DNA from: a virus
Taxonomy: Duplodnaviria > Caudoviricetes
Direction: 5' to 3' (one strand)
Virus record (IMG/VR): IMGVR_UViG_3300044641_005618
DNA: 64,000 nt
Part shown: piece by piece, positions 1-64,000 of the stretch
Numbering within the stretch: position 1 is the first letter of the stretch
Layout: the number at the start of each line of letters is the position of its first letter
Position numbers and translations under genes: made by a program
Notes under the pieces: generated by a model
Databases searched by the model: none
What the model was told of the DNA's origin: nothing
The model's input: the letters and a program-made list of their open reading frames with translations, nothing else

Positions 1-167
1 TCAGCCCCGCCACACCACCGAGAGTAGGAGTCTTCTGGGATCACATACTGGGGTCTTTTCTTAGCTTGGTCAAGGTACCTGTCTGAGGCAGGGTCTGTAA
101 TGAGACAACGAGTCCCGTGCAACTCCTGCATTATTGCAGTGTTTTTATCAGTTGGTGAAATAGCCAT
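1..167 (-). CDS. hypothetical protein, partial (runs off the window start)
   Basis: ATG at 167, open frame MAISPTDKNTAIMQELHGTRCLITDPASDRY... down to position 1; not in the ORF track. Confidence 0.55.
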   Translation of the reverse strand, partial: MAISPTDKNTAIMQELHGTRCLITDPASDRYLDQAKKRPQYVIPEDSYSRWCGGA

Positions 168-229
168 TTTAACTGTTGAGAAACAACAGCAACTTTTTGT
201 GCGGTTGCGAATCGCAATCTACACCGGAA

Positions 230-1651
230 TTAAACAGCAGGTGGAAGCAGTTCCATGAAACTAACCAAAATAGCATCCATTATATCTGAGTACGATCCAA
301 TGCACTCCCAACTTTTAAACAACACGTTGTGTATATCTGAGTTGGATGCTACTTTCCCCGACTTTACCATTAGATTGATCGCAAGTGCCTTAGCCACCAC
401 TCTCTCCTTGCTCACTCGAACAGGTAAACCTAGCTTCTCTAGGTACTGTCTCCAGTGCTTACTCGCCCAGGACGACTCGATAACAACTTCTGTCACGCCG
501 TATGCTTTGGCAGCCAGAGAAACAATTACGCCAACAGTCTCCAAGTCCCAATTCGCCTGGTACGCGTCGAGAACGTACACACAGTCCTTTTCCTTCGTGG
601 ATCCAGCCACACAAATCCCAGTCATATCCGCGTTGCCTGGCGAGCAAGAGGGGTCAATAGATATAATAACCTTGTCCAGGTGTGGGATCTCAGAGCAGAC
701 TCCGAACCCAGTGTTGGACACCCCTTTGTACAACCACGAGAACTTTACATCTCCGATTGTTTTCCGTAAGTCCTGTAGATTCTTCGGGCTAAATGTGGGG
801 TTTCGGAAGGAAAGAGCGTCATTGATACCCTGCCCAACTTTCCTACCTAGAATATCAACCTTGGCTTCTTCTTCGCTCTCAATGATGGCGGATAAGTTAA
901 TGTGAACGGCTCCGTTCGGGTTTGAGACTGGGTCAAAGACACCGTACTTTTCCAGAAAGTAGCTGAAAATATCCCCCTCACCTCTTCGAGACCCGAGAAC
1001 AACTGTGGCCCTATTCGCTACTCCCAGGGTTCCAATTTGCTCCACCCATTCACTATTAACACCATTACCCATATACTTATGGTAGTCATCGATCAACCAA
1101 ACTCCGGCCCCTCTGAATCCCCCGTAGGCGAGACCGCACACAGAACTCCCAGGAGCAGACGGCGAAACATGGTGCGGTTCCAACTGAACTTTCGAAAAAA
1201 TCCCTCCAGAGGAAGGAGTACTAATCAGTTCCTTCACCCTACTTGCTGCAAATCTGGATGCACTTTGGTCGTAAGAAGTTACGACATGACTAACAGTAGA
1301 GTCTTTCCTTAAGAGCCAGGACAATAAGTGAACCCCCAGAGTGGTTTTTCCTGATCGTGGTGGCATTGACACGAGGAGAATTGGGTACCTTCCTTCGGCG
1401 ATGTCCTCAAAGGCGGACCCTATCACTTCGTACGCTTTTGTATCGAGCGGTGCGTTTTCGAGTGCGAAACCTCCTGCACCGGACACAAGATCGCAGAAAG
1501 CAAGAAAGCTACTTTTCGCACTTTCCTTAGCGAACGCTTCTTGAGGTAACCCCTCAAGTTTCAGCTCAAGGAGTTTTCGTCGGTAGCTCCTCCAGCTTGA
1601 GTGCTCTGCTAGCTGAGAAGCGTGCGTTATTTTTTGGTGTTTAAGTGACAT
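230..1651 (-). CDS. divergent terminase large-subunit paralog
   Basis: Walker A MPPRSGKT, Walker B WLIDD, nuclease-like ISIDPS / VIES / DIMDA; N-terminus ITHASQL.E.S.WR.Y is collinear with the adjacent TerL. Confidence 0.8.
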   Translation of the reverse strand: MSLKHQKITHASQLAEHSSWRSYRRKLLELKLEGLPQEAFAKESAKSSFLAFCDLVSGAGGFALENAPLDTKAYEVIGSAFEDIAEGRYPILLVSMPPRSGKTTLGVHLLSWLLRKDSTVSHVVTSYDQSASRFAASRVKELISTPSSGGIFSKVQLEPHHVSPSAPGSSVCGLAYGGFRGAGVWLIDDYHKYMGNGVNSEWVEQIGTLGVANRATVVLGSRRGEGDIFSYFLEKYGVFDPVSNPNGAVHINLSAIIESEEEAKVDILGRKVGQGINDALSFRNPTFSPKNLQDLRKTIGDVKFSWLYKGVSNTGFGVCSEIPHLDKVIISIDPSCSPGNADMTGICVAGSTKEKDCVYVLDAYQANWDLETVGVIVSLAAKAYGVTEVVIESSWASKHWRQYLEKLGLPVRVSKERVVAKALAINLMVKSGKVASNSDIHNVLFKSWECIGSYSDIMDAILVSFMELLPPAV

Positions 1652-1684
1652 CTTGTGGTTGTGTTTGTGTTGTCTTGGATTGAG

Positions 1685-3448
1685 CTAATTAAAAAGGTCG
1701 TAGCCGGATCCGCTCCGAAGACCTCGGCTGCGGCCACCCCGGAAAATGCCCCTATCAAGTGTCTCGGCAGACTGGGGGTCAGGGTCGTTTAAGCCCGTAC
1801 TGCGGGGGACTCTTCGGCCCCCGACCGATACAATTCGCTCTTCGAAAAGCCCACCGTAGGATTGACCGTCTCTGAACATCGGTCTGCGTAGGTCACCAGC
1901 CCATTTTCGACTCTGAATGATCGAGTCTTGTATACCCCGATCCACAGAGTCAATTTTGAGCGAGTAGTAAGTCAGCGCCCATACCATGGCGTCAGTACTA
2001 TCGTCGTGGCGAACATACGGGAAAGAAGTTAGTTCCTTTACGAACGCGTCAGTCCATAGTCCTCGAACCAGTATAACGCGATGGTTTTCGAGTAAAGGGC
2101 AGACTGCCTGAAGACGTGTCGTCTTTGACTTCAGCGGCCTCATTTCCTCGATAGGTATCTTAGCCTCTCGCTTCAGCATTTGAATGAGAGAGTGCCCCGA
2201 TGCGGCTTTCTCAATGCATAATACCTTTGCGTTGTATAAGGCGTAATGTTGCTTTACCGAGTCAATCAAGTCAGGAAAGCCCCACTTACCCTTAACAATC
2301 TCACGAATGTAAACAGTATCTGGATTACGAGTGTTTATGCCCGCGACGCAGATTGCACTTTCATCTGCTTTCTCTCGCTCGGAGAAAGCGCAGTCAACTC
2401 CAAACCATACAACGTCCAGGGGAGGGCAGTCTTCCTCCTCAATTACCTTGACCCAGCTATTCTTTACAATCTGTCCCTCAGCCGATACAGGAACCCCTTG
2501 GTAAAGTGCTGCGAACTTAAAGCTACCCATTATCTTTTTCTGGGACTCAAGCATCGGAACAGAGAAAGCGGGGTTGTCGGGCCAGTGGCTTTCTCCCATC
2601 TCTCTTCCCAGCGGATCATTATCAGGGTCTTCACAGAGCCCTGCTATGTTTATCCACCTCCATCCAAAAGGATTATCTTCCGGGTCGTATAAACCATCTC
2701 CATCCATCAAGACCCCGTGAAGGTCTTTTTCATGAAAACGGGTTGCTATAATAACTTGAGCGTAGTGGTTTGTTCTTCGTGTGGACATTTGCTCTGCCCA
2801 CCAACTTTCTAAATTGTCCAGCGCTGCTTTAGAGTCAGAAGATTTCAATGGGTCGTCAATTAGTGCTGCACCAATACCCGTGGATTCCATGTCTATGGTT
2901 CCAGACGTGAACCCAGTGAGAATACCTCCAACGGATGTCGCAAGTACATAACCACCACCCACTAAATCATATTTCGAGTCACGGTTAAATCCTGAAAACT
3001 CAGGAAAGACCTTCCTAAACGAGGGAGTCTTCATCATTACGACAGCTTCTCTGTGAAACTTTTGAGATAAAGAAGCCCCGTAGGAAGCCAAGATGTGTTG
3101 GGTTCTTTCGTCTTTTCCGAGCAACCACGCCAGGAACATTGTGGAAAGCATAGACTTTCCTGAACGCGGGGGGCACGAAATAATAAGCCGATTGTATCGA
3201 CGTTCGTAAAGATCCTCAAAGGCACTTGCAATGATCTCGTGAAAGGGGGAAACGTTTAAGTCCCCATTTTTCATGATGTCACAAAAGGCCAGGAAACAAT
3301 CTCGGGCAGCCTTAAACCTGAACTCCTGAATTACAGATCGAGGTGCTTCAAGAAGTTCAAGCTCTCGAATACCCTTCGTATATTTTCTCCACCGGGATTT
3401 TTCCTCTAGCTGAGAAGCGTGTGTTATAGACGGGGGGCGAAAGTTCAT
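1685..3448 (-). CDS. terL: terminase large subunit
   Basis: CPPRSGKS Walker A, LIDDP Walker B, ATRFH coupling motif, RNase H-like GVDCA...DESA...IEKAASG...HDDSTDA. Confidence 0.93.
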   Translation of the reverse strand: MNFRPPSITHASQLEEKSRWRKYTKGIRELELLEAPRSVIQEFRFKAARDCFLAFCDIMKNGDLNVSPFHEIIASAFEDLYERRYNRLIISCPPRSGKSMLSTMFLAWLLGKDERTQHILASYGASLSQKFHREAVVMMKTPSFRKVFPEFSGFNRDSKYDLVGGGYVLATSVGGILTGFTSGTIDMESTGIGAALIDDPLKSSDSKAALDNLESWWAEQMSTRRTNHYAQVIIATRFHEKDLHGVLMDGDGLYDPEDNPFGWRWINIAGLCEDPDNDPLGREMGESHWPDNPAFSVPMLESQKKIMGSFKFAALYQGVPVSAEGQIVKNSWVKVIEEEDCPPLDVVWFGVDCAFSEREKADESAICVAGINTRNPDTVYIREIVKGKWGFPDLIDSVKQHYALYNAKVLCIEKAASGHSLIQMLKREAKIPIEEMRPLKSKTTRLQAVCPLLENHRVILVRGLWTDAFVKELTSFPYVRHDDSTDAMVWALTYYSLKIDSVDRGIQDSIIQSRKWAGDLRRPMFRDGQSYGGLFEERIVSVGGRRVPRSTGLNDPDPQSAETLDRGIFRGGRSRGLRSGSGYDLFN

Positions 3449-3477
3449 ATTACACTGTTATACGTTTTACGGGTCTC

Positions 3478-3777
3478 TCACTCAATACTTTTTAGCAACT
3501 TCGTAAGTGTCCCGTTATATTCTTTCGCCAGGATCTGCTCCTGTTTGCTCTCCGAATCGGTCAGACTCACAATATCCGACACAATCTCGCGGTGTGCTTT
3601 CACAGCCGAGTTGAACACGGTCACAAGATCCCGAGTACTACACTCCTCCAAGTGGTCTTGAAGCAGCTCAAGAGCGTCTTCAGCAACCTGCAATGCTGCT
3701 GCGGCAAGGGTCTCTTTCTGCCTCAGAATTTTGTCGTTCGAATTTGTTATCATAGTGTTTTTCTGCATCGTGAGCAC
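3478..3777 (-). CDS. small helical protein, possible terminase small subunit
   Basis: 99-aa helical ORF directly upstream of terL; the assignment is from position only. Confidence 0.4.
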   Translation of the reverse strand: MLTMQKNTMITNSNDKILRQKETLAAAALQVAEDALELLQDHLEECSTRDLVTVFNSAVKAHREIVSDIVSLTDSESKQEQILAKEYNGTLTKLLKSIE

Positions 3778-3902
3778 CCTGTATTTGAAGTTGGGTAACT
3801 CTTGAAGTTTTGCAATTGTTTAAGGATCGCCTGTGCCAAGGCTGTATTGTTGGACTTAACGGCAACGTCATACTGTGCCCAGAGCTGTGCGGGAGTTGCC
3901 AT
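3750..3902 (-). CDS. hypothetical protein (50 aa)
   Basis: ATG at 3902 (MATPAQLWAQ...) tiles between neighbours; the ORF-track start overlaps the upstream gene. Confidence 0.5.
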   Translation of the reverse strand: MATPAQLWAQYDVAVKSNNTALAQAILKQLQNFKSYPTSNTGCSRCRKTL

Positions 3903-3904
3903 AC

Positions 3905-5128
3905 TTAACAGAGACTCGGAGGATTTGGTCCGCCTTCGCAAGGAATACAGCCGAGCTTCCACAAGGAATTAATCGACGCAAGCTCGAAGGAATCTTGTAT
4001 CAACCAACCTTTACCCTGCGGAGACTGGGCTACAAAGTAGAACCGTCCCTGCGGTGTTTGAATAAACGTGTCTGGCTTCACACCGACGAGTGCTCCGCCC
4101 ATCAAAGTTTGCAACTTGCCATTCGGGTCCAGAGGATCCGAGTACAAGGTTTGATTCGCCCCCCTTACAACTGCGAACTCCCCGAAAGTGAGTCCCGAAG
4201 ACCAAGACGCATCTTTCACACTTAGAGGGTCTATCCCCCCCTTAGTCGCACCGGAAACCGTGTTCCTCCAAAGATCCACAGCGTAACGAGCAAGCTTTTT
4301 CCCGGAGTTAACGTAGAAAACTTCCTTTATGGGCTGCTTTGTTGTGGCGTTCCAAATTGTTACAACCAAGCGACCGTCCGCCGTGAAATTCTTATTACTT
4401 AGCAAGTAGATCGGCTGATTTAAAGGATCTTCGAGGAATACTTCACTCGGGCTGCGAACATAGACCCAATCTCCTGACTGCGTAAGTTCTTCGCTCCACT
4501 GCACTCCGAGTGCGTCTGTGAACGCAGCCTCCAGGGGATTCGTTTCAGGGTACCACGGCACATACACACTCCCCGTTGCTTCATCGAGGACACCAGCCAA
4601 AGGCAAAGAAGTTAGGACATTTAGAGTGGGAAAAATTTGGCGGCAATCACCACGTTGAACACAGGGGTCGAGTGCGATATACGGCAGGGTTTCCTCGATA
4701 GTTACGGACCAGTTTTGAGTGTAGGTGTACTGGGACTCCGGGCTTAAGCCTGTGAACTGGGACGTAGAGCATCGAAAAGGTTCCAAAACTTGCACGTAAG
4801 CACCCGAAGGGGCACTCCCCGACAGTGTGATTTTTGCGCCCATGAGGAGTTGCGTGGCAAAGTCGTGTCCGGAACTCGTCAGGTAGTTTTGGCACGAAAA
4901 GTTAAGCTCGAAATTGAGAGTGTCTTCGTATATGAAAGGCACTCGGTTTTTAACATTGCTTGTTGAGCTTTCGTAGCGCACAACAATGTTGTTCGTCTGA
5001 GTTACAACGCCCTCATTCTCAACCGCGTCAGCCAAACGCAATACATTAACCCCAATTGGTATGAGGGGGGAGGCAATAAGAGAGTCGCAGAGGAATTGCT
5101 CTATTTTAGTTATTGTATTCAGTTCCAT
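3905..5128 (-). CDS. virion protein, N-terminal region resembling tail terminator/completion proteins (Mu gp37-like) with a C-terminal extension
   Basis: N-terminal alpha/beta region (IEQFLCDSL...IVVRYESS...LNFELNF...LLMGAKITLSG); directly downstream of the gp36-like gene. Confidence 0.5.
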   Translation of the reverse strand: MELNTITKIEQFLCDSLIASPLIPIGVNVLRLADAVENEGVVTQTNNIVVRYESSTSNVKNRVPFIYEDTLNFELNFSCQNYLTSSGHDFATQLLMGAKITLSGSAPSGAYVQVLEPFRCSTSQFTGLSPESQYTYTQNWSVTIEETLPYIALDPCVQRGDCRQIFPTLNVLTSLPLAGVLDEATGSVYVPWYPETNPLEAAFTDALGVQWSEELTQSGDWVYVRSPSEVFLEDPLNQPIYLLSNKNFTADGRLVVTIWNATTKQPIKEVFYVNSGKKLARYAVDLWRNTVSGATKGGIDPLSVKDASWSSGLTFGEFAVVRGANQTLYSDPLDPNGKLQTLMGGALVGVKPDTFIQTPQGRFYFVAQSPQGKGWLIQDSFELASINSLWKLGCIPCEGGPNPPSLC

Positions 5129-5140
5129 TTAGGTTAGGAC

Positions 5141-6220
5141 TTAAGGGTAGATCGTATCAGAGCCGTTAACGCGATAGCCGCCTGCGTCGTTCGGCTCTGT
5201 AATTTGTGGAGTCCCACCTAAGTCTTCGTAGTTTCGTGCTGAGATCCAGTTAGTTTCAGAGTTGTTTTGCCCCGTTGCCCCGAAACCAGCACGAAAGTCC
5301 GGAGCCTGGTCTCCCGCCATGTCCGTGTTCCATCCGCCGAAACCTTTACCTGAAACTCCGTTGTACCGTTGGGGGACGCGCCAAGAACGCATGATCCCAG
5401 CTTTCGTATCTATAGCTGAGTCACCGTGGCCCGCACGAACCGAAGTCATTTCTCGTTCAGCGTCGAGTTGTTTTAGTGCTTCGGTGTAATCCTTGAAAAC
5501 ATCTTCTCTTCGCCGGACATTATCTAGGTAGTATCGGGCTATAATCAGTGCCGTTCGGCGGCGGTTGCTCGTAATTAGGACCTTTCCCGCTTTCCCTGAC
5601 TGCTCAATGTATGAGTCTATGAGAGCGTTTGCATCCTCGATTGCCATTCGCATCTTGGCAACATTCACCGAGTTTGCACTCGCGTCGTCAATGTTTGTAA
5701 GTTGTACGGCTTCCTTGAGTCCGTAAGCGATAATGAAATCGTCGGGAGACGCGCTACGCGGGTCGGACCTGTTTGGCGTTAAAACACCTGAGCGATCTTG
5801 ATGCGGATAGCCGTAACCGCCAATAGTCTGCCCAAGGTTGGAACCCTTGCGAGAGCTTTCCGTTTGTTCGCTCGGTGTGAGCGTGTTTCGGACCGAAACT
5901 CGGTAAAAGCCTCGTACTGCGTTTCTTTTCTTTACAACATCACTAGCTGTGGAGGGGACTAGCCCCCTCATGCAGGACGCTAAGGCGACGGGGGGCTCAT
6001 AGGAAACAAATACCTCGTCCCACGCAGACAAGCAGCTGTCTAGCCCAAGGGATACCATTGTGTCCGAGGAGTACACAAGTGTCTCGACACCGTACTGGCC
6101 GTAGTTCACAGTGAAGGAACTTATGGGGACACTGACCCGAGTGTCAAGTGGGCTATCGAAGTACAGAACAACTGTACTCGGCGCTGAAAGTATGGCCTCC
6201 TTTATCTGCGGTACTGACAT
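5141..6220 (-). CDS. head-tail connector (DUF1320 / Mu gp36-like) with N-terminal SwmB-like domain
   Basis: AIEDANALIDSYI...IARYYLD...YTEALKQL gp36 pattern; N-terminal VVLYFDSPLD...SSFTV...VSLGL...VFVSYEPP resembles a SwmB repeat. Confidence 0.7.
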   Translation of the reverse strand: MSVPQIKEAILSAPSTVVLYFDSPLDTRVSVPISSFTVNYGQYGVETLVYSSDTMVSLGLDSCLSAWDEVFVSYEPPVALASCMRGLVPSTASDVVKKRNAVRGFYRVSVRNTLTPSEQTESSRKGSNLGQTIGGYGYPHQDRSGVLTPNRSDPRSASPDDFIIAYGLKEAVQLTNIDDASANSVNVAKMRMAIEDANALIDSYIEQSGKAGKVLITSNRRRTALIIARYYLDNVRRREDVFKDYTEALKQLDAEREMTSVRAGHGDSAIDTKAGIMRSWRVPQRYNGVSGKGFGGWNTDMAGDQAPDFRAGFGATGQNNSETNWISARNYEDLGGTPQITEPNDAGGYRVNGSDTIYP

Positions 6221-6242
6221 TCGGCTCTTTCCTTGTACAAGG

Positions 6243-6250
6243 TTTTACCC
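6243..6250 (-). promoter_or_regulatory. putative late-promoter motif GGGTAAAA(CC); representative copy
   Basis: plus-strand TTTTACCC also at 6949, 9272, 15967, 20517, 23893, 25421, 29840, 31813 and 37646, each just upstream of a minus-strand gene start. Confidence 0.6.
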
Positions 6251-6288
6251 TGCTGCCCAAGGAAAGTCGGAGCCCCACGAAAGCTACC

Positions 6289-6936
6289 TCACATCAGTTT
6301 GTCCCTGCCCATTGACATTTTGTAAGGTTTGCTGCCATGCCTTGTATCTCCCCCATCTAAGCGTATACTATTTCCGGACCGTGTCGCCGACCAATGGGTG
6401 CCACTTTCGTCCTCAAATTTGAACCTTTCCCCCTCCTTTAACTTTCCAAGGGCAGTTTGGTGCTCGGGGTGTAGAACAGCCTTGAACTCAGACCCCTTAC
6501 TGACCACTACCCTGTCACCCTGCTTTCTTACGGAAGTATCCGGACCTTTGGCTGCGAGTCTTTTGAGAGTGGCTTGGGCAGCCATGTCTCTTTCTACCTT
6601 GGTTCGCCTGGCGGGAGAAGTCGCCTTTACCGGTTTGGCTTCTTCAGTTCCTTTTCTGCACTGCCCCGCTGTTCCGTACGCTTCACCGGACGGTTTCACG
6701 CAGCGAGTGAATTCGTACGAATCAAGTAAAGTGTTCACAGCTTCTTCAATGAATGGGTATTTGTTCCCGTAATTTTCAGAGAAGGACAAACCTTCGGATG
6801 CTAACGCATCCGCTTCATTGCGGAGTTCTAAAGCTTCGCCTAAGTTACCTTTCAGTGCTTCTGAGAGGGCTTCGAGGTAACAGTGGTCGAGTTTGTTCAT
6901 GTCTGATGTTGTGAAAATTTCAGGGAGTGTTTTCAC
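6289..6936 (-). CDS. hypothetical protein
   Basis: 215-aa ORF tiling the minus strand, preceded by the GGGTAAAA motif. Confidence 0.6.
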   Translation of the reverse strand: MKTLPEIFTTSDMNKLDHCYLEALSEALKGNLGEALELRNEADALASEGLSFSENYGNKYPFIEEAVNTLLDSYEFTRCVKPSGEAYGTAGQCRKGTEEAKPVKATSPARRTKVERDMAAQATLKRLAAKGPDTSVRKQGDRVVVSKGSEFKAVLHPEHQTALGKLKEGERFKFEDESGTHWSATRSGNSIRLDGGDTRHGSKPYKMSMGRDKLM

Positions 6937-6978
6937 CCCTATCTTTTATTTTACCCTTTGCGGACCTGGTCTAGGTAG

Positions 6979-7389
6979 TCAACGCAGCAGGAAGTCTTTC
7001 GGGTCGTTTGACACGGGAGAGAGATTCTCGGACACCCAAAACGAGTAGATATCCTTGTGAGCTCGCACCGAGTACCCTTGGGCGGGGGAGTAGAGACAAT
7101 TTATAAGGAATTGAAAGGCCAGTCGAAGGGGCCACTCGTCTCTCCAGTTGACTTCCCAATTGTCTATCGTGAGCAACTTACCGCTCACTGTGTAGTCTAC
7201 TCGGGATGCTATGCTCCCTCCCCTTAAACCTGGTGAGGGGTAATCGAAAGTTTGAGCAACGGACTCGTAGGGCTCCCCATCATACTTTCCTAGGACATAC
7301 CGCAGCTCACTTGCCCCGTCCTGAAAGTACAAGAAGTCCTGAAAGATAAATTCCCCTTGGCGATAGACCGATGGGCGACGTACTGCCAT
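6979..7389 (-). CDS. hypothetical protein
   Basis: 136-aa ORF whose start overlaps the stop of the upstream gene. Confidence 0.65.
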   Translation of the reverse strand: MAVRRPSVYRQGEFIFQDFLYFQDGASELRYVLGKYDGEPYESVAQTFDYPSPGLRGGSIASRVDYTVSGKLLTIDNWEVNWRDEWPLRLAFQFLINCLYSPAQGYSVRAHKDIYSFWVSENLSPVSNDPKDFLLR

Positions 7390-7760
7390 TAGACTCTCAC
7401 CAGTGCGTGGAAAGTTCCGTTCCTAGCGACAATAACCCGGTCTCGGTACTCTTTTCCGTCCACAATGAGCCGATCCGTGTTGGTTATTGCTTCGACTCTC
7501 AGGTCCTGTTCGCAAGTCACCGGCTCAAGAAAAGTTGTGGGCACCGCAACAAAGAATCTTTTCTGGCTCAAAAAACTCTTTCCAATCGAAAAGGAAACGT
7601 GCGCATTCACGGAGTTAGCAGCGTAAATTGAGTCGTATACACAGAGGTTCTCAACTACTCCGAGAGATTTGTAGAACACTGGTGCCAATGGGTTTGTAGC
7701 ACTCTGGCCGAACCCCGGAGAGTTGACAAAGCCTGGGTCGTAATCCTCGGTGAACGTCAT
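7389..7760 (-). CDS. hypothetical protein (probably baseplate-associated)
   Basis: 123-aa ORF coupled by ATGA overlap to the baseplate spike gene. Confidence 0.65.
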   Translation of the reverse strand: MTFTEDYDPGFVNSPGFGQSATNPLAPVFYKSLGVVENLCVYDSIYAANSVNAHVSFSIGKSFLSQKRFFVAVPTTFLEPVTCEQDLRVEAITNTDRLIVDGKEYRDRVIVARNGTFHALVRV

Positions 7761-8953
7761 TTGAAGGGGTTGGGTAAGGAAGGTAGCTTAGAGAAAACAG
7801 TTTTTATTGTTGCCGCAGGGTTCTGAAGCGTCGAGATGACAAACTTGGTGGCACCCGGAACATAGGAAGGCAGCGACTTCTCTGCCGCATTTTTCACAAA
7901 GTCGGTGGGGTCTGCTATGACTTTTCTAAGAACTTCTGAGAAGTTTAGAACTTTTTGTGCTTGCTGAATCGCTGTCTTCGTAAAATTCGACCCTGGGACA
8001 CTCTCGACTGCGGCGAGAATGTCAGGGTTGTAGGTGGTTATGAACGACCCGGTAATATTATCGATAAACCCAGAATTTCGTGCAAAGCTAAGGGCAGTGT
8101 CTTGGCTGAACAAAGGCCCTTCCACAAACTTGAAAGCTTGTATCGTGCTCATCGGGGGCGGTGCCCACGCTGCAGCAGACCCCCAAGGATTACCGGCAGG
8201 GGCAGTAGAGTACCCGGTTCGCCCCTCTTTTTTCATTTCCTGATGACTTGTAACAAAAACGTGGTCGTATGTTGCAGCCATTTGTCCAGGGCTGAGACGA
8301 TTTCCAGCAGAGTCAACCTGCGATGTAACATCGTTTCCGCCTGCGTGCCCGTGCGCCAAATCTGCGTGCCTTACCCATATGTACTGTCCGTCTCTCTTCA
8401 GACAAATACACACCCAATCTGAGTTCATTGGACCATTTTCTTCAACAACAGTGCAGCCGTGGTTCTCCTTGCACGCCGGGGGCAGACCGCCAGCTTCGTA
8501 TATCGGCAGCCGAGTCATTGTGCTGTTGCTCGGAATCTGTAGAGCTTGCTGAGAGCCGTCGGTCAAATTCTGAGGGTCGTACAGCACGTCTTGCAAAACT
8601 GCATAGTGGTACTCCCCGTTGCTCAAAGAAATATTCACTCTCTTTCCTTCGAGTGTCTTCGGCTGCTTTCCCTTAAATGCTGGGGAAACATCAAGCCAGT
8701 GTGACAAGTTGCTCGACTCTCCTGGCCTTGGTAAAGAAAATTCCCCTGCACCTTCGACTGACGGAATATCCTGAGGGTTCATGGCGTCGAACAGCACCTT
8801 GACTCTTCCCAAGTCTTCAGGGTCCTCAACACTAATTATCGTTCCACGAACAGTTCCCCTGGGTGACCCGGCGTACCTCGCGTTGGCTTCGATGGCTTTC
8901 GCCATCTCGACCTGTTGTCGAATCCATGGAATGTTTCTCAGGCTTTGGGCCAT
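7757..8953 (-). CDS. baseplate spike/hub protein (gpV/gp5 OB-fold type)
   Basis: RGTIISVEDPEDLGRVKVLF is the typical start of the gpV/gp5 OB-fold. Confidence 0.7.
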   Translation of the reverse strand: MAQSLRNIPWIRQQVEMAKAIEANARYAGSPRGTVRGTIISVEDPEDLGRVKVLFDAMNPQDIPSVEGAGEFSLPRPGESSNLSHWLDVSPAFKGKQPKTLEGKRVNISLSNGEYHYAVLQDVLYDPQNLTDGSQQALQIPSNSTMTRLPIYEAGGLPPACKENHGCTVVEENGPMNSDWVCICLKRDGQYIWVRHADLAHGHAGGNDVTSQVDSAGNRLSPGQMAATYDHVFVTSHQEMKKEGRTGYSTAPAGNPWGSAAAWAPPPMSTIQAFKFVEGPLFSQDTALSFARNSGFIDNITGSFITTYNPDILAAVESVPGSNFTKTAIQQAQKVLNFSEVLRKVIADPTDFVKNAAEKSLPSYVPGATKFVISTLQNPAATIKTVFSKLPSLPNPFK

Positions 8954-8956
8954 AGT

Positions 8957-9250
8957 TTACCGTATCTTGAGGGAAAACTTCGGAGTGTTTTTTGACGGTA
9001 GTCGCTTAGCGAGTGCGGGTGGTCGTAGTGCCGCCTCCGCTTCTTTCACAGGGGGCACCTCAGAGCTTGCCTCAGGGTGAGGTTCCTGGCTAACTCCCTC
9101 CTCCCCGGAGACCCCAATCGGGTCGGTCTCACCGACTAGGCCAGTTGGCCCCGTCACCTCTTCAACAATTGGGTCAGATGAGGTTGTGTCTTCTGTGTGG
9201 GGCAGGGTCAGTTTTTCTGTGTCGGGAGTACTTTTTCTTCGTGTGGTCAT
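8957..9250 (-). CDS. hypothetical acidic/proline-rich protein
   Basis: 97-aa ORF tiling the minus strand, preceded by GGGTAAAA. Confidence 0.55.
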   Translation of the reverse strand: MTTRRKSTPDTEKLTLPHTEDTTSSDPIVEEVTGPTGLVGETDPIGVSGEEGVSQEPHPEASSEVPPVKEAEAALRPPALAKRLPSKNTPKFSLKIR

Positions 9251-9280
9251 TTCAGTGAGGTAGCTAAGAGTTTTTACCCG

Positions 9281-11353
9281 TCAAGTCTCAAAGTCGAAAA
9301 CGCCTTCTTCTGACGCAGACAGATCGGCTGCAAATAGTGAGTACCCCACTTTGTAGTGGTTCGCGTCGACAGTTGACGAGGCACCCCCATCTTTGCAGAC
9401 TGACGGATACTTATAAATGCTCGCGTCCCACAATGGTGCTGGAACGACTTCGAGTGTTTCTTCCTTAAGGTCGTTGACAAGAAAGCCACGTAAATTCTCG
9501 GAAGAAGACGAGCGTAAGTACTCCCCGTCCCAGTCACCGTAAGTACTCCCCGGCAAGGAAGTGTTTGCTGTGCGACTGTGAAGAAGGTCGTAGCTCACAA
9601 GCTCGGCCTCGTCAAAGTCATCGTAGGGAGTGTCAAAACCAGGGGCAATATCCGAATTGTCGTAGTCGTCCGACGTCCCTTGACCGTACAAAATATCTGA
9701 GAAAAGGTAAGGTTCTGAGTACAAAAACGGAAGCAACCCCCTCTCACCACCGTACAAAACTACTTGTTCGTACACGAGCGGCTCCGACTGTTCCGGGGGG
9801 CACGACATTTTCTCGGGGTTGGGGGAAGAACCCCAGTACCCGAAATTCTGACAGATTAGGTTTACTTTCTGCCAGGTTTTTTCGTCTCTCCCGTACGCAG
9901 GGGGGAGGCGCACAAAGTACCGCTCCCAGTTCGGGTCACTAGGTCCGTGGTTTGTGTCGGCCCGAAGAGAGTTAGGGCTCCGAAGAAGCTCAAGTTCGCT
10001 CGGAGAGCCAATTACCTGCAAAGCTTCACTTTTCCATGGCCTTAAGAGAGTTCCGCTATCTGCCACATTGGGGGACATGTAGTGAGTGCGGCCACTGAGT
10101 ACGAGGTCGGATATTTTGCAGTTGAAGTTGGATGCTAGGGAGTCAGAAATGCTTATTACAGGCTCACCCACAGACCCAGTGTAAGTCAAAGGTGTATAAA
10201 CAAAGCGGAAAGTTTGAGATGGGGTGTCAATTTCGTACAGAAACTGAAAGTTGTCGGATACGTGAGAAACTCCTTCAAAAACTCTAGCCCCATCACAGTA
10301 AATTACAGCGGCACCAAAGTCCCCAAAGTCTGGAATTGGCCCCCCGCTCTCACTTTCTATATACGCCAAGACATCGTAAAAACTTACGTTCTTGTCGACA
10401 TCGCTCGTATGGACTGAAAACCTTTCGTCAAACCCATGGAGTCCTAGGGCGTCAAAAACAAAGTTAAACGGTAACCGTCCGCCTTTGTTCGACCATACTC
10501 CGTAAAAGTTATCGATCTTTTCTTGAGTGACCCAGTCAGAGGGGTTTGACCAAGGTGACACCCTCACTCGCAAGGTGGAACTTTCGTACGTTAGCTCCCC
10601 TTCGAGACCGAACCCGTTAGAGGAAAGATCTGGGGGGATATCAAGGTACCAGCTCTCTCTCGAAAAGTCATAAGTCGGATTAATTGATACTAAAGAGGTG
10701 GTGAAAGTTACAGGGAGGCTGAAAAAGTACCGTGCACCCGCTACAAATGTGTTAAACTTGTAAGGTATTGTCCTCGCTGTGTTGTACTTCGGGAACAGGA
10801 CAAGGTCGGACCCCTGGACTTCGCAAAGGAAGGAAGCGTCAGCGGTCGAGCCAGGCTCGGGGCGAAAGAATGGGCTGGGCAGATCGCCAGGAGCTATCAC
10901 CTTAAGCTGCTTATTTTCCGAGAGATCAGTGAAGAACTGCTCTCCCAAACCTTCGAAGGTTAAGACATAATTGGACCCATCTTGAGAAACTCCTTTCAGC
11001 AAGTATGAGTAGTCCCCCAAGTAAAAGGTCTGGCCCGTCTGTATTCGTGGGTCTGCCTTTATAATTACTGTGCCGTCCCAGTTGCGAACTTCGACAACTT
11101 CTGGGTGAATGTACCCGTCGTACACACCGAAGGATCCCGTCAAAAGATTTCGCTTTTGGGAGACTGTCGAGGCTAGGTTGGACCAGTATTCAGGACCGCT
11201 CCAGCCCAAAAGCTGGGCGAGCCAGTCAAGCTGGTCGTTTACACGGCTCTCGGTTAGAGCCACTGAGTTAAGTTGCTCGGCAGTTAGGTAGAGGTTTGTG
11301 GTACCGTAGTCCTCAAAGTCACTAACACTGAACGTGGGGTCAAGGTCTGGCAT
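9281..11353 (-). CDS. baseplate wedge/tail protein (P2 gpI-like N-terminal motif)
   Basis: QLDWLAQLLGW motif near the N-terminus; sits in the baseplate cluster. Confidence 0.55.
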   Translation of the reverse strand: MPDLDPTFSVSDFEDYGTTNLYLTAEQLNSVALTESRVNDQLDWLAQLLGWSGPEYWSNLASTVSQKRNLLTGSFGVYDGYIHPEVVEVRNWDGTVIIKADPRIQTGQTFYLGDYSYLLKGVSQDGSNYVLTFEGLGEQFFTDLSENKQLKVIAPGDLPSPFFRPEPGSTADASFLCEVQGSDLVLFPKYNTARTIPYKFNTFVAGARYFFSLPVTFTTSLVSINPTYDFSRESWYLDIPPDLSSNGFGLEGELTYESSTLRVRVSPWSNPSDWVTQEKIDNFYGVWSNKGGRLPFNFVFDALGLHGFDERFSVHTSDVDKNVSFYDVLAYIESESGGPIPDFGDFGAAVIYCDGARVFEGVSHVSDNFQFLYEIDTPSQTFRFVYTPLTYTGSVGEPVISISDSLASNFNCKISDLVLSGRTHYMSPNVADSGTLLRPWKSEALQVIGSPSELELLRSPNSLRADTNHGPSDPNWERYFVRLPPAYGRDEKTWQKVNLICQNFGYWGSSPNPEKMSCPPEQSEPLVYEQVVLYGGERGLLPFLYSEPYLFSDILYGQGTSDDYDNSDIAPGFDTPYDDFDEAELVSYDLLHSRTANTSLPGSTYGDWDGEYLRSSSSENLRGFLVNDLKEETLEVVPAPLWDASIYKYPSVCKDGGASSTVDANHYKVGYSLFAADLSASEEGVFDFET

Positions 11354-11354
11354 G

Positions 11355-12626
11355 TCACTCCTCCACTTCTACAAGATTGTTTTTCAAAGTGGCATATTCG
11401 TGTCTCATGCAGTTTTGCGGGCTCATCCACAAAGACGAGTACCCGTTCACCTGCGAGAACAGGTTAATGAGGTTTGTATCCAAGGCACGGGTAAGCCAAT
11501 CAGCCAGAGGCTGGTGGTCTGTGTGAACCACCTCTCTCAGATCTGTGATCTTTTCGATTTGGTAAGTCCCGTCAATACTCACGTAGGCCAGTTTGCATAG
11601 AGTGGCCGGTACTTCTTTTCCTGCGCTGTTCGTGACTGTCTTTGGTACGTTGTTTTCGGGGTAAGCAGCTAGGTTAATGACAGAGGTTGCTACTGCGGGC
11701 TTTCTAAGTAAAGACAGGGTACCACTCACAAGGACCCGATTGATTGCCACTTTGGTGTCTGTCCATGTTACTTTCCACCCACGGTTGTACGAGGGTTCCG
11801 GGATTGAAAATTTGAAGTACTGCCCGTTAGCGTCGGACGCAACGTCGGACGCACCCTGTAAGACCCAAACCGGGTTTGAGCAATAGAGGTCGTCGTTTTC
11901 GGGAGGGCTGGACGACACATAAAGCGACGCTGAGCCTGTTACAGAGGAGCCATCGGGGCACCGTAGTTCAACTTCGGTGTAAGCGGCGGGGTGCGGGCTT
12001 TGCCACGACAGGTAGGCTTGCCCCGTGTAAGACGGAAACACACCGTCGAAGTTTCTCCACTCTTGAGACTCAAGGTCCGTGAAAGCGAAAGCGGGGTTGT
12101 ATCTCCACCCTGGCACAGCATCTGTGCTACTTTCCACTCTTATGTCGTATCCAGATAAGGAAAATTTATTGACAGAGTACTCAGCGACAAAGGGTGAGTC
12201 GTCGTAGTAAAGTTGGTAGGCCAGCAGGTACTTTGTGCTTATCATTCCCATTTCTTCCAAGCTTATAATCACAGGGTCAACCGTTAAGCTCCCATACTTC
12301 CAAACCACAACTCCGGACTGAACTGTCAAGAATTTGTTTTCTCCGGAAGACTGAACCTGAAGTGACCCGGTCCCTGAGCGACCGCCCCCCACGGGAATGT
12401 AAGTATAGGCGAATTCGTCATCGAGTCCAAAGTCCAATTTGTAGAGTTGTGAGGCCGACGGCAAACGTGCGTAGATGGGCCTCCCGTTTTCAACCCACTC
12501 AGTTGGGTGAGGGTTGAGCTTAAGCGCATCCACGTATTGGGAGGAAAGATTCACTCCTTGCTCGAAAGTAGAAGATGTTTCAATTTGCGCAGTCCCCCCG
12601 TTCAATGCGACCAGATTCTGACTCAT
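11355..12626 (-). CDS. virion structural protein (baseplate/tail associated)
   Basis: 423-aa beta-rich ORF coupled to the baseplate J-like gene. Confidence 0.6.
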   Translation of the reverse strand: MSQNLVALNGGTAQIETSSTFEQGVNLSSQYVDALKLNPHPTEWVENGRPIYARLPSASQLYKLDFGLDDEFAYTYIPVGGGRSGTGSLQVQSSGENKFLTVQSGVVVWKYGSLTVDPVIISLEEMGMISTKYLLAYQLYYDDSPFVAEYSVNKFSLSGYDIRVESSTDAVPGWRYNPAFAFTDLESQEWRNFDGVFPSYTGQAYLSWQSPHPAAYTEVELRCPDGSSVTGSASLYVSSSPPENDDLYCSNPVWVLQGASDVASDANGQYFKFSIPEPSYNRGWKVTWTDTKVAINRVLVSGTLSLLRKPAVATSVINLAAYPENNVPKTVTNSAGKEVPATLCKLAYVSIDGTYQIEKITDLREVVHTDHQPLADWLTRALDTNLINLFSQVNGYSSLWMSPQNCMRHEYATLKNNLVEVEE

Positions 12627-15448
12627 AGCGCTAACGTCCCCTCTCCGTAGTTCGGCGGGCTAAGTGCAAAAGTTGTTCCCGTGTACCAGGATAAGTCGGG
12701 AATTTGACTCAAGGTTGAGGTGTTTTCCCACACGTATGTTAAACTTGGTGACGAGCTAAAGTTCCTTCCGGAGTTCCGAGGAACAACAGTTATTTGGCAG
12801 GATCCAAGCTTAATCGAAGATGTTTCCACACCGTACTGGGACAGCACCGGCTCTTCACAGCGATAGGAAACTACGTACCGTAGTAAGTTGCCCGCGTACT
12901 CTTCGTACCTTGCAGTGTTGTCGGCGGGTAAGCCGGACCAGTTCGTTACTGTTTTCTGGGGTGTGAATGACTTCATGACTCTGTAATAGTTCCGACCGTC
13001 TTCACTCAAGATCGTGTCTTCCGTGGCGTTCAGGTATGCGGGGTTGAAGTAAGGAATGTAGTCGTCTACGGGGGGAAGGGATGGGCCGAATTCCTCAGAC
13101 TTTACGAACACGCCGTTATTCAGATATATGCTAAAGTCAAATAGGGGGGTGACTGCGGAGGTGGCGGTGTAGGATTTCACATCGGAACCTTCTCGAAAGA
13201 ACGTGCGATCACCCTGAAAAAAGGTGAACATTCTGTCAAATTTTCGCAGGAGTGTGTTGTTCGTTAGCTCGGAAGCTAATTGAGTCTGAAGTGCAGGGTT
13301 AGGGGCAAGGTTATAAACCAACCCTTCGTTAAGCAAATCTTGTATGTTGGTGCTACTCGGAGTGAAGTGCGAAGTCGCAACGTAGTACGTGGCTGGAGAA
13401 GACGAAGTTTCCTTGTACAACAGGTACTGTCCTGGCTTGAACCGAGCTTTGTACTTGTACAAAGGTAAGCCACCATTCCCGTTGAACACGATGGTCTCAG
13501 ATAGGATTCCCGAATCAACAAGATTACTAAAGTATTCCTTAACGGATAGCTGATTTGGTCTATAGGTGAAACCAGCATTTACACGGGCGTACTTCACAAT
13601 TGCGCCCTTTGTTAAGTCTACGTAGTTGTAGTGAGGGTCAACAACGGGATTGGGCCCTCCTCCTACTTGGGGAGTAGAAACCCACGTTCCTTGAGCATAG
13701 GACAACCCCGCAGTAAGCTGAGCAGGAACCACCGGCAGCCCAACTAAAAACTCTGCCTGAGCACCAGTAATATCGTTGGTGGACGGGTTGAGTGTAAAGT
13801 TTTTTGAAACTAGCCAGGCAAATCCTCCTGCACGGCTATTTAAGGGTACTGCAGAGGGACTTTGAGGAATGAAATCTCCTGATAAGTAGTCATATTCCAC
13901 AATTTCAGGGTTTATTGTACCACCAGAGGAATACGTGAAAGAGTTTCCAATTTCCCACGGTGAAAAGGTTTTCACTGCGGAGATTTTCCCGTTCAGGATG
14001 TATGAAGAAACGGCGGAAGAAGAACCGATGCTTAAGTTCTCTAGGACGATGTGCAACCCTTGCTGGGCCGGATCACCGGAGCCGTCGTGGTACACTATGT
14101 CACCAAGGGAGTAGGACCCGGAGGTTAGCGGTCTAATCTGTTTGAGCGTAAGGTTGCCGTAAACCGTCTGATCTTTCTTGTTCGAGGAGTAGGGTGTAAA
14201 GTTTGACTCTACCGGGTAGAAGGTTGGTGCGGGGCTATTGACGAGTACAAGGTTACCCTCTTCCAGCAGGTTGTCGGACGCGGAAAAGTCGTAGATATTT
14301 GTGTATACCGACGCGTTCTTATTGAGGGAGTTCGGAGTGTTGTAGGCTGTTGATACTTTTACAGAAGGGTCTTTGAACCTTGTGTTCGTGTCGAAAGTTG
14401 CGTAGAACGCTGCGTCGATGTCGCTCACAGTCGGAGTCACGTTCGCAGGAAAAACCTGCCCAGGTGTGAAGACTGAGAAGAGACGGTCTCGAAAATTGAG
14501 TGCAGACTCCTTAAAGTTTGACCCGAAAGTCCCGTTGGAGTCCACTTCAACGGTTAAGTTGTACTGAACTTGGCTTAGCGTAATGGGGAATAGGTGCCCT
14601 TGATTCTCAATCGGGACAGAGAAATTTACTGCGTTTTGGCCCAGCGACAGTTGCTGAGTTGTAAGTTCTTGACCGTTTGGCCCAAGCACGAAAAAAGACA
14701 CCTGTCCGTTGGGGCGAAGGTAGTCTTGCGTGTAATTGTATCCGTAGAAGCTGGAGCGATTCGGTTGGACAGAGGTCAAAGTGCCTACACCGTACAAATC
14801 AGTGAAGAAATCTTGCCAGTCGGTGCCACTGACGGGGTTTCTCCTACGAATTAGAGTGAAGAACCTTTCCTGAACTTCCTGAAAAGTCTCGATGTCACTT
14901 CCGCCAACGGATGGTTGAGGGTTTGTTGCAGATAAGTTGAGTGTTCCTGTGTTTGAAGTTCCGGTGATTGAGTTTGCGGGAACGTTATAGGCGGCGCCAA
15001 CAAACTTTGAGTAAACGGGGATTCTGCCGGTGAGGTCTCCAGGCGGAATCACCAGATCGGAGCTTGTAACAAACTCGTAGCTTTCTCCTGAGGTTAGCTG
15101 AGGGTTTGTAGAGAACAGGGTCCCTGCGGGAATAACAGTGGAACTCTTTGAAGGTGGTACCGAAATTACCAGCTCGGCTGTTGAGGTTGTTCCGAGCCTC
15201 CTCATTGCCCCCAAAAAGGGTCCGATCCACTCAATGAGAATTTTGTCAGGGAGCTGGTTGGCCCAGAACAAGAATTCTCCCTGCGCAAAAGCCTGCCCCT
15301 CAAGGAGGACAGCGAGGGGGTTTCCCGCACTGAAGTCGTTAAGGGTTTTGTTAGACGCTTCGTAAACGGTTTGAGCCGCTGCTTTAACCAGGTCAGCTTC
15401 ATTGCGCGGGTCAATGGAAACCGACGGTAACGGTGAATAACGTGGCAT
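12623..15448 (-). CDS. baseplate J-like protein with long C-terminal extension
   Basis: IPAGTLFST...GAAYNVPANSIT...GGSDIETFQEVQERF pattern of Baseplate_J. Confidence 0.82.
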   Translation of the reverse strand: MPRYSPLPSVSIDPRNEADLVKAAAQTVYEASNKTLNDFSAGNPLAVLLEGQAFAQGEFLFWANQLPDKILIEWIGPFLGAMRRLGTTSTAELVISVPPSKSSTVIPAGTLFSTNPQLTSGESYEFVTSSDLVIPPGDLTGRIPVYSKFVGAAYNVPANSITGTSNTGTLNLSATNPQPSVGGSDIETFQEVQERFFTLIRRRNPVSGTDWQDFFTDLYGVGTLTSVQPNRSSFYGYNYTQDYLRPNGQVSFFVLGPNGQELTTQQLSLGQNAVNFSVPIENQGHLFPITLSQVQYNLTVEVDSNGTFGSNFKESALNFRDRLFSVFTPGQVFPANVTPTVSDIDAAFYATFDTNTRFKDPSVKVSTAYNTPNSLNKNASVYTNIYDFSASDNLLEEGNLVLVNSPAPTFYPVESNFTPYSSNKKDQTVYGNLTLKQIRPLTSGSYSLGDIVYHDGSGDPAQQGLHIVLENLSIGSSSAVSSYILNGKISAVKTFSPWEIGNSFTYSSGGTINPEIVEYDYLSGDFIPQSPSAVPLNSRAGGFAWLVSKNFTLNPSTNDITGAQAEFLVGLPVVPAQLTAGLSYAQGTWVSTPQVGGGPNPVVDPHYNYVDLTKGAIVKYARVNAGFTYRPNQLSVKEYFSNLVDSGILSETIVFNGNGGLPLYKYKARFKPGQYLLYKETSSSPATYYVATSHFTPSSTNIQDLLNEGLVYNLAPNPALQTQLASELTNNTLLRKFDRMFTFFQGDRTFFREGSDVKSYTATSAVTPLFDFSIYLNNGVFVKSEEFGPSLPPVDDYIPYFNPAYLNATEDTILSEDGRNYYRVMKSFTPQKTVTNWSGLPADNTARYEEYAGNLLRYVVSYRCEEPVLSQYGVETSSIKLGSCQITVVPRNSGRNFSSSPSLTYVWENTSTLSQIPDLSWYTGTTFALSPPNYGEGTLAL

Positions 15449-15461
15449 TTAAATTCTCCGT

Positions 15462-15938
15462 TCAGTATGTACCGTTGTCCACCACAAGAGCATTCAACTG
15501 GTCGGACAATACTTTTTTCGTTACAAGGTCTGCGTCTGCTAACGCTGCAAATTTCTGGCTGGTTGAGGATGGGCTGATGCCGTTGGCGTTATTGTACTTA
15601 AGGTTGGTCAGGAAACTTCGCGGAGCTTTGTTATAGTTCTGAGTGAGTGTGGGATTTGAGGCGGGGTCAAATCCGAAGCCCCAGTACCCTGAGACAACTT
15701 TTGAACCAGAAATAGGTGTGCCAGACAGAAGTTGACCGGTGCCCGACAAAGTGGGTTGCTCAGTGGTCAGTGTAACGTAGCGGCTGTCTAAGCCTGTAGG
15801 CCCTGTCTTTTCAAGGTCGTCGAGACCCAAGGGGTCGTAGTGCCAGTCAAGGTCTTGGCCGTCAAAGACAATGTTCCTTGCACCATTTAGCCACTCACTT
15901 GTTACGACAACGCCACTTGAAAATAGAGTTTTGGCCAT
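15462..15938 (-). CDS. hypothetical tail/fibre-associated protein
   Basis: MAKTLFSSGVVVTSEWLNG start is typical of fibre-proximal proteins; preceded by GGGTAAAA. Confidence 0.5.
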   Translation of the reverse strand: MAKTLFSSGVVVTSEWLNGARNIVFDGQDLDWHYDPLGLDDLEKTGPTGLDSRYVTLTTEQPTLSGTGQLLSGTPISGSKVVSGYWGFGFDPASNPTLTQNYNKAPRSFLTNLKYNNANGISPSSTSQKFAALADADLVTKKVLSDQLNALVVDNGTY

Positions 15939-15986
15939 TTCTTCTTAAGGTCTATTCTTACAAAGGTTTTACCCTCTTGTGGACAC

Positions 15987-16012
15987 AAAAAAGCCCCGGT
16001 TAGGGGGCTTTT
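15987..16012 (-). terminator. intrinsic terminator after the tail tube gene
   Basis: minus strand AAAAGCCCCCTAACCGGGGCTTTTTT: GC stem followed by a U-tract. Confidence 0.8.
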
Positions 16013-16023
16013 CGAGTTGTGAA

Positions 16024-16467
16024 TCAGGTTCGGTCCCAAGAGTTCACGGTTAATTGAATCTCAATCTCCTGGACATTGCCGCTTTCACGGTCAACATCGG
16101 CGGTATTAAGAGACATGAACTGACACCCGTAGCAAGTGTATTGGCCGCCAGCAGGGGCTGATCCGTTTCCAACACAGTCCTTCGGAGTGACTGTAACTGT
16201 GATTTCTCGGCAATTGTACTGCAACCAGTAAATTTCCAACTGCTTGAAGATCGTGGGATCGTACGGAGCAGAAAGGGAGATGTTGTCTACCTTTTTGGGG
16301 CCTACAACTTTGTAAATACGGTTACCAGTACCATTGGCGTAGTCACTGCTACTTGAGGAATCCTTGATTCCGCTGAATTTTGTAAACGTGGCGATTAGTG
16401 TGGGTCCGTCAGGAGCTACGAAGCTAACTTCGTACTGGGACTTTGTAATCGGTCTGAGAATAGCCAT
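16024..16467 (-). CDS. tail tube protein (T4 gp19-like)
   Basis: FTKFSGI...NISLSAPY...EITVTV...YTCYGCQFMSLNTADVDRESGNVQEIEIQL; AGGAGG ribosome binding site. Confidence 0.75.
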   Translation of the reverse strand: MAILRPITKSQYEVSFVAPDGPTLIATFTKFSGIKDSSSSSDYANGTGNRIYKVVGPKKVDNISLSAPYDPTIFKQLEIYWLQYNCREITVTVTPKDCVGNGSAPAGGQYTCYGCQFMSLNTADVDRESGNVQEIEIQLTVNSWDRT

Positions 16468-16495
16468 TGGGTCACCTCCTTGTTACCTTCCCTTA

Positions 16496-19400
16496 TCAGG
16501 ATAGGATGTTGGTGATCATAGCGCCAGAACCAATAAGACCAGTTGCGCCGAGGCCAACTAGGTTAACCACACGTTCAATTGTGATTTCAGCACGAACAAC
16601 GCGGCGTTCACGAATGTAGTATTCGGGACGGACGGCGGGGGTGCCTGTGAGCTGATATGTGTAAGAGAAGGCAGGAGTCGCAGCATTCGCACCACCAGCA
16701 GGCATGATGGAATCAGAAGGACCGTTAGGGCTGTAGAACAGAAGGATACCGTTAGCGGGGAATACCGGCTGTAGGGTTCCATCTTGCGCTAAGTAACGAC
16801 CTTCGGCAACACGTAGGCCACGCTCAAGACCGAAGTAGCGAGCAATGACGTCAGTGTCGACGCTGTCTGCAGATGTGTACTTGATACGATCAAGGATCTT
16901 CTCGTTGGTCAGCAAGAGGTCAAACACGGCAGTACCGACGACTGCGGAGTTTGGACGGATACCGATTTGGTTGGCGACTGCACGCTTGAGGGTTAGGATG
17001 TCTTCAATTGGGTTAGAAGTAGCACCAGACCAGGCGGCGTCTCCAGCAACGGAGCCGTAAGCTGTCTTAAAGTTTGTCCAGGTTGTGAAACCGAGTCCGG
17101 TCTGGGAACCTGCGGTTCCGTTGTAGGGCTCGTAAGGGTTGTAAGTCGCGGTGACGGAAACAGCTTGAGCAACGGTGTACTCGTAGCTGTTCATCAATCT
17201 GGACATTGCATTCCTGGTTTCGATTGCGCGAAGATCTACTTGTGCAGGCAAATTGTTATCGTAAAGGCTCTTTATCCCTTACTTCTTTCTGTTTCCAGAA
17301 AGTTCAGACTATATCTTCACCTTTGCTAAGCAAAGGGCTGGGCGCTCGTGGACGAGTTATTGTTGTCGAAACTCATCGTCTAGTCGTTGAACCTTTTTAC
17401 CACAGAAATCATAGCGATTTCTCGACGTAGTAAACTCGGCTGCTGATTGCCTGTTTCTTTAACGGAAATTCAGGGATCCCAGCAATTCACCCAGTTAATT
17501 TGTGGTTAAGCTGCCACAGCAAGAGCCAAACAACCCTCGCCAGCGTTTTCAATTCAATACTGTTACCGTAAAGGCTCTTTATCCTTTACTTCTTTCTGTT
17601 TCCAGAAAGTTCAGACTATATCTTCACCCTTGTTAGGGTGCTAGGCGCTCTTGTCAGCTTCATCACTGTTCTAGTGGTATGCTGTTAGTCGTTGAACGTT
17701 CTCTCAGTCCCCTGAGAGTTTCGCTGCTGATTGCCTTGTGTTTCAGAGAAGTCACTCCTGAAACCGTCAGGTTTCCCAGCAATTCACCCAGTTTTTCTTT
17801 CAGTTTCTCAACTGATGGAGGCTATTGATTCAACCTCTTCAGGCAATTCCCAGGCGACCACTTCCTGCTCTAGAGCATAAGGCTCAGAGTCGTAGCGGCT
17901 TTGGACGTATGGGATGTTAGTTCCGTAAGCACGACGGAAATCGTTTATAGCAAACTGCTCCTTCCCAAATCTGAGAATTCTCCCAGCGCGGGTAGGGGTG
18001 TCCACAACCGGTGCGATAAACACTTGTTACCGTGAAGGCTCTTTATCCTTCACTTCTTCGCATTTCTGCAAAGATCAGACTATATCATCATCTTCCTTAA
18101 ACTTTTTAACAACGGTTCGCAGAGACTGCCAAGTATTACCTAGACCGGTTAGCCGGAACAGCTTCCTGGCCCCACACTTTTCGTTAGAAACCCAAACTTC
18201 ATGCAATAAACCTAAATTAGACCAAACTTCGACATTAGCCCGAGGGTTTTTAATGCCTGTTCGATCCCGGTCGGGTCTATTAGCGGCTTGCAAGGCGAAT
18301 TGTATAGTTGGTTTACTAAGTGCCTTATCTTTAAGTTTCTGTCTTGATTCTGCACTCCACACTCTGTTCTTGCATAATTCTGCACGAGCGGATCTTTCTT
18401 TATCAGACATTGGAACTTTCCTGGGTCTGGCCTTTCCTTTATTGGATTTGCCAATTTTAAACCTAGTTTCGTCCGAGTGTTTATGATGAGCTAAGGTTTC
18501 GTACACTCTGGAGTTTTTCGAAGACTCCTTGAAAGAGTTTATAGCTTTGCCTAACCTCTTTATGGAAGAGAAAGCTAGAGCCAGTAGGCAGTGAGACAGG
18601 TAGTGCTCTCTGTAGGTGAGTTTGATTAGGTTACCATCTTCATTTCCACCCTTCATGCACTTGGGCACTATATGGTGAATGTGGTGTCCGGGTTCTCGTG
18701 TCAAACTCCTTGGGGGTCTGGAGAGGATAAACTTTATGTACCGTTGGTAGTGTAAGGGAGAGTCGGGCGCTCGTGGAAAGATTATTTCAGGGTTGATCAC
18801 TTTCTAGTCGTTGAACCTTTTTACTTAACACTACTATAGTTAGTAGAGACCCTAAGTAAACTTGGCTGCTGATTGCCTATTTTGCAAAAGCAAAACTAAG
18901 GTATCCCAGCAATTCACCCGATTTTCAATCAGAGTCACCTCTGAGTGGAACCCTATCGATTCGCAATGTTGGTGGACAGTATGTTTTCTCTGCTTACACA
19001 GAGTGTCGGACTATCTTATCGTTTCTTTACAAAACGTTGGGCGCTCTAGCCTGTTATTAAGGGAACTAAATCCCCCAGGTAGTCTCTGAACCTTCTTCCG
19101 GTGTACCGGAAGCTTGGCTGCGGATTGACCCTTTTGCTAAGCAAAAGTAGGCTTTCCCGCAGTTCACCCAATTTCTTTTCCCCTACACCAAAGGGAGCAT
19201 GAAGCCTTGTGCGAGTGTTGTGAGGATTGGCCAGTGTTATCGCAAAAGCTCTTTATCTTTTGCTTCTGTATGTTTCCATACAGGTCAGACTATATCATCA
19301 TCTTTGCTTGAGCAAAGAGTCGGGCGCTCGTGGATTGTTCGCCTGTTCTAGGCTACTTAATCTAGTCGTTGAACCTTGCCCCTATCCCTAGGGGCCTTGG

Positions 19401-19793
19401 CTGCTGATTGCCTATTTTGCAAAAGCAAAACTAAGGTATCCCAGCAATTCACCCGATTTTCAACTTTGTTTGGAAGTTGGGACCCTAATTAATCCACACC
19501 TGCATAAGTTTGTTGTAGCAACTTGTTATCGTAAAGGCTCTTTATCCTTTACTTCTCTACATTTCTGTAAAGTTCAGACTATATCATCATCTTTGCCTGA
19601 GCAAAGAGTCGGGCACTCGTGTCAGCCTCATCACTGTTCTAGTGGTACGCTGTTAGTCGTTGAACCTTGCCCCTATCCCTAGGGGCCTTGGCTGCTGATT
19701 GCCTATTTTGCAAAAGCAAAACTAAGGTGTCCCAGCAATTCACCCGATTTTCAATCAGAGTCACCTCTGAGTGGAACCTTTATGATTCATCAT
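16496..19793 (-). CDS. major capsid protein, 351 aa, spliced from 7 exons: 19785-19793, 19492-19518, 19192-19230, 18959-18976, 17833-18020, 17533-17554, 16496-17248
   Basis: Joined exons total 1056 nt with no internal stop: MMN-LQQTYAGVD-PILTTLAQGFMLP-STNIAN-FIAPVVDTPTRAG...ELPEEV-IENAGEG-PAQVDLRAIE...; lies between the decoration and tube genes; lambda gpE/Mu-like capsid character (NPIEDILTLKRAVANQIGIRPN). Confidence 0.88.
17249..17532 (-). mobile_element. group I intron 6 of the capsid gene (284 nt, no ORF)
   Basis: P/Q/R/S core; P1 GAGGGU/GCUCUU; ends ...GATAACAATTTG before CCT GCA. Confidence 0.9.
17555..17832 (-). mobile_element. group I intron 5 of the capsid gene (278 nt, phase 2, no ORF)
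   Basis: P/Q/R/S core; P1 GAGGU/GCCUC puts the cut inside the Val codon (GT|A); P10 UCAAU/AUUGA. Confidence 0.9.
18021..18958 (-). mobile_element. group I intron 4 of the capsid gene (938 nt, carries an HNH endonuclease ORF)
   Basis: P/Q/R near 18920-18805 and S near 18075; P1 GAAU/GUUC; P10 CGAUAGG pairs 7 of 7 nt with 3' exon UUUAUCG. Confidence 0.92.
18075..18800 (-). CDS. intron-encoded HNH homing endonuclease with NUMOD3-like repeats
   Basis: HHIHHIVPKCMKGGNEDGNLIKLTYREHYLSH motif; HSDETRFKIGKSNKG; the ORF occupies the P8 region and its last codons (DDDIV*) are the intron S element. Confidence 0.85.
   Translation of the reverse strand: MINPEIIFPRAPDSPLHYQRYIKFILSRPPRSLTREPGHHIHHIVPKCMKGGNEDGNLIKLTYREHYLSHCLLALAFSSIKRLGKAINSFKESSKNSRVYETLAHHKHSDETRFKIGKSNKGKARPRKVPMSDKERSARAELCKNRVWSAESRQKLKDKALSKPTIQFALQAANRPDRDRTGIKNPRANVEVWSNLGLLHEVWVSNEKCGARKLFRLTGLGNTWQSLRTVVKKFKEDDDIV
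18977..19191 (-). mobile_element. group I intron 3 of the capsid gene (215 nt, divergent, no ORF)
   Basis: P GAACTGCGGGAA and Q AATCCGCAG (compensatory change relative to the others), R GTTCAGAGACTA, S AAGATAGTCC; P1 UCCCU/GGGGA; P10 pairs 7 of 8 nt with UCCACCAA. Confidence 0.9.
19231..19491 (-). mobile_element. group I intron 2 of the capsid gene (261 nt, no ORF)
   Basis: same P/Q/R/S core; P1 GGAU/GUCC; ends ...GATAACACTGG before CCA ATC. Confidence 0.9.
19519..19784 (-). mobile_element. group I intron 1 of the capsid gene (266 nt, no ORF)
   Basis: P GAATTGCTGGGA, Q AATCAGCAG, R GTTCAACGACTA, S GATATAGTCT; upstream exon ends in U, intron ends in G; P1 GAAU/GUUC. The 3' splice site could alternatively lie 3 nt earlier (also a G, also in frame). 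Confidence 0.88.
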
Positions 19794-19829
19794 AATAGAT
19801 GTTTCCTTGTGTGTAAAGTTGACTTCAAA

Positions 19830-19845
19830 GATTGCCGAAGCAATC
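19830..19845 (-). promoter_or_regulatory. C(UUCG)G hairpin in the capsid 5' UTR
   Basis: minus strand GATTGC-TTCG-GCAATC, perfect 6-bp stem with an extra-stable tetraloop. Confidence 0.6.
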
Positions 19846-19901
19846 TGACCCGCGAGTCCGAAAACTTTGGGGTCACTGTAGTTATACCCTTCTTTTTCAC
19901 G

Positions 19902-19932
19902 AAAAAAGCCCCCAACTCGAAAGTTGAAGGCT
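19902..19932 (-). terminator. intrinsic terminator after the decoration gene
   Basis: 11-bp stem AGCCUUCAACU/AGUUGGGGGCU (two G-U pairs), UUCG loop, U-tract. Confidence 0.8.
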
Positions 19933-19967
19933 CTTAGTGAAAACGCACCGAAATGCGTTAGTATTTC

Positions 19968-20441
19968 TCAGGCGAATGAAACCAGCAAGACAGTGCGACC
20001 GCCGATTCGCACGATTTCACGAATGAGCGGTATAGTACCGTCAAGAGTGACGTTGGTCCCGGTATTCGCAGTGGGTAGCGCCTTACCGTCAGCACCAACT
20101 GAAAGCTGGGCGTTGAGTACGAAGGGGGCCACGGCGCTGGCACTCACTTCAACAAGCAAGGAGCCACTGGTGGCCACAGAAGCTTGACGAGCGGTGCGAG
20201 GTTGAGACAGGGCTGTGGGAATGTAGGCCTGGTTCACACCTACAATCTTCCCATCAAACGCGGTCAGGTTGCCAGGGGCGCAAACTTTGTTTGCTCCGGC
20301 GTAGGTTGCGTAAGCAACAACTGCAAACTCAGGAATTTCAACGACTCCAGCCGTTCCACCTTGGTTGTCAGTAGCAGCGGTGAAAGTCTCCGCGTAACGA
20401 ATGAATTGCTTACCGTAAACTGGTGCGATGTTCAAAGACAT
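19968..20441 (-). CDS. head decoration/cement protein (DUF2190-like)
   Basis: small Ala/Val/Gly-rich beta protein (QASVATSGSLLVEVSAS...LSVGADGKAL) immediately upstream of the capsid gene. Confidence 0.65.
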   Translation of the reverse strand: MSLNIAPVYGKQFIRYAETFTAATDNQGGTAGVVEIPEFAVVAYATYAGANKVCAPGNLTAFDGKIVGVNQAYIPTALSQPRTARQASVATSGSLLVEVSASAVAPFVLNAQLSVGADGKALPTANTGTNVTLDGTIPLIREIVRIGGRTVLLVSFA

Positions 20442-20565
20442 TTTGATATTTTCAAAGGGTTATTGGTTTTGTTGTTTCCTCTAGGACTTGTTTTTCACCT
20501 AGCTTAGTTAATCAGGTTTTACCCTGCTTCACCTTAGTTTGAACCATGGTGAGTTCGTTTAAAAG

Positions 20566-21273
20566 TCAACGGTAGTCGATTCGGCAGCGGCAGCGATCGT
20601 AGCACCGGCACTCTTGCCCCGGCATCGGCAGGGTTCCAAAGGGCTGCCACCCCATCTCCCCAAACTTTATGCAGTCGGGGCAAGTTCTCCTGTCCAATAC
20701 TGGCACTCGCCGCATCTCCCGGTAACCCTGCTCTTGTTTGACGTAGGAGTCACCAAGGTTGAAAAATGAGTAGGAAGGGTTTGCAAGGTAGCGAACGACT
20801 CTGGTAACAAGGCTCAGCCAGGACATTTTCGGCTTCGGTGGGAACACCTCTTCGTCTCCTTCGTAAATGTCTTTAAGATCAATTTCCGAGAAATTTATGC
20901 GGTCGTCGCCGAGCATTAGAGTCCCGTCGTTTAAGGCTAGTTCAGTTTGGCTCAAGAATTCCAACAAAGGTGGGAGCATTTGCCCGGTCACAGTGCCCCA
21001 GGCCCGTTCGACTTTTGCTTTCGGTGCGGCTTTCCCTGCCCCCAGGTAAACGGCAGCGAGGGCTGCCGACAGCGTTTTATCAATCAAAGTTCGAGAATAC
21101 TCATCCCAGCGAATATCCTTGTCTCGCAAAGCCTTCACAAGAACTTTCGACTGGTTTGTCATGAGACTTTCCAGCTTCTCTTGTGTTTTCGCTTTGCGAG
21201 CTAAGACCTCTGCTTGAGAGAAGTAGTCCGCTCGCTTTTTCGTTACCTGCCCGACCAAAGTTAGAAGGTCCAT
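20566..21273 (-). CDS. head morphogenesis protein (Mu gpF / SPP1 gp7-like)
   Basis: C-terminal LDRRTCPDC...PMPGQECRCYDRCRCRIDY Cys cluster. Confidence 0.7.
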   Translation of the reverse strand: MDLLTLVGQVTKKRADYFSQAEVLARKAKTQEKLESLMTNQSKVLVKALRDKDIRWDEYSRTLIDKTLSAALAAVYLGAGKAAPKAKVERAWGTVTGQMLPPLLEFLSQTELALNDGTLMLGDDRINFSEIDLKDIYEGDEEVFPPKPKMSWLSLVTRVVRYLANPSYSFFNLGDSYVKQEQGYREMRRVPVLDRRTCPDCIKFGEMGWQPFGTLPMPGQECRCYDRCRCRIDYR

Positions 21274-21305
21274 AGCTTAATCTCCGGGCAGCAGTATCGG
21301 AGCTA

Positions 21306-23885
21306 TCAGCCCCGACCTCCCCAAGGAATGGAACGCTTGATTGCCTCAACGTAATCGCACTCTCCAGCCTGAACCATCTTCATTGCACGAGAATGGGGGT
21401 CTAGATCTTCGTCATCTTCAGGGTCACTGAAACGTCCCTCTGCGACAACTTCACCGAAGTGAACCATGTTGGGCAAACGCTCAAGCAGCGCAAACAACTT
21501 GGTCGTTGGAGTTTCTCCTTCTGCGAAGTCAAGTGTACCGAACTCAAGACCTTCGCAGTAGTTTTGAAGCTCTCTCTGAGGAATTACTCCGTCGGTCATC
21601 TTTCCTTCGGTGTAGAGGCTGTCAACAAAGTCGGCGATGCGTTGCTTACGTGTTTTGGTCTGATGCTCCTGGTACTCTCTCTTCAGGCGAGAATTTTCAT
21701 TCTTAAGATTTTCCAGCTCGCGTTGGAACTCCTCGAACATTTGAACCGGATATCCCATGGGCTTAGCCTGTCCCATTGACCCCATTCCGCAGAAGTCGTC
21801 AGTTTCAGCGAATTCGTTGTCGTCACGGTCGCCATCCTCGTCCGGATCCTCTTCCATAGCGGGACGCTTTTGCCCGTAAGTCGAGCCCTTTCCGGTTCGA
21901 GTCATTGGATCGCGTTCTGCGAACTTGCGAGAAACTTTCCTGGAAGTCCCACACTCTTCCATGTCAAGATCGTCGTCTTCAGCGTGGTCGATCGAAGGCT
22001 TTTCACCCGATCGCTGACGCAGCACACGAACTTTGCGACTACCAACGACACTTTCTAGGTCGACAGCAATGTCGAGGTCGTCCGGCTCTTCCTCGGACCG
22101 GTCTGGGAAGTTTGTGGGTCCGTCTTCGCGACCGTGGGGATCGTTCCCCGCAGAAACACCTGCCTTTTTTGCAGTTCGTGTAACACCGTCGGACTCTTCG
22201 CTGTGATCCGCAATTTCCTTACCTTTGACCGACGCCCTCTTTTGTCCAGAGGTTTGGTGGAGAACGCGAGAAACTTTGTTGCCCTTGGTGCTCTGAAGCG
22301 GCACAGCAATATCTTCGGTGTCGGGCTCTTCCTCAGAGTCCTCAGAGACGGTTGTTGGCCCGCCGTCTCGACCGTGGGGGTCGTTTCCATCGGAGGTTCC
22401 CGGCTTGTTTCTTCCGGGGAGGCCGTACTCACCGTCGTTGTACTGGTCGTCTTCCATTGAACGGCGGCGACCCTCAGGTTGGTCGGCCCAACGGGAATCT
22501 TCGTCCCCTTCACCGTCGAGTGCTTTCGCCAGCTCTTCTCGGTCTTGCTCCTGGTCACCGTCCTTAGCAGTGTTTAAACGGTCCGTGTCTTGCGTCACGT
22601 CTGAAGTCAAACCTTCGCGGTCTTCCTCATCCCCTTGTCCAACCGACTGACGGTCCCCGTAGCTATCGTCGGATGACCGTGCTGTTTTAGAACGACCAGC
22701 TGGATCCCCTGAATCCTTCTCAGCACGTTTTCCAAATGATGCCTGTCTGTTCGCAGTTTTCTTAAACCCTACCTCAGCGTAGTCGCCCTCAGAATCTTCC
22801 TCGTCGGATTCTTCCACCTTCGCTGTCTTGGCCTTCATCTTAGCGATATTTTTCTTGAAAGCCGCAGGAACTTCTCGGTGTTCCTCGGAAAGTTCGTCTT
22901 CATCATCTTCCCCGTCCTCATCGTGGGCTTTGTGCTTAGCCTTCATCTTAGCGATATTTTTCCTGAAAGCAGCGGGAATCTCGCGGTGTTCGTCCGAGAG
23001 TTCTTCGTCGCCTTCTTCAAAAACCTCTTCCACAACTTGTACATGGTGGCCGTGAGCCCCTTTCGCAACTTTGCGAGAGACTCCTTCGTCGAACTTCTCT
23101 TCTGGAAATTTGTCTTCCATGTTTGCTAGACTTTGAGCGGATTCGGAGACTTCAGCTCCTTCACGCCCCATTTTCTTTTTCATTTCGGAAAATTGCTGGT
23201 TAGGGTTTTCGGGGGCGGTACTTTCATCCGCCGAATTTGTAGTTTGTGTCGAATCGACGTCTGTTTCAGTCTGATCGTCTTGGTTTTCTTGTAGCTCTTG
23301 AAGAGAAGAACTCATGTCTCCACGAATTTCCTCAAGCTTTTCCTTTAGGATTTCTAACGGGCTTCGCTCAACAAGAAGTGTGGGACCAAGCTCGTCGTCA
23401 AAGATGTCTTCTGGAGATAGAGCTGAAGCGAAGTTGAACACTCCGTTTCCTTCCTCAGAGAACGAGAAAGGCTCCAAGCCCTTAACCGCAGGGGGCGACG
23501 CCCCCAAAAGTGCCAAGTGCCGGACGCTCCACTGTCCCTCATGGGGGTTAATTGGAGAGTTTGGAGAGTAGAAGGATATGGAGACTTTGCGGTAATGCCC
23601 TTTTTTCACCAAATCTTTAGCAGTGTCAGTGAAGTCGACGTCTGCGTATAGCTTCTCTCCGCTCCTGACCAACTTTTTGACCCACCCGAAAGAAGGAACA
23701 CTGTCGTTGTCCCCAGTATGACCAATAACAAGGGGTGCCTCATGTGTTTGGGGGTCGTAGGAATCAACAACTTGCTGAAGGTCTTGGGGTGTGAAGTCCC
23801 TTTCTACGCCCTGGGCAGAAACCTGGGGTCCCGCCGTAAAAACATGAACACGTTTTGAAAACACTTTGCTACTCGTTGTACTCAT
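21306..23885 (-). CDS. prohead protease (Mu gpI-like) fused to a long acidic scaffold-like region
   Basis: HEAPLVIGH...SFGWVKKL...GHYRKVSISFY...LRHLALLGASPPAVKGL; C-terminal coiled coil. Confidence 0.82.
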   Translation of the reverse strand: MSTTSSKVFSKRVHVFTAGPQVSAQGVERDFTPQDLQQVVDSYDPQTHEAPLVIGHTGDNDSVPSFGWVKKLVRSGEKLYADVDFTDTAKDLVKKGHYRKVSISFYSPNSPINPHEGQWSVRHLALLGASPPAVKGLEPFSFSEEGNGVFNFASALSPEDIFDDELGPTLLVERSPLEILKEKLEEIRGDMSSSLQELQENQDDQTETDVDSTQTTNSADESTAPENPNQQFSEMKKKMGREGAEVSESAQSLANMEDKFPEEKFDEGVSRKVAKGAHGHHVQVVEEVFEEGDEELSDEHREIPAAFRKNIAKMKAKHKAHDEDGEDDEDELSEEHREVPAAFKKNIAKMKAKTAKVEESDEEDSEGDYAEVGFKKTANRQASFGKRAEKDSGDPAGRSKTARSSDDSYGDRQSVGQGDEEDREGLTSDVTQDTDRLNTAKDGDQEQDREELAKALDGEGDEDSRWADQPEGRRRSMEDDQYNDGEYGLPGRNKPGTSDGNDPHGRDGGPTTVSEDSEEEPDTEDIAVPLQSTKGNKVSRVLHQTSGQKRASVKGKEIADHSEESDGVTRTAKKAGVSAGNDPHGREDGPTNFPDRSEEEPDDLDIAVDLESVVGSRKVRVLRQRSGEKPSIDHAEDDDLDMEECGTSRKVSRKFAERDPMTRTGKGSTYGQKRPAMEEDPDEDGDRDDNEFAETDDFCGMGSMGQAKPMGYPVQMFEEFQRELENLKNENSRLKREYQEHQTKTRKQRIADFVDSLYTEGKMTDGVIPQRELQNYCEGLEFGTLDFAEGETPTTKLFALLERLPNMVHFGEVVAEGRFSDPEDDEDLDPHSRAMKMVQAGECDYVEAIKRSIPWGGRG
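22081..22390 (-). repeat. two-copy repeat with 240-bp (80-aa) period in the scaffold region
   Basis: GNDPHGR..GPT....SEEEPD..DIAV.L twice. Confidence 0.75.
22831..23000 (-). repeat. two-copy 108-bp (36-aa) repeat in the scaffold region
   Basis: ELS(D/E)EHRE(I/V)PAAF(R/K)KNIAKMKAK twice; DNA copies start at 22831 and 22939. Confidence 0.85.
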
Positions 23886-25369
23886 ACACGTTTTTTACCC
23901 TTCTTTTCGCCTTCTTCAGCGGGTTCTAAGTCATTCCCGAACACTGAGTCGTAAAGGTTTCCGTCCTCTTCAGGGTTGTACGTGGTTTGCTCACCGGATG
24001 GTTCTTCCTCCGGCTTTGGCTCGTTGTCACCCTCTGAAATTTCTTCAGGGTACTCTCCGTCAGCACCAAAAATAGACCCGTAGAGATCCTCGTCTTCGTC
24101 TGGGTTGAACGTGGTATTCCCCTCTTCCTCTTTCGTCGTGAACTCAGGTGCTTCGTCTTCAAGCTCAATACGAAAATGCCTCCCAACCCACTCCCTACGC
24201 GGTTTGTACCCCTTGTCGATAAGGGCTCCCAGGTCGGTGGCATTGAGGGAAGACTCCTCAATTCGAAACTCCCTTGTGAGGCTTGGCGCTGCAACGTCTA
24301 CACCGAAGTTAAGGTCTACAATCCATCGTACCAGAGTGCGAGTTAAAGTGTGAGAGATCGCTTCGGAAATTTCCGCTGCCTTCACAACTCGAACAACGTT
24401 TGCAACCTGTGAAGAAGCTCTGGATCCAGACTCAGCTTGCCCAGCCTCGTTTTCCCCGCAAAGTATGAGGCTAATTTCCTTGTCGATATAGTCAATCAGT
24501 CCCTTAAACACATCCGGAGTTCCGCTCGGGTTGACAAACTCAAGCTTGTACCCTTCCGGCAAAATTAGCGCAGTTTCCTGAGATAAGTTTGAGATGTGGT
24601 CATAGATCGTGTCAATTTCGGCAGAAGACGCGCTCAAGGGTGCAGTCGCAACAGCTGTGGGTGTCGCATACCGGTCCCCGTAAAGAACGTAGGACTCAAG
24701 GGCTCTTCTTCGGAATTTCACCAGGGGGTAAAGAACTCGCCCTAGCGAAGTTCCGTATGGGTCCCCGTTGTGCTGAGTCCAGTAGCGATTTACGACGAAT
24801 TTTCGAGCAGGGAGCTCAACCCCCTCAAACATACGATTGAAGGTTAAGCACCTCATTGTGAAGCCCGTTTGTGAGTCTTCCGCTTCTTGGAAAACAAATC
24901 GGCGCTGGTCTCTAATTCTTATGTCAAAGGGTATTACCCCGCGTTTTGATTTCTTCCACATTATTTCGCCAACACTAAACCCCACGATAAGGGCTTCAGC
25001 AAGTCCCTTATATATCTCGTCTAAGGGTAATTCTTCGAGGATTTCTGCTACGAAGTCCCTTACTGCAGTATCGCCAGGCTTTGAGCTGTATTCCTCAACG
25101 TACCACGGTCTCGATACAACCTCTTGAACTAACTTTGAGAACGAACTTTGTACGTGCTCGTCAAAGAAAAGCCGCTGATAGACGGAAAGCGCACGGTTCC
25201 CTCCCTTCTGGATGAGAAGGTCGTCACTTGGTCGAACGATGCTATTTCCGGATCCAGTAAAGGGAGAAGAGCTCCCAAACATGTAAATACTGGATAAGTT
25301 ATAAGGGTCGCTCGTATAACTTGAGATCTCCCCCTTCGGTACCGGAGCTGTCTTGAACCTATTTGCCAA
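23882..25369 (-). CDS. portal protein (DUF935 / Mu gp29-like)
   Basis: ALIVGFSVGEIMW...GDPYGTSLGRVLY...DKEISLILCGEN; acidic duplicated C-terminal tail. Confidence 0.85.
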   Translation of the reverse strand: MANRFKTAPVPKGEISSYTSDPYNLSSIYMFGSSSPFTGSGNSIVRPSDDLLIQKGGNRALSVYQRLFFDEHVQSSFSKLVQEVVSRPWYVEEYSSKPGDTAVRDFVAEILEELPLDEIYKGLAEALIVGFSVGEIMWKKSKRGVIPFDIRIRDQRRFVFQEAEDSQTGFTMRCLTFNRMFEGVELPARKFVVNRYWTQHNGDPYGTSLGRVLYPLVKFRRRALESYVLYGDRYATPTAVATAPLSASSAEIDTIYDHISNLSQETALILPEGYKLEFVNPSGTPDVFKGLIDYIDKEISLILCGENEAGQAESGSRASSQVANVVRVVKAAEISEAISHTLTRTLVRWIVDLNFGVDVAAPSLTREFRIEESSLNATDLGALIDKGYKPRREWVGRHFRIELEDEAPEFTTKEEEGNTTFNPDEDEDLYGSIFGADGEYPEEISEGDNEPKPEEEPSGEQTTYNPEEDGNLYDSVFGNDLEPAEEGEKKGKKRV

Positions 25370-25430
25370 AGTTACCTCTTTTCACACGCGTTTGGTTTCG
25401 GCATTTATTTCCTGTATAGGTTTTACCCGC

Positions 25431-25808
25431 TTAGTTTCCGAGGGAGAATTCAAGCGGCGGTTGAGGTATCCCGTTGACTTGATAAATTATGTACACTTTG
25501 TATATTCCGTCCTCTCCCGAGGTGATCCAGTCCCCTTTCACGACGAGGGACGACAACCCGGACACATGGGTTTGTATCGAATTTTGAAACTCTGAGTTAA
25601 TTTGTCCGGGGTCGATTATGTCGAGAGTGTGGTCTCCGACGCCGTAGTCCGCCCTCATTACTCGCTCAAAGAACCTCGTTTCAACGACACTTCGAATTTC
25701 CTGCGTCTTCAAGTCATAGTCCGTACTTGTGGCTAAGTTTCCATTCAGCACCCTTAGCGGGTAAGACAAACCTCGCACCGTTGTCGATAAAGTTTGTGGT
25801 ACCGTCAT
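25431..25808 (-). CDS. baseplate wedge subunit (gp25/GPW-like)
   Basis: LSYPLRV.NG.L...EIRSVVETRFFERVMRADYG pattern. Confidence 0.8.
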   Translation of the reverse strand: MTVPQTLSTTVRGLSYPLRVLNGNLATSTDYDLKTQEIRSVVETRFFERVMRADYGVGDHTLDIIDPGQINSEFQNSIQTHVSGLSSLVVKGDWITSGEDGIYKVYIIYQVNGIPQPPLEFSLGN

Positions 25809-26086
25809 CGTATTAGCCTCAAGAGTTGTGCTTCCAACTTCCGCACTCGCTTATTCACCTCGTCTTTCGGTAGGGAGCTTTGCATAAGCTTTTGAATTTC
25901 TGCTCGTAAGTCCCCGTTACCCATCGAAGGGTACAGGGATGGCTCTACGAAAACTTGCTCTCCGTTAAGTAAAGAAACACAGAGTGCCTCAATTGAGACA
26001 CCCTGCTGTTTTGCTTTTCTTGTAAGTGAGAAGAAGAGTGAGTCAGGAATCTGTAGATTTACTTCCTTGTCTGTTAACTCACTCAT
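25805..26086 (-). CDS. ribbon-helix-helix protein (HicB C-terminal-like)
   Basis: VNLQIPDSLFFSLTRKAKQQGVSIEALCVSLL. Confidence 0.55.
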   Translation of the reverse strand: MSELTDKEVNLQIPDSLFFSLTRKAKQQGVSIEALCVSLLNGEQVFVEPSLYPSMGNGDLRAEIQKLMQSSLPKDEVNKRVRKLEAQLLRLIR

Positions 26087-26089
26087 TTT

Positions 26090-29000
26090 TCAACCTAGGC
26101 CCTGAGAATCAAGTTCTCTGTTCATTTGGCCAACAGAGACGCGAATAAGATCAACCTCGATTCTTTCCAGTGTTGGTACGGGGGTGTCAAACACCTTCAC
26201 AAACACAACACCGTTCTCGAGGTTTCCCCCGCTGTTAATGCGCTCGTCACAAATCACTTGGAATGCGTCCGAGGGTCTCGCACCGAAGAGTGCACCGGAA
26301 AGGTAAAGCTGACTCAGAACACTATTCCCAATGGAAACAATTTGGTTGAACACAATACCAAACCCGTCAACAACCGAGAAGATCTGGTTGTCGAAAGCAT
26401 TACGAAGGGATCCATAAACCACGTTCTGAATCACACGAGTGTTCACAAATTGGAACTTACGCTGATCAGCGACGGCTTTGTTAATTCGAGTGCGACCGCC
26501 CCAGACGAACACCGCAGTGTTGGGGTACCCTGGCAAGGAACGAAGAACGTTACAACCATCTGGGTTAAGCAAGTTTTGCTGAGCCGAGTTCACAGAAATT
26601 TGAACGCCAGCAGCGTCTGCGAGTTGGTACTTGGTACCTGCAGGGGGGAACTGGAACCCTTCGGAGCGGTAACGGCGAGCTGCGATCCCGGTCACATACG
26701 GAGAGGGGGGAACAAATTGTCCTGCCGAGTTCTCCACGTATGGGCCGTAGAAAGCAATGAAGCCGAAGGCATTGAAGTAGCGCTGGCTGTCCTCGAATAG
26801 TCTGTTGACATTGTCAACACCCGCTTCCACAAACACAGCTTGGGGTTCGCCTGCAAATCCAACACCACGAAGTGCTTCGTCGATAATTTCGGTAGACGTG
26901 ATGGTCTCGAATCTCCACAGATTTGTGCTTGGTGTTTGTTCAGGAGTGAGAGCAAATTCAACTTGTGAACCGTAACAAACAGTGGAAACTGTGCTCAAGT
27001 CACCGCCAAGGGTGTTCGCCGGCACAACAACCCAACTGTAGGATGAGCCGTCAAATGTAACCGCCAACCTGTCCCCGACAACGACTCGTGTAACTCCGTC
27101 AGGAGCAACGGAGTTCGCCGGTGCAACCGTAACGTTAAAATAAACTCCGCTCAATTTTGAGAGAGCTGCTTGAATTGCAACTCCAGTGCTGTCAACGAGG
27201 AGACCACAAGCGGTGACGTATGGCGTCACAGAAACAAGCTTTCCGAGGACAACAGTGGTACTTGCGCTGAAGTTTCCTCCGAAAATCGGATCGATCACAG
27301 GGACGATGTGTGCTTCCGAGGAGAAGTTTTGGTCCACAGTGGGGGTGCAAAGAAAGTTCTCAACACTCGTTGAGGTCTCCCCAGGCCCCACAAGTTCTAA
27401 AGAGGGTAACCACCCCGCGTTAGCAGTTTCACCGTACGGGTAGACGTGCTCCGACCCAATAACTAAAGGACTTGAGTTCAGGTACAGGGATACAGTTGGA
27501 TCGTCGTTCGCCGTGAGCAAGTTGTGATCGTACGCACGGTCTGCGATTGTACCCGAAGCCAGTCCGTACTTTCTCCCTCGAACCAACGGAACAACGCTCA
27601 ACTCCGAGAGGTTTACAGTAGTTAACCCGCCGCCTAGGACCGAAGTGTACAGGATGGTGGGACTCGTGGAAATGCTTACCATCCCAACAGGATAGGGAAC
27701 GTAAGAACCTGCAAGGTAGTTGGAGCTAGAAGTTGCAAGTACAAACTTATCGGGGTCAATTACCTTAACATAATAAGCTTGTAGATTGTTTCTAACTGTT
27801 GCCTTAAAGAGGGTTGCAGTGCCTGCCAGAATGGGCTTAGTAAAGAAAAGTTTCTGTCCGTTAACTAATTTGTGAGATGTTACTCCGAAGGAAGCGGCAC
27901 CGGTGTATCCTGGGACAGTGCTTGAGGAAAGCACAGTTGAGGGGTTGAATAGTGAGCGGCTTACAAAGGATAGGCGGTAGTCATCGGTGGTGTTCTGTAA
28001 GCTTCCAGGTAAGTGGAGAGTGTTCACAAAAGCAGGAGCACCAGTCAGATTGTGAATCAAGTTTGAGGTCTGACCCTCAATAGTTACAGGTAAATCCCAC
28101 TGGGGTGTGGTATAAGTCGCTTGAGCTGTACTTGAAGTTGGGGATGCAACACTGAATGCTCCGGAGGGAGTTAGAGGTGCGTTTAATGCAGCACTGGTAC
28201 CCCCCAAGGCTGTAACTTCAGCCAGAATTGACACAGCTTGAGTAGAAGTTTGTGCGATATAAACGTATTGTACTTGTCCGTCTGATGGGTACGTTCCGTA
28301 TTGGGCACTGGAAAGTGGGGGTGCCACGAAGTACACCTCAGTTGAGGTTTCTCCAAGTGGAAGTAGGGGCAGAAAATCCGCGCCAAGGCCACTCAATGTT
28401 ACTCGTTGAATCTGGTAGTCTACCGGCCAAACTGTGCTTGACCCCAGGGCGAAGACTCCCCGGTTGGCTAGAGAGGCAGAGGATGTGACTGTGAACTTGG
28501 CTAAGTCCAGGAGGCCAACAGTTTCGCCCTCCGCTACTCCCTCCACTGACGACTGAACAGCAACCTTAGGGTCGTAGCCGGGAACTAGGGTCTGGTGTTT
28601 TAGACGGTCGTATGTTACTTCTTCACCCTTCCACTGATAGATGGCGTTATCAACCAGGTATAGGTTGTCGGTTACAAGGTCTTCTGCGGGCTGATGCGGA
28701 GTGTATTCTTTGTACTTGTTTACGTCGGTAACAAGGAAGGAGCCTGGGTCTGCTGCGGCCATCCACTTAAAGTTGTTGTCCTGGCAGTGTGCGGCAGCTG
28801 CTGCTCCAACTAGGGACCGGCCTTCGGCGTCGAATTGAGCGTACGCGGTGGGAGTTACAAGGTACCCTTGGTTTGCTTGTCCGTCAAAGGCAGTGTTAAT
28901 ACACTGAACGTAATCCTGAGGAACTCGCTCAAGATTGTTTTGAAGGCCAACGACATTTTGAATACTGTACGCGGTCTGCATTAAGACCTTTTGCGCTCCA

Positions 29001-29743
29001 ACTGGCAGTTGCTCGGTTACTACGGAAACACTCCCGTCGTAGGTGGCTGCTGCAATTGTTACGTAGCCGCTTTCCGAGTTTGAGGAAGGGAGCAAATCGT
29101 TTGCGAGGCCCGAGTCACGAACGAATATGGCACTGCTTACACTTGGGTTACTTTGAATAGCTGCGGCGATTGAGCTTGAAATTGCGGCAGAAATTTTGCG
29201 GTTATTGACCTTGTCACCGGAAATGTAATCAACAGGAATTACTGTTGGCACGCCGAGCCATTCCCCTTCGGATGTGTATCCGTTTGAGCCGTCTCCAGCA
29301 ACAAGCTTCAATCCGTTTAAGATAAGCTGTGCATAAACTACGTCGCCAGCTTTAAGGGTAGATGGAAGGCCAGTGCTACTAATCTTGGAGCCCGACGGAA
29401 GAATCTCTATTTCTACAATCTGGTTTGGAGTTCCAACACGAACGACTCGAAGATCACCAACTTGCGCATTCAAAAAGAATGCATTCACACAGTTGTAGCT
29501 AAGGAGGGGAATACGAGTTTCGGGAACTTTCCCTACCAAGGCTTTGTAGTCGGTTAGTGAAGATACTGGAACTGGTGTGTTGAAAGGGAAACGTGCGACA
29601 GTGACGTCTTCCTCAGTTTCAACCAACATGTAAGTTGTGTTGAACGAGGCAATACCGGTGGAAGCTACATTTCCAACACGCTCGTTGATATATGTACCTG
29701 GTGCTCCGGGGACGATACCGGTGCCGAAAGAAAAAGTTGCCAT
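26090..29743 (-). CDS. tail sheath protein, very large (about 1217 aa)
   Basis: N-terminal PGAPGTYINE and C-terminal PPAG...LNPDGCNVLR...VWGGRT...FVNTRV sheath motifs; likely start MATFSFG at 29743. Confidence 0.9.
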   Translation of the reverse strand: MATFSFGTGIVPGAPGTYINERVGNVASTGIASFNTTYMLVETEEDVTVARFPFNTPVPVSSLTDYKALVGKVPETRIPLLSYNCVNAFFLNAQVGDLRVVRVGTPNQIVEIEILPSGSKISSTGLPSTLKAGDVVYAQLILNGLKLVAGDGSNGYTSEGEWLGVPTVIPVDYISGDKVNNRKISAAISSSIAAAIQSNPSVSSAIFVRDSGLANDLLPSSNSESGYVTIAAATYDGSVSVVTEQLPVGAQKVLMQTAYSIQNVVGLQNNLERVPQDYVQCINTAFDGQANQGYLVTPTAYAQFDAEGRSLVGAAAAAHCQDNNFKWMAAADPGSFLVTDVNKYKEYTPHQPAEDLVTDNLYLVDNAIYQWKGEEVTYDRLKHQTLVPGYDPKVAVQSSVEGVAEGETVGLLDLAKFTVTSSASLANRGVFALGSSTVWPVDYQIQRVTLSGLGADFLPLLPLGETSTEVYFVAPPLSSAQYGTYPSDGQVQYVYIAQTSTQAVSILAEVTALGGTSAALNAPLTPSGAFSVASPTSSTAQATYTTPQWDLPVTIEGQTSNLIHNLTGAPAFVNTLHLPGSLQNTTDDYRLSFVSRSLFNPSTVLSSSTVPGYTGAASFGVTSHKLVNGQKLFFTKPILAGTATLFKATVRNNLQAYYVKVIDPDKFVLATSSSNYLAGSYVPYPVGMVSISTSPTILYTSVLGGGLTTVNLSELSVVPLVRGRKYGLASGTIADRAYDHNLLTANDDPTVSLYLNSSPLVIGSEHVYPYGETANAGWLPSLELVGPGETSTSVENFLCTPTVDQNFSSEAHIVPVIDPIFGGNFSASTTVVLGKLVSVTPYVTACGLLVDSTGVAIQAALSKLSGVYFNVTVAPANSVAPDGVTRVVVGDRLAVTFDGSSYSWVVVPANTLGGDLSTVSTVCYGSQVEFALTPEQTPSTNLWRFETITSTEIIDEALRGVGFAGEPQAVFVEAGVDNVNRLFEDSQRYFNAFGFIAFYGPYVENSAGQFVPPSPYVTGIAARRYRSEGFQFPPAGTKYQLADAAGVQISVNSAQQNLLNPDGCNVLRSLPGYPNTAVFVWGGRTRINKAVADQRKFQFVNTRVIQNVVYGSLRNAFDNQIFSVVDGFGIVFNQIVSIGNSVLSQLYLSGALFGARPSDAFQVICDERINSGGNLENGVVFVKVFDTPVPTLERIEVDLIRVSVGQMNRELDSQGLG

Positions 29744-29841
29744 TTGGGTAGATTCCTCCTTTTCCTTACCTTTGTGCCGGCGAGGATAAGTCCGGCGGTG
29801 GTGCCCGTAGGCCAAAGGTTTAGGGTGTATACCTAGAGGTT

Positions 29842-30204
29842 TTACCCTACCTGTCCGGTAACAACTTCGGAGCTATCGAGTGACCACCCGTTCAACCTGC
29901 TCACTTCACGAAGGGCGGACCGATTGTAGGATGACAAGGACAAAAAGTATTCTGCTTCGCTTGAAAAGGGGTAGAAGTCCAAGGATGTCTGCCCTGAACT
30001 TCTACCGAATATTGGGGACTGCTGTGATGCCCCTGACCCTGCTGTGTTTGCCCCCTCTTGAAGAACTGTCCCTGGAGGGGGAAGCTCAACGACAGACCAC
30101 TTGGGGTTGTAGTTTAGAACTTCTCGGTAAGCCAAGGAGTCCGAGTGAAACCCGTACCCTAGCTTTCTCCAGGTCATTCCAGGTTGGAAGACAAATGATT
30201 TCAC
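29842..30204 (-). CDS. LysM / P2 gpX-like tail protein
   Basis: MTWRKLGY...YREVLNYNP....LPPPGTVL. Confidence 0.55.
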   Translation of the reverse strand: MKSFVFQPGMTWRKLGYGFHSDSLAYREVLNYNPKWSVVELPPPGTVLQEGANTAGSGASQQSPIFGRSSGQTSLDFYPFSSEAEYFLSLSSYNRSALREVSRLNGWSLDSSEVVTGQVG

Positions 30205-30206
30205 GA

Positions 30207-30620
30207 TTAAGCAGACCTACGTGCGCGGGCCATGAGAGCCGCACCAGCTTCGGTTCCACGTGTGAGTTGGAAACCCTCCTGACTTGCAATCTCTTTAACT
30301 TCCTTTTGAAGCTGTGCCGACGGGATGAAAGGGTCTACTTCACCGTCTAGTCTTTTTGAGAGCTTTTCTTGTACGGAAGCTTCAATGGACTCCTTGCTCT
30401 GCTTTTCTTTCAACGCAGTTGTTTCAGATGTCTTAAGCTCCACCGTGGCGGGCTCTTGCGACGGTTTCTCAACCTTGTCCTCAACGGTTGAATCGGCGTT
30501 GTTCCCCTCGGCAGGTGCAACTTCGCTCTTGTCTTCGACCCACGCCTCGTCTACGTCCGGCGTTGCGGGGTTGTCTCCAAGAAATTGTCCCTTGTCGTCC
30601 TTAGCTCTTGTCTTTGTCAT
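30207..30620 (-). CDS. hypothetical protein
   Basis: 137-aa ORF; DKGQFLGDNPATPDVDEAW. Confidence 0.6.
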   Translation of the reverse strand: MTKTRAKDDKGQFLGDNPATPDVDEAWVEDKSEVAPAEGNNADSTVEDKVEKPSQEPATVELKTSETTALKEKQSKESIEASVQEKLSKRLDGEVDPFIPSAQLQKEVKEIASQEGFQLTRGTEAGAALMARARRSA

Positions 30621-30629
30621 GGTGATGAG

Positions 30630-31040
30630 TTAATTGAGAATGTGTTTCCAGGCGATTCCTGAAAGTTTTTCGAGAGATGACTTAGGCACCCCCATCCACG
30701 GCCTTGCAGCCATGTTTTTTGTACCAAACTGGTGGTAGGGTCCTACACTAGTCGTAAGGACCGCAAAGCGATCGTTTTTAAGGTAAGATAAGACTTTTGC
30801 AGTATCCTGCATCTTTCCTGTTACCCTGAGAATTGGGAGATCGCCGTACTGCTTTCTCTTCCAAGCACGGTACTGTGTTGTAAGTGGGCGCCAGGCTCGA
30901 CCGTTCGTGTCAGTCTGGTTTTTCCAGTACGGTTTGTTTTCGTTTAGGAGTACAGGGGCCCACTCTAACTTCGTGGGTTCCCACCAATTTGGGTTGAATG
31001 GCTCACCCTTGAAAGGTGTTCTTAGGTTAAACTTGAACAT
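30630..31040 (-). CDS. virion morphogenesis protein (Mu gpG / P2 gpS-like)
   Basis: LRVTGKMQ...YHQFGTKNMAARPWMG. Confidence 0.8.
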   Translation of the reverse strand: MFKFNLRTPFKGEPFNPNWWEPTKLEWAPVLLNENKPYWKNQTDTNGRAWRPLTTQYRAWKRKQYGDLPILRVTGKMQDTAKVLSYLKNDRFAVLTTSVGPYHQFGTKNMAARPWMGVPKSSLEKLSGIAWKHILN

Positions 31041-31465
31041 TAGCGGCCTGCTCTCCTTGACTTTTTGATCTCGTCTTGCTGCTGCTCAGCAACTTTCTGA
31101 TTTATTTCAATCATGCGCTTTATTCGTGACATCGGTTGAGCTTCAAGCCAGTCGATTCCGCTGTCCCAGCGTTGCTTGTTCAGGTGGAACGAAATCTCCA
31201 TCCAACTTTCCGGAGTGAGAATACTCTCGTTGAGAATATTATCAGTGACCCACTTGTAGAGGGCTCGAAAGTTGGTGGAGGATAAAGTCTCAAGACTTTC
31301 AGGGTTCTTTATTAACCTGACAAGTAGTCCCATGGCACTTAAACCCTTATCTTGTAGAACTCTAGCGAAGATAAAGTCTTTCGGGACAATGTCCCGAACA
31401 TGGACTGCCTTGTTTCGCCCTACCGATACTAAAAAGGAAAAGTCTTCGAGTTCTTCAACGGTTAT
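31040..31465 (-). CDS. second (-1) frame of the tail assembly chaperone (T part of a G-T fusion)
   Basis: the frame of ORF 31040-31333 stays open upstream to the CCCAAAA site at 31465-31471, filling the apparent intergenic gap. Confidence 0.7.
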   Translation of the reverse strand: MTVEELEDFSFLVSVGRNKAVHVRDIVPKDFIFARVLQDKGLSAMGLLVRLIKNPESLETLSSTNFRALYKWVTDNILNESILTPESWMEISFHLNKQRWDSGIDWLEAQPMSRIKRMIEINQKVAEQQQDEIKKSRRAGR

Positions 31466-31785
31466 TTTGGGTCTTTCTTTCCTTCTTCGGACCCGTTAGC
31501 CTGTTTAATCAACCCGACTACAACCTTCAGGTCTCGAGCACCCATGTCTGCAACTTCGTCAAAGGACACTTTTTCAGGCCCCACGTTTAGTCGTTCAACA
31601 AGGTGAAAGCTCTGCCGTGTCTCCCCGAGTGCCGACAATTCGTCCTCGATATAGAGCAGGTCTCGTCCAGTCATTTCACGAACTGTGATCTGTCTTCCGT
31701 CCGACAAGGCTCCGCTAAAGGTTAGAAGATCGTGACGGGTGTTTGGTTCTGCGGGTGGGTTTGGTTCTGTAGCTACAGTTCGCAT
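31462..31785 (-). CDS. tail assembly chaperone (Mu gp41-like)
   Basis: ITVREMTGRDLLYIE...DEVADMGARDLKVV; ends GAC CCA AAA TAA. Confidence 0.7.
   Translation of the reverse strand: MRTVATEPNPPAEPNTRHDLLTFSGALSDGRQITVREMTGRDLLYIEDELSALGETRQSFHLVERLNVGPEKVSFDEVADMGARDLKVVVGLIKQANGSEEGKKDPK
31465..31471 (-). promoter_or_regulatory. -1 ribosomal frameshift slippery heptamer C CCA AAA
   Basis: X XXY YYZ in the correct phase just before the stop; AGGA about 9-12 nt upstream. Confidence 0.72.
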
Positions 31786-31800
31786 GGTGATGTTGTATCT

Positions 31801-32016
31801 TTACCGCTCTAGTTTTACCCTAGCTTCTAAGAGCCTTTCCTCAATGAAAAAATCCCCCTGCCCAGGGGGGAGGGAGAGATAAAGCTTATTTGCGACTTCC
31901 CAACTTTTCTTCGCACTTTCCCTGTCACCTAGTTCCAGGCGATCGTAAATGTCCTCGATCCAACTCTCTGTGACTTCTTTCCTAAAGTCGGGGTCTAGGG
32001 GAAGGGGGAACGGCAT
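31801..32016 (-). CDS. hypothetical protein
   Basis: 71-aa ORF tiling the minus strand. Confidence 0.55.
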   Translation of the reverse strand: MPFPLPLDPDFRKEVTESWIEDIYDRLELGDRESAKKSWEVANKLYLSLPPGQGDFFIEERLLEARVKLER

Positions 32017-32951
32017 GTTGGGGGAGTGTGAAAGTCGTCCAAAGGTTGAGACATGTACCTCATTTTTTCATAACCAGGGTCTTCACCCTTACTTCTTTTC
32101 AGCTTTTGCAGCTGCTTAACAAATAAAGAAGGTGTCATGTCGTGCAAATTCTCCTTAGGTATACACAAGGCTTTGCCCCCATTCCCAAATACAAGCAGCT
32201 TAGTTAAACTTTTGTGGTACGGGTGAGTCAAACTTCCAAGAGTGTTAAGCATGATTATCTCTACAGCATCTCTAATTTGCGCATCGGTCAAGTAAGTGTT
32301 GAATCTTGTGTTGGGGTACAAACGCAAGTAGGTCTCTAACTCTTCGGCTGACTTATGAGTGAGCCGCCATTTACCCTCTCTCACCACAAGTACAAGTCGG
32401 TGGGATTCTTCTAACAACGGGTGAACCCATGTGGAACCATCTATGTAGGATCCTGAAGGTGGGTGGTTTCTGTCGCCGCTCTCGTGCGCCAGAATTGTAA
32501 CAGCTCTTGTGGGGGGTAGGTGGTTCCACGGAGTGTACGCGAGCTCTACCCCCGCCGCACCCGCCGCGCCACCGGCTCCACCAGCGCCACCGGACCCCTG
32601 CACAAGACTCCCCAAGGGTGAGACACAAGTTTGGTCAAGCAAGGGCACCCAGTTTGAGCTACTCGCGGTCTCCATCCAAATATACCTCCTACCCTCGGCT
32701 GGACAGTGGTGTATTTGCCCTTTCGATGGGTTTGGTGGGAAAGTTAGGGTTTTATCAAAAAATGTTATGGGATTGTCTTTTCCGTAATTTTCAAGATCGG
32801 CGATAGACGTGGTAGGGTTATTCACCCACTCAAGAAAGTCGTCACAGCTTTCTAGAAACTCGGTGGAGTTAGACGAGTCTGCGCAAATTGGTCGCTTCCC
32901 TTCGGAACCAAACCCCAACCACTTTAGTAGCTTTTCTAAGTAGTGTCCCAC
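31995..32951 (-). CDS. hypothetical protein with Gly/Ala linker
   Basis: 318-aa ORF containing GSGGAGGAGGAAGAAG. Confidence 0.6.
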   Translation of the reverse strand: MGHYLEKLLKWLGFGSEGKRPICADSSNSTEFLESCDDFLEWVNNPTTSIADLENYGKDNPITFFDKTLTFPPNPSKGQIHHCPAEGRRYIWMETASSSNWVPLLDQTCVSPLGSLVQGSGGAGGAGGAAGAAGVELAYTPWNHLPPTRAVTILAHESGDRNHPPSGSYIDGSTWVHPLLEESHRLVLVVREGKWRLTHKSAEELETYLRLYPNTRFNTYLTDAQIRDAVEIIMLNTLGSLTHPYHKSLTKLLVFGNGGKALCIPKENLHDMTPSLFVKQLQKLKRSKGEDPGYEKMRYMSQPLDDFHTPPTCRSPFP

Positions 32952-32968
32952 AATTAAGCTCTTGTTAG

Positions 32969-33178
32969 TTATAGAGAACGAAGCATGCGAATTGCATCAC
33001 CTTGGGAGAAGTACTCTTGTGAGTACAAACAGTCCACAGACGACGGGATGAATCTTCCGTTCTTGTCAAACGGGATCGGCCACCAGTACATGCCTACTTT
33101 TGTTCTGCATGGGTATATGTCTGCGGATTGAACTCGTGGCTTTTTGATCTTGATGGGTGTTTTCATAGTTAGTCTCAA
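32969..33178 (-). CDS. hypothetical protein
   Basis: small ORF coupled to the polymerase stop. Confidence 0.55.
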   Translation of the reverse strand: MRLTMKTPIKIKKPRVQSADIYPCRTKVGMYWWPIPFDKNGRFIPSSVDCLYSQEYFSQGDAIRMLRSL

Positions 33179-36105
33179 ATCAATCCTTTTTGAATAGCTT
33201 CGTATCGTGTCTTTAGCTTGTCTACAGCCCCAATCTCACCGAGTTCGGTCATCGAGTACTCAACTCCGTTAGGTTCTTTCGCACCGTGGGGGTTTGAAGG
33301 TGTTACCGTGCACTCTTTTGGGGACTTACGAATCCGAGAGTCAATTGCTACTGAGGAGAAGAACGCACGACTCAGTGGAAGCTCCGGTATATCCATTGCG
33401 CTATGGAAATTCGCCCAGGTATAAAGATGGGCAATTTGAAACAAAACGGCAAACTGTGTAGCGTACCGATCGGGAGTCATGAAGTGAAGTTCGTCATGAA
33501 TGCTGATAATGAAGCGGTAGGGAATTTTGTACTCTTCCGCTAGCCACGCGACAGCCGTGAGCGTTATGGATAGAATTTCGGCACCCGATGCCTGGATGGC
33601 CCAGTTTGTGCGTCCTGTCCTAAAGTCGGTCCCAACTGCCGCAGGTCGCATTGCAGTCGAAATTTTGGTACCAAGGCAAGGCAGCTGAGGAACCTTTGTC
33701 TTCATGGAGATTCGCTCCATCAAGTTGAATGCGCCGGAGTCAGAACCACCTTCATACACTCCGTTCACAAGAACACCTTTTTTCGAGGACAGTGCTTTCA
33801 GTGCGAAATCCTTAACTTCTCTCTCTCCTTTCTCAGGAAAAGTTCGTCGAATTGGAGTGCTCAATGCTCTTACGCTCCCCCCGTACAAGGTTGCAAAACC
33901 GACAATCTTACTCAGGTCTCTGGCTTTCGCCAGGAGTTTGTACAACTGGGGTTCAATTGGGCTTAACCATTTTTCTCCAGCCTTTACACAATTTGGTACA
34001 TTCAACGGTTCACTCTCATGACTGTAACAAATTCCTAGCTTCCTGTCCCACACAAGCCCCTTATACATCTCAGGGAGAATGGCCCGAGCAAGAGCGGTGT
34101 GGGGGTCAGTGCCGTTTTCCTTGGATCCTGACAGGACATTGTAGCCCATCGGCGAGCATCCGACAAAGCCACCCTCCCAAGTATCGCTGTATATGGATGC
34201 GATCTGAAGCTCTTGACCATCGTAGTCGGCGCTTACAATTTTCCAGCCTTCGGGGGCCTGCACTCGTGTTTTCAGCTCCGTGCCAATTCTCCAGTTTTTC
34301 GTGGAGCACATGGTTGCCATCAAGCTTTCAACGGTTCTTCGAGTTACCGTCCCGTGGCAGAGAATCTCGGGAAGAGTCACGAGAGCGGACGAACCATGCG
34401 GGTTTTCAGCGCGGAGGAAGATCCGGTCCATCACCCGCTTACGAACAGAAGTCCAGTAAGAAATAGCGTTTGAAATCTCCAGAGCTCTCTTAGCTTCAGG
34501 GAGATCGCTACTTAGCCTCCCGGTTTCCATATCTTGGACAAAGTCCTTGCTGAGTAACACTCCGGTATTATCCCCGGTCCCTTTAGGGTGGGGAACTTTT
34601 ACAAGGCTACCTGTTTCATCGTAGTAGCACCAACCCTCTGTTTTGGTTTGAACAATGTGTGATCCCTCGTACTTGAGCTTCAACAGCAAGTGAGCCAATT
34701 GAGACTTCACTCCGATGTGCTGTTGCGGATCTTTCACAAAGGGTTGCACCCAAGTAGGGACCCACGCGTACTTTCCTTTTCTACTCCAAAGCTCCCAATT
34801 AAGCTGAGACACCCAAGGGTCTTGCTCTGCCCACTCCTGCGCCTTCGTGATGCCCTCCTCCGGGTCCTCCACGCTATTAAGGACAGTCTTCCACTCGTTG
34901 TACGTTTTCCACACAAGTTCTCTGCACAGCTCGGTCATTTCCTGGCTGTGCTCATGGAACACTCTTTCTGTGTTCTGAATCCACTCAGCCCAGTTTTCTA
35001 CCAGTGGTACGACCGAGCCGTTTAAGTGGTAGTGGCCGCAAAGGCCCACCATTGAGGGAGTGCTATCGAGATACTTCGGCCACAAAGCCTGAAAAAGCTC
35101 TGCCGTGTAAAATGCGTCCCTTACCGCGTACTCTACGGCCTTCTCAAGAACTGCTGTGATTTGCGAGATGTGCGTAGCGTCTACGAAAATGTCTCGTATC
35201 TTCTTGTCCCCTTGGTTAAGCGGGCGGACAGTCTCATCGCCGAAATACTTTCGAACCTCATAAACGTGAAAGTTGTAACACTGGACCAAGCTGTTTGTTG
35301 AGCCCTCATCTAGCCACTTTGGTGCGTACCTGAGCTTTCTCTTTTCCTCTTCAGTCAGGTTTTCTGGGTCTTTTGCCGCAAGAAGGTACAACCACCGTTG
35401 TCCTGATGCCAAACCCGACACTCCGATATGCGCGGAGAGGGTGTCAAAGTAAAAGTTTTCAGGCTTGTTACGGCTAAGTGAGTATCCTTCTCGTGTTCTC
35501 ACACGATCGTAGCTAATGTTGTGGCCCGCTACAAACCGGTTCTCCCCAATGGGAATAAGGTCGTGTTGGTCCCACTCTTCCTCGGGTAGGGTTGGGTCAA
35601 TAAGCTCTGCCGCGAGCCAAATGTAGGTTGCTTTTTCGCTTAGTGCTGTCCCAATAATTGGAAATGCACCCGCTTTTACAAAGGTTTCAGTGTCGTACGT
35701 GAAAGCCTCTTCGAGAGGGAAGGGTACGGACTCGACAATAAACTTCCCGTCCACAAACTCATAGCGTGTCCATCCCGCCTGATATACGAAATCGGAAACT
35801 GCAGGGAGTTTTGGGAGTTTGCACCCCGCTAGAGAATTCGCAAGGGTTTTGTACACCCCTACCTGCTCTGTTGCTATGTTTTCAAAGTGCTCCTGTAAAT
35901 TGCTACCCCTTAAGCTTGGAAGGGGCAAGGGACCATCGTACAGGTTGTCTGGGTGATCAACAGGGACAGATATACCAAATTGCTTTAAGAGTCGTTCGGC
36001 CTTTTGACGTGCCTTAACTCCCATTGAAGCTGCCTTTTGTCTGCCGAAAACCTTATTGTGCAGTGGAGTAGACAGGACAGGGTAGCCGAGTTCGCTGGTT
36101 CTCAT
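33175..36105 (-). CDS. family A DNA polymerase, mitochondrial Pol-gamma-like
   Basis: exonuclease YDTET, GHNISYDRVR, FDTLSAHIGVSG; polymerase GTVTRR, VSADYDGQEL (motif A), KIVGFATLYGG (motif B), NWAIQASG, ISIHDE (motif C). Confidence 0.92.
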   Translation of the reverse strand: MRTSELGYPVLSTPLHNKVFGRQKAASMGVKARQKAERLLKQFGISVPVDHPDNLYDGPLPLPSLRGSNLQEHFENIATEQVGVYKTLANSLAGCKLPKLPAVSDFVYQAGWTRYEFVDGKFIVESVPFPLEEAFTYDTETFVKAGAFPIIGTALSEKATYIWLAAELIDPTLPEEEWDQHDLIPIGENRFVAGHNISYDRVRTREGYSLSRNKPENFYFDTLSAHIGVSGLASGQRWLYLLAAKDPENLTEEEKRKLRYAPKWLDEGSTNSLVQCYNFHVYEVRKYFGDETVRPLNQGDKKIRDIFVDATHISQITAVLEKAVEYAVRDAFYTAELFQALWPKYLDSTPSMVGLCGHYHLNGSVVPLVENWAEWIQNTERVFHEHSQEMTELCRELVWKTYNEWKTVLNSVEDPEEGITKAQEWAEQDPWVSQLNWELWSRKGKYAWVPTWVQPFVKDPQQHIGVKSQLAHLLLKLKYEGSHIVQTKTEGWCYYDETGSLVKVPHPKGTGDNTGVLLSKDFVQDMETGRLSSDLPEAKRALEISNAISYWTSVRKRVMDRIFLRAENPHGSSALVTLPEILCHGTVTRRTVESLMATMCSTKNWRIGTELKTRVQAPEGWKIVSADYDGQELQIASIYSDTWEGGFVGCSPMGYNVLSGSKENGTDPHTALARAILPEMYKGLVWDRKLGICYSHESEPLNVPNCVKAGEKWLSPIEPQLYKLLAKARDLSKIVGFATLYGGSVRALSTPIRRTFPEKGEREVKDFALKALSSKKGVLVNGVYEGGSDSGAFNLMERISMKTKVPQLPCLGTKISTAMRPAAVGTDFRTGRTNWAIQASGAEILSITLTAVAWLAEEYKIPYRFIISIHDELHFMTPDRYATQFAVLFQIAHLYTWANFHSAMDIPELPLSRAFFSSVAIDSRIRKSPKECTVTPSNPHGAKEPNGVEYSMTELGEIGAVDKLKTRYEAIQKGLI

Positions 36106-36159
36106 GTCGTTGAATTGTTATGGTTTAGTTTATCCTAGGGGGTTGTCGTAGCGGAAGCT

Positions 36160-37026
36160 TTAAGGCTTCCTGTAAACAGGTCGTGCCAGAATGACTGGGG
36201 GCTTCACTTCTTCCTCGGGGGCTCCGGAGTCGAATTTGTGCATTTTTAGGTCGAAAGCTCGAACACCGCTGCTTGTGTAAACAGCGTCTTTGTGAAGCTT
36301 GTAGGTTTCGTAGGCGTCGAAAATCGGTGAGAAGTGTAGGGGTCGCTCACCCGGTTCGTCACGCCACATTAGAATCTCAACAAGAGAGAGCGGGACGTCT
36401 GTGTCCCATTGTTCGTCTCGTTGCCCGTAAAGCAAAGGAAGAGCGTCGTTCCTCCACCAGTCTGTAACTTGGTCTATGTATTGCTCCCATGCGTCGGGAT
36501 CTGTGACGTGAGTTTTACAGTCTTCTCTCAAGTACGCGACGTACTGCCTCCCCCGGTCAATTACAACTTGTGCGGACTCTGGGAGAGTTTCCAGCAAGTA
36601 CGCGGGGTCGTCGAACGACGCAACTCTTTCTATCACAGCCGGAAAGAGGAAGGCGTAGCTCATTAGTCTGAAGTCGTCTGCTCCTTCGCAGATATGCCTC
36701 AGAAGGCACTCGATAACGGCAAGTGTTGACGCTATTCCGAGCTCTGTCTCGTCCTCCAAAGGAGATTCAGGGGGGAGTGACTCTTTCACTTGTTTTCGAA
36801 GCTTGGTAAGTTCAAGCTCAAGACGCCTCACCTCGCGACCCATTTCCCGTTCTAGCTTAGCCTTGTATATCTCAGTTTGTGTTAAAAGCTTGTCAAACTT
36901 TGTATCAATTTTTTCTACTTCCGAACTGAGTTGTTCGATGCTGATCTTGAAATTTGATATTTTTTTCTTAAGTGAAGAAACCGAAGACCTCATGCTATCG
37001 GTTGCAAACACTATGTTATCCATCAT
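36160..37026 (-). CDS. hypothetical coiled-coil protein
   Basis: 288-aa ORF with an N-terminal heptad region. Confidence 0.7.
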   Translation of the reverse strand: MMDNIVFATDSMRSSVSSLKKKISNFKISIEQLSSEVEKIDTKFDKLLTQTEIYKAKLEREMGREVRRLELELTKLRKQVKESLPPESPLEDETELGIASTLAVIECLLRHICEGADDFRLMSYAFLFPAVIERVASFDDPAYLLETLPESAQVVIDRGRQYVAYLREDCKTHVTDPDAWEQYIDQVTDWWRNDALPLLYGQRDEQWDTDVPLSLVEILMWRDEPGERPLHFSPIFDAYETYKLHKDAVYTSSGVRAFDLKMHKFDSGAPEEEVKPPVILARPVYRKP

Positions 37027-37038
37027 GGGTGTTTCGCT

Positions 37039-37596
37039 TTAAATGGGTTTGATTTTGGCTTCTAAGTGGTCAGACTCAGGGTCTACTGAGGTTATTGTAA
37101 AGGAAAACTTTTTGTCGGGGTCCGATCGAAGGTGAAAACTACCGGAGAATCCTTCCCCGTCTTTTGAGCTTAAGAAGCTGTTTCCCGGTGTTGGGGGGTG
37201 CTCGAACGAAATATCGTCTTTGAGCTCCGGGTGGGAGTCTTCGATTGCTGAGATGAGCCGGTTGTTCACTGCAGATGCTGTCGCCAACTCAAACTCGGTG
37301 GAAATTTGAGGGTGAAAGCCGTCTTCTGTAACTTCGAGTTTGAACGACGCACCCGTGTCAAAGTAGATATGGTAAACAAGCCCGTCCTCCTCAACTTCAA
37401 AGCACGCCTCTTCTGCGGAAAACTCACATTCTTCGTCAGGAGACCCGTTAATTTCTACTTCCAGGAGTTCGTAAAAAACGTCTCTCAGTACCTCTGCATC
37501 TAGAACTCCTCCCAAATGATTTGAGATGGCTAGGAAAATTCGGGGGTTTGAAAGTAACCTGGAAACCGGATAGACTACAGTCATGGTTCTGTTCAA
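37039..37596 (-). CDS. hypothetical acidic protein
   Basis: 185-aa ORF preceded by GGGTAAAA. Confidence 0.65.
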   Translation of the reverse strand: MNRTMTVVYPVSRLLSNPRIFLAISNHLGGVLDAEVLRDVFYELLEVEINGSPDEECEFSAEEACFEVEEDGLVYHIYFDTGASFKLEVTEDGFHPQISTEFELATASAVNNRLISAIEDSHPELKDDISFEHPPTPGNSFLSSKDGEGFSGSFHLRSDPDKKFSFTITSVDPESDHLEAKIKPI

Positions 37597-37674
37597 CTAT
37601 TAAGAGTTTAGCCGGGCAATGTCCAACGTAAAGTCCCGTACCCAATTTTACCCGGTTTCACTCCGTTTTTCGTC

Positions 37675-39696
37675 CTAAGGTAGTTTCACCTCATCTATAT
37701 TTGCGACTTTAATTCCTTTGCCCCCCGGCTTCCCGAGCTTTACTGACAGGTCGAGTTTCGTTGCCTTCTTTCGAGTGGAAACCCAGTCCAGGGTGAAACT
37801 CCCCTCCCCAAAGTGCCTGAGTGTGGCGCCTTCGGGCAGCCACCTTTTGCCCTTGCTCGTTACCTTGCAAAGGTCTTCTCCGCTCAGGGTCAGTGCTTTG
37901 AGCTGCCCGTCGAGTTCGAGCACAACTAGGTACTTTTTCAAGGAAACCTCAGACTCCTTCTTCGCCAAGCAAACAGCGGAGTACGCTGTTGAGATAACTC
38001 CCTTGAAGGTTGCTGACACCTTTTTCAGTGTCCCGTCCTCAGTCATAAGAATAACCTTGTCTTTGGGGTCTACGACAAGAGCTCCACGTGGCCCTTTCAC
38101 CTGCTCAACAGTGCCCTTCTTCGAGTCAATCTTCAGGAACCGTGGCTTTGGAGCGGCTGCAGGACGCTTCACGCTTTCCCCAGGAGCACGGGTCACACCG
38201 CCAGTTGGGGGGTCTATGAGGGGGCTTCGGCGAGCCTCTCCGTGGCGTTTTCCTATCTCGGTCAGCTCATTGAGCATATACACTTGTCTCGCGGTAGTCC
38301 CTCTGGTTTCGTCGCTGGACAGCTCTACCAGCTCTTGAATCCGACCTTGAAGGTAGTTATCCTCATCAATAAGGTCGTTTTGGTCAAGGTTCGTAAGCTG
38401 ACGCAAGCGCATATCCAGAATGGCCTCAGCTTGCTTATCTGAGAACTTCAGCGGTGCGGTCGTTAGAGCAACTTTCGCCTCAGATTTATCCTTTGCCGCA
38501 CGAATACGCTTAATAATCAAGTCCATCTTGTCAATGGCTTTGAGCAACCCCTGAACAATTTCCAGGCGATCCTCTCGATGAGTGAGCTCATTCTCGAATT
38601 TAACTTGTAATCTACCCAACCTCCATGTCACCCATTTCTCTACAATTTCCACCGGGGAGAGCTCTATGGGCTTCGTGCCATCGATAACTAAGGTTCTCGC
38701 TGAGAACTTGGAGTCAAGGTCGGTGTAGGCATAAAGTTGATCTCTTAGCTTTTCCGGGCTCACACCGGGCTTGGCCACAATTTGAACGCAGTCCCCCGTA
38801 AGATCGGACAGGTCGTTGACCTCAGCGACACCCTCAACCCTCCCTCGCTCAACCTCATTTTTCACTTGCTCACCGATTTTCTCAGGATTGGTTCCTGGCG
38901 GTAAGTTCGTGAAGGTTAAGGACGGACGGTCCTTTGCCTTTCCACTACGGGTCTGGGTACCAATCTCAACCTTCGCCATGCAGCGAATGCTGCCAATGCC
39001 TGTTAGTGAGTATTGCTCCAACTGATCGTCTTTTACAATCAGGGTCCCAGTTGGAAAGTCAGGGAAGAGAACCTCTCGTGCTTTTCGTAGGTTTTCTGCG
39101 CGTGCTTCAAACGTTATCGCTTCCTTGCAAACCAGCTTGGTTGCTTCAACAATCGAACGGAGACTGTGAGAGGCGATTTTACAGGCGTATCCCACGCCAA
39201 TGCCCTCTTGACCATTGAGCAAAACGTAGGGAATCTTTGCGTTTAACTCGATTGGCTCCTGCAGCGTACCGTCGTAGTTTGGCATCGTCTCCCAGGTTTC
39301 TGAGTCGTCGAGGAGGCAGTCCCAGGCGAAAGGGGAGAGCTTGCACTCAGTGTACCTTGACGACGCCGCAGAGTCTGTCGAAGACCCCCAATTCCCGTGC
39401 CCGTCTACGAGCGGGGCCATATTATTCCACGGGGCAGCCAAAGTGACAATAGAGCTGTAGCTTCCGCCGTGGGGGCTCAATTTACCCATAACCTCCCCCT
39501 CTACCCTGGCGCTTTTCATGTAGCGACCGTCTGGCTTCAAGTTGAGCCACTTCATAGCTGTTACAATGCGCCGAGAGATACTCTTGCACCCGTCCGTGTA
39601 CCGAGGGAAGGCTCGCCCCACGATTACACTGAGCGAGTAGGCAAGGTAGTCGTCTTGAATTTGCTGGACTAGGTTTACATTGACAGTGTTTGTCAT
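37675..39696 (-). CDS. gyrA: type IIA topoisomerase subunit A (GyrA/ParC-like)
   Basis: DGCKSISRRI, KSARVEGEVMGKLSPHG, DGHGNWGS, SSRYTE (catalytic Tyr), AEAILDMRLRQLT. Confidence 0.92.
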   Translation of the reverse strand: MTNTVNVNLVQQIQDDYLAYSLSVIVGRAFPRYTDGCKSISRRIVTAMKWLNLKPDGRYMKSARVEGEVMGKLSPHGGSYSSIVTLAAPWNNMAPLVDGHGNWGSSTDSAASSRYTECKLSPFAWDCLLDDSETWETMPNYDGTLQEPIELNAKIPYVLLNGQEGIGVGYACKIASHSLRSIVEATKLVCKEAITFEARAENLRKAREVLFPDFPTGTLIVKDDQLEQYSLTGIGSIRCMAKVEIGTQTRSGKAKDRPSLTFTNLPPGTNPEKIGEQVKNEVERGRVEGVAEVNDLSDLTGDCVQIVAKPGVSPEKLRDQLYAYTDLDSKFSARTLVIDGTKPIELSPVEIVEKWVTWRLGRLQVKFENELTHREDRLEIVQGLLKAIDKMDLIIKRIRAAKDKSEAKVALTTAPLKFSDKQAEAILDMRLRQLTNLDQNDLIDEDNYLQGRIQELVELSSDETRGTTARQVYMLNELTEIGKRHGEARRSPLIDPPTGGVTRAPGESVKRPAAAPKPRFLKIDSKKGTVEQVKGPRGALVVDPKDKVILMTEDGTLKKVSATFKGVISTAYSAVCLAKKESEVSLKKYLVVLELDGQLKALTLSGEDLCKVTSKGKRWLPEGATLRHFGEGSFTLDWVSTRKKATKLDLSVKLGKPGGKGIKVANIDEVKLP

Positions 39697-39742
39697 TTCA
39701 AGGGTAATTGCTGAGCTAATTTGGTTGTTAAAGAAGGGTGTA

Positions 39743-39958
39743 TTAATTATTGTCGTTCAAATCCCACAAGCCATTGCTCTGCAGCCAGTGATCGGCAAGA
39801 GTCTGGGAGGTCCAACCCCATGAGTCCTTGCTGTTAAACTTTTCCAGCATCTCTCTCAGAACTTGGTCCTCTTTGTACAAGTGGGATAGACCAAGCTCGC
39901 GAAGTGTCTCAATAACTTTTCTAGCAGCGTCACCGACCCTGCGAGGAGTCACAAGCAT
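39743..39958 (-). CDS. hypothetical protein
   Basis: 71-aa ORF tiling the minus strand. Confidence 0.55.
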   Translation of the reverse strand: MLVTPRRVGDAARKVIETLRELGLSHLYKEDQVLREMLEKFNSKDSWGWTSQTLADHWLQSNGLWDLNDNN

Positions 39959-40248
39959 GGGCGAAGTTTCTGCTTACTGAGGTGAGTGTGCCCCACTGCA
40001 AGAACCCTCTGTGCTACCTCTCGTGTAACATTGTACTTGCATCCACTAGGGGATCTGTCAACAAGGTACTGTTTTTTCTGCTCCAGCGACAAAAGGTCAA
40101 ACAATTTGTCTTCGTCTACCCACATACCATAGTTGTAGTTTCTATCGAGAAAGACACGAACTCGGTTTCGGTAAAATCGTGCGGGATCAATACTTTTGTT
40201 CTCCGTTACAAGTAGCTCAATCATGCTTTCTTCCTCTTTTAAGGTCAT
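39949..40248 (-). CDS. hypothetical protein
   Basis: 99-aa ORF tiling the minus strand. Confidence 0.55.
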   Translation of the reverse strand: MTLKEEESMIELLVTENKSIDPARFYRNRVRVFLDRNYNYGMWVDEDKLFDLLSLEQKKQYLVDRSPSGCKYNVTREVAQRVLAVGHTHLSKQKLRPCL

Positions 40249-40483
40249 TGTCGTAGTTTAGTTGAAGGGTGAGCCAAAACTTTTCAGTTGGTTGTCCGAA
40301 CACGTACTCAAGGCGCTCCGCTAGATGAGGGTCGATGCGAAGGTTCCCTTCCTCAAGTTCAAGAACTTCGGGTACGGTTAACCCTGTTTCTCCCGCAAAG
40401 TCGTGAAGAGAAATTCTACGCTCCAGACGTAACTCCCTTACGATAGACCCTGGAGGTGAAGCCCAGTCTGGGTTGAATGACAT
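40217..40483 (-). CDS. HigA-family (addiction module antidote) HTH protein
   Basis: SPPGSIVRE...DFAGETGL...I...LAERLEYVFG....FWLTLQLNYD; start moved to ATG 40483 downstream of the promoter. Confidence 0.75.
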   Translation of the reverse strand: MSFNPDWASPPGSIVRELRLERRISLHDFAGETGLTVPEVLELEEGNLRIDPHLAERLEYVFGQPTEKFWLTLQLNYDNDLKRGRKHD

Positions 40484-40507
40484 TGGTTCTTCGAAGGTCA
40501 CGTAAAT

Positions 40508-40550
40508 ACTATAGCGTTTTCCTTCTGGAAAACAAACGGGGAAACCGCCC
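40508..40550 (-). promoter_or_regulatory. sigma70-like promoter (family member)
   Basis: TTTGTT-17-TATAGT, 7-bp spacer inverted repeat, upstream GGCGGTTTCCCC. Confidence 0.7.
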
Positions 40551-40593
40551 AAGGCAAGGGGGCTAACCGCTCACCGCCCAACGGGGGTCAAGG

Positions 40594-40770
40594 TCAATCG
40601 TCAATTGAGACACCTTCAACAAGCCTGGAAAGGCGTTGAAACCGAGAAGAAGTGAGGGGCACAAGGCCTCCTTCGCACGACACGGACTCCAGTAGAAGAC
40701 GGTCCAGGAAGTTTAACAGAGTCTCGCTGTCGTTGAAGGGGTAGGTATCTGAGTCCGGGTTGTATGACAT
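40594..40770 (-). CDS. hypothetical protein (58 aa)
   Basis: MSYNPDSDTYPF... between two promoters; below the ORF-track cut-off. Confidence 0.5.
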   Translation of the reverse strand: MSYNPDSDTYPFNDSETLLNFLDRLLLESVSCEGGLVPLTSSRFQRLSRLVEGVSIDD

Positions 40771-40793
40771 TGGTTTTCAGGATTTATGAGCGT

Positions 40794-40837
40794 ATTATAG
40801 CTGTTTTGCCCCAGCAAAGCAAGCCGGGGAACCATCC
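40794..40837 (-). promoter_or_regulatory. sigma70-like promoter (family member)
   Basis: TTGCTT-17-TATAAT, 5-bp spacer inverted repeat, upstream GGATGGTTCCCC. Confidence 0.75.
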
Positions 40838-40849
40838 TAAGGCAACACT

Positions 40850-41035
40850 TTACCTTGTTGCAGTTGAAAGAAAGGGGTGCCCTTCATCAAGCGGTGTGTC
40901 ATCCAAACAGGTAGACACTCCAAAGTGCGACACTCCAAAAAATTCCCCGTCTACCTCCACAGTAGCGTCCTTGTCCAGGTCATCGTTAGAAAAAGTCTGC
41001 AAACTTTCTAAAAGTTCTCGGAAAGTTAGTGTCAC
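40850..41035 (-). CDS. hypothetical protein
   Basis: 61-aa acidic ORF. Confidence 0.55.
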   Translation of the reverse strand: MTLTFRELLESLQTFSNDDLDKDATVEVDGEFFGVSHFGVSTCLDDTPLDEGHPFLSTATR

Positions 41036-41601
41036 AGCGAGGGAGCCTCCTTAAAATGTAGCTCACCAAGATAGCTCAAAATCTCTGTGTCCCTGCGTTC
41101 GTCCGGTCCAGATATTGAGATTGGACGGAACCCACTGTACTTGCACAGATAGTCGTAGACAAACTCGTCAACTCTTTTGGCTTGGTCTTCGGTTTCGTAA
41201 CGTCCGCGAGGGTCGAAGGGCTTGATGCGATTTAGGAAGAAATTCTTGTACGTTACACCCCTTTCCTCTGCGTGAGCCATGAAGGATTGAGCGGCGGAAC
41301 TTACGTACGTGTCTTTGCCTTGAGACCGGTAGTCTTGGTAGATTCCTGCCAGAAGTATAGGGCTGTCGGTAACAATGTAGTCAACTTTGCCGTACAGCAT
41401 GCTCTCGTAGGCGCTTTGCTTACCGAGGAGGTAGAGTTGGTCCCACTCACGCACTTTGCGGTCGTTCCACGCCCAGTACTTCACATACTCTCTTACAAGT
41501 TCAACGTGAATGCCGGCCAGCTTCATTCTGGCGAAGAGGAGCGCAGCTGTGGTTGATTTTCCGCAACCGGACCCGCCGAAGAGGTTAATTACTGTTGTCA
41601 T
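41032..41601 (-). CDS. P-loop kinase/ATPase (AAA_28 / NadR-like)
   Basis: INLFGGSGCGKSTT, VREY, VTDSP. Confidence 0.8.
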   Translation of the reverse strand: MTTVINLFGGSGCGKSTTAALLFARMKLAGIHVELVREYVKYWAWNDRKVREWDQLYLLGKQSAYESMLYGKVDYIVTDSPILLAGIYQDYRSQGKDTYVSSAAQSFMAHAEERGVTYKNFFLNRIKPFDPRGRYETEDQAKRVDEFVYDYLCKYSGFRPISISGPDERRDTEILSYLGELHFKEAPSL

Positions 41602-41730
41602 TTTGCTTTAATGGTGGTTTTGATTTAAGGCTTATAGGTAGAAAGAAGGGGGGGGGCCACAAACTTAGTATAGCGGTGTAGCTGCCTTGTAACTAACACC
41701 CGTACAGCGTCCCTTGTGAGCAGGGTTCCA

Positions 41731-42366
41731 CTAAACGTCCAGGTCTAGGAAGGACAGCTCACCAAGTCCAACAAACTCTACCCCTTTGTACACCGTATGG
41801 TGATTTAGATGCCAGTGGCCATGAATCCATAGTTCCGGTTTGTGGGTCTCGAGCATGTTGTCGAAACACCTTCGTGTTACCGAAGGGATGTCAAATTTTT
41901 GCTTTCCTATTTTGTGACACACTAACGAAATTACGGAGTCAGGACACTCATGTGTGACAACGATCTTGGGTTTCACAAGCTCATACGCGTCCATAATGTT
42001 GGAAAGCTCTCCGTAAGAAAGCTCTTCGTCAGGCCACCAGTCGTAGCGCTCGGTACGTCGGTCCCTGTCGATGGAGTAAGCTCCACCCACACAAAAAATG
42101 TCGCCGCGACCGAACACCGACCCCCCGTCTTTCACCCAGTAGGGGTGTCTTTTGCAGGCACCGGGACTGTCGTGGTTTCCCCGTATGAAAAAGTGCTCAC
42201 CCTTTGACATCGCGTCGTAGGGTGGGCTGCTGTATGGCTTTTCGGTCTTCGGGTCAATGAAACCCACACCGAAGTCTCCCACTTGGACTGAGCGGTTGCA
42301 TTCTCTGATTAGCTTCTCATACTTTGACCATTTGCCATGTACATCACCAATAAATCTGATTTTCAC
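41731..42366 (-). CDS. metallophosphoesterase (calcineurin-like)
   Basis: GDVHG, GDFG, GNHD, THE, HGHWH. Confidence 0.9.
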   Translation of the reverse strand: MKIRFIGDVHGKWSKYEKLIRECNRSVQVGDFGVGFIDPKTEKPYSSPPYDAMSKGEHFFIRGNHDSPGACKRHPYWVKDGGSVFGRGDIFCVGGAYSIDRDRRTERYDWWPDEELSYGELSNIMDAYELVKPKIVVTHECPDSVISLVCHKIGKQKFDIPSVTRRCFDNMLETHKPELWIHGHWHLNHHTVYKGVEFVGLGELSFLDLDV

Positions 42367-42596
42367 AGTGTTCCCCTAAACAAGTCAATCACTCTCTGTA
42401 TCGCCTCAGATATTTCACCGGAGTCGTTATCAATAACTCTCTGGTCAACCATCCAAGAAATGAGATTGAAGATGTCTTTTTCAGTCGGTCCCTTTACCTG
42501 CGACTCTTTCAACGCTGCAAGTGCGAGGCATGTTGTAGCGGACTCGTAGGGTATCTCGTCGAGTAGGGCAGCGCAAATGGCGCGAAAGTTTTTCAT
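42363..42596 (-). CDS. hypothetical protein
   Basis: 77-aa ORF directly behind a promoter. Confidence 0.55.
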   Translation of the reverse strand: MKNFRAICAALLDEIPYESATTCLALAALKESQVKGPTEKDIFNLISWMVDQRVIDNDSGEISEAIQRVIDLFRGTL

Positions 42597-42602
42597 ACAC
42601 TT

Positions 42603-42647
42603 ACTATAGCGTTTTTGTCGCTATAAGGCAAGGGCCTAAACCGCCCC
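42603..42647 (-). promoter_or_regulatory. sigma70-like promoter (family member), probably leaderless
   Basis: TTGCCT-17-TATAGT with the ATG 6 nt downstream; upstream GGCGGTTTAGG. Confidence 0.7.
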
Positions 42648-42822
42648 GCTCAGGGCGGTTATCCGCTTTTTCTAGCTGTAGGCCTGCCGCTACCATTCGC
42701 AGTGAGTGCTCGGCGTCAGCTACGGCTTGTTCCTCAGGCGACGGCAGCTTTCGTTCCAGCAACTCGTCACCCCACTGCCATTTAGCCGCTTGTTCTTGGG
42801 TGGGTTCTCTTTGGTTAGTCAT
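42604..42822 (-). CDS. hypothetical protein
   Basis: likely start MTNQREPT. Confidence 0.5.
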   Translation of the reverse strand: MTNQREPTQEQAAKWQWGDELLERKLPSPEEQAVADAEHSLRMVAAGLQLEKADNRPERGGLGPCLIATKTL

Positions 42823-42897
42823 TATAACATGTGAACAATAAGGGTTCTTAAAGTGACTAAGGAAGTGCCTGTACGACACTTCTTTTGCACTTTATTT

Positions 42898-44004
42898 CTA
42901 CAGAACGTTTAAGTCAGGATACAGGCTCAAAAGTTCATCCTTTGACAGAACATCAAACTCGTCTTCGGGTTGCCAAATAACTTCCAGTGCCATCAGATCC
43001 TCAGGAGAGACTGAACCAAGGGTTACAAGATTGGCGTTTAAGCTCTCGTGCGAGTCCGACAGTTTGAGATCCAGCTTTCGGTCCGATGCCACAAGCACGC
43101 TCACAAGGATATATTCGTTCTCCTTGGCGTCCCTTTGGGGTTTGACCTTACGCTCTGTGACGCTCCCGCCCACATTCGTGAGAACTTCCTCTGATGCCTT
43201 CGAGCGTTCTTCCATGGAAAGTTGGTCGAATCGGCTTTCTGCCTCTCCTGACGCCACCTGCTCAGTACTGCTCCACGCGTAAACAACTTTGTCGGGGTGG
43301 CGAAGAAGGGCGAGGGAAGTTTCTTGCAGGATCTTCGAGAGACCCTCAGCACTGTCCGTGTCCCCTCGCCGAGCGAGTCGTATTAGGTCTGTTTGTAGGT
43401 CCTTTGCAGAGGCGAGCAAGGCCACTCGCTGCCTCACCACGGTCGTCTTTCTAAGCTTGTCCCGCTGAGTACTCACCCATGGGCTCACAAAGTCGTCCCA
43501 ACCCCCAGCCAGCAGAAAGATAGCCAAGCCTCCTACGCCTAACACGGCAAGGATCCCAAAAAAGAATGCGGGACTCACAGGTGTTTGAGGCACTGGTGCC
43601 ACTTGCGAAGAGTAAAGTGGCGGAGCAACCGGATAGACGTTCGGTGTCATGTCCGGCATCACAATGATGTTCGTTCTGTTGTTTCCGGGGTTGCTGTAGG
43701 GTAGTGTTGTTCGGTACGGTTTCGAAGGGCTGCCACCGTAGTAGCTTGGACTTCTATTCAGCCCCGGTGCAGGGGTGCTTCTTAGCACCGGTGAGGGAGA
43801 GGTCCTATAGCTTGGAGAGCTGGAGCGACTACTCCCGAAACTTGGGGACCGAGATGGTCGGCTATAGCTAGACGAACTGCGAAAGCTCCGTCCGCTTATT
43901 CGTCCGGCTGACGCTGCGAGTGCCGGTGTTGCCGAGAGCAGGGTTGCTAAGGCGAAAGTCAAAGCCAAGACAGTTGCTGCGGTTGCTGCGGTTTTTGTTT
44001 TCAT
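42898..44004 (-). CDS. DUF1517 membrane protein (FLAP1-like)
   Basis: signal peptide, GRISGRSF, Ser/Pro-rich region, one TM helix, VALLASAKDLQ...ETSLALLRHP...LSMEERSK...EYILVSVLVA...ALEVIWQP...YPDL. Confidence 0.85.
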   Translation of the reverse strand: MKTKTAATAATVLALTFALATLLSATPALAASAGRISGRSFRSSSSYSRPSRSPSFGSSRSSSPSYRTSPSPVLRSTPAPGLNRSPSYYGGSPSKPYRTTLPYSNPGNNRTNIIVMPDMTPNVYPVAPPLYSSQVAPVPQTPVSPAFFFGILAVLGVGGLAIFLLAGGWDDFVSPWVSTQRDKLRKTTVVRQRVALLASAKDLQTDLIRLARRGDTDSAEGLSKILQETSLALLRHPDKVVYAWSSTEQVASGEAESRFDQLSMEERSKASEEVLTNVGGSVTERKVKPQRDAKENEYILVSVLVASDRKLDLKLSDSHESLNANLVTLGSVSPEDLMALEVIWQPEDEFDVLSKDELLSLYPDLNVL

Positions 44005-44080
44005 TGTGTTGCAGTAGTGTTACCTAGAAAATGCTAGGCGAAATGTTATGGGACAATCTTCCTTAATACCTGGGGATCGC

Positions 44081-44857
44081 TCATACAGCGTCCCACTCAT
44101 TCGCCTTGAATTTCGGTCGCCACCAGTTTCGAACTTTACCGGCTTTGTCGATAGACAAGATAATGTAGTCGCCGAACCCCGCGTCACCTTTGCACAAATA
44201 CTCGTCAGGAACGTAATCCCCACGGTACTTAAATAAGCGGTGCTCCGAGTCTCTGAGCCAGTACTCACCTTGGTCGCACACTTTGTAGTAAATTTCGGCT
44301 GTGACTCCGTAGGGCCACTCCATCACCTGACCGTCTTTCAGGCGAATGGTTGGAGTCCAGCATTTCCCGGTTCGGAGAGGGATGAGTGTCCCCTCTTTGT
44401 CAATCGTCTCATTGACTGTCGCGTCTTCCCAGTACCTCACTTCTGCCGATATCTCAAGAAACTCTAGTTTTGGAGTCTTAGTGCCGGAGAGGCTAACCGT
44501 GCTCTTAGCACTCGACATGTCCGGGAACCAAGTGTCTTTTCGGCTAGAGTATACGGCGGTGTCGTCTTCGGTGAAAGACCTCTTTCGGCCAAACTTGTAG
44601 ACCTCCACTTGGTCCTTCGTAAAGACATAGCAAAAGTCGGTAGATGCGCTGGTTTCCCATTTCCAGGGCCAACCCTCTTCAGGAGAGTGAAAGTCGTCCC
44701 GTTTGGCTATGCGCCTGATTCCGGACCGGAACTCGTGCGCGGAGGTGACGAACGTGATTTCCGGACAAATAGTTTCAAGAACACCACCGTCGGAGGAAAT
44801 AGACCCGAGCCACTCCACGGACTTTGGACTTCTAACGTAAAAGTCTGCCGGTTGCAT
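44081..44857 (-). CDS. hypothetical two-domain protein
   Basis: 258-aa ORF downstream of a promoter. Confidence 0.7.
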   Translation of the reverse strand: MQPADFYVRSPKSVEWLGSISSDGGVLETICPEITFVTSAHEFRSGIRRIAKRDDFHSPEEGWPWKWETSASTDFCYVFTKDQVEVYKFGRKRSFTEDDTAVYSSRKDTWFPDMSSAKSTVSLSGTKTPKLEFLEISAEVRYWEDATVNETIDKEGTLIPLRTGKCWTPTIRLKDGQVMEWPYGVTAEIYYKVCDQGEYWLRDSEHRLFKYRGDYVPDEYLCKGDAGFGDYIILSIDKAGKVRNWWRPKFKANEWDAV

Positions 44858-44893
44858 AATGAAAGTTGAGTCTGCGCGAGTATGTATAAGGTA

Positions 44894-44936
44894 ACTATAC
44901 CGCTTTCCTTGCGGAAAGGCAAGGCGGTAAACCGCC
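44894..44936 (-). promoter_or_regulatory. sigma70-like promoter (family member)
   Basis: TTGCCT-17-TATAGT, 6-bp spacer inverted repeat, upstream palindrome GGCGGTTTACCGCC. Confidence 0.75.
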
Positions 44937-44949
44937 CCAGAGCAGCCGG

Positions 44950-45183
44950 TTAACCGTGCCCATCCAACTCAGTTGCAATCGCGTACAACTTCTCTTGGTA
45001 GTGCCCGTGTGCGCCAAGCGGTGTTAGTCCGAGTTCACCTCTAAATTCAATCTGCGTTATCAGTTCTCGAAGAAAAGCAGCCAGTGCTTCACCGGTGTCT
45101 TCAAAAACCCCTAGGCGGTCTGCAACGTCGCAGTAGGCGTTCCATGCGGCTTCGGCTTCAGGGCTGAGTTTGTGCTTAGTCAT
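44950..45183 (-). CDS. hypothetical protein
   Basis: 77-aa ORF. Confidence 0.55.
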   Translation of the reverse strand: MTKHKLSPEAEAAWNAYCDVADRLGVFEDTGEALAAFLRELITQIEFRGELGLTPLGAHGHYQEKLYAIATELDGHG

Positions 45184-45260
45184 TTATTCCCAAAAAGTGG
45201 ATAATTAGAATAGACAGCAAGAAACAACCGGCGATAGTACCGAGGGTTGAGTACAAAATT

Positions 45261-45617
45261 TCAAACATTGTCGCATGGAAGTTTTATATTCCTTTCTGCA
45301 GAAAAATTGTGTAAAGCCCGTGACACCTCGTCTCCAATGGCGTCCTCTATGTCATTGAAGCAGGAACCAGCGTAGGTTCGCCAGGACTGAGTCTCTTCGT
45401 CAAAGTCTTCTAACCGGGTCTCCACGATTGTTCGGTACGGCTCGTAAATCGCGAGGATCGTTTCAAATTGCGCCTTGGATAGGCTTACCCTGCGGGTGTT
45501 TATTCCGAGTGCTTCAGCGATCTGAAGAGATGTGTTTGCACTGAGATACCTAATAACGACAAGGTTATGGTTCCACATTATGTAGGACTCAAGGGTGAGA
45601 CCAGGGATGCTACTCAT
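45261..45617 (-). CDS. hypothetical protein
   Basis: 118-aa ORF. Confidence 0.55.
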   Translation of the reverse strand: MSSIPGLTLESYIMWNHNLVVIRYLSANTSLQIAEALGINTRRVSLSKAQFETILAIYEPYRTIVETRLEDFDEETQSWRTYAGSCFNDIEDAIGDEVSRALHNFSAERNIKLPCDNV

Positions 45618-45622
45618 TTACT

Positions 45623-45853
45623 TCACCATTCATCAACAGGAATGTCATCGACGGGTAATATGCGTAAGTGACGCACGGTGGGGTACTTCTCGGGAAGCCC
45701 CCTAGTTGCTCCGCAGGTTGAGCACCTGTGCGGGTATTGTAGGGGTTCAGTTAGCCAGGCAACGGTGCCGTAAGGCTGCATTGTTCCACTTTCACACTCG
45801 TCGCATTCATACTCAACCCCGACTACTTGTAGCGGAAAAGTTTTCTCAGCCAT
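45623..45853 (-). CDS. small zinc-finger-like protein
   Basis: CDEC...HRCSTC. Confidence 0.55.
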   Translation of the reverse strand: MAEKTFPLQVVGVEYECDECESGTMQPYGTVAWLTEPLQYPHRCSTCGATRGLPEKYPTVRHLRILPVDDIPVDEW

Positions 45854-45970
45854 TGTGCCCCCGAATGCTAGCTTTCTTTTGTGCTGCTGCGTAAACTTCT
45901 GCGGTTACCATTATCTTATGTTAGTGTGTTTGAGTCATAGGAGGAGTCTGTGTCAGCGGAATTGCTGGAC

Positions 45971-45993
45971 AAAAAAGCCCCCGTTAAGGGGCT
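45971..45993 (-). terminator. intrinsic terminator
   Basis: minus strand AGCCCCTTAACGGGGGCTTTTTT. Confidence 0.75.
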
Positions 45994-46004
45994 AGTGTTT
46001 TAGC

Positions 46005-46244
46005 TCATTCAGCTGAACTAAATGAATTAAGGTAGTCAATCACTTTGTTGGTGACGATTACCCGAGCAAGCTCGTCGCTTGCCTTGGTGTCGGCATCACT
46101 TTCGTGATACCGTTGTAACTCTACGACCGTAGTCAAAAATAAAGACTGTAAAGTCTCTTCTAGTTCGTTAAGCGAGACATCAGGTACTCCTGTTTGTTCA
46201 ATTTCTTGAACCAGTGAAAACATAGAGATTTGAGTTTTAATCAT
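46005..46244 (-). CDS. hypothetical protein
   Basis: 79-aa ORF ending just before the terminator. Confidence 0.55.
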   Translation of the reverse strand: MIKTQISMFSLVQEIEQTGVPDVSLNELEETLQSLFLTTVVELQRYHESDADTKASDELARVIVTNKVIDYLNSFSSAE

Positions 46245-46247
46245 TGT

Positions 46248-46520
46248 TTAAAGGTGTAATGAGAGACGTTGACCCTCAAGATCGTAGGCTAGGTTCATAA
46301 GAACTTGTCTTGTCATTTGAGTTTGCGTGGTCATTCCCCAGGCCATAGCATCTCTTCTACTTTCCAGGTTCTCTTGTGGTCTAATTTCAATCCAGGGAAT
46401 AGTCAGATCTGTAACTGCACAGATCACGGCGGCAACGCACTGCGGCGGGCATTCTGCCCCGGCGGCGGACCGGACTGCCTGAGCAACCGGGCTTAAATTC
46501 TCTGGGAACTCAGTAGGCAT
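46248..46520 (-). CDS. hypothetical protein
   Basis: 90-aa tiling ORF. Confidence 0.55.
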   Translation of the reverse strand: MPTEFPENLSPVAQAVRSAAGAECPPQCVAAVICAVTDLTIPWIEIRPQENLESRRDAMAWGMTTQTQMTRQVLMNLAYDLEGQRLSLHL

Positions 46521-46797
46521 TTTCGTCTCCGACTAGATTTGCAAGTTCCTGAATAGTCATTTTGCGAAGGTCTTCGATCATGATCGTGTCTTCTGTTGCC
46601 ATCTTCAGTCCAAAGGAGTAACCTTGCTCATAACCTTCTCTTCCTGCTTCGTTATACGCCCCGTTCCACTCTAAGTTTTTCTTTCTTAAGTGTCTGTGAC
46701 TCTCAATTAGTGATGCAACAGTAAGTGGTTCCAGGGGTGTGTATTCTCCGTGAATTTCGGAGTCGTAGTCAGCAAGGAGCTTGTCGTCGTCAGTCAT
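46510..46797 (-). CDS. hypothetical protein
   Basis: 95-aa tiling ORF. Confidence 0.55.
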   Translation of the reverse strand: MTDDDKLLADYDSEIHGEYTPLEPLTVASLIESHRHLRKKNLEWNGAYNEAGREGYEQGYSFGLKMATEDTIMIEDLRKMTIQELANLVGDENAY

Positions 46798-46990
46798 TTT
46801 GTTCGTGCCTATAAGAGTCTTCTTGGTCCAGCCTCGCCTCTAGCTTAGCGATCTTGTCGTAAAGGTCTACAATGGTGTCAATTAGGTCTTCGTAACACAG
46901 AGTCGGGGACTCCCCGTCTTCTGAAAGCTTGGTGTAATACGTTTGCCACTCTTCGGGCTTTGTGTAATAGCTGTAAGGGTGTATTTTCAA
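46790..46990 (-). CDS. hypothetical protein
   Basis: 66-aa tiling ORF. Confidence 0.55.
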   Translation of the reverse strand: MKIHPYSYYTKPEEWQTYYTKLSEDGESPTLCYEDLIDTIVDLYDKIAKLEARLDQEDSYRHEQND

Positions 46991-47367
46991 AACTCCTCCA
47001 CAATTAGTGTGTTACCTACATAAGTGATTCCTGTTTTATTAAGTTTGTCACTGGTGTCAAGTTCATCGGTACTCGTCAGGCGTCCCGACACACCAGCCCC
47101 ACTATCCCGACTAGTTAGCGGGTAGGTTTCGTCACCAATGCAGCGCTCAATCAAGTTGGCCAGTTGATAACGAGTTAAGCCAGGTGGGGGTTCCCTTATC
47201 ATCTGAACCGCAAGGGCTAATCCCTCGTCCAAAGCTGCTAAGGTTTCCTGTATCAGGATGGCCCTTAAAAAGCTCTCTTGCTCAAGGGTGAATTCCTGAA
47301 CCAACCTAAGATCAACCTTCTCCCCAGTGTCTTTAATACACTGAAGGGTCTTCTCGTCGTAATTCAT
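46987..47367 (-). CDS. hypothetical protein
   Basis: 126-aa tiling ORF with ATGA overlap. Confidence 0.55.
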   Translation of the reverse strand: MNYDEKTLQCIKDTGEKVDLRLVQEFTLEQESFLRAILIQETLAALDEGLALAVQMIREPPPGLTRYQLANLIERCIGDETYPLTSRDSGAGVSGRLTSTDELDTSDKLNKTGITYVGNTLIVEEF

Positions 47368-47879
47368 TGGTTTCGATTTGTAAGTGATTTGAGTGGTCTT
47401 AAGGCGAGCCCAAAAATGTTCTTAAGGAGCCCAGCAAATTTTGAGAGGGGTGATACTTCTGTAGTAGGGTAGGGAATGAAAGAACCTGTGTCCAGCCACC
47501 TTTGCAAAACAGTAACCAGGGACTGAACCTGTTCTTCCCCAAGGTGCATTCTATCTTCCCCTTGGCCCAACCACACCGCAGACGTCCCTGGCTCCCAATA
47601 AACGGCAAGGGAGCTTTGTTGCAGGCTGCACTCCTTGTTGTATAGATCTTGAAAGCCAATGACCTCAAATCCCCTCTCGGTGCGGGTCACCAACCCAAGT
47701 TCTCCGGTGAGTTCGAGATCTTCCATTGCTTCCTCAAAGGAATATGTTTTTTCTTCTCCGGACTCAACACGCTTTGCTATGGTAATGGCATCGAGAACGT
47801 CCTCGTCACTCCAATTCGTGTCCTGGAACCAGTTCTGGTAGTAGCTCTGGATTCTCGCTATCAAAGTTCGGTTAATCAT
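47364..47879 (-). CDS. hypothetical protein
   Basis: 171-aa tiling ORF. Confidence 0.6.
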   Translation of the reverse strand: MINRTLIARIQSYYQNWFQDTNWSDEDVLDAITIAKRVESGEEKTYSFEEAMEDLELTGELGLVTRTERGFEVIGFQDLYNKECSLQQSSLAVYWEPGTSAVWLGQGEDRMHLGEEQVQSLVTVLQRWLDTGSFIPYPTTEVSPLSKFAGLLKNIFGLALRPLKSLTNRNQ

Positions 47880-48099
47880 TCTCGTTGATTTCGCTCAGTG
47901 TTTGTTTTTTCGAGGTGCTCCGGTCGTATCGTTTACCAACCCAGTGCGGGCAGCTGTGACCCCAGTCGGGCTTTGTGCGTGCGTCAAGAAACTCACACAG
48001 TCCTGAGGCTAATTCACCTCCTTTACCGCCGTTTGATTGCACAAGGGAATCTTTTTTCCACTTGGTGTAGTAGACACAAGACCCGCAGCTTTTGCTCAT
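47872..48099 (-). CDS. small Cys-rich protein
   Basis: CGSC...C...C pattern; downstream of a promoter. Confidence 0.55.
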   Translation of the reverse strand: MSKSCGSCVYYTKWKKDSLVQSNGGKGGELASGLCEFLDARTKPDWGHSCPHWVGKRYDRSTSKKQTLSEINEND

Positions 48100-48133
48100 T
48101 GCTTCGCCCCACGTGTTAGGTCATCTTTCACTA

Positions 48134-48178
48134 AGTATGCCGGTTTTCACCAGGGAAGTAAAGGCGGGAAACCGTCTC
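48134..48178 (-). promoter_or_regulatory. sigma70-like promoter (family member)
   Basis: TTTACT-17-CATACT, upstream GACGGTTTCCCGCC. Confidence 0.6.
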
Positions 48179-48222
48179 GAAGCAAACGGTCAACCATACT
48201 TTACACAGGGAAGGACACAGAA

Positions 48223-48608
48223 CTATTTCGGTGGCGCAAAGTTTCGAGGGAGAACGGAATGAGGGTCTGACAGCAAAATGCGGTACATTTGTTCTTCGAG
48301 CCCCCTTGTAATGTCCTTGGCAATTAACCCGGCGAGTTTTGAAACGGCTTCTGCGCTCTTCTCACACCGTCCATTTTTGTACTCCGACCCGAGGGCAGAG
48401 AAAGTTGTCGATTGTGTGAATTTCTTTCCGTTTAGGGTCCACCTTGCTTCTAGGGTGGTTTCCCTGGAAAGGGGTTCTAGGTATCCTTCAACGCCCACAC
48501 TTAGTGTGTTTTCAGGAGAAACAACACCTTTCGGGTGTAAGGCACGAAAATGATCAGAGAGCTCTTGCCATTCTTGGAGTTGCTGTAGGGGTGTTTTTTC
48601 GTTCATCT
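48223..48608 (-). CDS. hypothetical protein
   Basis: likely start MNEKTP. Confidence 0.5.
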
Positions 48609-48657
48609 TGCAGAGTGTTAGGTGGTGTGAAAATTGGGGTTGAAGCCTATCCACGTA

Positions 48658-48837
48658 TCAACGACGTGGCCCCCTTAGAAGCTTTGCGGTTAAGGGGTAG
48701 GGCCAGAGTAAAACGTGGCCGCAAACGTCCAAAATTCTTACCCTATGCCCGATAACTGGTAGATCGTAGTCTGGGAGTGAGGAAAGGAGCCTTGCAAAGC
48801 CCACAAGCAGGTAAGTTACGGCAAGTAGGGCGAGCAT
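48658..48837 (-). CDS. small membrane protein (59 aa)
   Basis: MLALLAVTYLLVGFARLL...; below the ORF-track cut-off, fills a gap. Confidence 0.45.
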   Translation of the reverse strand: MLALLAVTYLLVGFARLLSSLPDYDLPVIGHRVRILDVCGHVLLWPYPLTAKLLRGPRR

Positions 48838-48905
48838 GGGGGTCTACGGTTAACTATGCCGGTAGTATAGCTTGAGATTTTTCTGGTAAAGTTTGTCGCC
48901 TTTTT

Positions 48906-49106
48906 TTATATGCGGTCTCTGGATCGCCACTGGTAGCACCAATCTTTGTCGGCATTGATTTCCTTCGGTGGACCTTGTATGTGGCACTTTGTGGAAATTC
49001 GCCACGCTGCCAAGCCGTGTGTGTCAGGAAGCGAAGCTACTACAGGGTCCACAACTGGGGAAGAAACCGAGTAGTCACAAGTTGAGCATTGTCTCTTATT
49101 GTCCAT
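48906..49106 (-). CDS. small Cys-rich protein
   Basis: CSTC...C...WC. Confidence 0.5.
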   Translation of the reverse strand: MDNKRQCSTCDYSVSSPVVDPVVASLPDTHGLAAWRISTKCHIQGPPKEINADKDWCYQWRSRDRI

Positions 49107-49205
49107 GTTCTTTTACTAAGACGCACTGGGGGTTACAATTGCCCACCAGGGTAACCAGTGAGTGTAGCTGTAACCGCTCCCGGAGAGGTTATATTTTCTA
49201 ACTGG

Positions 49206-49457
49206 CTAGTCAAATTGTAGCATTTCCCACATACCCTCAACTGCTGACCCGTCGGCGTCGGTTCTCCACCACCAACATAGTTCTTCGGCGTCAGAATCAG
49301 AGAGCTTAGGTAGACGGTCAACAACACTTACGGGCTCAATGGCTTCACCCCGAACCGCTCTGTAGAGCTTACTCTCGGCTTCTCTTTCTCTCACCAAGCC
49401 GTACTCAATTTCAGCAGAAATCTGCAAGGCTTTCTCTCGTGCTTCGCGCAAGTTCAT
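49206..49457 (-). CDS. hypothetical protein
   Basis: likely start MNLREARE, coupled to the upstream stop. Confidence 0.5.
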   Translation of the reverse strand: MNLREAREKALQISAEIEYGLVREREAESKLYRAVRGEAIEPVSVVDRLPKLSDSDAEELCWWWRTDADGSAVEGMWEMLQFD

Positions 49458-49669
49458 TTTAAACGGGGGCAGGGAATTGAGTTGTATGACAACCAATGAG
49501 TGAGACCGTATTCTTCCCGAGACTCTAAGTTCTGGCTGTCGTACCTCATAAGTTCCCAACAGTCGCTACAACCGATTCCTGGGCAAAACACCCAAAACTC
49601 CCCGTTTGTACTACAGTCTTCCGGTCCAGGGTACCGCTCGGTAAAGGGTACGGGTACTTGCGTCGTCAT
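49454..49669 (-). CDS. hypothetical protein
   Basis: ERYPGPEDC...THWLSYNSIP. Confidence 0.55.
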   Translation of the reverse strand: MTTQVPVPFTERYPGPEDCSTNGEFWVFCPGIGCSDCWELMRYDSQNLESREEYGLTHWLSYNSIPCPRLK

Positions 49670-49902
49670 GCTGGAGAAAGGTCAGTGTGTGTAATGCTAG
49701 GTAAGGTGTAGCGGCTTCCCAATTGCCCTGCTTCGTTGCTTCCGCTGCAGTTGAACGAGTGGTGAGTTCCCTTTGGACACCTTTTGTTGCCGCAAGTTGG
49801 ACAAACGGCCATAGGGTGAACCAAAGGTTGCGCTGTGGCGTTTGCTCTTTCCTTGACACAATAAAAGCACGGGCACCCCTGTTTGTACAATGTATCAGCC
49901 AT
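49666..49902 (-). CDS. small Cys-rich protein
   Basis: CPCFYC, CPTCGNKRCPK. Confidence 0.55.
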   Translation of the reverse strand: MADTLYKQGCPCFYCVKERANATAQPLVHPMAVCPTCGNKRCPKGTHHSFNCSGSNEAGQLGSRYTLPSITHTDLSPA

Positions 49903-50623
49903 TGAGCTCTTTTAGAGCCTCCCCTCCTTCAACCAAAGCTCTTACAATAGTGCTTGTAATCTCGGGTAGGTACCGTCCGTCTTTCTCGATGGTCCCCATG
50001 AATTGCAGAGCAATTTCATTAAGTGTAGGTACGTTGGGCCTGCGTGCTTCACGAAGTTCCTGGTCTTTACCCACCCACCCGTCGTCGGAACTAAACTGAG
50101 GATCTTCTTGGAGGCGCAACCATTCGCAGCAAGCATCAAGCTCTTGGTCGGCGCCCCATTGTGCGACCTTGTTAGCGAAGTTGCGCGTAGGCTGGAGGGC
50201 ACTGGTGGGGGGCATCTCCTGATCAATGGGCCACCAGCTCTCTATTAGTTCATCGGGAACTTCAATCGAATTGTGCTGAGTCATTGCGTCGGAATTTTGT
50301 TCAATTGGATGAGATACATTCGGGACAGAAGGGGAAGAACCATCTTTAGTCAAATCCCACTCTTTTAGGGACTCTCGAAACGCTGTGCGCAGTCCTTCGT
50401 CAACTTGCTCAAGGGTTTGTGGTTGTGGTACCCAGCTTTCCTGGGGACTCGCTAGTTTGTTACGTAGCGCCTTCTCAAGGTAGTGTAAACACCCCACACT
50501 AGTACGCCACCGGGCAACCACCCTTGGAATCTCTTCAGTCCGGCCCACCCACCATGGGCCTTCCTGATGAATCACTGCTGTAACGGTTGTTTGGAGTTTA
50601 ATTCTTTCTTCTCTGTTTGTCAT
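49895..50623 (-). CDS. hypothetical protein
   Basis: 242-aa ORF; AQWGADQELDACCEWL motif. Confidence 0.6.
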   Translation of the reverse strand: MTNREERIKLQTTVTAVIHQEGPWWVGRTEEIPRVVARWRTSVGCLHYLEKALRNKLASPQESWVPQPQTLEQVDEGLRTAFRESLKEWDLTKDGSSPSVPNVSHPIEQNSDAMTQHNSIEVPDELIESWWPIDQEMPPTSALQPTRNFANKVAQWGADQELDACCEWLRLQEDPQFSSDDGWVGKDQELREARRPNVPTLNEIALQFMGTIEKDGRYLPEITSTIVRALVEGGEALKELNG

Positions 50624-50625
50624 TC

Positions 50626-50811
50626 TTAAAACTCGTCAAGTTTCGCCAGAACTTCACGTCTCGTGGGTAAGTTAAGTGCCATGCGCAACGTGTCATTTTC
50701 GTGTATCAACAGTATTACCATATCTGGCGTAGTAACTTCGCATTCTGGGAATTGCGACCCGATAAGGGTTGAAATTCTCATATACTCCGTTTTGTAGTCA
50801 GTTTCTTCCAT
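50626..50811 (-). CDS. hypothetical protein
   Basis: 61-aa tiling ORF. Confidence 0.5.
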   Translation of the reverse strand: MEETDYKTEYMRISTLIGSQFPECEVTTPDMVILLIHENDTLRMALNLPTRREVLAKLDEF

Positions 50812-50841
50812 ACTAGAACCTTCGGTGTTGGCTTAAATGAG

Positions 50842-51435
50842 TTAAAAGTGTGGCATCAAGGTCGCACAGTTAGAACCGTCTTGCCGGAGTCGAAGGGCAA
50901 TCCATAGTCTCTTGAGCAGCGGTTCTTTTCTGTACCGTTCTAACCTCCCTTCAGTAACCTTAAGGGAGTTTGCTAAGGCACGAGCATCATTCTGGGACTT
51001 CTCAAGGTTTCGCCCTAGCGTCCAAAGTTTCTGCCCTTGGTCTTGTACTGTGTTCTCAAGCTTGACCACCTTATTACGGAGTTTGGAGTTAATGTAGGTG
51101 GATAAAATCTTCTCGGTCTGAGGCTCAATCGCAAATAAGTGAAGGTAGGAGGGGTCGTAGTTCCCGGACTTCCGGCCCCCGTCGTAACTCTCCAAGTATA
51201 AACGTTCAACCTCAGGAAGATCATGAAGAGGTAAACTTGAGCAGAAACCAACCTCGTGTAGTGGGAGACTTTCTACGTGATTCTTCCTCGTGAGTAAAAC
51301 CTTGTTATCCGGGTCATCTGTAGGTATGCGGAATAGCTCGTCAGGGTCTAAGAGTGGAGCGTACCTGACGTATTTGTCATTGTCATAAACGGGTACGACC
51401 GTTTTAGTTAGAGTGTATATTGTGGCGTTTCTCAT
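50842..51435 (-). CDS. hypothetical coiled-coil protein
   Basis: 197-aa ORF. Confidence 0.6.
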   Translation of the reverse strand: MRNATIYTLTKTVVPVYDNDKYVRYAPLLDPDELFRIPTDDPDNKVLLTRKNHVESLPLHEVGFCSSLPLHDLPEVERLYLESYDGGRKSGNYDPSYLHLFAIEPQTEKILSTYINSKLRNKVVKLENTVQDQGQKLWTLGRNLEKSQNDARALANSLKVTEGRLERYRKEPLLKRLWIALRLRQDGSNCATLMPHF

Positions 51436-51508
51436 TTTTCAGTGGTTTAGGGGTGTGAATTAGTATGCTGGACCGGAGTCGAGGTAAAGGTTCCCTGGCG
51501 AGGTCCCC

Positions 51509-51838
51509 CTAGTCGGACTCGTCCGGCGATAGGATCTCGTCGAGGTCGACTTGGACACCCGCCACCAGTAACTGGAGTCGTTCGACCAGGCTCGCGCCCA
51601 CAGCCCGCAGGTATTCTCCTTGGTTTATTTCGTCGAGTCTGCACCACTCTTCAAGATTTGGATTCAAGTCTGGGGGCGAAATGGGCCAGTGCTTGGCCTC
51701 GTATTCCTCTACTAAAATTGTCAAGGTCTCTAACTGGAGGTACTCGGGGCTACCAACCAATGCACCCAAGCAGCTATCAATGTCCTTAAGCGCAAGGTCG
51801 TACTCGGCTTCGTTTGCGAGAGGTTTAACGGATTGCAT
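51509..51838 (-). CDS. HigA/YgjM-type antitoxin N-terminal domain protein (no HTH)
   Basis: VKPLANEAEYDLALKDID...GSPEYLQLETLTILVEEYEAKHWPI. Confidence 0.65.
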   Translation of the reverse strand: MQSVKPLANEAEYDLALKDIDSCLGALVGSPEYLQLETLTILVEEYEAKHWPISPPDLNPNLEEWCRLDEINQGEYLRAVGASLVERLQLLVAGVQVDLDEILSPDESD

Positions 51839-51863
51839 GGTGTTTTGGCGTATGATGTCTAAG

Positions 51864-52268
51864 TTATAATGTTGTGTTTCTAATTAGGACCCCCAACTTA
51901 TTTGGCAGAGAAACAGGGATTCCACCGCAAACTTTGCAGTAGTCCTCGGGTTCAGGTTCAGGGGTTAGAAGCCGATGTTTGTTATTGTACTGAAGTTCAT
52001 CTAACCGCTCCCTCACCTCGATGAGTGACGCGAGGGGGAACAACCACCTACCATCAGACTGAAAAGCTCCAGGAAAGTACCCGCCTTCAAGCCAGTTACT
52101 GACACTTTCGTCGGAGTCAATCTCAAGGAAAGCCGCAGCTTGCTCTGAGTCATACAGGTCTGCTTTTGACACGAGAGTATAGTTTTCAGCTACCGATTGC
52201 AGAATAGCGTTGTTGTCTCGGATTCTTTCCACAACAGTTCTCGGGCCAAAAGGTGCTGAGTAATCCAT
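51864..52268 (-). CDS. helix-turn-helix (excisionase/MerR-like) protein
   Basis: LYDSEQAAAFLEI....VSNWLEGGYFPGA...GRWLF. Confidence 0.65.
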   Translation of the reverse strand: MDYSAPFGPRTVVERIRDNNAILQSVAENYTLVSKADLYDSEQAAAFLEIDSDESVSNWLEGGYFPGAFQSDGRWLFPLASLIEVRERLDELQYNNKHRLLTPEPEPEDYCKVCGGIPVSLPNKLGVLIRNTTL

Positions 52269-52319
52269 CGCGTTATTTCAGGGTTATAAGGTTTACCCTG
52301 CGGATTCTTTCGGGGACTA

Positions 52320-52907
52320 CTAGTTGGTGTCCATAGGTTCGTCAAACCGGTGAAGTTCCTGGAGAAGTCTAGCATAGTGGAGCTCAATCGTGTAATGATC
52401 AACCAAAACACAGCAGTTTGGGTGGGCTCCTCTTCCGAGTGTCATTGTTCTGAAGTCAAAGTTTGGTAACCCACCTGGAGTCTCGAACTTTATGCCGAGT
52501 CTAAGGGATTCCCCCTTTCCGTACATATCGTCAAAGTCGCACTCCATTTTAAGTGCGTAGTCGTGACGGCAGGCCAGGACATAAACTGCCCTCCCCTCGG
52601 AAGCAAGGCGATAAGCCTCCTTAAGCAGGCGAGTAGTGCGACCTGTTTGCCTTAGGTTGTCGAAAGGTGCTGTTGTTGATTTAGTCATAGAGGACTCGGG
52701 TGCCTGGAGACCGGGATCGAGCGTACAAGCTTGGACAATTTGCTTAAGGTGACCTCGAGATAACCGCCCCATTTTCTTAGTTTCCTCCTTGCGTGCGTCA
52801 TTTTCTCGTCTAATTCTCTCAGTTTCTTCTCTGAACGCAGCATTTTGGGCAGCCAGCGCTTCAGTTTCTCGTTGAAAGGGTTTCAGCCAGTTGGGGCAGT
52901 TACTCAT
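52320..52907 (-). CDS. hypothetical protein
   Basis: N-terminal coiled coil; C-terminal RQTGRTT-containing domain. Confidence 0.6.
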   Translation of the reverse strand: MSNCPNWLKPFQRETEALAAQNAAFREETERIRRENDARKEETKKMGRLSRGHLKQIVQACTLDPGLQAPESSMTKSTTAPFDNLRQTGRTTRLLKEAYRLASEGRAVYVLACRHDYALKMECDFDDMYGKGESLRLGIKFETPGGLPNFDFRTMTLGRGAHPNCCVLVDHYTIELHYARLLQELHRFDEPMDTN

Positions 52908-53158
52908 TGCCCCCCTTTCGTAGTAAAGTCAACACTCTCAGTGTTAACCCTGTCAACGTTAATTGCCTGAATGTCGTCAATTCCAGACTTGGTCACGATC
53001 CAGTATCCATCCCGATGGTCGAACGTAACCCATCGCTTTGTGCCGGGACACCTGGTTACTCGTAGCCTATCTCCCTTTTTCAGAGTGGTTTTGGCACTAT
53101 CTGTAGCCAGCTTAGTTAGCCTTACGCGTCTAGCTCGCTCCTCTTCAGTGTGGTTCAT
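52904..53158 (-). CDS. hypothetical protein
   Basis: likely start MNHTEEE at 53158. Confidence 0.55.
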   Translation of the reverse strand: MNHTEEERARRVRLTKLATDSAKTTLKKGDRLRVTRCPGTKRWVTFDHRDGYWIVTKSGIDDIQAINVDRVNTESVDFTTKGGQ

Positions 53159-53428
53159 ACTAGTGCTCTCATTGAAACTTCGCAAGCTTTCAACCAAAGG
53201 GTGTCACGGCCAATCCTATCGGCAATCGTCTTCAGCTCAGATACATCACAAGGTACCTGTAGCCAAATTGTCTCGGGGTCTTTACTGAGGGTGGATTCAG
53301 GGGGGGAGCCGGTTTGCTTTTATGCAAAGGCGCCCATCGTCGTCCATACCACATTCCTGTCCCGTTACGTCAGTAACAGTGTGTCCCGCCAGCAAGACTC
53401 TGAGTAGGATTTCTACGGGCTCTTTCAT
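53155..53428 (-). pseudogene. 90-aa gene frameshifted at a C7 tract (53300-53306)
   Basis: the span is 274 nt (3n+1); removing one C gives a continuous ORF ending in an ATGA overlap with the next gene. Confidence 0.6.
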
Positions 53429-53430
53429 TG

Positions 53431-53649
53431 TCAGATACCCAATCCTGTAACATTTCGCAAGGTGCCATCTGCGTCACTAGTAAGCACATAACCCCCCGCT
53501 GAACGAGTCTTTATTGCTAACTTACAGAGTGCCAATGCCCTTTGAAAGATTGCACCGCGAGAAAGGCCGGTCGTTTGTTCAAGGTCTTGCAGGTCTCGGG
53601 CCATGTCGGGTGGCATGATAACGTCAAATCTTGTTGGGGTCATAATCAA
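53431..53649 (-). CDS. ribbon-helix-helix (CopG-like) protein
   Basis: FDVIMPPDMARDLQDLEQTTGLSRGAIFQRALAL. Confidence 0.65.
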   Translation of the reverse strand: MIMTPTRFDVIMPPDMARDLQDLEQTTGLSRGAIFQRALALCKLAIKTRSAGGYVLTSDADGTLRNVTGLGI

Positions 53650-53849
53650 TGAATGTAAATTGCATCGGTATCACCATCTTTTTCTATTTCATGTGGCTCT
53701 AAATCACAATCATAGATATTGACATTGAGTTCTAACTTTACCATTTCAACATCTAAATTAGTAGTGCAACCACCTCTCCAGCCTCTTACAACTACTAAAG
53801 TATCGTCTGGACATGGGCTTAAGGCTTCAATCAATTCTGCTTTTGTCAT
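53646..53849 (-). CDS. hypothetical protein
   Basis: MTKAELIEALSPCPDDTLVVV. Confidence 0.55.
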   Translation of the reverse strand: MTKAELIEALSPCPDDTLVVVRGWRGGCTTNLDVEMVKLELNVNIYDCDLEPHEIEKDGDTDAIYIH

Positions 53850-53947
53850 TTTGGGGAATCAATGAATGCAAATTGCGTTTTCGGTGTAGGGCTTGGCCCT
53901 GCCTGGGCTGTAGCATTCTGGCTTTTTGCGAACTCGATTAAGTCTCC

Positions 53948-54409
53948 TCAAGACTCACCTTCGTCAATTTTCGGTAGCCGGGCCATAATCTCCAGGTAGA
54001 AAACATGGTACTTTACAGTTCGAGCAATGTCCCCATCGGTGACACCTTTCAGACGCCGAACGTCGGTATTATGCCTCAAGTCACAGAGTTTTACTCTCAT
54101 GGCGTCTTCGTTTGAGAAAACACGGAACTTGTACTCTTCGTAGGTTTCTCCTGGTGCTTTTGTTAGGCAGCGAATGCCTTCGATAATTCGGGCAGTGAAC
54201 CCCTGATCACGTAAATCTGCGTAGGTGACCTTAGTGTCTTCAATAATGTCGTGACCGAGCGCAATGCACTGAAGCTCAACGTCGTTTGTTTCCAGGTAAT
54301 GCATCACCTTGAGCGGGTGCAAAATGTAAGGGTTGCCACCCTTGTCGTACTGATCGGCGTGGGCGTTGGTCGCCAGTACCAGCATTTTATTGAGGAGTTG
54401 TCCTTTCAT
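53948..54409 (-). CDS. stand-alone HD-domain protein (RelA/SpoT hydrolase-like)
   Basis: AHADQYDKGGNPYILHPLKV...ALGHDIIEDT...VKLCDLRHN; start moved to ATG 54409 downstream of the promoter. Confidence 0.85.
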   Translation of the reverse strand: MKGQLLNKMLVLATNAHADQYDKGGNPYILHPLKVMHYLETNDVELQCIALGHDIIEDTKVTYADLRDQGFTARIIEGIRCLTKAPGETYEEYKFRVFSNEDAMRVKLCDLRHNTDVRRLKGVTDGDIARTVKYHVFYLEIMARLPKIDEGES

Positions 54410-54439
54410 GTCTTTCCCAGAAGCGTTTGTCTTGTAAAT

Positions 54440-54484
54440 ACTATAGCGTTTTCTCTTCGAGAAAACAAGGCGGGAAACCATCCC
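54440..54484 (-). promoter_or_regulatory. sigma70-like promoter (family member)
   Basis: TTGTTT-17-TATAGT, 8-bp spacer inverted repeat, upstream GATGGTTTCCCGCC. Confidence 0.75.
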
Positions 54485-54495
54485 GATACAGCCGG

Positions 54496-54873
54496 TTATC
54501 CACCGTTTTTCGCTACCTCCCTAGCCCGGTCTCGCATTGAGTATATGCGTCGGCATTCGTCGTCGCTGAGCCCAAGGGCCATGGAATGAAGGTGACTAGC
54601 ACAGGTAATTTTGTCCAAAACTCTTGACAAAGCCCATGCAAAGTCTCCCTCTGGGGGGTCGTAAGTTGGGACCCAGTCTTTGGTGTGACGCCAAGGGTGC
54701 GTTAACCCCTGGTTTCTATAGTGCGCCACATTCTCGAAACGAGTATGTTGGTACCCGTCCTCTTCTTCTCCCATCAAAATTTCAATGGCACCGTCCGAGT
54801 CCATGTCTTCGAAGTCCGGGAGATGGGGTGGATAGTTGTATGAGGTGGATGATGTGTGGGTGGTGTAAATCAT
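54496..54873 (-). CDS. hypothetical protein
   Basis: 125-aa ORF. Confidence 0.55.
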   Translation of the reverse strand: MIYTTHTSSTSYNYPPHLPDFEDMDSDGAIEILMGEEEDGYQHTRFENVAHYRNQGLTHPWRHTKDWVPTYDPPEGDFAWALSRVLDKITCASHLHSMALGLSDDECRRIYSMRDRAREVAKNGG

Positions 54874-54875
54874 GT

Positions 54876-55379
54876 TTAATATACGAAACTTTTCTGAAAC
54901 CTGTCACTTTCAGTTCGTATTGCAAGCTCAAGTCCGTTCAAGGTTGAAACCTGGGGAACACCATAACGCTCACAAACAATGTCAACGTTGCCCTTACGGT
55001 GGAATCCTTCGGGGCAGCATACAACAGTCTTCCTGACAGTGTGGAAACTGAGTCCGGTGTCGAAGCCAAGTTCGAACAAAGAAACGGGGGCCATGGTGCC
55101 CGGTGCTAGATATACTACAACCATACTGGCCCTCTCTAGGCCGTCAAGCTCCCACTCAACCTGCTCTCGAAACACCGGGTTATCGGCGCTTTGAACCCAA
55201 GTTGGGTCCCAATCGTCGCGTCGCGGATTGTAAATATCAATGTCGTGGTCAGCAAGACTACGTTCGAGGTCAGCTTGCCAGTCGGGTGCAGAGCCCATTT
55301 CTATCGAACCTGCAAGAAACACACTGAGCCTCGACGAGAAAGGGGGTAGCTGTGCCGGTGGTTTGTAAATAGTTGCCAT
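54876..55379 (-). CDS. nucleoside 2-deoxyribosyltransferase-like protein
   Basis: VFLAGSIE...WQ...YNPRRDDWD...QVEWEL...SLFELG. Confidence 0.85.
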   Translation of the reverse strand: MATIYKPPAQLPPFSSRLSVFLAGSIEMGSAPDWQADLERSLADHDIDIYNPRRDDWDPTWVQSADNPVFREQVEWELDGLERASMVVVYLAPGTMAPVSLFELGFDTGLSFHTVRKTVVCCPEGFHRKGNVDIVCERYGVPQVSTLNGLELAIRTESDRFQKSFVY

Positions 55380-55408
55380 GGTTTCAAGGTTAAGTAGTTG
55401 TGATTAAA

Positions 55409-55696
55409 TTACCAGGAAATTAAAATGTGAAGGGTCCCAACTAGTCTAACCTTGTACCCATCTTCTTCTTCTAGAACTCTAGCAACTTCCCCTTTAGTGG
55501 AGTAATCGCAGTCTCCAAAGTAAACGTTCGTATACTTGACACCGTAACCCCTCTTAATATCCTCACGTATGGCTTTGTAGCAGTGCTCCAAAAATCTCCT
55601 CACGGTTTCAGGGTTAGCTTGTGGGTACGGGGGAGTTACAGACCTCTGTGAAGCTTCAGCAGCTGTGATTCGGTTTGAAACCTCAAGGTTTAGCAT
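55409..55696 (-). CDS. hypothetical protein
   Basis: 95-aa ORF. Confidence 0.55.
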   Translation of the reverse strand: MLNLEVSNRITAAEASQRSVTPPYPQANPETVRRFLEHCYKAIREDIKRGYGVKYTNVYFGDCDYSTKGEVARVLEEEDGYKVRLVGTLHILISW

Positions 55697-55706
55697 TGTT
55701 GTTGTT

Positions 55707-56339
55707 TTAGGTTACTAAAGAGTTAGGTACAAGCTGCTGCGTCCTCCAGTGCTTGTCAGTTTGAACGTGACCTTTACGGACAAACTTAGCAACAGAAGTG
55801 CTAAAGTTATCGTAGTGAAAGGAATCAGCAAGGCGAACTACATAGCCTTCTGTCGTGTTGGTGTCCAGGCCCTTTGCCAGATTAAGGGCCACGGTCTCGT
55901 CCCAGAGTCCAGAGTAAAGAACGGAAACAGGGGTGACCCCTAACATTTCAAAGTAGTCTTCAGTGTCCTCCCATGACAATGCCCGGTTGTGCTCGTCAAA
56001 AATGCTAAACCCGTAAAAGTATGAGTGCAAGTTGGAGTAAGAAACAGAATGTTTCGCCCAGAGGTTTTCACCACAGATTCGCCACCCTTCAGGGATTTCA
56101 CTACGGATCGAAGCCCAGAATTGCTTCACCCATGCGCGGTCTTCACCACCTTTGCTGTCCAGGCTCCTGGCGTGAACATAGTCTCGGTACATCGTTGTAT
56201 TCTCACCGTCCATCTTTTCCGTCACAACCACGCGGTTGCCCTCAAAATGAACGACGGACGGAACAACCTTGTCGTCAGACGTTACAGCTTCTGACCAAGG
56301 TAGATGAAAAGTCCTGGGGTACTTGGTGCGGGATTCCAT
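55707..56339 (-). CDS. RNA ligase family protein
   Basis: KYPRTFHLPWS, motif I EKMDGEN, GEN, EGYVVR, AKFVR. Confidence 0.85.
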   Translation of the reverse strand: MESRTKYPRTFHLPWSEAVTSDDKVVPSVVHFEGNRVVVTEKMDGENTTMYRDYVHARSLDSKGGEDRAWVKQFWASIRSEIPEGWRICGENLWAKHSVSYSNLHSYFYGFSIFDEHNRALSWEDTEDYFEMLGVTPVSVLYSGLWDETVALNLAKGLDTNTTEGYVVRLADSFHYDNFSTSVAKFVRKGHVQTDKHWRTQQLVPNSLVT

Positions 56340-56363
56340 GTCAGTTTCTCTGGTCTTGTACTA

Positions 56364-56407
56364 AGTATACCGTTTCCGCCGAGCAGAAGAAAGCGGGGGA
56401 AACCGCC
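56364..56407 (-). promoter_or_regulatory. sigma70-like promoter (family member)
   Basis: TTTCTT-17-TATACT, imperfect spacer inverted repeat, upstream GGCGGTTTCCCC. Confidence 0.65.
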
Positions 56408-56506
56408 TTAGCAAAGATCCGCTTAGGTTGAACCCTCGGAAACCATTGGTGAATGTGGGGAATAAACGAACGTTCGTACGATTATCTATCGCCCTTGGAC
56501 TGAACT

Positions 56507-56794
56507 TTAAAAACCCATCGGTGAGCGACCCTTGTAGCAGTCGGGTGTCTCTCCACCCTTGTAGTCGTTTATTGGGGTGAGTGGAAGCTTTGTGAAACTG
56601 AAGAACCACTTTGAGTTGGGGTTAGGGGTAAGAGTTAATTTCTTTAATGGGGGTTGGACGCTATTTAGCCACCCTTCCTCGAGGAAAGGGGGCAGTTCTC
56701 GCATGCTGGCAGCAGCGGCGTTAGCAATGTCTTGAGTGCTCGGGTCTCCCTCTAGCTTAAGGGACAAAGTGATCGTGACTTGATGAGTTTCCAT
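56507..56794 (-). CDS. hypothetical protein
   Basis: 95-aa ORF downstream of a promoter. Confidence 0.5.
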   Translation of the reverse strand: METHQVTITLSLKLEGDPSTQDIANAAAASMRELPPFLEEGWLNSVQPPLKKLTLTPNPNSKWFFSFTKLPLTPINDYKGGETPDCYKGRSPMGF

Positions 56795-56818
56795 TGGGAA
56801 TTTGCTTTCAACATACTT

Positions 56819-56864
56819 AGTATACCGTTTCTGCGCTGCAGAAACAAAGGAGGGTAAACCGTCC
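56819..56864 (-). promoter_or_regulatory. sigma70-like promoter (family member)
   Basis: TTGTTT-17-TATACT, 8-bp spacer inverted repeat, upstream GACGGTTTACCC. Confidence 0.75.
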
Positions 56865-56901
56865 TAGAGCAACCGGGACCCCGCCTAAGCAAATGACTCG
56901 C

Positions 56902-57420
56902 TTAGAGAGAATCCCCGGAAAGTGGAGGCAGCGGTAAGGGTACAGCACCGGGAATGGCCTTGGGCACCCCGATCTTGCGCTCTTTCGGCGGTCCCACTTG
57001 CGCGTCTGCGGACAGGCCCCCGTAAGCCGGTGCTTCCAAACCTGTTGGACTGAAAGTTGGTCCAGGTGAGGGAGTGTTGGAAAGCTCTGTGAACTCAGGG
57101 GGAAGGCTCGGGGGAGCTGAGCCAGGGGGCGAGAGACTAACCACAAGGTGGTTGAGACAGTCTGTGTAGGGGGGCATTGCACCCGTTTCTACTATCTTCT
57201 GGGAGAGGCTCGTTCGCTGAGTGTGAACCCACTCAGATAAAATCTGCGAAATTTTGTCGGCCCAGAATTCTGCGTTCTCTTCGTCGTTGCCTTCCTGGAG
57301 AAATGCACCTTGAATTTGGCTCCAAAGGGAATTTGACTTTCGTTGGGCCCGTTCGAGCTCAGCGGTTAGGAACGAAATTTGTTCCTTAAGCTTTTCAATT
57401 AGGTCTTGGGAGTTTGACAT
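56902..57420 (-). CDS. hypothetical protein (coiled coil plus Pro-rich tail)
   Basis: 172-aa ORF. Confidence 0.55.
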   Translation of the reverse strand: MSNSQDLIEKLKEQISFLTAELERAQRKSNSLWSQIQGAFLQEGNDEENAEFWADKISQILSEWVHTQRTSLSQKIVETGAMPPYTDCLNHLVVSLSPPGSAPPSLPPEFTELSNTPSPGPTFSPTGLEAPAYGGLSADAQVGPPKERKIGVPKAIPGAVPLPLPPLSGDSL

Positions 57421-57917
57421 TGCTTAGTTTCGTCGTTGCGGAATATGGTGTGCGGATACTTTTGAGCCAGGTTGGTCATTCTTGTTTGCATACCCTTCAT
57501 CCAAGTTTCGTTCTGGGTATTGTTCCGGGCTGCTCGTCTCTTCTCAAGCTCTTCGTCGCTAACCTGGACAAGAACAAGCGTCATGTTCCCTGTGGCGAAC
57601 ATTGCATCTAAGGTGGGGTTATTAGAGAAGCGTTCACCTTCAGAAAGAATATCCCATTCCTTGTATTTTTCTTCATTGTCCAGCAACCATTGGCGGAACT
57701 TTGGACCAACCCCTTTTGAAAGTTTGTCCGATCCTGCAAAAGTGCTATCGTCGTATACACCCAGCACGATAGTTTTTTGCTTCTCAAATTTGTGATATCT
57801 AACGAGTCCTTCTTGCACGTTCTCCCCCCGCTCATTGGCTTCAAGGGCGTTAAGTTTGTTACGCATTAGCGTGGTTTTACCACAGCCAGGGACTCCGAAG
57901 TAATGTGTCAGTTTCAT
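57399..57917 (-). CDS. P-loop kinase of the base-modification type (5-hmU DNA kinase-like)
   Basis: GVPGCGKTT, LGVY....FAGSDKLS, EGERF, RRAARNNTQNETW; adjacent to the amino acid:DNA transferase. Confidence 0.75.
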   Translation of the reverse strand: MKLTHYFGVPGCGKTTLMRNKLNALEANERGENVQEGLVRYHKFEKQKTIVLGVYDDSTFAGSDKLSKGVGPKFRQWLLDNEEKYKEWDILSEGERFSNNPTLDAMFATGNMTLVLVQVSDEELEKRRAARNNTQNETWMKGMQTRMTNLAQKYPHTIFRNDETKQCQTPKT

Positions 57918-57939
57918 GCTGTTTTGCAGGTGTATCTTC

Positions 57940-57968
57940 ATTATAGTGTGAGGTGGCGGTCCAGTAAA
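57940..57968 (-). promoter_or_regulatory. sigma70-like promoter in front of the kinase
   Basis: TTTACT-17-TATAAT; lacks the upstream GGTTT element. Confidence 0.55.
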
Positions 57969-57984
57969 CAGTGTGCCCTGACTC

Positions 57985-59049
57985 TTAGAGTTTGATTAGA
58001 TTATCATTCTGCCAAGTGTAGTGAAAACTTCCATTTTCAACGAAACGTTTCATCTTTTCCTTGTCAATCGAATCAGCGGAGCTTAAACGATTGTTGGAAC
58101 ACTCCGCTCTACACTGATGCAAAACTTGCCATTCTATACCATACCAACCATCACCTTCCGCTTTGTGAATTTGCTCAGCAACACGGTCATTGTAGTAGTT
58201 TATGTAACGACCATTGGAAGTCCGAAAAACTTTTTTGTACGAACACAATACTGTCTCAAGGGAAAAGTTGTCGAAGTCTTTAGTAAACTCTGGCCATCGG
58301 GATTGGGCTTCCGAACTAAGATCAGAGCCGAATCCCCCCAACCACTCGTATTCTTGTGCTGTTAACCGCTGGTTAACCCAATCGTCCTTACCCGCCGCCA
58401 GACATAAGCCGTTGCGGTGACTTTTGGAGCCGGAGTAATCATCCAGGAACAGGGATGGACACTCTATAGGTAAGTCACAAGTTGCTTTGAGAGTCTGAAG
58501 ATAGAAGAAGGTGGTGTAACGGCCAAACTTGAAAAAGTTTTTAATGACGATATTCCAGAGCGTCCAAAAATTATCTTCAAGGGAACCCTGGCACAATCGG
58601 GTAAACTTGTCTTGTTGGGAAGAACTACCAATAAATTGGTGGTAACTTGCATACATGGTAGCAAGGTGCCCCCTCGACCATTTGCAATCTCGTTCGTGGC
58701 GTATACGACTGTAATTCTCAGCTACAAATGAGTCAAATCGTTCTACACTCGCAAGCTCTTCGTCTGGAAACTCTTGCTTAAATGCCCAAGATGTGGGTAA
58801 GTAATATGTATGAAAGAGCCAAGCGAACCACAGCTTTTCTTCAATACTATGCTCAAACCTTTCGTTTAAGTATCGCATCATCCACATGGATGGGTCAATG
58901 TCCAGAGCTGCAGCTGAAGACACCCACCATTGCAAAAAACCCTCTCTTCTATTCTCCAATAATCTGTAGTCAACATGACTAATATTTTGTTTATATGCAC
59001 AGGCAACATCAACAGGTCCGCTGCTGCGCACGTTATTCTTGACAGTCAT
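57985..59049 (-). CDS. amino acid:DNA transferase (aGPT-pyrophosphorylase clade 2-like)
   Basis: DYRLLENRREGF, EEKLWFAWLF, FKFGRYTTFFYLQ, GSKSHRNGL, LETVLCSYKK, RYINYY; start position uncertain. Confidence 0.8.
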   Translation of the reverse strand: MTVKNNVRSSGPVDVACAYKQNISHVDYRLLENRREGFLQWWVSSAAALDIDPSMWMMRYLNERFEHSIEEKLWFAWLFHTYYLPTSWAFKQEFPDEELASVERFDSFVAENYSRIRHERDCKWSRGHLATMYASYHQFIGSSSQQDKFTRLCQGSLEDNFWTLWNIVIKNFFKFGRYTTFFYLQTLKATCDLPIECPSLFLDDYSGSKSHRNGLCLAAGKDDWVNQRLTAQEYEWLGGFGSDLSSEAQSRWPEFTKDFDNFSLETVLCSYKKVFRTSNGRYINYYNDRVAEQIHKAEGDGWYGIEWQVLHQCRAECSNNRLSSADSIDKEKMKRFVENGSFHYTWQNDNLIKL

Positions 59050-59388
59050 AATACGGGTTGTTACGAGGTGAACTCATGTGGTACTTCTAAAACGGCGGCT
59101 AAATTTCCTCGAATGGCCCCTAAAATGAGAAGAATAATGTCAGAAATGGGTTATAGCGGAGAGGAACATTTAGCTAAACCTTATGATCAAACCCTCCTGG
59201 ACTGGTCGGATCTCATAGTTTGTATGAGTAAAGTACACATTACTCGCATTAATGAGAACTTCAGTGTTGACACCGACAAGATAGCTAACTGGGAAGTTAT
59301 AGACCCATTTTTTCACAAGGGCGAGGAGGTACATCGAAGTGTGGCCCACCAGATTAAAGAGCTAGTTTTCCGCCACTTTCTAGACTGA
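58975..59388 (+). CDS. low-molecular-weight protein tyrosine phosphatase / ArsC-fold phosphatase
   Basis: NILFICTGNINRS (C-x5-R loop), DLIVCM, DPF; the only credible plus-strand gene. Confidence 0.85.
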   Translation: MTNILFICTGNINRSAAAHVILDSHNTGCYEVNSCGTSKTAAKFPRMAPKMRRIMSEMGYSGEEHLAKPYDQTLLDWSDLIVCMSKVHITRINENFSVDTDKIANWEVIDPFFHKGEEVHRSVAHQIKELVFRHFLD

Positions 59389-60304
59389 CAAAGTTTGACA
59401 TCTCAGCAGCAGGTTGTTTATAAATGTCAAAGTGCTCTGACATTCTGTTCAGACGCTGACCCACCACGGTTCTAGTGTTTTTCTCCAGATCTGTCCATCT
59501 AAAGATAGTATCGATATTATGGTCGTAGGGTGCGAACTGTGGAAACTTCCAGTTTCTCGAGGAGTAGATCTGGTCGGGGGTTTCACCTGTAAACAACGCT
59601 GCTTCCACAAACCTATGAATCCAACTAAAACAGCATTCGATCTCACTGCTATCTAGCGAAGGCGTGAAATGTCTAAACTCAATGGTGTTTGTTTCCCTAA
59701 GCTGAGACAAATTGATACCACCCCGGATAGCTAGTGCCCAAAGAGGCTTACCGGTCTTATCTTTGGGTGCATGACCATTTATGAACTCTTCCGGAGTTTC
59801 AGCCCCCATGCAAGCAGCTATTTGTTTCGGTTTTAGCTTATTTTGGTGGCTTACCAATCGTCTTTTGTATCTTTGTATGGCCCCCTTATACGAGGCTTCG
59901 GTTTGAAACTGGTGTCGTTCGGGGATGTCTAACGGTTCAACCAGCTCGTATACACGGTTCTGGTGACCCAGAACATACTGCATCAGACGCTTCAGAGCAG
60001 TCAGATCTTCACGCAATCCTGGCACCTGTATATGCAGATGTAGGTTGGTCCGGTGGTTGATATGTATGCGCTCTAGAGACTTAACCAAACTGTTCCATAT
60101 ATCTAGCTGCCCCTCTATACTATCCGTAGGGTCTGTGTTTATTTCCCCCCCGAGGGTATACAACTTTGCCTTTTCATCATTAGCCACACCAGTAGAGTTG
60201 GCTATACTATGATCTTTAAAGTTCCAGTTAGCGCCTCTAGGTAGTGTAACCAATCTGTCAACATCACCCAGTTCATACTCTGCACCATAAGTAGCTTCAA
60301 TCAT
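59354..60304 (-). CDS. amidoligase (COOH-NH2 ligase, Amidoligase_2-like)
   Basis: GAEYELGD, GGEINT, NLHLHI, TIEFRHF. Confidence 0.8.
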   Translation of the reverse strand: MIEATYGAEYELGDVDRLVTLPRGANWNFKDHSIANSTGVANDEKAKLYTLGGEINTDPTDSIEGQLDIWNSLVKSLERIHINHRTNLHLHIQVPGLREDLTALKRLMQYVLGHQNRVYELVEPLDIPERHQFQTEASYKGAIQRYKRRLVSHQNKLKPKQIAACMGAETPEEFINGHAPKDKTGKPLWALAIRGGINLSQLRETNTIEFRHFTPSLDSSEIECCFSWIHRFVEAALFTGETPDQIYSSRNWKFPQFAPYDHNIDTIFRWTDLEKNTRTVVGQRLNRMSEHFDIYKQPAAEMSNFVSLESGGKLAL

Positions 60305-61173
60305 ATAACCTCGTGGTATTGTCGTTGTTTCTTTCCTCTTTTCTTATCCCACTTAGTGGCAGCCCAACCTTTCCAGGTATCGGCATCAAACTCGAAAGGT
60401 GGGAATTGAAAATCGTTGCTGTTCAAAATTTCTTTCACCGTTGGTCCATCATTCAGTGCAGCGGATATAAACAGAGTAGCAAATCTAAAGCAGCTTTCTA
60501 ACTGTTTACGGTCTAAACTGTTTCTAAAACACCGGAACTCAATAGTCTTTGTATGCTTCAGGCAGTAAGTGTTAATGGCGTATCTGAATGGTCGACCTTG
60601 TGAGACGCCATCTTTGCCGCTACCGTGCAACTTTATAAAGTGATCAAAGTTAGTAGAGAGATTGACTATATTGTCACACATCCACGAAGGCATTAAACGA
60701 CCTCCGTCGTACTTCATGTAAGACTTTACATTTTTCAGACCTTTCATGTTATCCGTTTCTGTGAACGGGTAAACAGCATCCACAACATCTTTTTGATTAT
60801 CTTTAACGTAAGCAACAAGTTTTTTCAGTGATACTAAATCCCCTGTTAAACCAGGTACATGAACGTGAACATGAGCATGGGTCCGACAACAAATTGTAGG
60901 CTCATGGTTGTTGTTAGCGAACAGGTCACGTATATCAAAAATCCTATCAACTTGCTCTCGCCATGTACTTGTCGGTTTGGTATTAATTTCCCCACCCACG
61001 GGAGGGTCAAGACCCAACGGGTCGGCGGCAACATACTTGTAAGGATCTCGAAGATTAACAATGTCCCGTTCAGAGTATTCCCAGCTCCCTAAATGGGAGG
61101 GAATGTCGAAAGATCTGGGGACATCGCCCCATTCTATTTCAAAGCCATAAGTCCAGGTTGCTGGATCAAACAC
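60301..61173 (-). CDS. amidoligase (COOH-NH2 ligase, Amidoligase_2-like), paralog
   Basis: GFEIEWGD, GGEINT, HAHVHVH, TIEFRCF. Confidence 0.82.
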   Translation of the reverse strand: MFDPATWTYGFEIEWGDVPRSFDIPSHLGSWEYSERDIVNLRDPYKYVAADPLGLDPPVGGEINTKPTSTWREQVDRIFDIRDLFANNNHEPTICCRTHAHVHVHVPGLTGDLVSLKKLVAYVKDNQKDVVDAVYPFTETDNMKGLKNVKSYMKYDGGRLMPSWMCDNIVNLSTNFDHFIKLHGSGKDGVSQGRPFRYAINTYCLKHTKTIEFRCFRNSLDRKQLESCFRFATLFISAALNDGPTVKEILNSNDFQFPPFEFDADTWKGWAATKWDKKRGKKQRQYHEVI

Positions 61174-61828
61174 TGATTAAGTCCTCAACTTCAACTAGTT
61201 TAGTTGCAGCCTTACCCTGGTAAAGGAAACCCGGAAGGCAGCGGATAGGGTTCTTCAAACCCGCTCTCAAAGCAATATCTTTCGTTGAGGTTAAAAAGAA
61301 ACCGTTTTTAACTTCGCTTTTCCACAGGGGTCTCTTCCCATTGCGGTAATAACGCATGGAGCCAGTCTCTCTTAGCTCCAAAACAGCCATGGAAGCGTCT
61401 GTAAACTTTTTCAACGGTTGTTCCTTGTTTTCGATAGCACGAAGCACAAGCTCTGAATCGTTGGTGGTTTTTAACTGGTACCCAAACTTTATCCAAGTTT
61501 CAGGGGGCGACTGCTCAATGACACCATTGTGGGCTATGGCTAGAGAGCCGTTCGTTAGCGGTTGATTGTATCTAATATCAGAGGTAGAATAGCGGCAATG
61601 TCCAATCAACGTTAAACAATCGTCTGAGACGCAATCATTCAGATCATAAAGATTGAGAAACTCCTGTGCACAAACTGGCTCAGTGATCGTCTCAAGACCG
61701 TTTTTTCCAATATAAGAAATGCCAGTAGCATGTTTGCCCCTGACCTGCGATTCAAGGGCAATGCGTTGAATTGTTTGAATGTTGTTTTGTGTAACTTCTT
61801 CTAAGTCACATCCAAATAAGGCGCACAT
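61166..61828 (-). CDS. class II (Ntn) glutamine amidotransferase
   Basis: N-terminal Cys (MCALFG), RGKHATG, GHCRYST, HNGVI, TNDSE. Confidence 0.88.
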   Translation of the reverse strand: MCALFGCDLEEVTQNNIQTIQRIALESQVRGKHATGISYIGKNGLETITEPVCAQEFLNLYDLNDCVSDDCLTLIGHCRYSTSDIRYNQPLTNGSLAIAHNGVIEQSPPETWIKFGYQLKTTNDSELVLRAIENKEQPLKKFTDASMAVLELRETGSMRYYRNGKRPLWKSEVKNGFFLTSTKDIALRAGLKNPIRCLPGFLYQGKAATKLVEVEDLISV

Positions 61829-62592
61829 TACACTAAGTTACAGAAAAGAATTTGTCTCCAGCGAGACACCAGCATGTCAGCGTACTGCTGTCGAGTTGGA
61901 GGGTTTGATTGCGGGTCACTATTTTCGTAAAATCCCAGTGACCACGCATCGTTAAGTTCAACTAGGCAGTACCGATTCAGGTCAGGCCTCCAGCCGATGT
62001 CAATCGTGTAAGCACCGGGCGCAATATTTGCCTCTAGCACACCCATAATCTCTTCAACCAGGCCAAAGTCAGGTTCAGGGTTTCTTACGGGCTTGTCGTC
62101 ATACCGCGACCACCCCTGAATTTTACCACCCCCAATGAAGTCGTGAATGTAGAACCGAAATTCCGACTCAAAGGGCACAGCCTGAGAGACCCACACTGAA
62201 GTGTTATCAGAAATTAGTCCAGGTATCTTCAGTTCGAGCTCTCTCTTGATGTCCCCGGTAAACAACTTTATTGCGGTTGGCTTCACAAAGTCTTCCAAGG
62301 TTGCTTCACCGTACACTCCTTGTCGAACGGACCTCATAAGGTACTTTTTCAGTTCTCCATTACACCCGTAGGAAAAGTCCTCAGGTAGCACAATACCTGC
62401 GTGTTCACTATAAGCTTGAACAAATTCCACCGATCCCACAGGAATCAATGTAGCCAGGAAACCTTTAGGGTCTAACTTCGATAGGCCGTTAAACGAGCAA
62501 TATTGGACAGGGTAACAGGAGAAGCTACACGCAACCTTCTCGATTTGTAGTGGTCCTCCGGACTGGAGTAGGAAAGTAGGATTTTTCATCAC
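61828..62592 (-). CDS. ATP-grasp domain protein (DUF4343-like)
   Basis: FVKP, SEFRFYI, AYTIDIG, LVELNDAWSLGFY. Confidence 0.8.
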   Translation of the reverse strand: MMKNPTFLLQSGGPLQIEKVACSFSCYPVQYCSFNGLSKLDPKGFLATLIPVGSVEFVQAYSEHAGIVLPEDFSYGCNGELKKYLMRSVRQGVYGEATLEDFVKPTAIKLFTGDIKRELELKIPGLISDNTSVWVSQAVPFESEFRFYIHDFIGGGKIQGWSRYDDKPVRNPEPDFGLVEEIMGVLEANIAPGAYTIDIGWRPDLNRYCLVELNDAWSLGFYENSDPQSNPPTRQQYADMLVSRWRQILFCNLV

Positions 62593-62601
62593 GGTGGGCA
62601 G

Positions 62602-62781
62602 TTAGTTAGGTAACAACGACAGTATATTGGCATTAACCCACTGGGTCTCTTCTCTCGACAACTTAAGCCACAGAAGGTCAAGCTCGTCGAGCAAGGCCTC
62701 CTCCGCGTCCTCGTTTCCCTCTCCCCTTAACTTTAGGGACAAGCTAAGTTTTTCGCAGTAATCTTTAACTTCGTCAGTCAT
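62602..62781 (-). CDS. hypothetical protein (59 aa)
   Basis: likely start MTDEVKDY overlapping the exonuclease stop. Confidence 0.5.
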
Positions 62782-63364
62782 TAAGATTGGATCGAAGCAT
62801 ATTGCAGAAAATACGACCTTGCTCGATGGCATCATCCACAGCGATGTGAGTGTGCTTGTTTTCGAGTGGAAACCACTCCTTTGGGTAGTTCCGTTTGGTG
62901 GACTCCCGGTATCCTCTTTTGAGCAAGGCCATAGCATAGGTCTTACCGTCAAGCGCCGAGAAGCTAAATGGGGACTGTCCAGTGAACCGAATAAGGTACC
63001 AATACACGAAAAGAAAGTCAAACCCTGCAGGAAAACCCACGAATACGGGCAAGGCTTTCCGACCACCTGAACCTTGGTTACTGTTAGCTTTCACGGTCTG
63101 GTCAACCCAACCCGAGAAGAGCAACATGGCTTGGTCCGGACTCCAGGTATGCTCCCGAGAGGCTCTGTAAGCCTCTGGGTGGGCCTCCCACCACGCTTGA
63201 GTGGTAGGGTCCGCCTGAGCCTCCGGAAGGGTCTCCAGGTTCACCGAGAAGGTGCTTAGGAGTATCCCATCGGGTGAGAACGCAGCCGACCCGAGCGAAA
63301 GCATGCTGTTAGGTCCGGGGATCGGTCCGTCGGTCTCAACGTCTGTGCTGAAGTAGATTTCCAT
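62774..63364 (-). CDS. DEDDh 3'-5' exonuclease (Rv2179c/DUF5051-like)
   Basis: [19 protein letters not shown]; start at ATG 63364. Confidence 0.85.
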
Positions 63365-63370
63365 AAAACA

Positions 63371-63410
63371 ATCATAGCATTTATGCGAAGCAGAAACAAG
63401 GGGGAAGCCG
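63371..63410 (-). promoter_or_regulatory. sigma70-like promoter (family member), probably leaderless
   Basis: TTGTTT-17-TATGAT, imperfect spacer inverted repeat with GCGAAGC core on the plus strand; ATG 6 nt downstream. Confidence 0.6.
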
Positions 63411-63426
63411 AAGGCTTCAGGGCGGT

Positions 63427-64000
63427 TTACCGATCTTGTGTAAACACTTGTACGAGTTTCCACCCTTCGCCTGGATCATCCTTGAACAACTTCACCTCTT
63501 TCGTAACGTCGTTCTCGTACGGCGAGGAAAGCTGCCAATTAGAGTTTGAACAGTGTTCCAAGTTTCTTTCTTTTCTAAAGTCTAGCCATTCTTGAGAAGT
63601 CCACATACCTTGCCAAACACCTCTCCAATCTTTATGATCTTTGCCCCGTTCTTTCAGAGACTGAAGTGAAAACTTCATGAACTGTTTTCGGCATTCTTCG
63701 CACTCAAGATCGTCCAATCGGGTCATGTTCTCTCGTGAGTAGAAAACCAGAGAAACCCGCTCAGCATCTTCAGTAAGTTTTGTCATGGGGCTGTTACCAT
63801 GGAGCAAAGTTTGAGTATCCCCTACGATGAAGTCCCCGTCTCTTAAATTGAAGGCCAATCTCACTTCGGGAAACACTAAGTAGTGACCTTCATAAACACC
63901 TTTTGTAAAAGCAGTTAAGACGGCCATACTCCCTTTCAAATTGTTCTTGTCAACGTGGTAGGCAGTCTTGAAATTGAAATTTACGGTTACACTCGTAAAG
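63427..64000 (-). CDS. TET/JBP-family 2OG-Fe(II) dioxygenase, partial (N-terminus outside the window)
   Basis: the frame is open to the window end: [20 protein letters not shown] (HxD), LLHGN (distal His), RVSLVFY (2OG-binding RxS). Confidence 0.8.

Follow-up and report, generated by a model that had tools for sequence, protein, structure and literature searches.

In an uncultured freshwater (lake-water) jumbo phage of about 277-280 kb, the major capsid gene is interrupted by six group I introns, and contigs assembled from environmental RNA indicate that these introns are removed in lakes. The gene lies on the minus strand of the 64-kb stretch of DNA analysed here (the window). With high confidence, we interpret it as a lambda gpE-type major capsid gene of a ~280-kb jumbo phage that was invaded by six group I introns, for which self-splicing and homing are inferred.

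Group I introns and the reconstructed capsid protein

Searching the 64-kb window with Infernal (cmscan at the gathering threshold, which is 50 bits for RF00028) returned exactly six matches to RF00028, the Rfam model of group I introns, and no match of any other kind; all six were on the minus strand and full-length (model positions 1-253). They spanned 19798-19555, 19526-19266, 19212-18987, 18971-18056, 17842-17592 and 17560-17285, with scores of 66-103 bits and E values of 1e-14 to 1e-25 (Table 1). A permissive cmscan of the window (E<=0.01) yielded no further match beyond the six. Furthermore, the 5' exon ends in T (U) and the intron ends in G at all six introns, and each forms a P1 helix, 4-10 bp long, whose pair at the splice site is U.G. 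P10 helices comprise 7 bp in intron 4 and 5-7 bp in introns 3 and 5, the latter two read by eye. Given that each intron has its own P1 and that the visible P10 helices lie inside the intron's own flanking exons, each can splice independently.

Five of the introns belong to one IA-like family, in which a helix is inserted ahead of P3', behind P7, and P9 is followed by an additional hairpin on the 3' side. The shorter intron 3 is of a different type and only 56-59% identical to the other five. An insert of 30-36 nt past the P7 5' strand contains a covarying 4-bp helix (columns 192-195/218-221); assignment to the phage-type subgroup IA2, which is marked by the extra helices P7.1/P7.2 at this place, is tentative and was made by eye only. 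In an RNAalifold analysis of 26 introns of the capsid gene from the window and its relatives, 37 of the 49 predicted pairs were kept through double-sided changes.

Joining the exons gave 1056 nt and 351 codons without an internal stop. Letter by letter, the product equals P0002, a contiguous protein and a major head protein of the lambda gpE type. The window has no core-less mini-introns, as the homologue sequence is fully accounted for by the six introns. It matched the major head protein family phrog_1005 over residues 2-335 (E 1.8e-52), a profile match that includes the micro-exon part, and PF03864 (Phage_cap_E) with an E value of 1e-10. The closest cultured capsid, annotated as such and intron-less, was that of Synechococcus phage S-CBWM1 (66.7% amino-acid identity over 100% of the length). 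Picocyanobacteria are a first guess at the host. Introns make up 2242 of the 3298 nt of the gene and the last of them follows codon 101, while the open reading frame listing catches only exon 5 (within a 71-aa ORF) and exon 7 (a 251-aa ORF). A purpose-written, independent spliced-alignment program recovered the same six boundaries.

The preliminary description, made from the letters alone, had proposed the six introns and no others in the window, exons of 9, 27, 39, 18, 188, 22 and 753 nt, a stop-free capsid protein of 351 aa, the intron share and its confinement to the first 101 codons, the exon-terminal U, terminal G and P1 of each intron, P10 helices for introns 3, 4 and 5, and the visibility of exons 5 and 7 alone to ORF callers. 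All of this agreed with the covariance-model search, the second alignment, the comparison with P0002, our recomputation and the ORF listing.

Table 1 Features of the capsid gene region in window coordinates
Feature	Position	Strand	Basis or remark
Shine-Dalgarno-like AAGGA(AAC)	19801..19808	-	read from sequence, ~10 nt before ATG
Exon 1, 9 nt, MMN	19785..19793	-	homologues begin MMNL
Intron 1, 266 nt, after CDS nt 9, without ORF	19519..19784	-	RF00028, 89.2 bits
Exon 2, 27 nt	19492..19518	-	splice reconstruction and RNA contigs
Intron 2, 261 nt, after nt 36; TAA directly past 5' splice site	19231..19491	-	RF00028, 97.1 bits
Exon 3, 39 nt	19192..19230	-	splice reconstruction and RNA contigs
Intron 3, 215 nt, after nt 75; compact, without 3' hairpin extension	18977..19191	-	RF00028, 66 bits
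Exon 4, 18 nt, STNIAN	18959..18976	-	letters found inside RNA joint 18020>19191
Intron 4, 938 nt, after nt 93; homing-endonuclease ORF in P8 region	18021..18958	-	RF00028, 72.2 bits (18971-18056); 7-bp P10
HNH/NUMOD3 homing endonuclease gene in intron 4, 241 aa	18075..18800	-	phrog_655, NUMOD3
Exon 5, 188 nt	17833..18020	-	100% identical in RNA contigs
Intron 5, 278 nt, after nt 281, phase 2	17555..17832	-	RF00028, 103.2 bits
Exon 6, 22 nt	17533..17554	-	homologues read ...PEEV-IENAGEG-PAQV...
Intron 6, 284 nt, after nt 303 (codon 101); 10-bp P1	17249..17532	-	RF00028, 85.3 bits
Exon 7, 753 nt including stop codon	16496..17248	-	PF03864 Phage_cap_E; phrog_1005
Tail-tube-like gene downstream, 147 aa	16024..16467	-	phrog_35249/5102 tail tube protein

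An in-frame stop codon occurs 3-27 nt into each of the six introns. Such stops would halt ribosomes on unspliced RNA before they reach the ribozyme core, a role that is inferred. Among named phages, a megablast search with the region gave two short matches only, both covering intron sequence. Scans for sigma-70 promoters and terminators did not rise above shuffled expectation, and a lone promoter-like site near the start, which overlaps the ATG, was discarded.

Intron polymorphism and homing endonucleases in relatives

The relatives G001 and G002 served for comparison instead of the window's own assembly. IMG/VR contains roughly 236 related contigs. Eight intron-bearing relatives have 5-13 introns in the capsid gene, distributed over ~15 sites, and exons in the lineage are as short as 5 nt. 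The largest number, 13, was found in one complete 279-kb genome, so the earlier view of six introns as an extreme density did not hold within the lineage. Nearly all introns of the 277-279 kb genome are concentrated in one 1056-nt coding sequence. Contigs L126 and L144+L114 contain part of the gene only and were excluded from the intron counts, and one boundary in the relatives remained ambiguous (nt 86 versus nt 93). When three distant relatives were re-aligned to a closer intron-less reference, all internal stops disappeared; a 7-nt exon, merged tandem introns and internal stops in distant relatives were rejected as artefacts of alignment to the window coding sequence.

Occupancy differs even between close relatives, some of which are 98-99% identical in the compared exons and carry different intron sets (5 to 13). 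Near-identical phages show several allele configurations, two of which are combined, mosaic-like, in the window allele. In many relatives that are more distant, the capsid gene is intron-less and encodes nearly the same N-terminal 120 aa. Intron-less homologues contain the N-terminal 101 aa rebuilt by splicing, as their most conserved part; a lack of this portion would have refuted the original reconstruction. Codons 1-120 are 99.5% conserved versus 94% for the remainder, and the variable codons 121-180 hold no intron site. For 47 of 61 introns, the best match was an intron at the same site in another genome.

The ORF in intron 4, the only one of the six window introns with an endonuclease gene, matched the homing endonuclease family phrog_655 (E 1.3e-22) and NUMOD3 (21.3 bits against a cut-off of 20.4). 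Its match to Pfam HNH was weak (E 0.16), with a His...Asn...His motif visible in the translation (no cleavage data), and its stop codon falls within the P7 3' strand of the intron. In all long introns of the relatives there are ORFs of between 211 and 269 aa, and relatedness to the window endonuclease is detectable for most of these. Both forms of intron, long and short, occupy the same sites, some with and others lacking a gene for an HNH homing endonuclease.

The polymorphic presence of the introns, together with the genes for homing endonucleases, speaks for selfish mobile elements rather than an adaptive gate. Such elements would have accumulated by homing, here an inferred means of spread, into the most conserved DNA of an indispensable gene. 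Homing would therefore let occupancy vary in close relatives, as seen in the differing intron numbers and in sites with and without endonuclease genes. On this reading, the presence or absence of endonucleases at these sites reflects the homing cycle, and recombination among intron copies has made the introns mosaic.

A possible but doubtful addition, compatible with the spread of selfish introns, is that the endonucleases act as weapons that cut intron-less capsid alleles of co-infecting phages and convert or exclude them, in which case the intron load would reflect an arms race and not neutral parasitism. The HNH paralogues at ~15 sites are site-specific and mutually divergent (27-64% identity), which would fit such a role, as would the several configurations in near-identical phages and the mosaic window allele; a precedent is the intron endonuclease gp210 of PhiPA3, which is reported to interfere with a co-infecting phage (PMC11620839). 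However, a single window intron has an endonuclease gene, cleavage and competition data are absent, and neutral homing cycles predict the same pattern.

Splice junctions in environmental RNA

The preliminary description had named junction reads as a check on its splice sites, and at contig level the joints were present in RNA libraries and absent from DNA contigs. Contigs of RNA runs X15, X16 and X18 (metatranscriptomes from three studies) contained the predicted joints with micro-exon 4 between them. All three runs had the intron 2 joint (19230>19492) and joint 18020>19191, which encloses the letters of exon 4, and the intron 1 joint (19517>19784) was found in RNA runs only. Joint 17249>17833 (introns 5-6) occurred in RNA run X16 only, with a variant of exon 6 between (21 letters, 4 differences), and the X16 contig joining exons 5-6-7 was divergent at 9 of 84 letters in exon 7. 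In DNA runs X1 and X2, in contrast, joints were absent, and every exon/intron border was crossed by their contigs without a mismatch. RNA contigs L001-L003 start at window positions 19813-19823 and cover both the spliced capsid gene and the tail-tube-like gene. In some partly joined RNA contigs, introns 4-6 were removed and introns 2-3 retained; exon 7 of the fully joined contig L001 is 100% identical to that of the partly joined contigs L004-L006. For the 13-intron relative, the share of the joined 5' region was 0.42-1.00 in 12 RNA runs versus 0.16-0.26 in the best DNA runs.

These data indicate that the introns are removed in lake RNA. The evidence is at contig level, from strains ~2% off the window (the difference seen in exon 7), and does not consist of reads from the same sample. 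Blocks of identical sequence recur among the intron copies, so that none of the short-read contigs extends over the full gene, and the six-intron combination of the window therefore rests on overlapping contigs. Raw-read DNA runs X21-X23 had almost no reads of the phage, so intron-less DNA alleles were left unquantified. Removal of all six introns from the pre-mRNA would restore the 351-codon frame; autocatalysis is inferred, as there are no in vitro self-splicing or protein data.

The preliminary description also raised the idea that the six splicing steps act as a gate on capsid synthesis, one of timing or one sensitive to Mg2+ and GTP; such an adaptive gate could delay the synthesis or make it conditional on GTP, Mg2+ or temperature. 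We regard this as very unlikely and have found no support for it so far. The partly joined contigs do imply that splicing is not instantaneous, and with intron 1 at 9 nt from the start codon, initiation has to compete with the formation of P1, an inference from sequence. Nevertheless, a conserved regulatory device would vary less than the differing sets of 5-13 introns of close relatives, the N-terminus is almost unchanged where more distant relatives have an intron-less gene, and no timing measurement stands behind the idea.

That the joined RNA contigs came from intron-less strains, as transcripts or contaminating DNA, with the window allele unspliced and hence a dead gene or an assembly chimera, scarcely remains credible: the RNA contigs do deviate from the window in exon 7, intron-less alleles exist in more distant relatives and intron repeats fragment short-read assemblies, but L001 is 98-99.4% identical to intron-bearing DNA contigs spanning most of the compared segment versus 77-79% (nucleotide) to those intron-less contigs that come nearest, and the joined form is hardly found outside RNA libraries. 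Furthermore, 14 DNA runs from 14 studies contain 76-96% of the intron-bearing stretch, DNA contigs cross every border free of mismatches, structural covariation is strong and the reading frame is restored exactly. Misassembly and a pseudogene were rejected on these grounds.

Intron load and comparison with known systems

Phage group I introns are textbook rarities, occurring one to three per gene and mostly in nucleotide-metabolism genes. Our literature search yielded no publication that describes many group I introns in the capsid gene of a phage, and the capsid gene of the relatives has the heaviest intron load that we could find reported for any phage gene. More tentatively, and with less than even confidence, we suggest that it may exceed all other known protein-coding genes of phages and bacteria in intron density (6 introns here, 13 in the 279-kb relative, with the shortest exons at 5 nt and every intron spliced in nature), and may be a population-level battleground of ~15 homing sites in which endonuclease introns bias capsid-allele inheritance among co-infecting relatives. 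If so, splicing would outrun translation or be shielded from it, beyond expectation for coupled bacterial gene expression, in the most highly expressed late gene.

The most abundantly needed phage protein would require six independent ribozyme reactions, or 13 in the relative, and the field RNA data indicate that this is feasible. The gene illustrates the upper reach of the selfish-intron load of an essential gene of a bacterial virus. The natural allele series of 5-13 introns, together with the intron-less genes of distant relatives, lends itself to work on splicing cost and order, on translation versus ribozyme folding and on endonuclease competition. Since gene callers see two capsid fragments only, genomes of this kind will be missed or misread when phages are detected or classified by their capsid gene.

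Classical phage group I introns are those of T4 td, nrdB and nrdD, of Bacillus phage SPO1 and of Staphylococcus phage Twort orf142 (three introns). Like the window introns, they are small IA-like ribozymes in conserved phage protein genes. They share a U.G pair at the 5' splice site, G as the last intron nucleotide and in-frame stops near the intron start, and peripheral loops may harbour homing-endonuclease ORFs (HNH or GIY-YIG; HNH in the window). Unlike them, the window has six introns in one gene, which encodes a structural protein of the virion and is split into micro-exons of 9-39 nt among others, whereas the classical ones mostly occupy nucleotide-metabolism or replication genes at one to three per gene. 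Phage group I introns are the subject of a review (PMC3984707).

Many group I introns per genome, fragmented essential genes and splicing evidence from metatranscriptomes or cDNA are likewise features of Jug jumbo gut phages (PMC12880540), Bastillevirinae (PMC11878797) and crAss-like phages. Their genes are, however, reported with loads of two to three fragments or introns each (terL, DNA polymerase, nrdD), and the ~18 introns of Jug phages are spread over many genes (PMC12880540), whereas here nearly all are in one 1056-nt coding sequence.

The major capsid gene of Faustovirus E12 is also a split viral capsid gene, with 13 exons, some of no more than 13 nt, with RNA junction reads and with five group I introns, two of which have homing-endonuclease ORFs (PMC6247863). 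It differs in belonging to a giant amoeba virus with an unrelated capsid fold, in introns averaging 1.3 kb, seven of which are not group I, and in endonucleases of the GIY-YIG and not the HNH type (PMC6247863). Among fungi, mitochondrial cox1 of Agaricus bisporus is reported to form a reservoir of group I introns (PMC2987802). It resembles the capsid gene in being highly conserved and indispensable, in its many occupied sites, in the polymorphic presence of its introns and in the gain and loss of endonucleases. Unlike the capsid gene, cox1 is organellar and its splicing is assisted by protein cofactors, whereas the capsid gene is a phage gene that needs very high expression within one infection cycle.

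Structure and product of the split capsid gene

An Infernal search of the 64-kb window returned six full-length matches to the Rfam group I intron model RF00028, all within 17285-19798 on the minus strand and scoring 66-103 bits (cut-off, 50 bits). A permissive scan of the window (E ≤ 0.01) yielded neither a seventh RF00028 match nor any other RNA family, and ARAGORN detected no tRNA in it. Identical boundaries for the six introns were returned by reading of the minus strand, by scripted joins and by a purpose-written spliced-alignment program whose only inputs were the coding sequence and the U/G rule. T is the last letter of every 5' exon and G the last letter of every intron (6/6), and the joined exons form 351 codons without internal stops. 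The six-intron scheme of the preliminary description was thereby reproduced exactly. Its further statements, that the rest of the window is intron-free and that ORF callers detect exons 5 and 7 alone, were likewise borne out; our ORF listing displayed the capsid gene only as these two fragments. The split capsid gene is real, and its earlier reconstruction was exact.

Exons and introns of the capsid gene in window coordinates
Feature	Position	Strand	Length	Basis
Exon 1	19793-19785	minus		read from sequence and scripted joins
Exon 2	19518-19492	minus		read from sequence and scripted joins
Exon 3	19230-19192	minus		read from sequence and scripted joins
Exon 4	18976-18959	minus		read from sequence and scripted joins
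Exon 5	18020-17833	minus		read from sequence and scripted joins
Exon 6	17554-17533	minus		read from sequence and scripted joins
Exon 7	17248-16496	minus		read from sequence and scripted joins
Introns 1-6		minus	266, 261, 215, 938, 278 and 284 nt (total 2242 of 3298 nt)	

The reconstructed protein is identical across 351/351 residues to the contiguous protein P0002, and its residues 2-335 matched PHROG 1005 "major head protein" (E = 1.8e-52). With exon 7 as the sole query, 311 homologues were retrieved, all containing PF03864 (phage major capsid protein E). Many of these are 348-356 aa long and start with exactly those residues encoded by the micro-exons of the window. The nearest cultured phage by capsid, Synechococcus phage S-CBWM1 (66.7% identity, full length), encodes the protein in one uninterrupted piece. 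The downstream gene is tail-tube-like, while the upstream 157-aa gene had no family match in profile searches. Directly after this upstream gene, at 19901-19932 on the minus strand, lies an 11-bp hairpin (two G.U pairs) with a TTCG loop followed by six T. It was recognised by eye only and is absent from the list of the scan tool; being intrinsic-terminator-like, it would make the capsid gene a transcript of its own. The runs containing the capsid stretch are lake-water metagenomes. The record of the nearest relative, G001, is a virus genome of 277,244 bp (completeness rating, 98%), and that of a second relative, G002, has 279,339 bp and terminal repeats (completeness rating, 100%); this places the window element among freshwater jumbo phages.

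Intron removal in RNA

Three 1.5-kb contigs (L001-L003) encode P0002 with the exons joined at precisely the predicted sites; their 5' ends lie only 20-30 nt ahead of the ATG, and their 3' sides run on into the tail-tube gene. Four others (L004-L007) lack introns 4-6 and keep introns 2-3; along 1.0-1.2 kb of exon 7 and the sequence following it, they match L001 at 100% identity. In this part, the joined contigs are 98-99.4% identical to the nearest intron-bearing DNA, whereas the nearest intron-less contigs reach only 77-79%. The joints 19517>19784 and 19230>19492 (window positions brought together when the intron between them is absent), as well as 18020>19191 with the exon 4 letters in between, were present in contigs of the metatranscriptome runs X15, X16 and X18 (three studies), and 17249>17833, with an exon 6 variant in between, in X16 contigs. 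In contrast, no joint was found among the contigs of the DNA runs X1 and X2 mapped to the stretch, which span every exon/intron border without mismatches. The intron-bearing stretch was covered to 76-96% in 14 DNA runs (14 studies) but to 42-52% in RNA runs.

A more stringent comparison used another intron-less contig, L016, which matches each capsid exon of G002 at 97-100% identity and has 11 junctions within its 5' 400 nt. The share of this junction region found was 0.42-1.00 in 12 RNA runs and only 0.16-0.26 in the best DNA runs, roughly the level expected from words within single exons; it follows that the joined form is RNA. All the evidence for splicing comes from contigs of environmental samples, whose strains differ by about 2% from the window, and the raw DNA read runs examined had no coverage. 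L004-L007 and L016 derive from JGI samples that are presumably metatranscriptomes. Contig depth in X15 and X18 (16496-19793) was approximately 25-31 over exons 5 and 7, 0-5 across introns 4-6 and 8-28 across the region of introns 1-3. This profile fits the partly joined contigs, in which introns 2-3 are retained, and may point to slower splicing of the 5' introns, with contig depth being a poor measure.

Ribozymes, insertion sites and intron load in relatives

As in the preliminary description, each intron has a P1 helix (4-10 bp, closed by U.G), and P10 helices were found for intron 4 (7 bp) and introns 3 and 5 (5-7 bp, by eye). These pairings are confined to the flanking exons of each intron, the 9-nt exon 1 included; we therefore infer that none of the six reactions has an obligatory place in a fixed order, with which partly joined contigs are compatible. 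An in-frame stop lies 3-27 nt past each 5' splice site; phage introns are known for such stops, which are thought to keep ribosomes from running into the ribozyme and unfolding it (PMC3984707). Pairwise identity among introns 1, 2, 4, 5 and 6 is 62-79%, and all five have an extra 3' hairpin after P9, because of which the Rfam matches end about 35 nt short of the actual 3' splice sites. Intron 3 stands apart as a shorter type (56-59% identity to the others). The 5' strand of P7 is followed by an insert with a covarying helix, which fits the phage IA type as judged by eye rather than with subgroup models. Intron 4 contains a 241-aa HNH/NUMOD3 homing-endonuclease ORF reaching from the P7 region through P8. 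Across 26 introns of the capsid gene (window and relatives), two-sided changes preserve 37 of 49 consensus pairs, from which the ribozymes are inferred to be under selection.

The intron copies resemble mosaics, with a 92-nt block shared at 99% identity by introns 1 and 4 and a 68-nt block shared at 100% by introns 2 and 4, which suggests that they have recombined with one another. Because of these shared blocks, short-read contigs break inside the gene, and metagenome assemblies will often break up or collapse genes of this kind. The breakpoints of public short-read contigs are exactly the shared blocks (window 17249-19784). At least 119 viral contigs (L096-L214) contain the 23-nt motif of the 3' hairpin (GATAAAGAGC...TAACA); as most of them are unrelated phages without this capsid gene, the intron family is widespread. 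By their identifiers, some of these contigs look like prophage-type records. Among the motif matches listed, 17 contigs carry the capsid gene in pieces.

Almost all of the best 80 of 236 related IMG/VR capsid loci (87-95% protein identity, several on 50-100 kb contigs) are uninterrupted. According to Rfam scans and spliced alignment, the capsid gene has five introns each in G001, L171 and L175, six each in L124 and L184, nine in L192, 11 in L203 and 13 in the complete genome G002 (IMGVR_UViG_3300044846_005229; L164+L112, contig 67.7-81.3 kb). The G002 gene spans 5,781 nt; its micro-exons measure 5, 8 and 10 nt, and the joined frame is stop-free. RF00028 matched at 13/13 positions, 12 of them above the cut-off, the endonuclease-bearing intron at site 273 scoring just under it. 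The 5-nt exon of G002 is too short to accommodate P1 or P10 in full, so the order of splicing or effects of neighbours may be relevant at this exon. A segment of about 430 nt that lies upstream of the capsid gene in G002 DNA is missing from the RNA-type contig L016 (L016:3421-3451 against reverse complement L164+L112, 2273-2731), which could be a further intron undetected by Rfam or a strain indel. Elsewhere in G002, three more RF00028 matches (L215, G002:C1:18500-23500, approximately 1880-2960) split a DNA primase gene (phrog_25243; N-terminal piece 2924-3856, C-terminal piece 909-1892); the window has no such introns.

Numbered by coding nucleotide of the joined gene, the insertion sites are 9, 36, 41, 75, 93 (one call ambiguous at 86), 150, 160, 192, 273, 281, 303, 318, 356, 895 and 927. 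The best match of 47 of 61 introns was the same-site intron of another genome. The window allele is a combination in which the introns at sites 36, 75 and 93 are 99-100% identical to those of L124/L184, and those at 281 and 303 are 98-99% identical to those of L175. Short and long (861-1023 nt) forms both occur at several sites; every long form has an ORF of 211-269 aa, most of which are detectably related to the window endonuclease (27-64% identity across sites). Conservation is 99.5% in codons 1-120, compared with 94% in the remainder; the two 3' sites fall within the next most conserved block, and the variable codons 121-180 have no introns. As far as sequence comparison can tell, these patterns of site, form and conservation mark the introns as homing elements that target conserved DNA and that would pass in cycles through gain, loss of the endonuclease and loss of the intron.

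Comparison with known systems

The explanation that fits best, and in which we have high confidence, is that an essential late gene contains six selfish group I introns, each splicing independently; a regulatory gate through capsid-gene splicing is speculation. Group I introns and homing endonucleases in phage genes are already known, and the difference here is the load and the target. Bacterial group I introns are biased against protein genes (2014 review, PMC3984707), and in the phage literature searched, the genes described, namely those for DNA polymerase, terL and nrdD, have at most three introns or fragments each (PMC11878797, PMC12880540). No phage capsid gene with a comparable group I intron load was found in the literature searched. 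The nearest analogue is that of an amoebal giant virus, Faustovirus E12, whose capsid gene has 13 exons and five group I introns (PMC6247863).

Follow-up and report, generated by a model that had tools for sequence, protein, structure and literature searches.

Group I introns stacked in a phage capsid gene probably form a swarm that exchanges core helices between insertion sites

The spread of group I introns and the evolution of their multiple copies have so far mostly been inferred from sparse rDNA and organelle phylogenies. Phage genes holding several such introns include orf142 of Staphylococcus phage Twort, with three (Landthaler and Shub 1999, in PMC11878797), and, in Bastillevirinae, genes for DNA polymerase or terminase, with two to three (PMC11878797). 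The capsid locus reported here resembles them in having several group I introns per phage gene, short exons, and possible exon skipping, but differs in carrying six introns (10–11 in relatives), in the capsid gene only, with modules shuffled between the copies. The group I introns of T-even phages and cyanophages move by homing, driven by endonucleases that are free-standing or encoded in the intron, and flanking exon sequence is co-converted (PMC2988022, PMC3984707); our locus shares with these an HNH open reading frame (ORF) in a peripheral loop, presence or absence among close strains, and, as in co-conversion, a synonymous exon tract alongside introns 5 and 6. Classical homing, however, targets the same site of an intron-free allele, whereas here parts of introns have also been copied between different sites. 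For nuclear rDNA introns, spread to new sites has been inferred to occur via reverse splicing (Bhattacharya et al. 2005, PMC1299323), and as in that system one family occupies many neighbouring sites of one gene and sister introns lie at sites with a common short guide complement. The rDNA introns reside in eukaryotic rRNA genes and are without site-specific endonuclease lineages per site, whereas ours interrupt a phage protein-coding gene, and recent identity between them is better explained by conversion. Finally, crAss-like and Jug phages are intron-rich, with splicing backed by metatranscriptome reads (PMC7886860, PMC12880540), and like our phage have essential genes split by many group I introns together with homing endonucleases. 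Their introns are scattered over many genes, at about 18.5 per genome, whereas in the 277-kb sister genome searched here (G001, the record behind contig L092) all matches above the Rfam cut-off fell inside the capsid gene.

We located six introns in the major capsid protein gene of the window, by which we mean the whole 64,000-nt stretch of viral DNA that was analysed. Intron boundaries were set by alignment to intronless or spliced contigs, and removal of the six introns left a product of 351 aa identical to P0002. The introns interrupt the capsid coding sequence (CDS) at nt 9, 36, 75, 93, 281, and 303, the sites by which they are referred to below, and all features lie on the minus strand:

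16496 to 19793, minus strand: major capsid protein gene (Phage_cap_E), with Pfam PF03864 and phrog_1005 matches on exons 5 and 7
19519 to 19784, minus strand: intron 1, site 9, 266 nt, without an ORF; RF00028, 89 bits; module types A-A-A-A-A-A
19231 to 19491, minus strand: intron 2, site 36, 261 nt; RF00028, 97 bits; module types C-A-A-D-A-C
18977 to 19191, minus strand: intron 3, site 75, 215 nt; RF00028, 66 bits; private modules, P9.1 absent
18021 to 18958, minus strand: intron 4, site 93, 938 nt, with an HNH ORF in the P8 region; RF00028, 72 bits; module types A-A-B-B-F-F
18075 to 18800, minus strand: putative HNH/NUMOD3 homing endonuclease ORF within intron 4 (phrog_655, 1.3e-22; Pfam NUMOD3)
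17555 to 17832, minus strand: intron 5, site 281, 278 nt; RF00028, 103 bits; module types K-F-F-A-L-M
17533 to 17554, minus strand: exon 6, 22 nt, part of a tract of synonymous differences
17249 to 17532, minus strand: intron 6, site 303, 284 nt; RF00028, 85 bits; module types N-K-J-H-O-M

Contigs L001–L003, which are free of introns, joined the exons at exactly the six predicted points and encoded P0002, and contig L008 carried all exons of L125, identical in sequence, minus the 11 introns of that contig; these intron-free contigs are probably of RNA origin. All six introns scored 66–103 bits with the Rfam covariance model, above the RF00028 cut-off of 50 bits, and in 6/6 the 5' exon ended in T and the intron in G (omega G). 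P1 could be folded for each, as in intron 1, where GAAU|C pairs with GGUUC, in agreement with the preliminary description of this locus, which held that every guide suits its own exons. Exon and guide covaried among phages at sites 281 and 303, and across 20 family introns RNAalifold found compensatory changes in 27 of 42 consensus pairs, with almost none broken. Judged by these sequence features, the six elements are genuine group I introns and are predicted to self-splice. Between P7 and the P3 3' strand, where introns of the phage-type subgroup IA have the additional helices P7.1/P7.2, the introns carry an insert of 32–35 nt, in which the consensus predicts only a 3-bp helix. Intron 5 begins after GAGGT and ends in ...TATTG, and the site-93 introns of L125, L200, and L206 end in A, a position taken from L008. 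P10 pairing was found at sites 93 and 160, and a search for it at site 9 gave none that was convincing. The ORF of intron 4, which also matched phrog_12434 (HNH) and has a His-Asn-His motif in its translation, qualifies on this motif and its homology to intron endonucleases as a predicted HNH homing endonuclease. Sister strain L091 has a 263-nt version of intron 4 without the ORF, and at site 303 contig L092 has an 867-nt version bearing one. Intron 3 had been called unrelated to the rest: it is indeed a separate lineage, 49–56% identical to the other five and sharing no module with them, but RF00028 is the Rfam family of all six. A pattern search across viral contigs, through which L200 and L206 were located, found the conserved P3–P4 core pattern in more than 119 unrelated phage contigs; the pattern is generic to phage group I introns and thus uninformative on origin. 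A megablast search of the region against isolated phages returned two short core matches and nothing more.

Related capsid genes, a comparison that the preliminary description had proposed, contained between 0 and 11 introns belonging to the family seen in the window. These lay at 13 sites, all in the first 356 nt of the gene, separated in places by exons as short as 8–22 nt, which bears out the earlier view that one ribozyme family had spread to many sites of one gene. Apparent late introns in L097 and L141 were discounted as spurious alignment at small indels (full-length CDS reference).

The introns of the window share near-identical blocks, whose identities had been counted by hand; we reproduced all four counts exactly:

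19687 to 19778 versus 18861 to 18952, minus strand: block common to introns 1 and 4, 91/92, holding the P1 guide strand, P2, the P3 5' strand, and P4–P5
19654 to 19754 versus 19363 to 19463, minus strand: block common to introns 1 and 2, 100/101, holding P3–P6 and ending at the conserved GTTCAACGACTA
19621 to 19665 versus 17653 to 17697, minus strand: block common to introns 1 and 5, 43/45, holding the P7 5' strand and the P7.1/7.2 module
17561 to 17628 versus 17254 to 17321, minus strand: block common to introns 5 and 6, 66/68, holding the P7 3' strand, P9, and P9.1

Ungapped extension revealed that identity drops steeply on both sides of each block, and the block ends coincide with conserved anchors. 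With at most one mismatch allowed, the blocks spanned 101 nt between sites 9 and 36, 92 between 9 and 93, 69 between 36 and 93, 62 between 281 and 303, and 38 between 9 and 281, lengths reached in none of 2000 column shuffles of the pairwise alignments. In pairs involving intron 3, the longest shared block was at most 15 nt, the length expected from the conserved core alone.

Across phages, the types of the P1–P2 module follow the insertion site, as do those of the 3' tail, while types of P5, P6, P7.1/7.2, P8, and P9 recur in many combinations at different sites. The alternative types differ in length: P6, for example, is 25 nt or 46–48 nt long. A tree of the ends (M1+M6) required 11 site-label changes, which is the minimum and was attained in 0 of 500 shuffles; the core tree required 21, compared with 24.1 when labels were shuffled. 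In approximately unbiased (AU) tests on a concatenated, itself mosaic core alignment, same-site clades were rejected for site 9 (p~1e-121), site 281 (2e-5), site 303 (1e-4), and site 93 (1.5e-4), whereas the ends did not reject them (p 0.40–0.52). The P7.1/7.2 module of type A differed by 0.91 nt among sites of one lineage versus 3.0 between orthologous sites of different lineages, and type A of P5 by 1.08 versus 5.0 nt. Shared modules resemble one another more within a lineage of genomes than across orthologous sites, the signature of concerted evolution. The preliminary description had treated closer relatives at the same site in distant phages as evidence against its reading: the intron ends do have such relatives, the cores do not, and whole intron 1 matched its neighbour intron 2 at 223/274 positions versus 215/285 for its L125 orthologue, while whole intron 5 was not closer to a paralogue than to its orthologue. 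The genome label was unclustered on the core tree overall (20 changes versus 20.8 shuffled), so that exchange between lineages must also be frequent and homogenisation partial. Strains with exon 7 identity of at least 98% still differ in intron 1, which takes the forms AAAAAA, AAACAA, AABBBA, or ABBBBA, and in the position of the endonuclease-bearing body, which sits in intron 1, in intron 4, or in both. Because the core rejects same-site clades and the modules are closer within lineages, gene conversion among the introns is strongly supported. The patchwork is real by the module table and block shuffles, and exchange of modules between neighbouring introns, as first proposed, holds by the module table, the trees, and the AU tests.

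It is very likely, in our view, that the locus is a swarm of paralogous group I introns whose ends are bound to their sites and whose core helices are exchanged by non-reciprocal recombination. Such a swarm would comprise five introns of one family and intron 3 as a second lineage. Among the giant freshwater cyanophages of this clade it would have spread to 13 or more sites, all within the first 356 nt of the capsid gene. An intron would retain the parts specific to its site, namely a 3' tail and a P1/P10 guide that fits the exons around it, while the inner helices (the P5 extension, P6, P7.1/7.2, P8 with or without the HNH gene, and P9/P9.1) would act as self-contained hairpins between invariant core strands. 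Those strands could supply the homology for non-reciprocal recombination, by gene conversion or by template switching during break repair and recombination-dependent replication, between intron copies of one genome or of co-infecting genomes. A helix module pasted from one intron into another would leave a near-identical block and homogenise the copies within a lineage. A single reciprocal crossover between direct repeats in one gene would delete exons, so only patch-like, two-ended replacements are viable, and the replacements we observed are of this kind. The data themselves show the mosaic and its statistical support, the contrast between bound ends and mobile cores, homogenisation inside lineages, the agreement of independent assemblies, and the exact exon joins; we infer how the exchange is catalysed (by repair that cuts of the homing endonucleases stimulate), which way each module moved, and the initial colonisation of each site.

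Misassembly classically arises at direct repeats such as these, 90–100 nt long and lying within 2.5 kb, and one or two introns might be duplicates or chimeras that short-read assembly produced across the repeats. Contig L332, however, matched the window at 264/266 positions of intron 1, 260/261 of intron 2, 215/215 of intron 3, and 938/938 of intron 4, intron 2 of L091 is identical to that of the window, and L088 matched introns 5 (278/278) and 6 (284/284); together with L333, these are independent metagenome assemblies of different strains that share the window's introns. The multi-intron layout recurs in L125, L200, L206, L092, and L095, the guides match their own exons in all introns, and the joined exons give exactly the conserved protein. 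The same introns in independent assemblies thus exclude for practical purposes the assembly duplication that the preliminary description had named as a possible refutation, and we assign next to no weight to an assembly artefact. The blocks might instead be structurally constrained regions of introns that diverged by ordinary descent, since the cores of group I introns are strongly conserved and conserved strands lie at the block borders. Yet the blocks span peripheral helices with alternative, mutually divergent types of unequal length, constraint alone yields the short blocks seen in pairs with intron 3, and the trees of ends and core conflict, which makes descent without recombination extremely improbable. 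Exchange solely between phages at orthologous sites, through ordinary homing and homologous recombination, would fit the mosaic exons, whose sequence tracts move together with introns: exon 6 and the first ~12 nt of exon 7 differ from intron-free sister alleles at about 9 synonymous positions, and exon identity between the window and L091 is 17/22 in CDS 282–303 and 53/57 in 304–360, versus at least 0.97 elsewhere. It would also fit the finding that introns surpass flanking exons in conservation between distant phages, as in intron 3, which is 204/215 identical in L096 beside flanking exon identity of 0.77–0.80. Such exchange certainly operates beside cross-site exchange, but a given module type recurs at more than one site, often in identical form, so at least some transfers crossed sites, and we regard orthologous-site exchange as a very improbable explanation of the whole pattern.

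Introns 1 and 4 had been presented as a rare snapshot of transposition by reverse splicing, in which one of them recently entered the other GAAU site and was fixed in DNA, leaving the 91/92 block as the remainder of a newly copied intron. As described, both introns follow exon sequence GAAT and carry the same guide, GGTTC, within the shared block. The exon contexts of the two sites share only this short guide complement, which fits an RNA-guided choice of 4–6 nt better than a long endonuclease site, and sites 9 and 93 cluster on the ends tree (SH-aLRT 87). Conversion of the guide module that is permitted only where two sites agree in their exon tetramer would explain these points equally well, and much speaks against a recent event. 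Introns fill both sites in the distant lineages L125 and L200, and L096, L099, and L141 likewise have one at site 93; their sequences, P2 stems included, have diverged. HNH endonucleases are 55–86% identical (aa) within a site, between orthologues, versus 27–45% between sites; the site-93 orthologues of L096, L099, and L141 reach 63–81%, versus ~39% between the endonucleases of sites 9 and 93. Identity is confined to intron nt 7–98, beginning right after six site-specific first bases, and beyond it introns 1 and 4 have differing module types; sister strains carry both introns with other module combinations. Full-length identity and an empty site in close relatives, by which recent reverse splicing would be recognised, were not found. 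Occupied sites in distant lineages, separate endonuclease lineages, and the restriction of the block to nt 7–98 indicate that 91/92 reflects a recent conversion tract over old paralogues. Fresh transposition is accordingly improbable, as is the corresponding reading of the block, while an ancient GAAU-guided transposition between sites 9 and 93 is possible.

With module exchange by conversion as the preferred reading, the capsid introns show with unusual clarity how, in nature, introns can multiply within a single gene and afterwards homogenise one another. The phage clade supplies a dense natural series: its capsid genes hold between 0 and 11 introns apiece, spread over 13 sites in 356 nt, and some of its strains are set apart by a single module swap or by the location of the endonuclease gene. 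On this series the retargeting of endonucleases, reverse splicing guided by 4 matching nt, the tract lengths and breakpoints of conversion between introns, and splicing order with exons of 8–39 nt can be tested directly. More tentatively, and with the odds against it, the 5' third of the capsid gene might serve as a nursery, in which an intron and HNH unit repeatedly retargets nearby, through guide-directed reverse splicing or drift of endonuclease specificity, and its copies are kept similar by conversion. The stack might then act as a multi-site weapon, since introns with their own endonuclease lineages would let a strain overwrite by conversion, or shut out, the capsid alleles that co-infecting relatives bring; in that case phage competition rather than neutral parasitism would set intron number. 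The peripheral helices of these ribozymes behave as natural exchangeable cassettes, which is relevant to ribozyme engineering. The capsid genes of large freshwater phages may also hide in micro-exons that gene callers miss.

The stretch from 17249 to 19784 on the minus strand lies inside the major capsid protein gene, whose exons 5 and 7 match Pfam Phage_cap_E and phrog_1005. The six Rfam group I introns of the 64-kb window are all in this gene, at 66–103 bits (cut-off 50). A protein search with exon 7 led to full-length 351-aa relatives, one of which, P0002, is 100% identical across exon 7, and the exon map was set by aligning the P0002-encoding contigs L001–L003 to the window.

Exons and introns of the capsid gene (introns 1–6 fill sites 9, 36, 75, 93, 281 and 303, numbered by capsid CDS nt)
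ends 19785, minus strand, exon 1 (ATGATGAAT)
19784-19519, minus strand, intron 1, 266 nt
19518-19492, minus strand, exon 2, 27 nt
19491-19231, minus strand, intron 2, 261 nt
19230-19192, minus strand, exon 3, 39 nt
19191-18977, minus strand, intron 3, 215 nt
18976-18959, minus strand, exon 4, 18 nt
18958-18021, minus strand, intron 4, 938 nt
18020-17833, minus strand, exon 5, 188 nt
17832-17555, minus strand, intron 5, 278 nt
17554-17533, minus strand, exon 6, 22 nt
17532-17249, minus strand, intron 6, 284 nt
17248-16496, minus strand, exon 7

All 5′ exons end in T and all six window introns in G, with an in-frame stop 0–8 codons past each 5′ splice site. Each window intron pairs with its own exon in a P1 helix, in agreement with the preliminary description, in which each guide was matched to its own exons; as also described there, introns 1 and 4 both follow GAAT and have the same guide, GGTTC. 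The nearest isolate by capsid protein, Synechococcus phage S-CBWM1 (66.7% identity), matches in one unbroken piece. Introns 1–4 recur in L332, a different strain's contig from an independent metagenome (264/266, 260/261, 215/215 and 938/938), and introns 5 and 6 in L088 (278/278 and 284/284). Assembly duplication, raised earlier as a possible source of the repeated blocks, is contradicted by these independent contigs, and on sequence grounds the six-intron block pattern is not an assembly artefact.

The four blocks previously counted by hand were reproduced exactly (introns 1 and 4, 91/92; 1 and 2, 100/101; 1 and 5, 43/45; 5 and 6, 66/68); identity drops sharply past both ends of each, and the observed lengths were reached in 0/2000 column shuffles. 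Pairs with intron 3 have a common block of at most 15 nt, the level given by the conserved core alone; intron 3, which had been called unrelated, is indeed a separate lineage, yet it belongs to the same Rfam family, RF00028. The block borders coincide with conserved core strands. We cut each intron into six modules at five invariant core strands and clustered the modules into types at 85% identity.

Module types in the order M1 (P1-P2), M2 (P5), M3 (P6), M4 (P7.1/7.2), M5 (P8, with or without ORF), M6 (P9 to 3′ end)
Window site 9: AAAAAA
Window site 36: CAADAC
Window site 75: EDEFEE
Window site 93: AABBFF
Window site 281: KFFALM
Window site 303: NKJHOM
L091 (sister strain) site 9: AABBBA
L091 (sister strain) site 93: AAFCAF

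P1-P2 types were tied to site in all phages compared, and inner module types reappeared from site to site in numerous combinations. Alternative types are unlike in length and sequence and form the same helices, with compensatory changes in 27 of the 42 consensus pairs (20 introns). The tree of the ends (M1 plus M6) required 11 site-label changes, the minimum possible (0/500 shuffles), and the tree of the core, or inner helices, required 21 versus 24.1 with shuffled labels. AU tests rejected same-site clades for the core at sites 9, 281, 303 and 93 (p 1.5e-4 down to ~1e-121) but not for the ends (p 0.40–0.52).

Where two lineages both have a module type at more than one site, its copies group by lineage, not site: P7.1/7.2 type A showed 0.91 nt differences between different sites of the same lineage versus 3.0 between lineages at the same site, and P5 type A 1.08 versus 5.0. 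One P5 type occurs in 6/11 introns of L125, a 127-kb contig, and is absent from the window's orthologous introns. This lineage-wise likeness, the recurrence of types across sites and the conflict between end and core trees bear out the proposed module swapping between neighbouring introns. The opposite expectation, that each intron should be closest to its orthologue in distant phages, held for intron 5, which as a whole is nearer its own orthologue than its neighbours, but not for intron 1, which is nearer its neighbour intron 2 (223/274) than its L125 orthologue (215/285). Homogenisation within lineages is therefore real but partial; between-lineage exchange also occurs.

Introns 1 and 4 had been read as a snapshot of recent transposition, a reading that does not survive comparison with relatives. 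The 91/92 block is, on this evidence, not a fresh insertion but a tract of recent conversion between long-established paralogues, because sites 9 and 93 are both filled in distant lineages, their P2 stems have diverged and their endonucleases belong to different lineages. The shared guide could come from an ancient transfer from one site to the other guided by GAAU, or from a filter that lets guide-module conversion persist only where both sites have an identical exon tetramer. In the two exon contexts compared, the sites showed no exon likeness beyond GAAT, and the first six intron bases are unlike between them; at site 93 these bases pair with exon +2 to +7, covarying between phages, and so make up a P10 guide. 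For rDNA introns, in contrast to the conversion tract proposed here, phylogeny has led to the inference that reverse splicing carried them to new sites (PMC1299323).

The pattern is most likely the product of non-reciprocal recombination (conversion or template switching in repair) between intron copies, for which the invariant core strands may serve as homology. We infer that the phage's recombination-dependent replication, together with cuts made by endonucleases, stimulates exchange. One reciprocal crossover between direct repeats would cost an essential gene some of its exons, which would leave two-ended patches as the only survivors, and such patches match what was observed. Twort orf142 and the Bastillevirinae polymerase and terminase genes carry two or three group I introns per gene (PMC11878797), whereas this capsid gene carries six, and up to 11 in relatives; crAss-like and Jug phages have intron-rich genomes (PMC12880540). 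In the searchable literature we found no phage gene reported to carry six to eleven paralogous introns, and no account of such introns shuffling modules and evolving in concert. Group I ribozymes, HNH homing endonucleases and homing are ordinary components; the intragenic intron swarm with cassette exchange is the new part.

Using a purpose-written spliced aligner on capsid-gene relatives from lake viromes and metagenomes, we mapped 0 to 11 introns per relative to 13 sites (9, 36, 41, 75, 93, 150, 160, 192, 273, 281, 303, 318 and 356), all in the 5′ third of the gene. L125 carries 11 (L125:1651-5254) and L200, a 279-kb contig, 10 in the same gene (reverse strand of the fetched locus); the exon from site 273 to site 281 is 8 nt long, and exons elsewhere measure 10–15 nt. 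Most other relatives among the ~200 distinct loci fetched are intron-free. In the sister genome G001 (277,244 bp), all above-cut-off Rfam hits fall in the capsid gene (191794-194750); one weak group I hit (248642-248804, 30.9 bits) lies ~54 kb away. Among strains with exon 7 identity of at least 98%, L091, L332 and L333 have sites 9, 36, 75, 93 and 318 filled, and L092 has 9, 41, 281, 303 and 356. Strains near-identical to the window vary in the placement of their endonuclease ORFs: L332 carries one in a 967-nt intron at site 318 (L332:2431-3397), L333 (L333:1-771) carries them at both sites 9 and 93, and the site 93 intron of L091 lacks one.

Intron 4 contains an HNH/NUMOD3 homing endonuclease ORF, and ORF-bearing versions occur at sites 9, 41, 93, 273, 281, 303 and 318, at a constant position in the ribozyme. 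The endonucleases form one HNH family, with 55–86% aa identity within a site and 27–45% between sites, and by sequence are orthologous within each site. The intron 4 frame (18075-18800) is open from the P7-strand TAG (GACTAG) onwards, across P7.1/7.2 and the 3′ strand of P3; the ORFs of all other sites share its offset (150–168 nt). Between the window and intron-free sister alleles, 5/22 and 4/57 positions differ near sites 281 and 303, all synonymously, and the remaining capsid gene is 97–100% identical. About nine synonymous differences from L091/L001 lie in exon 6 and at the beginning of exon 7 (17500-17560, 17210-17248); this tract, also present in L088 and L092, both with introns 5 and 6, is suggestive of co-conversion. 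Intron 3 matches that of L096 at 204/215 positions and its flanking exons are only 77–80% identical, a disparity that suggests transfer of the intron between lineages.

L008 is 100% identical to all L125 exons with the 11 introns precisely absent, and L001–L007 are wholly or partially intron-free forms of an L091-like strain. We take the JGI sample series of L001–L008 to be lake metatranscriptomes, and infer that the capsid introns are spliced in vivo. L004–L007 (JGI 3300012708, -752, -717 and -729), from one strain, retain introns 1+2+3, 1+3, 2+3 and 1+3, that is, intron 3 in 4/4 and the site-93 intron in 0/4, and look like partly spliced RNA from which intron 3 is removed slowest. A skip from the intron 1 5′ site (exon 1, 19785-19793) to the intron 4 3′ site, two introns with the same guide and exon tetramer (18959-18976), would take out 84 nt in frame (residues 4–31); no contig with this join was seen. 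In L125 (2292-2569), L200 and L206 the site-93 intron has a terminal A in place of G, a distinct 3′ end without P9.1 and a P7 3′ strand of GTCTAA, elsewhere GTCTGA; the L008 exon join falls precisely at the terminal A of the L125 intron.
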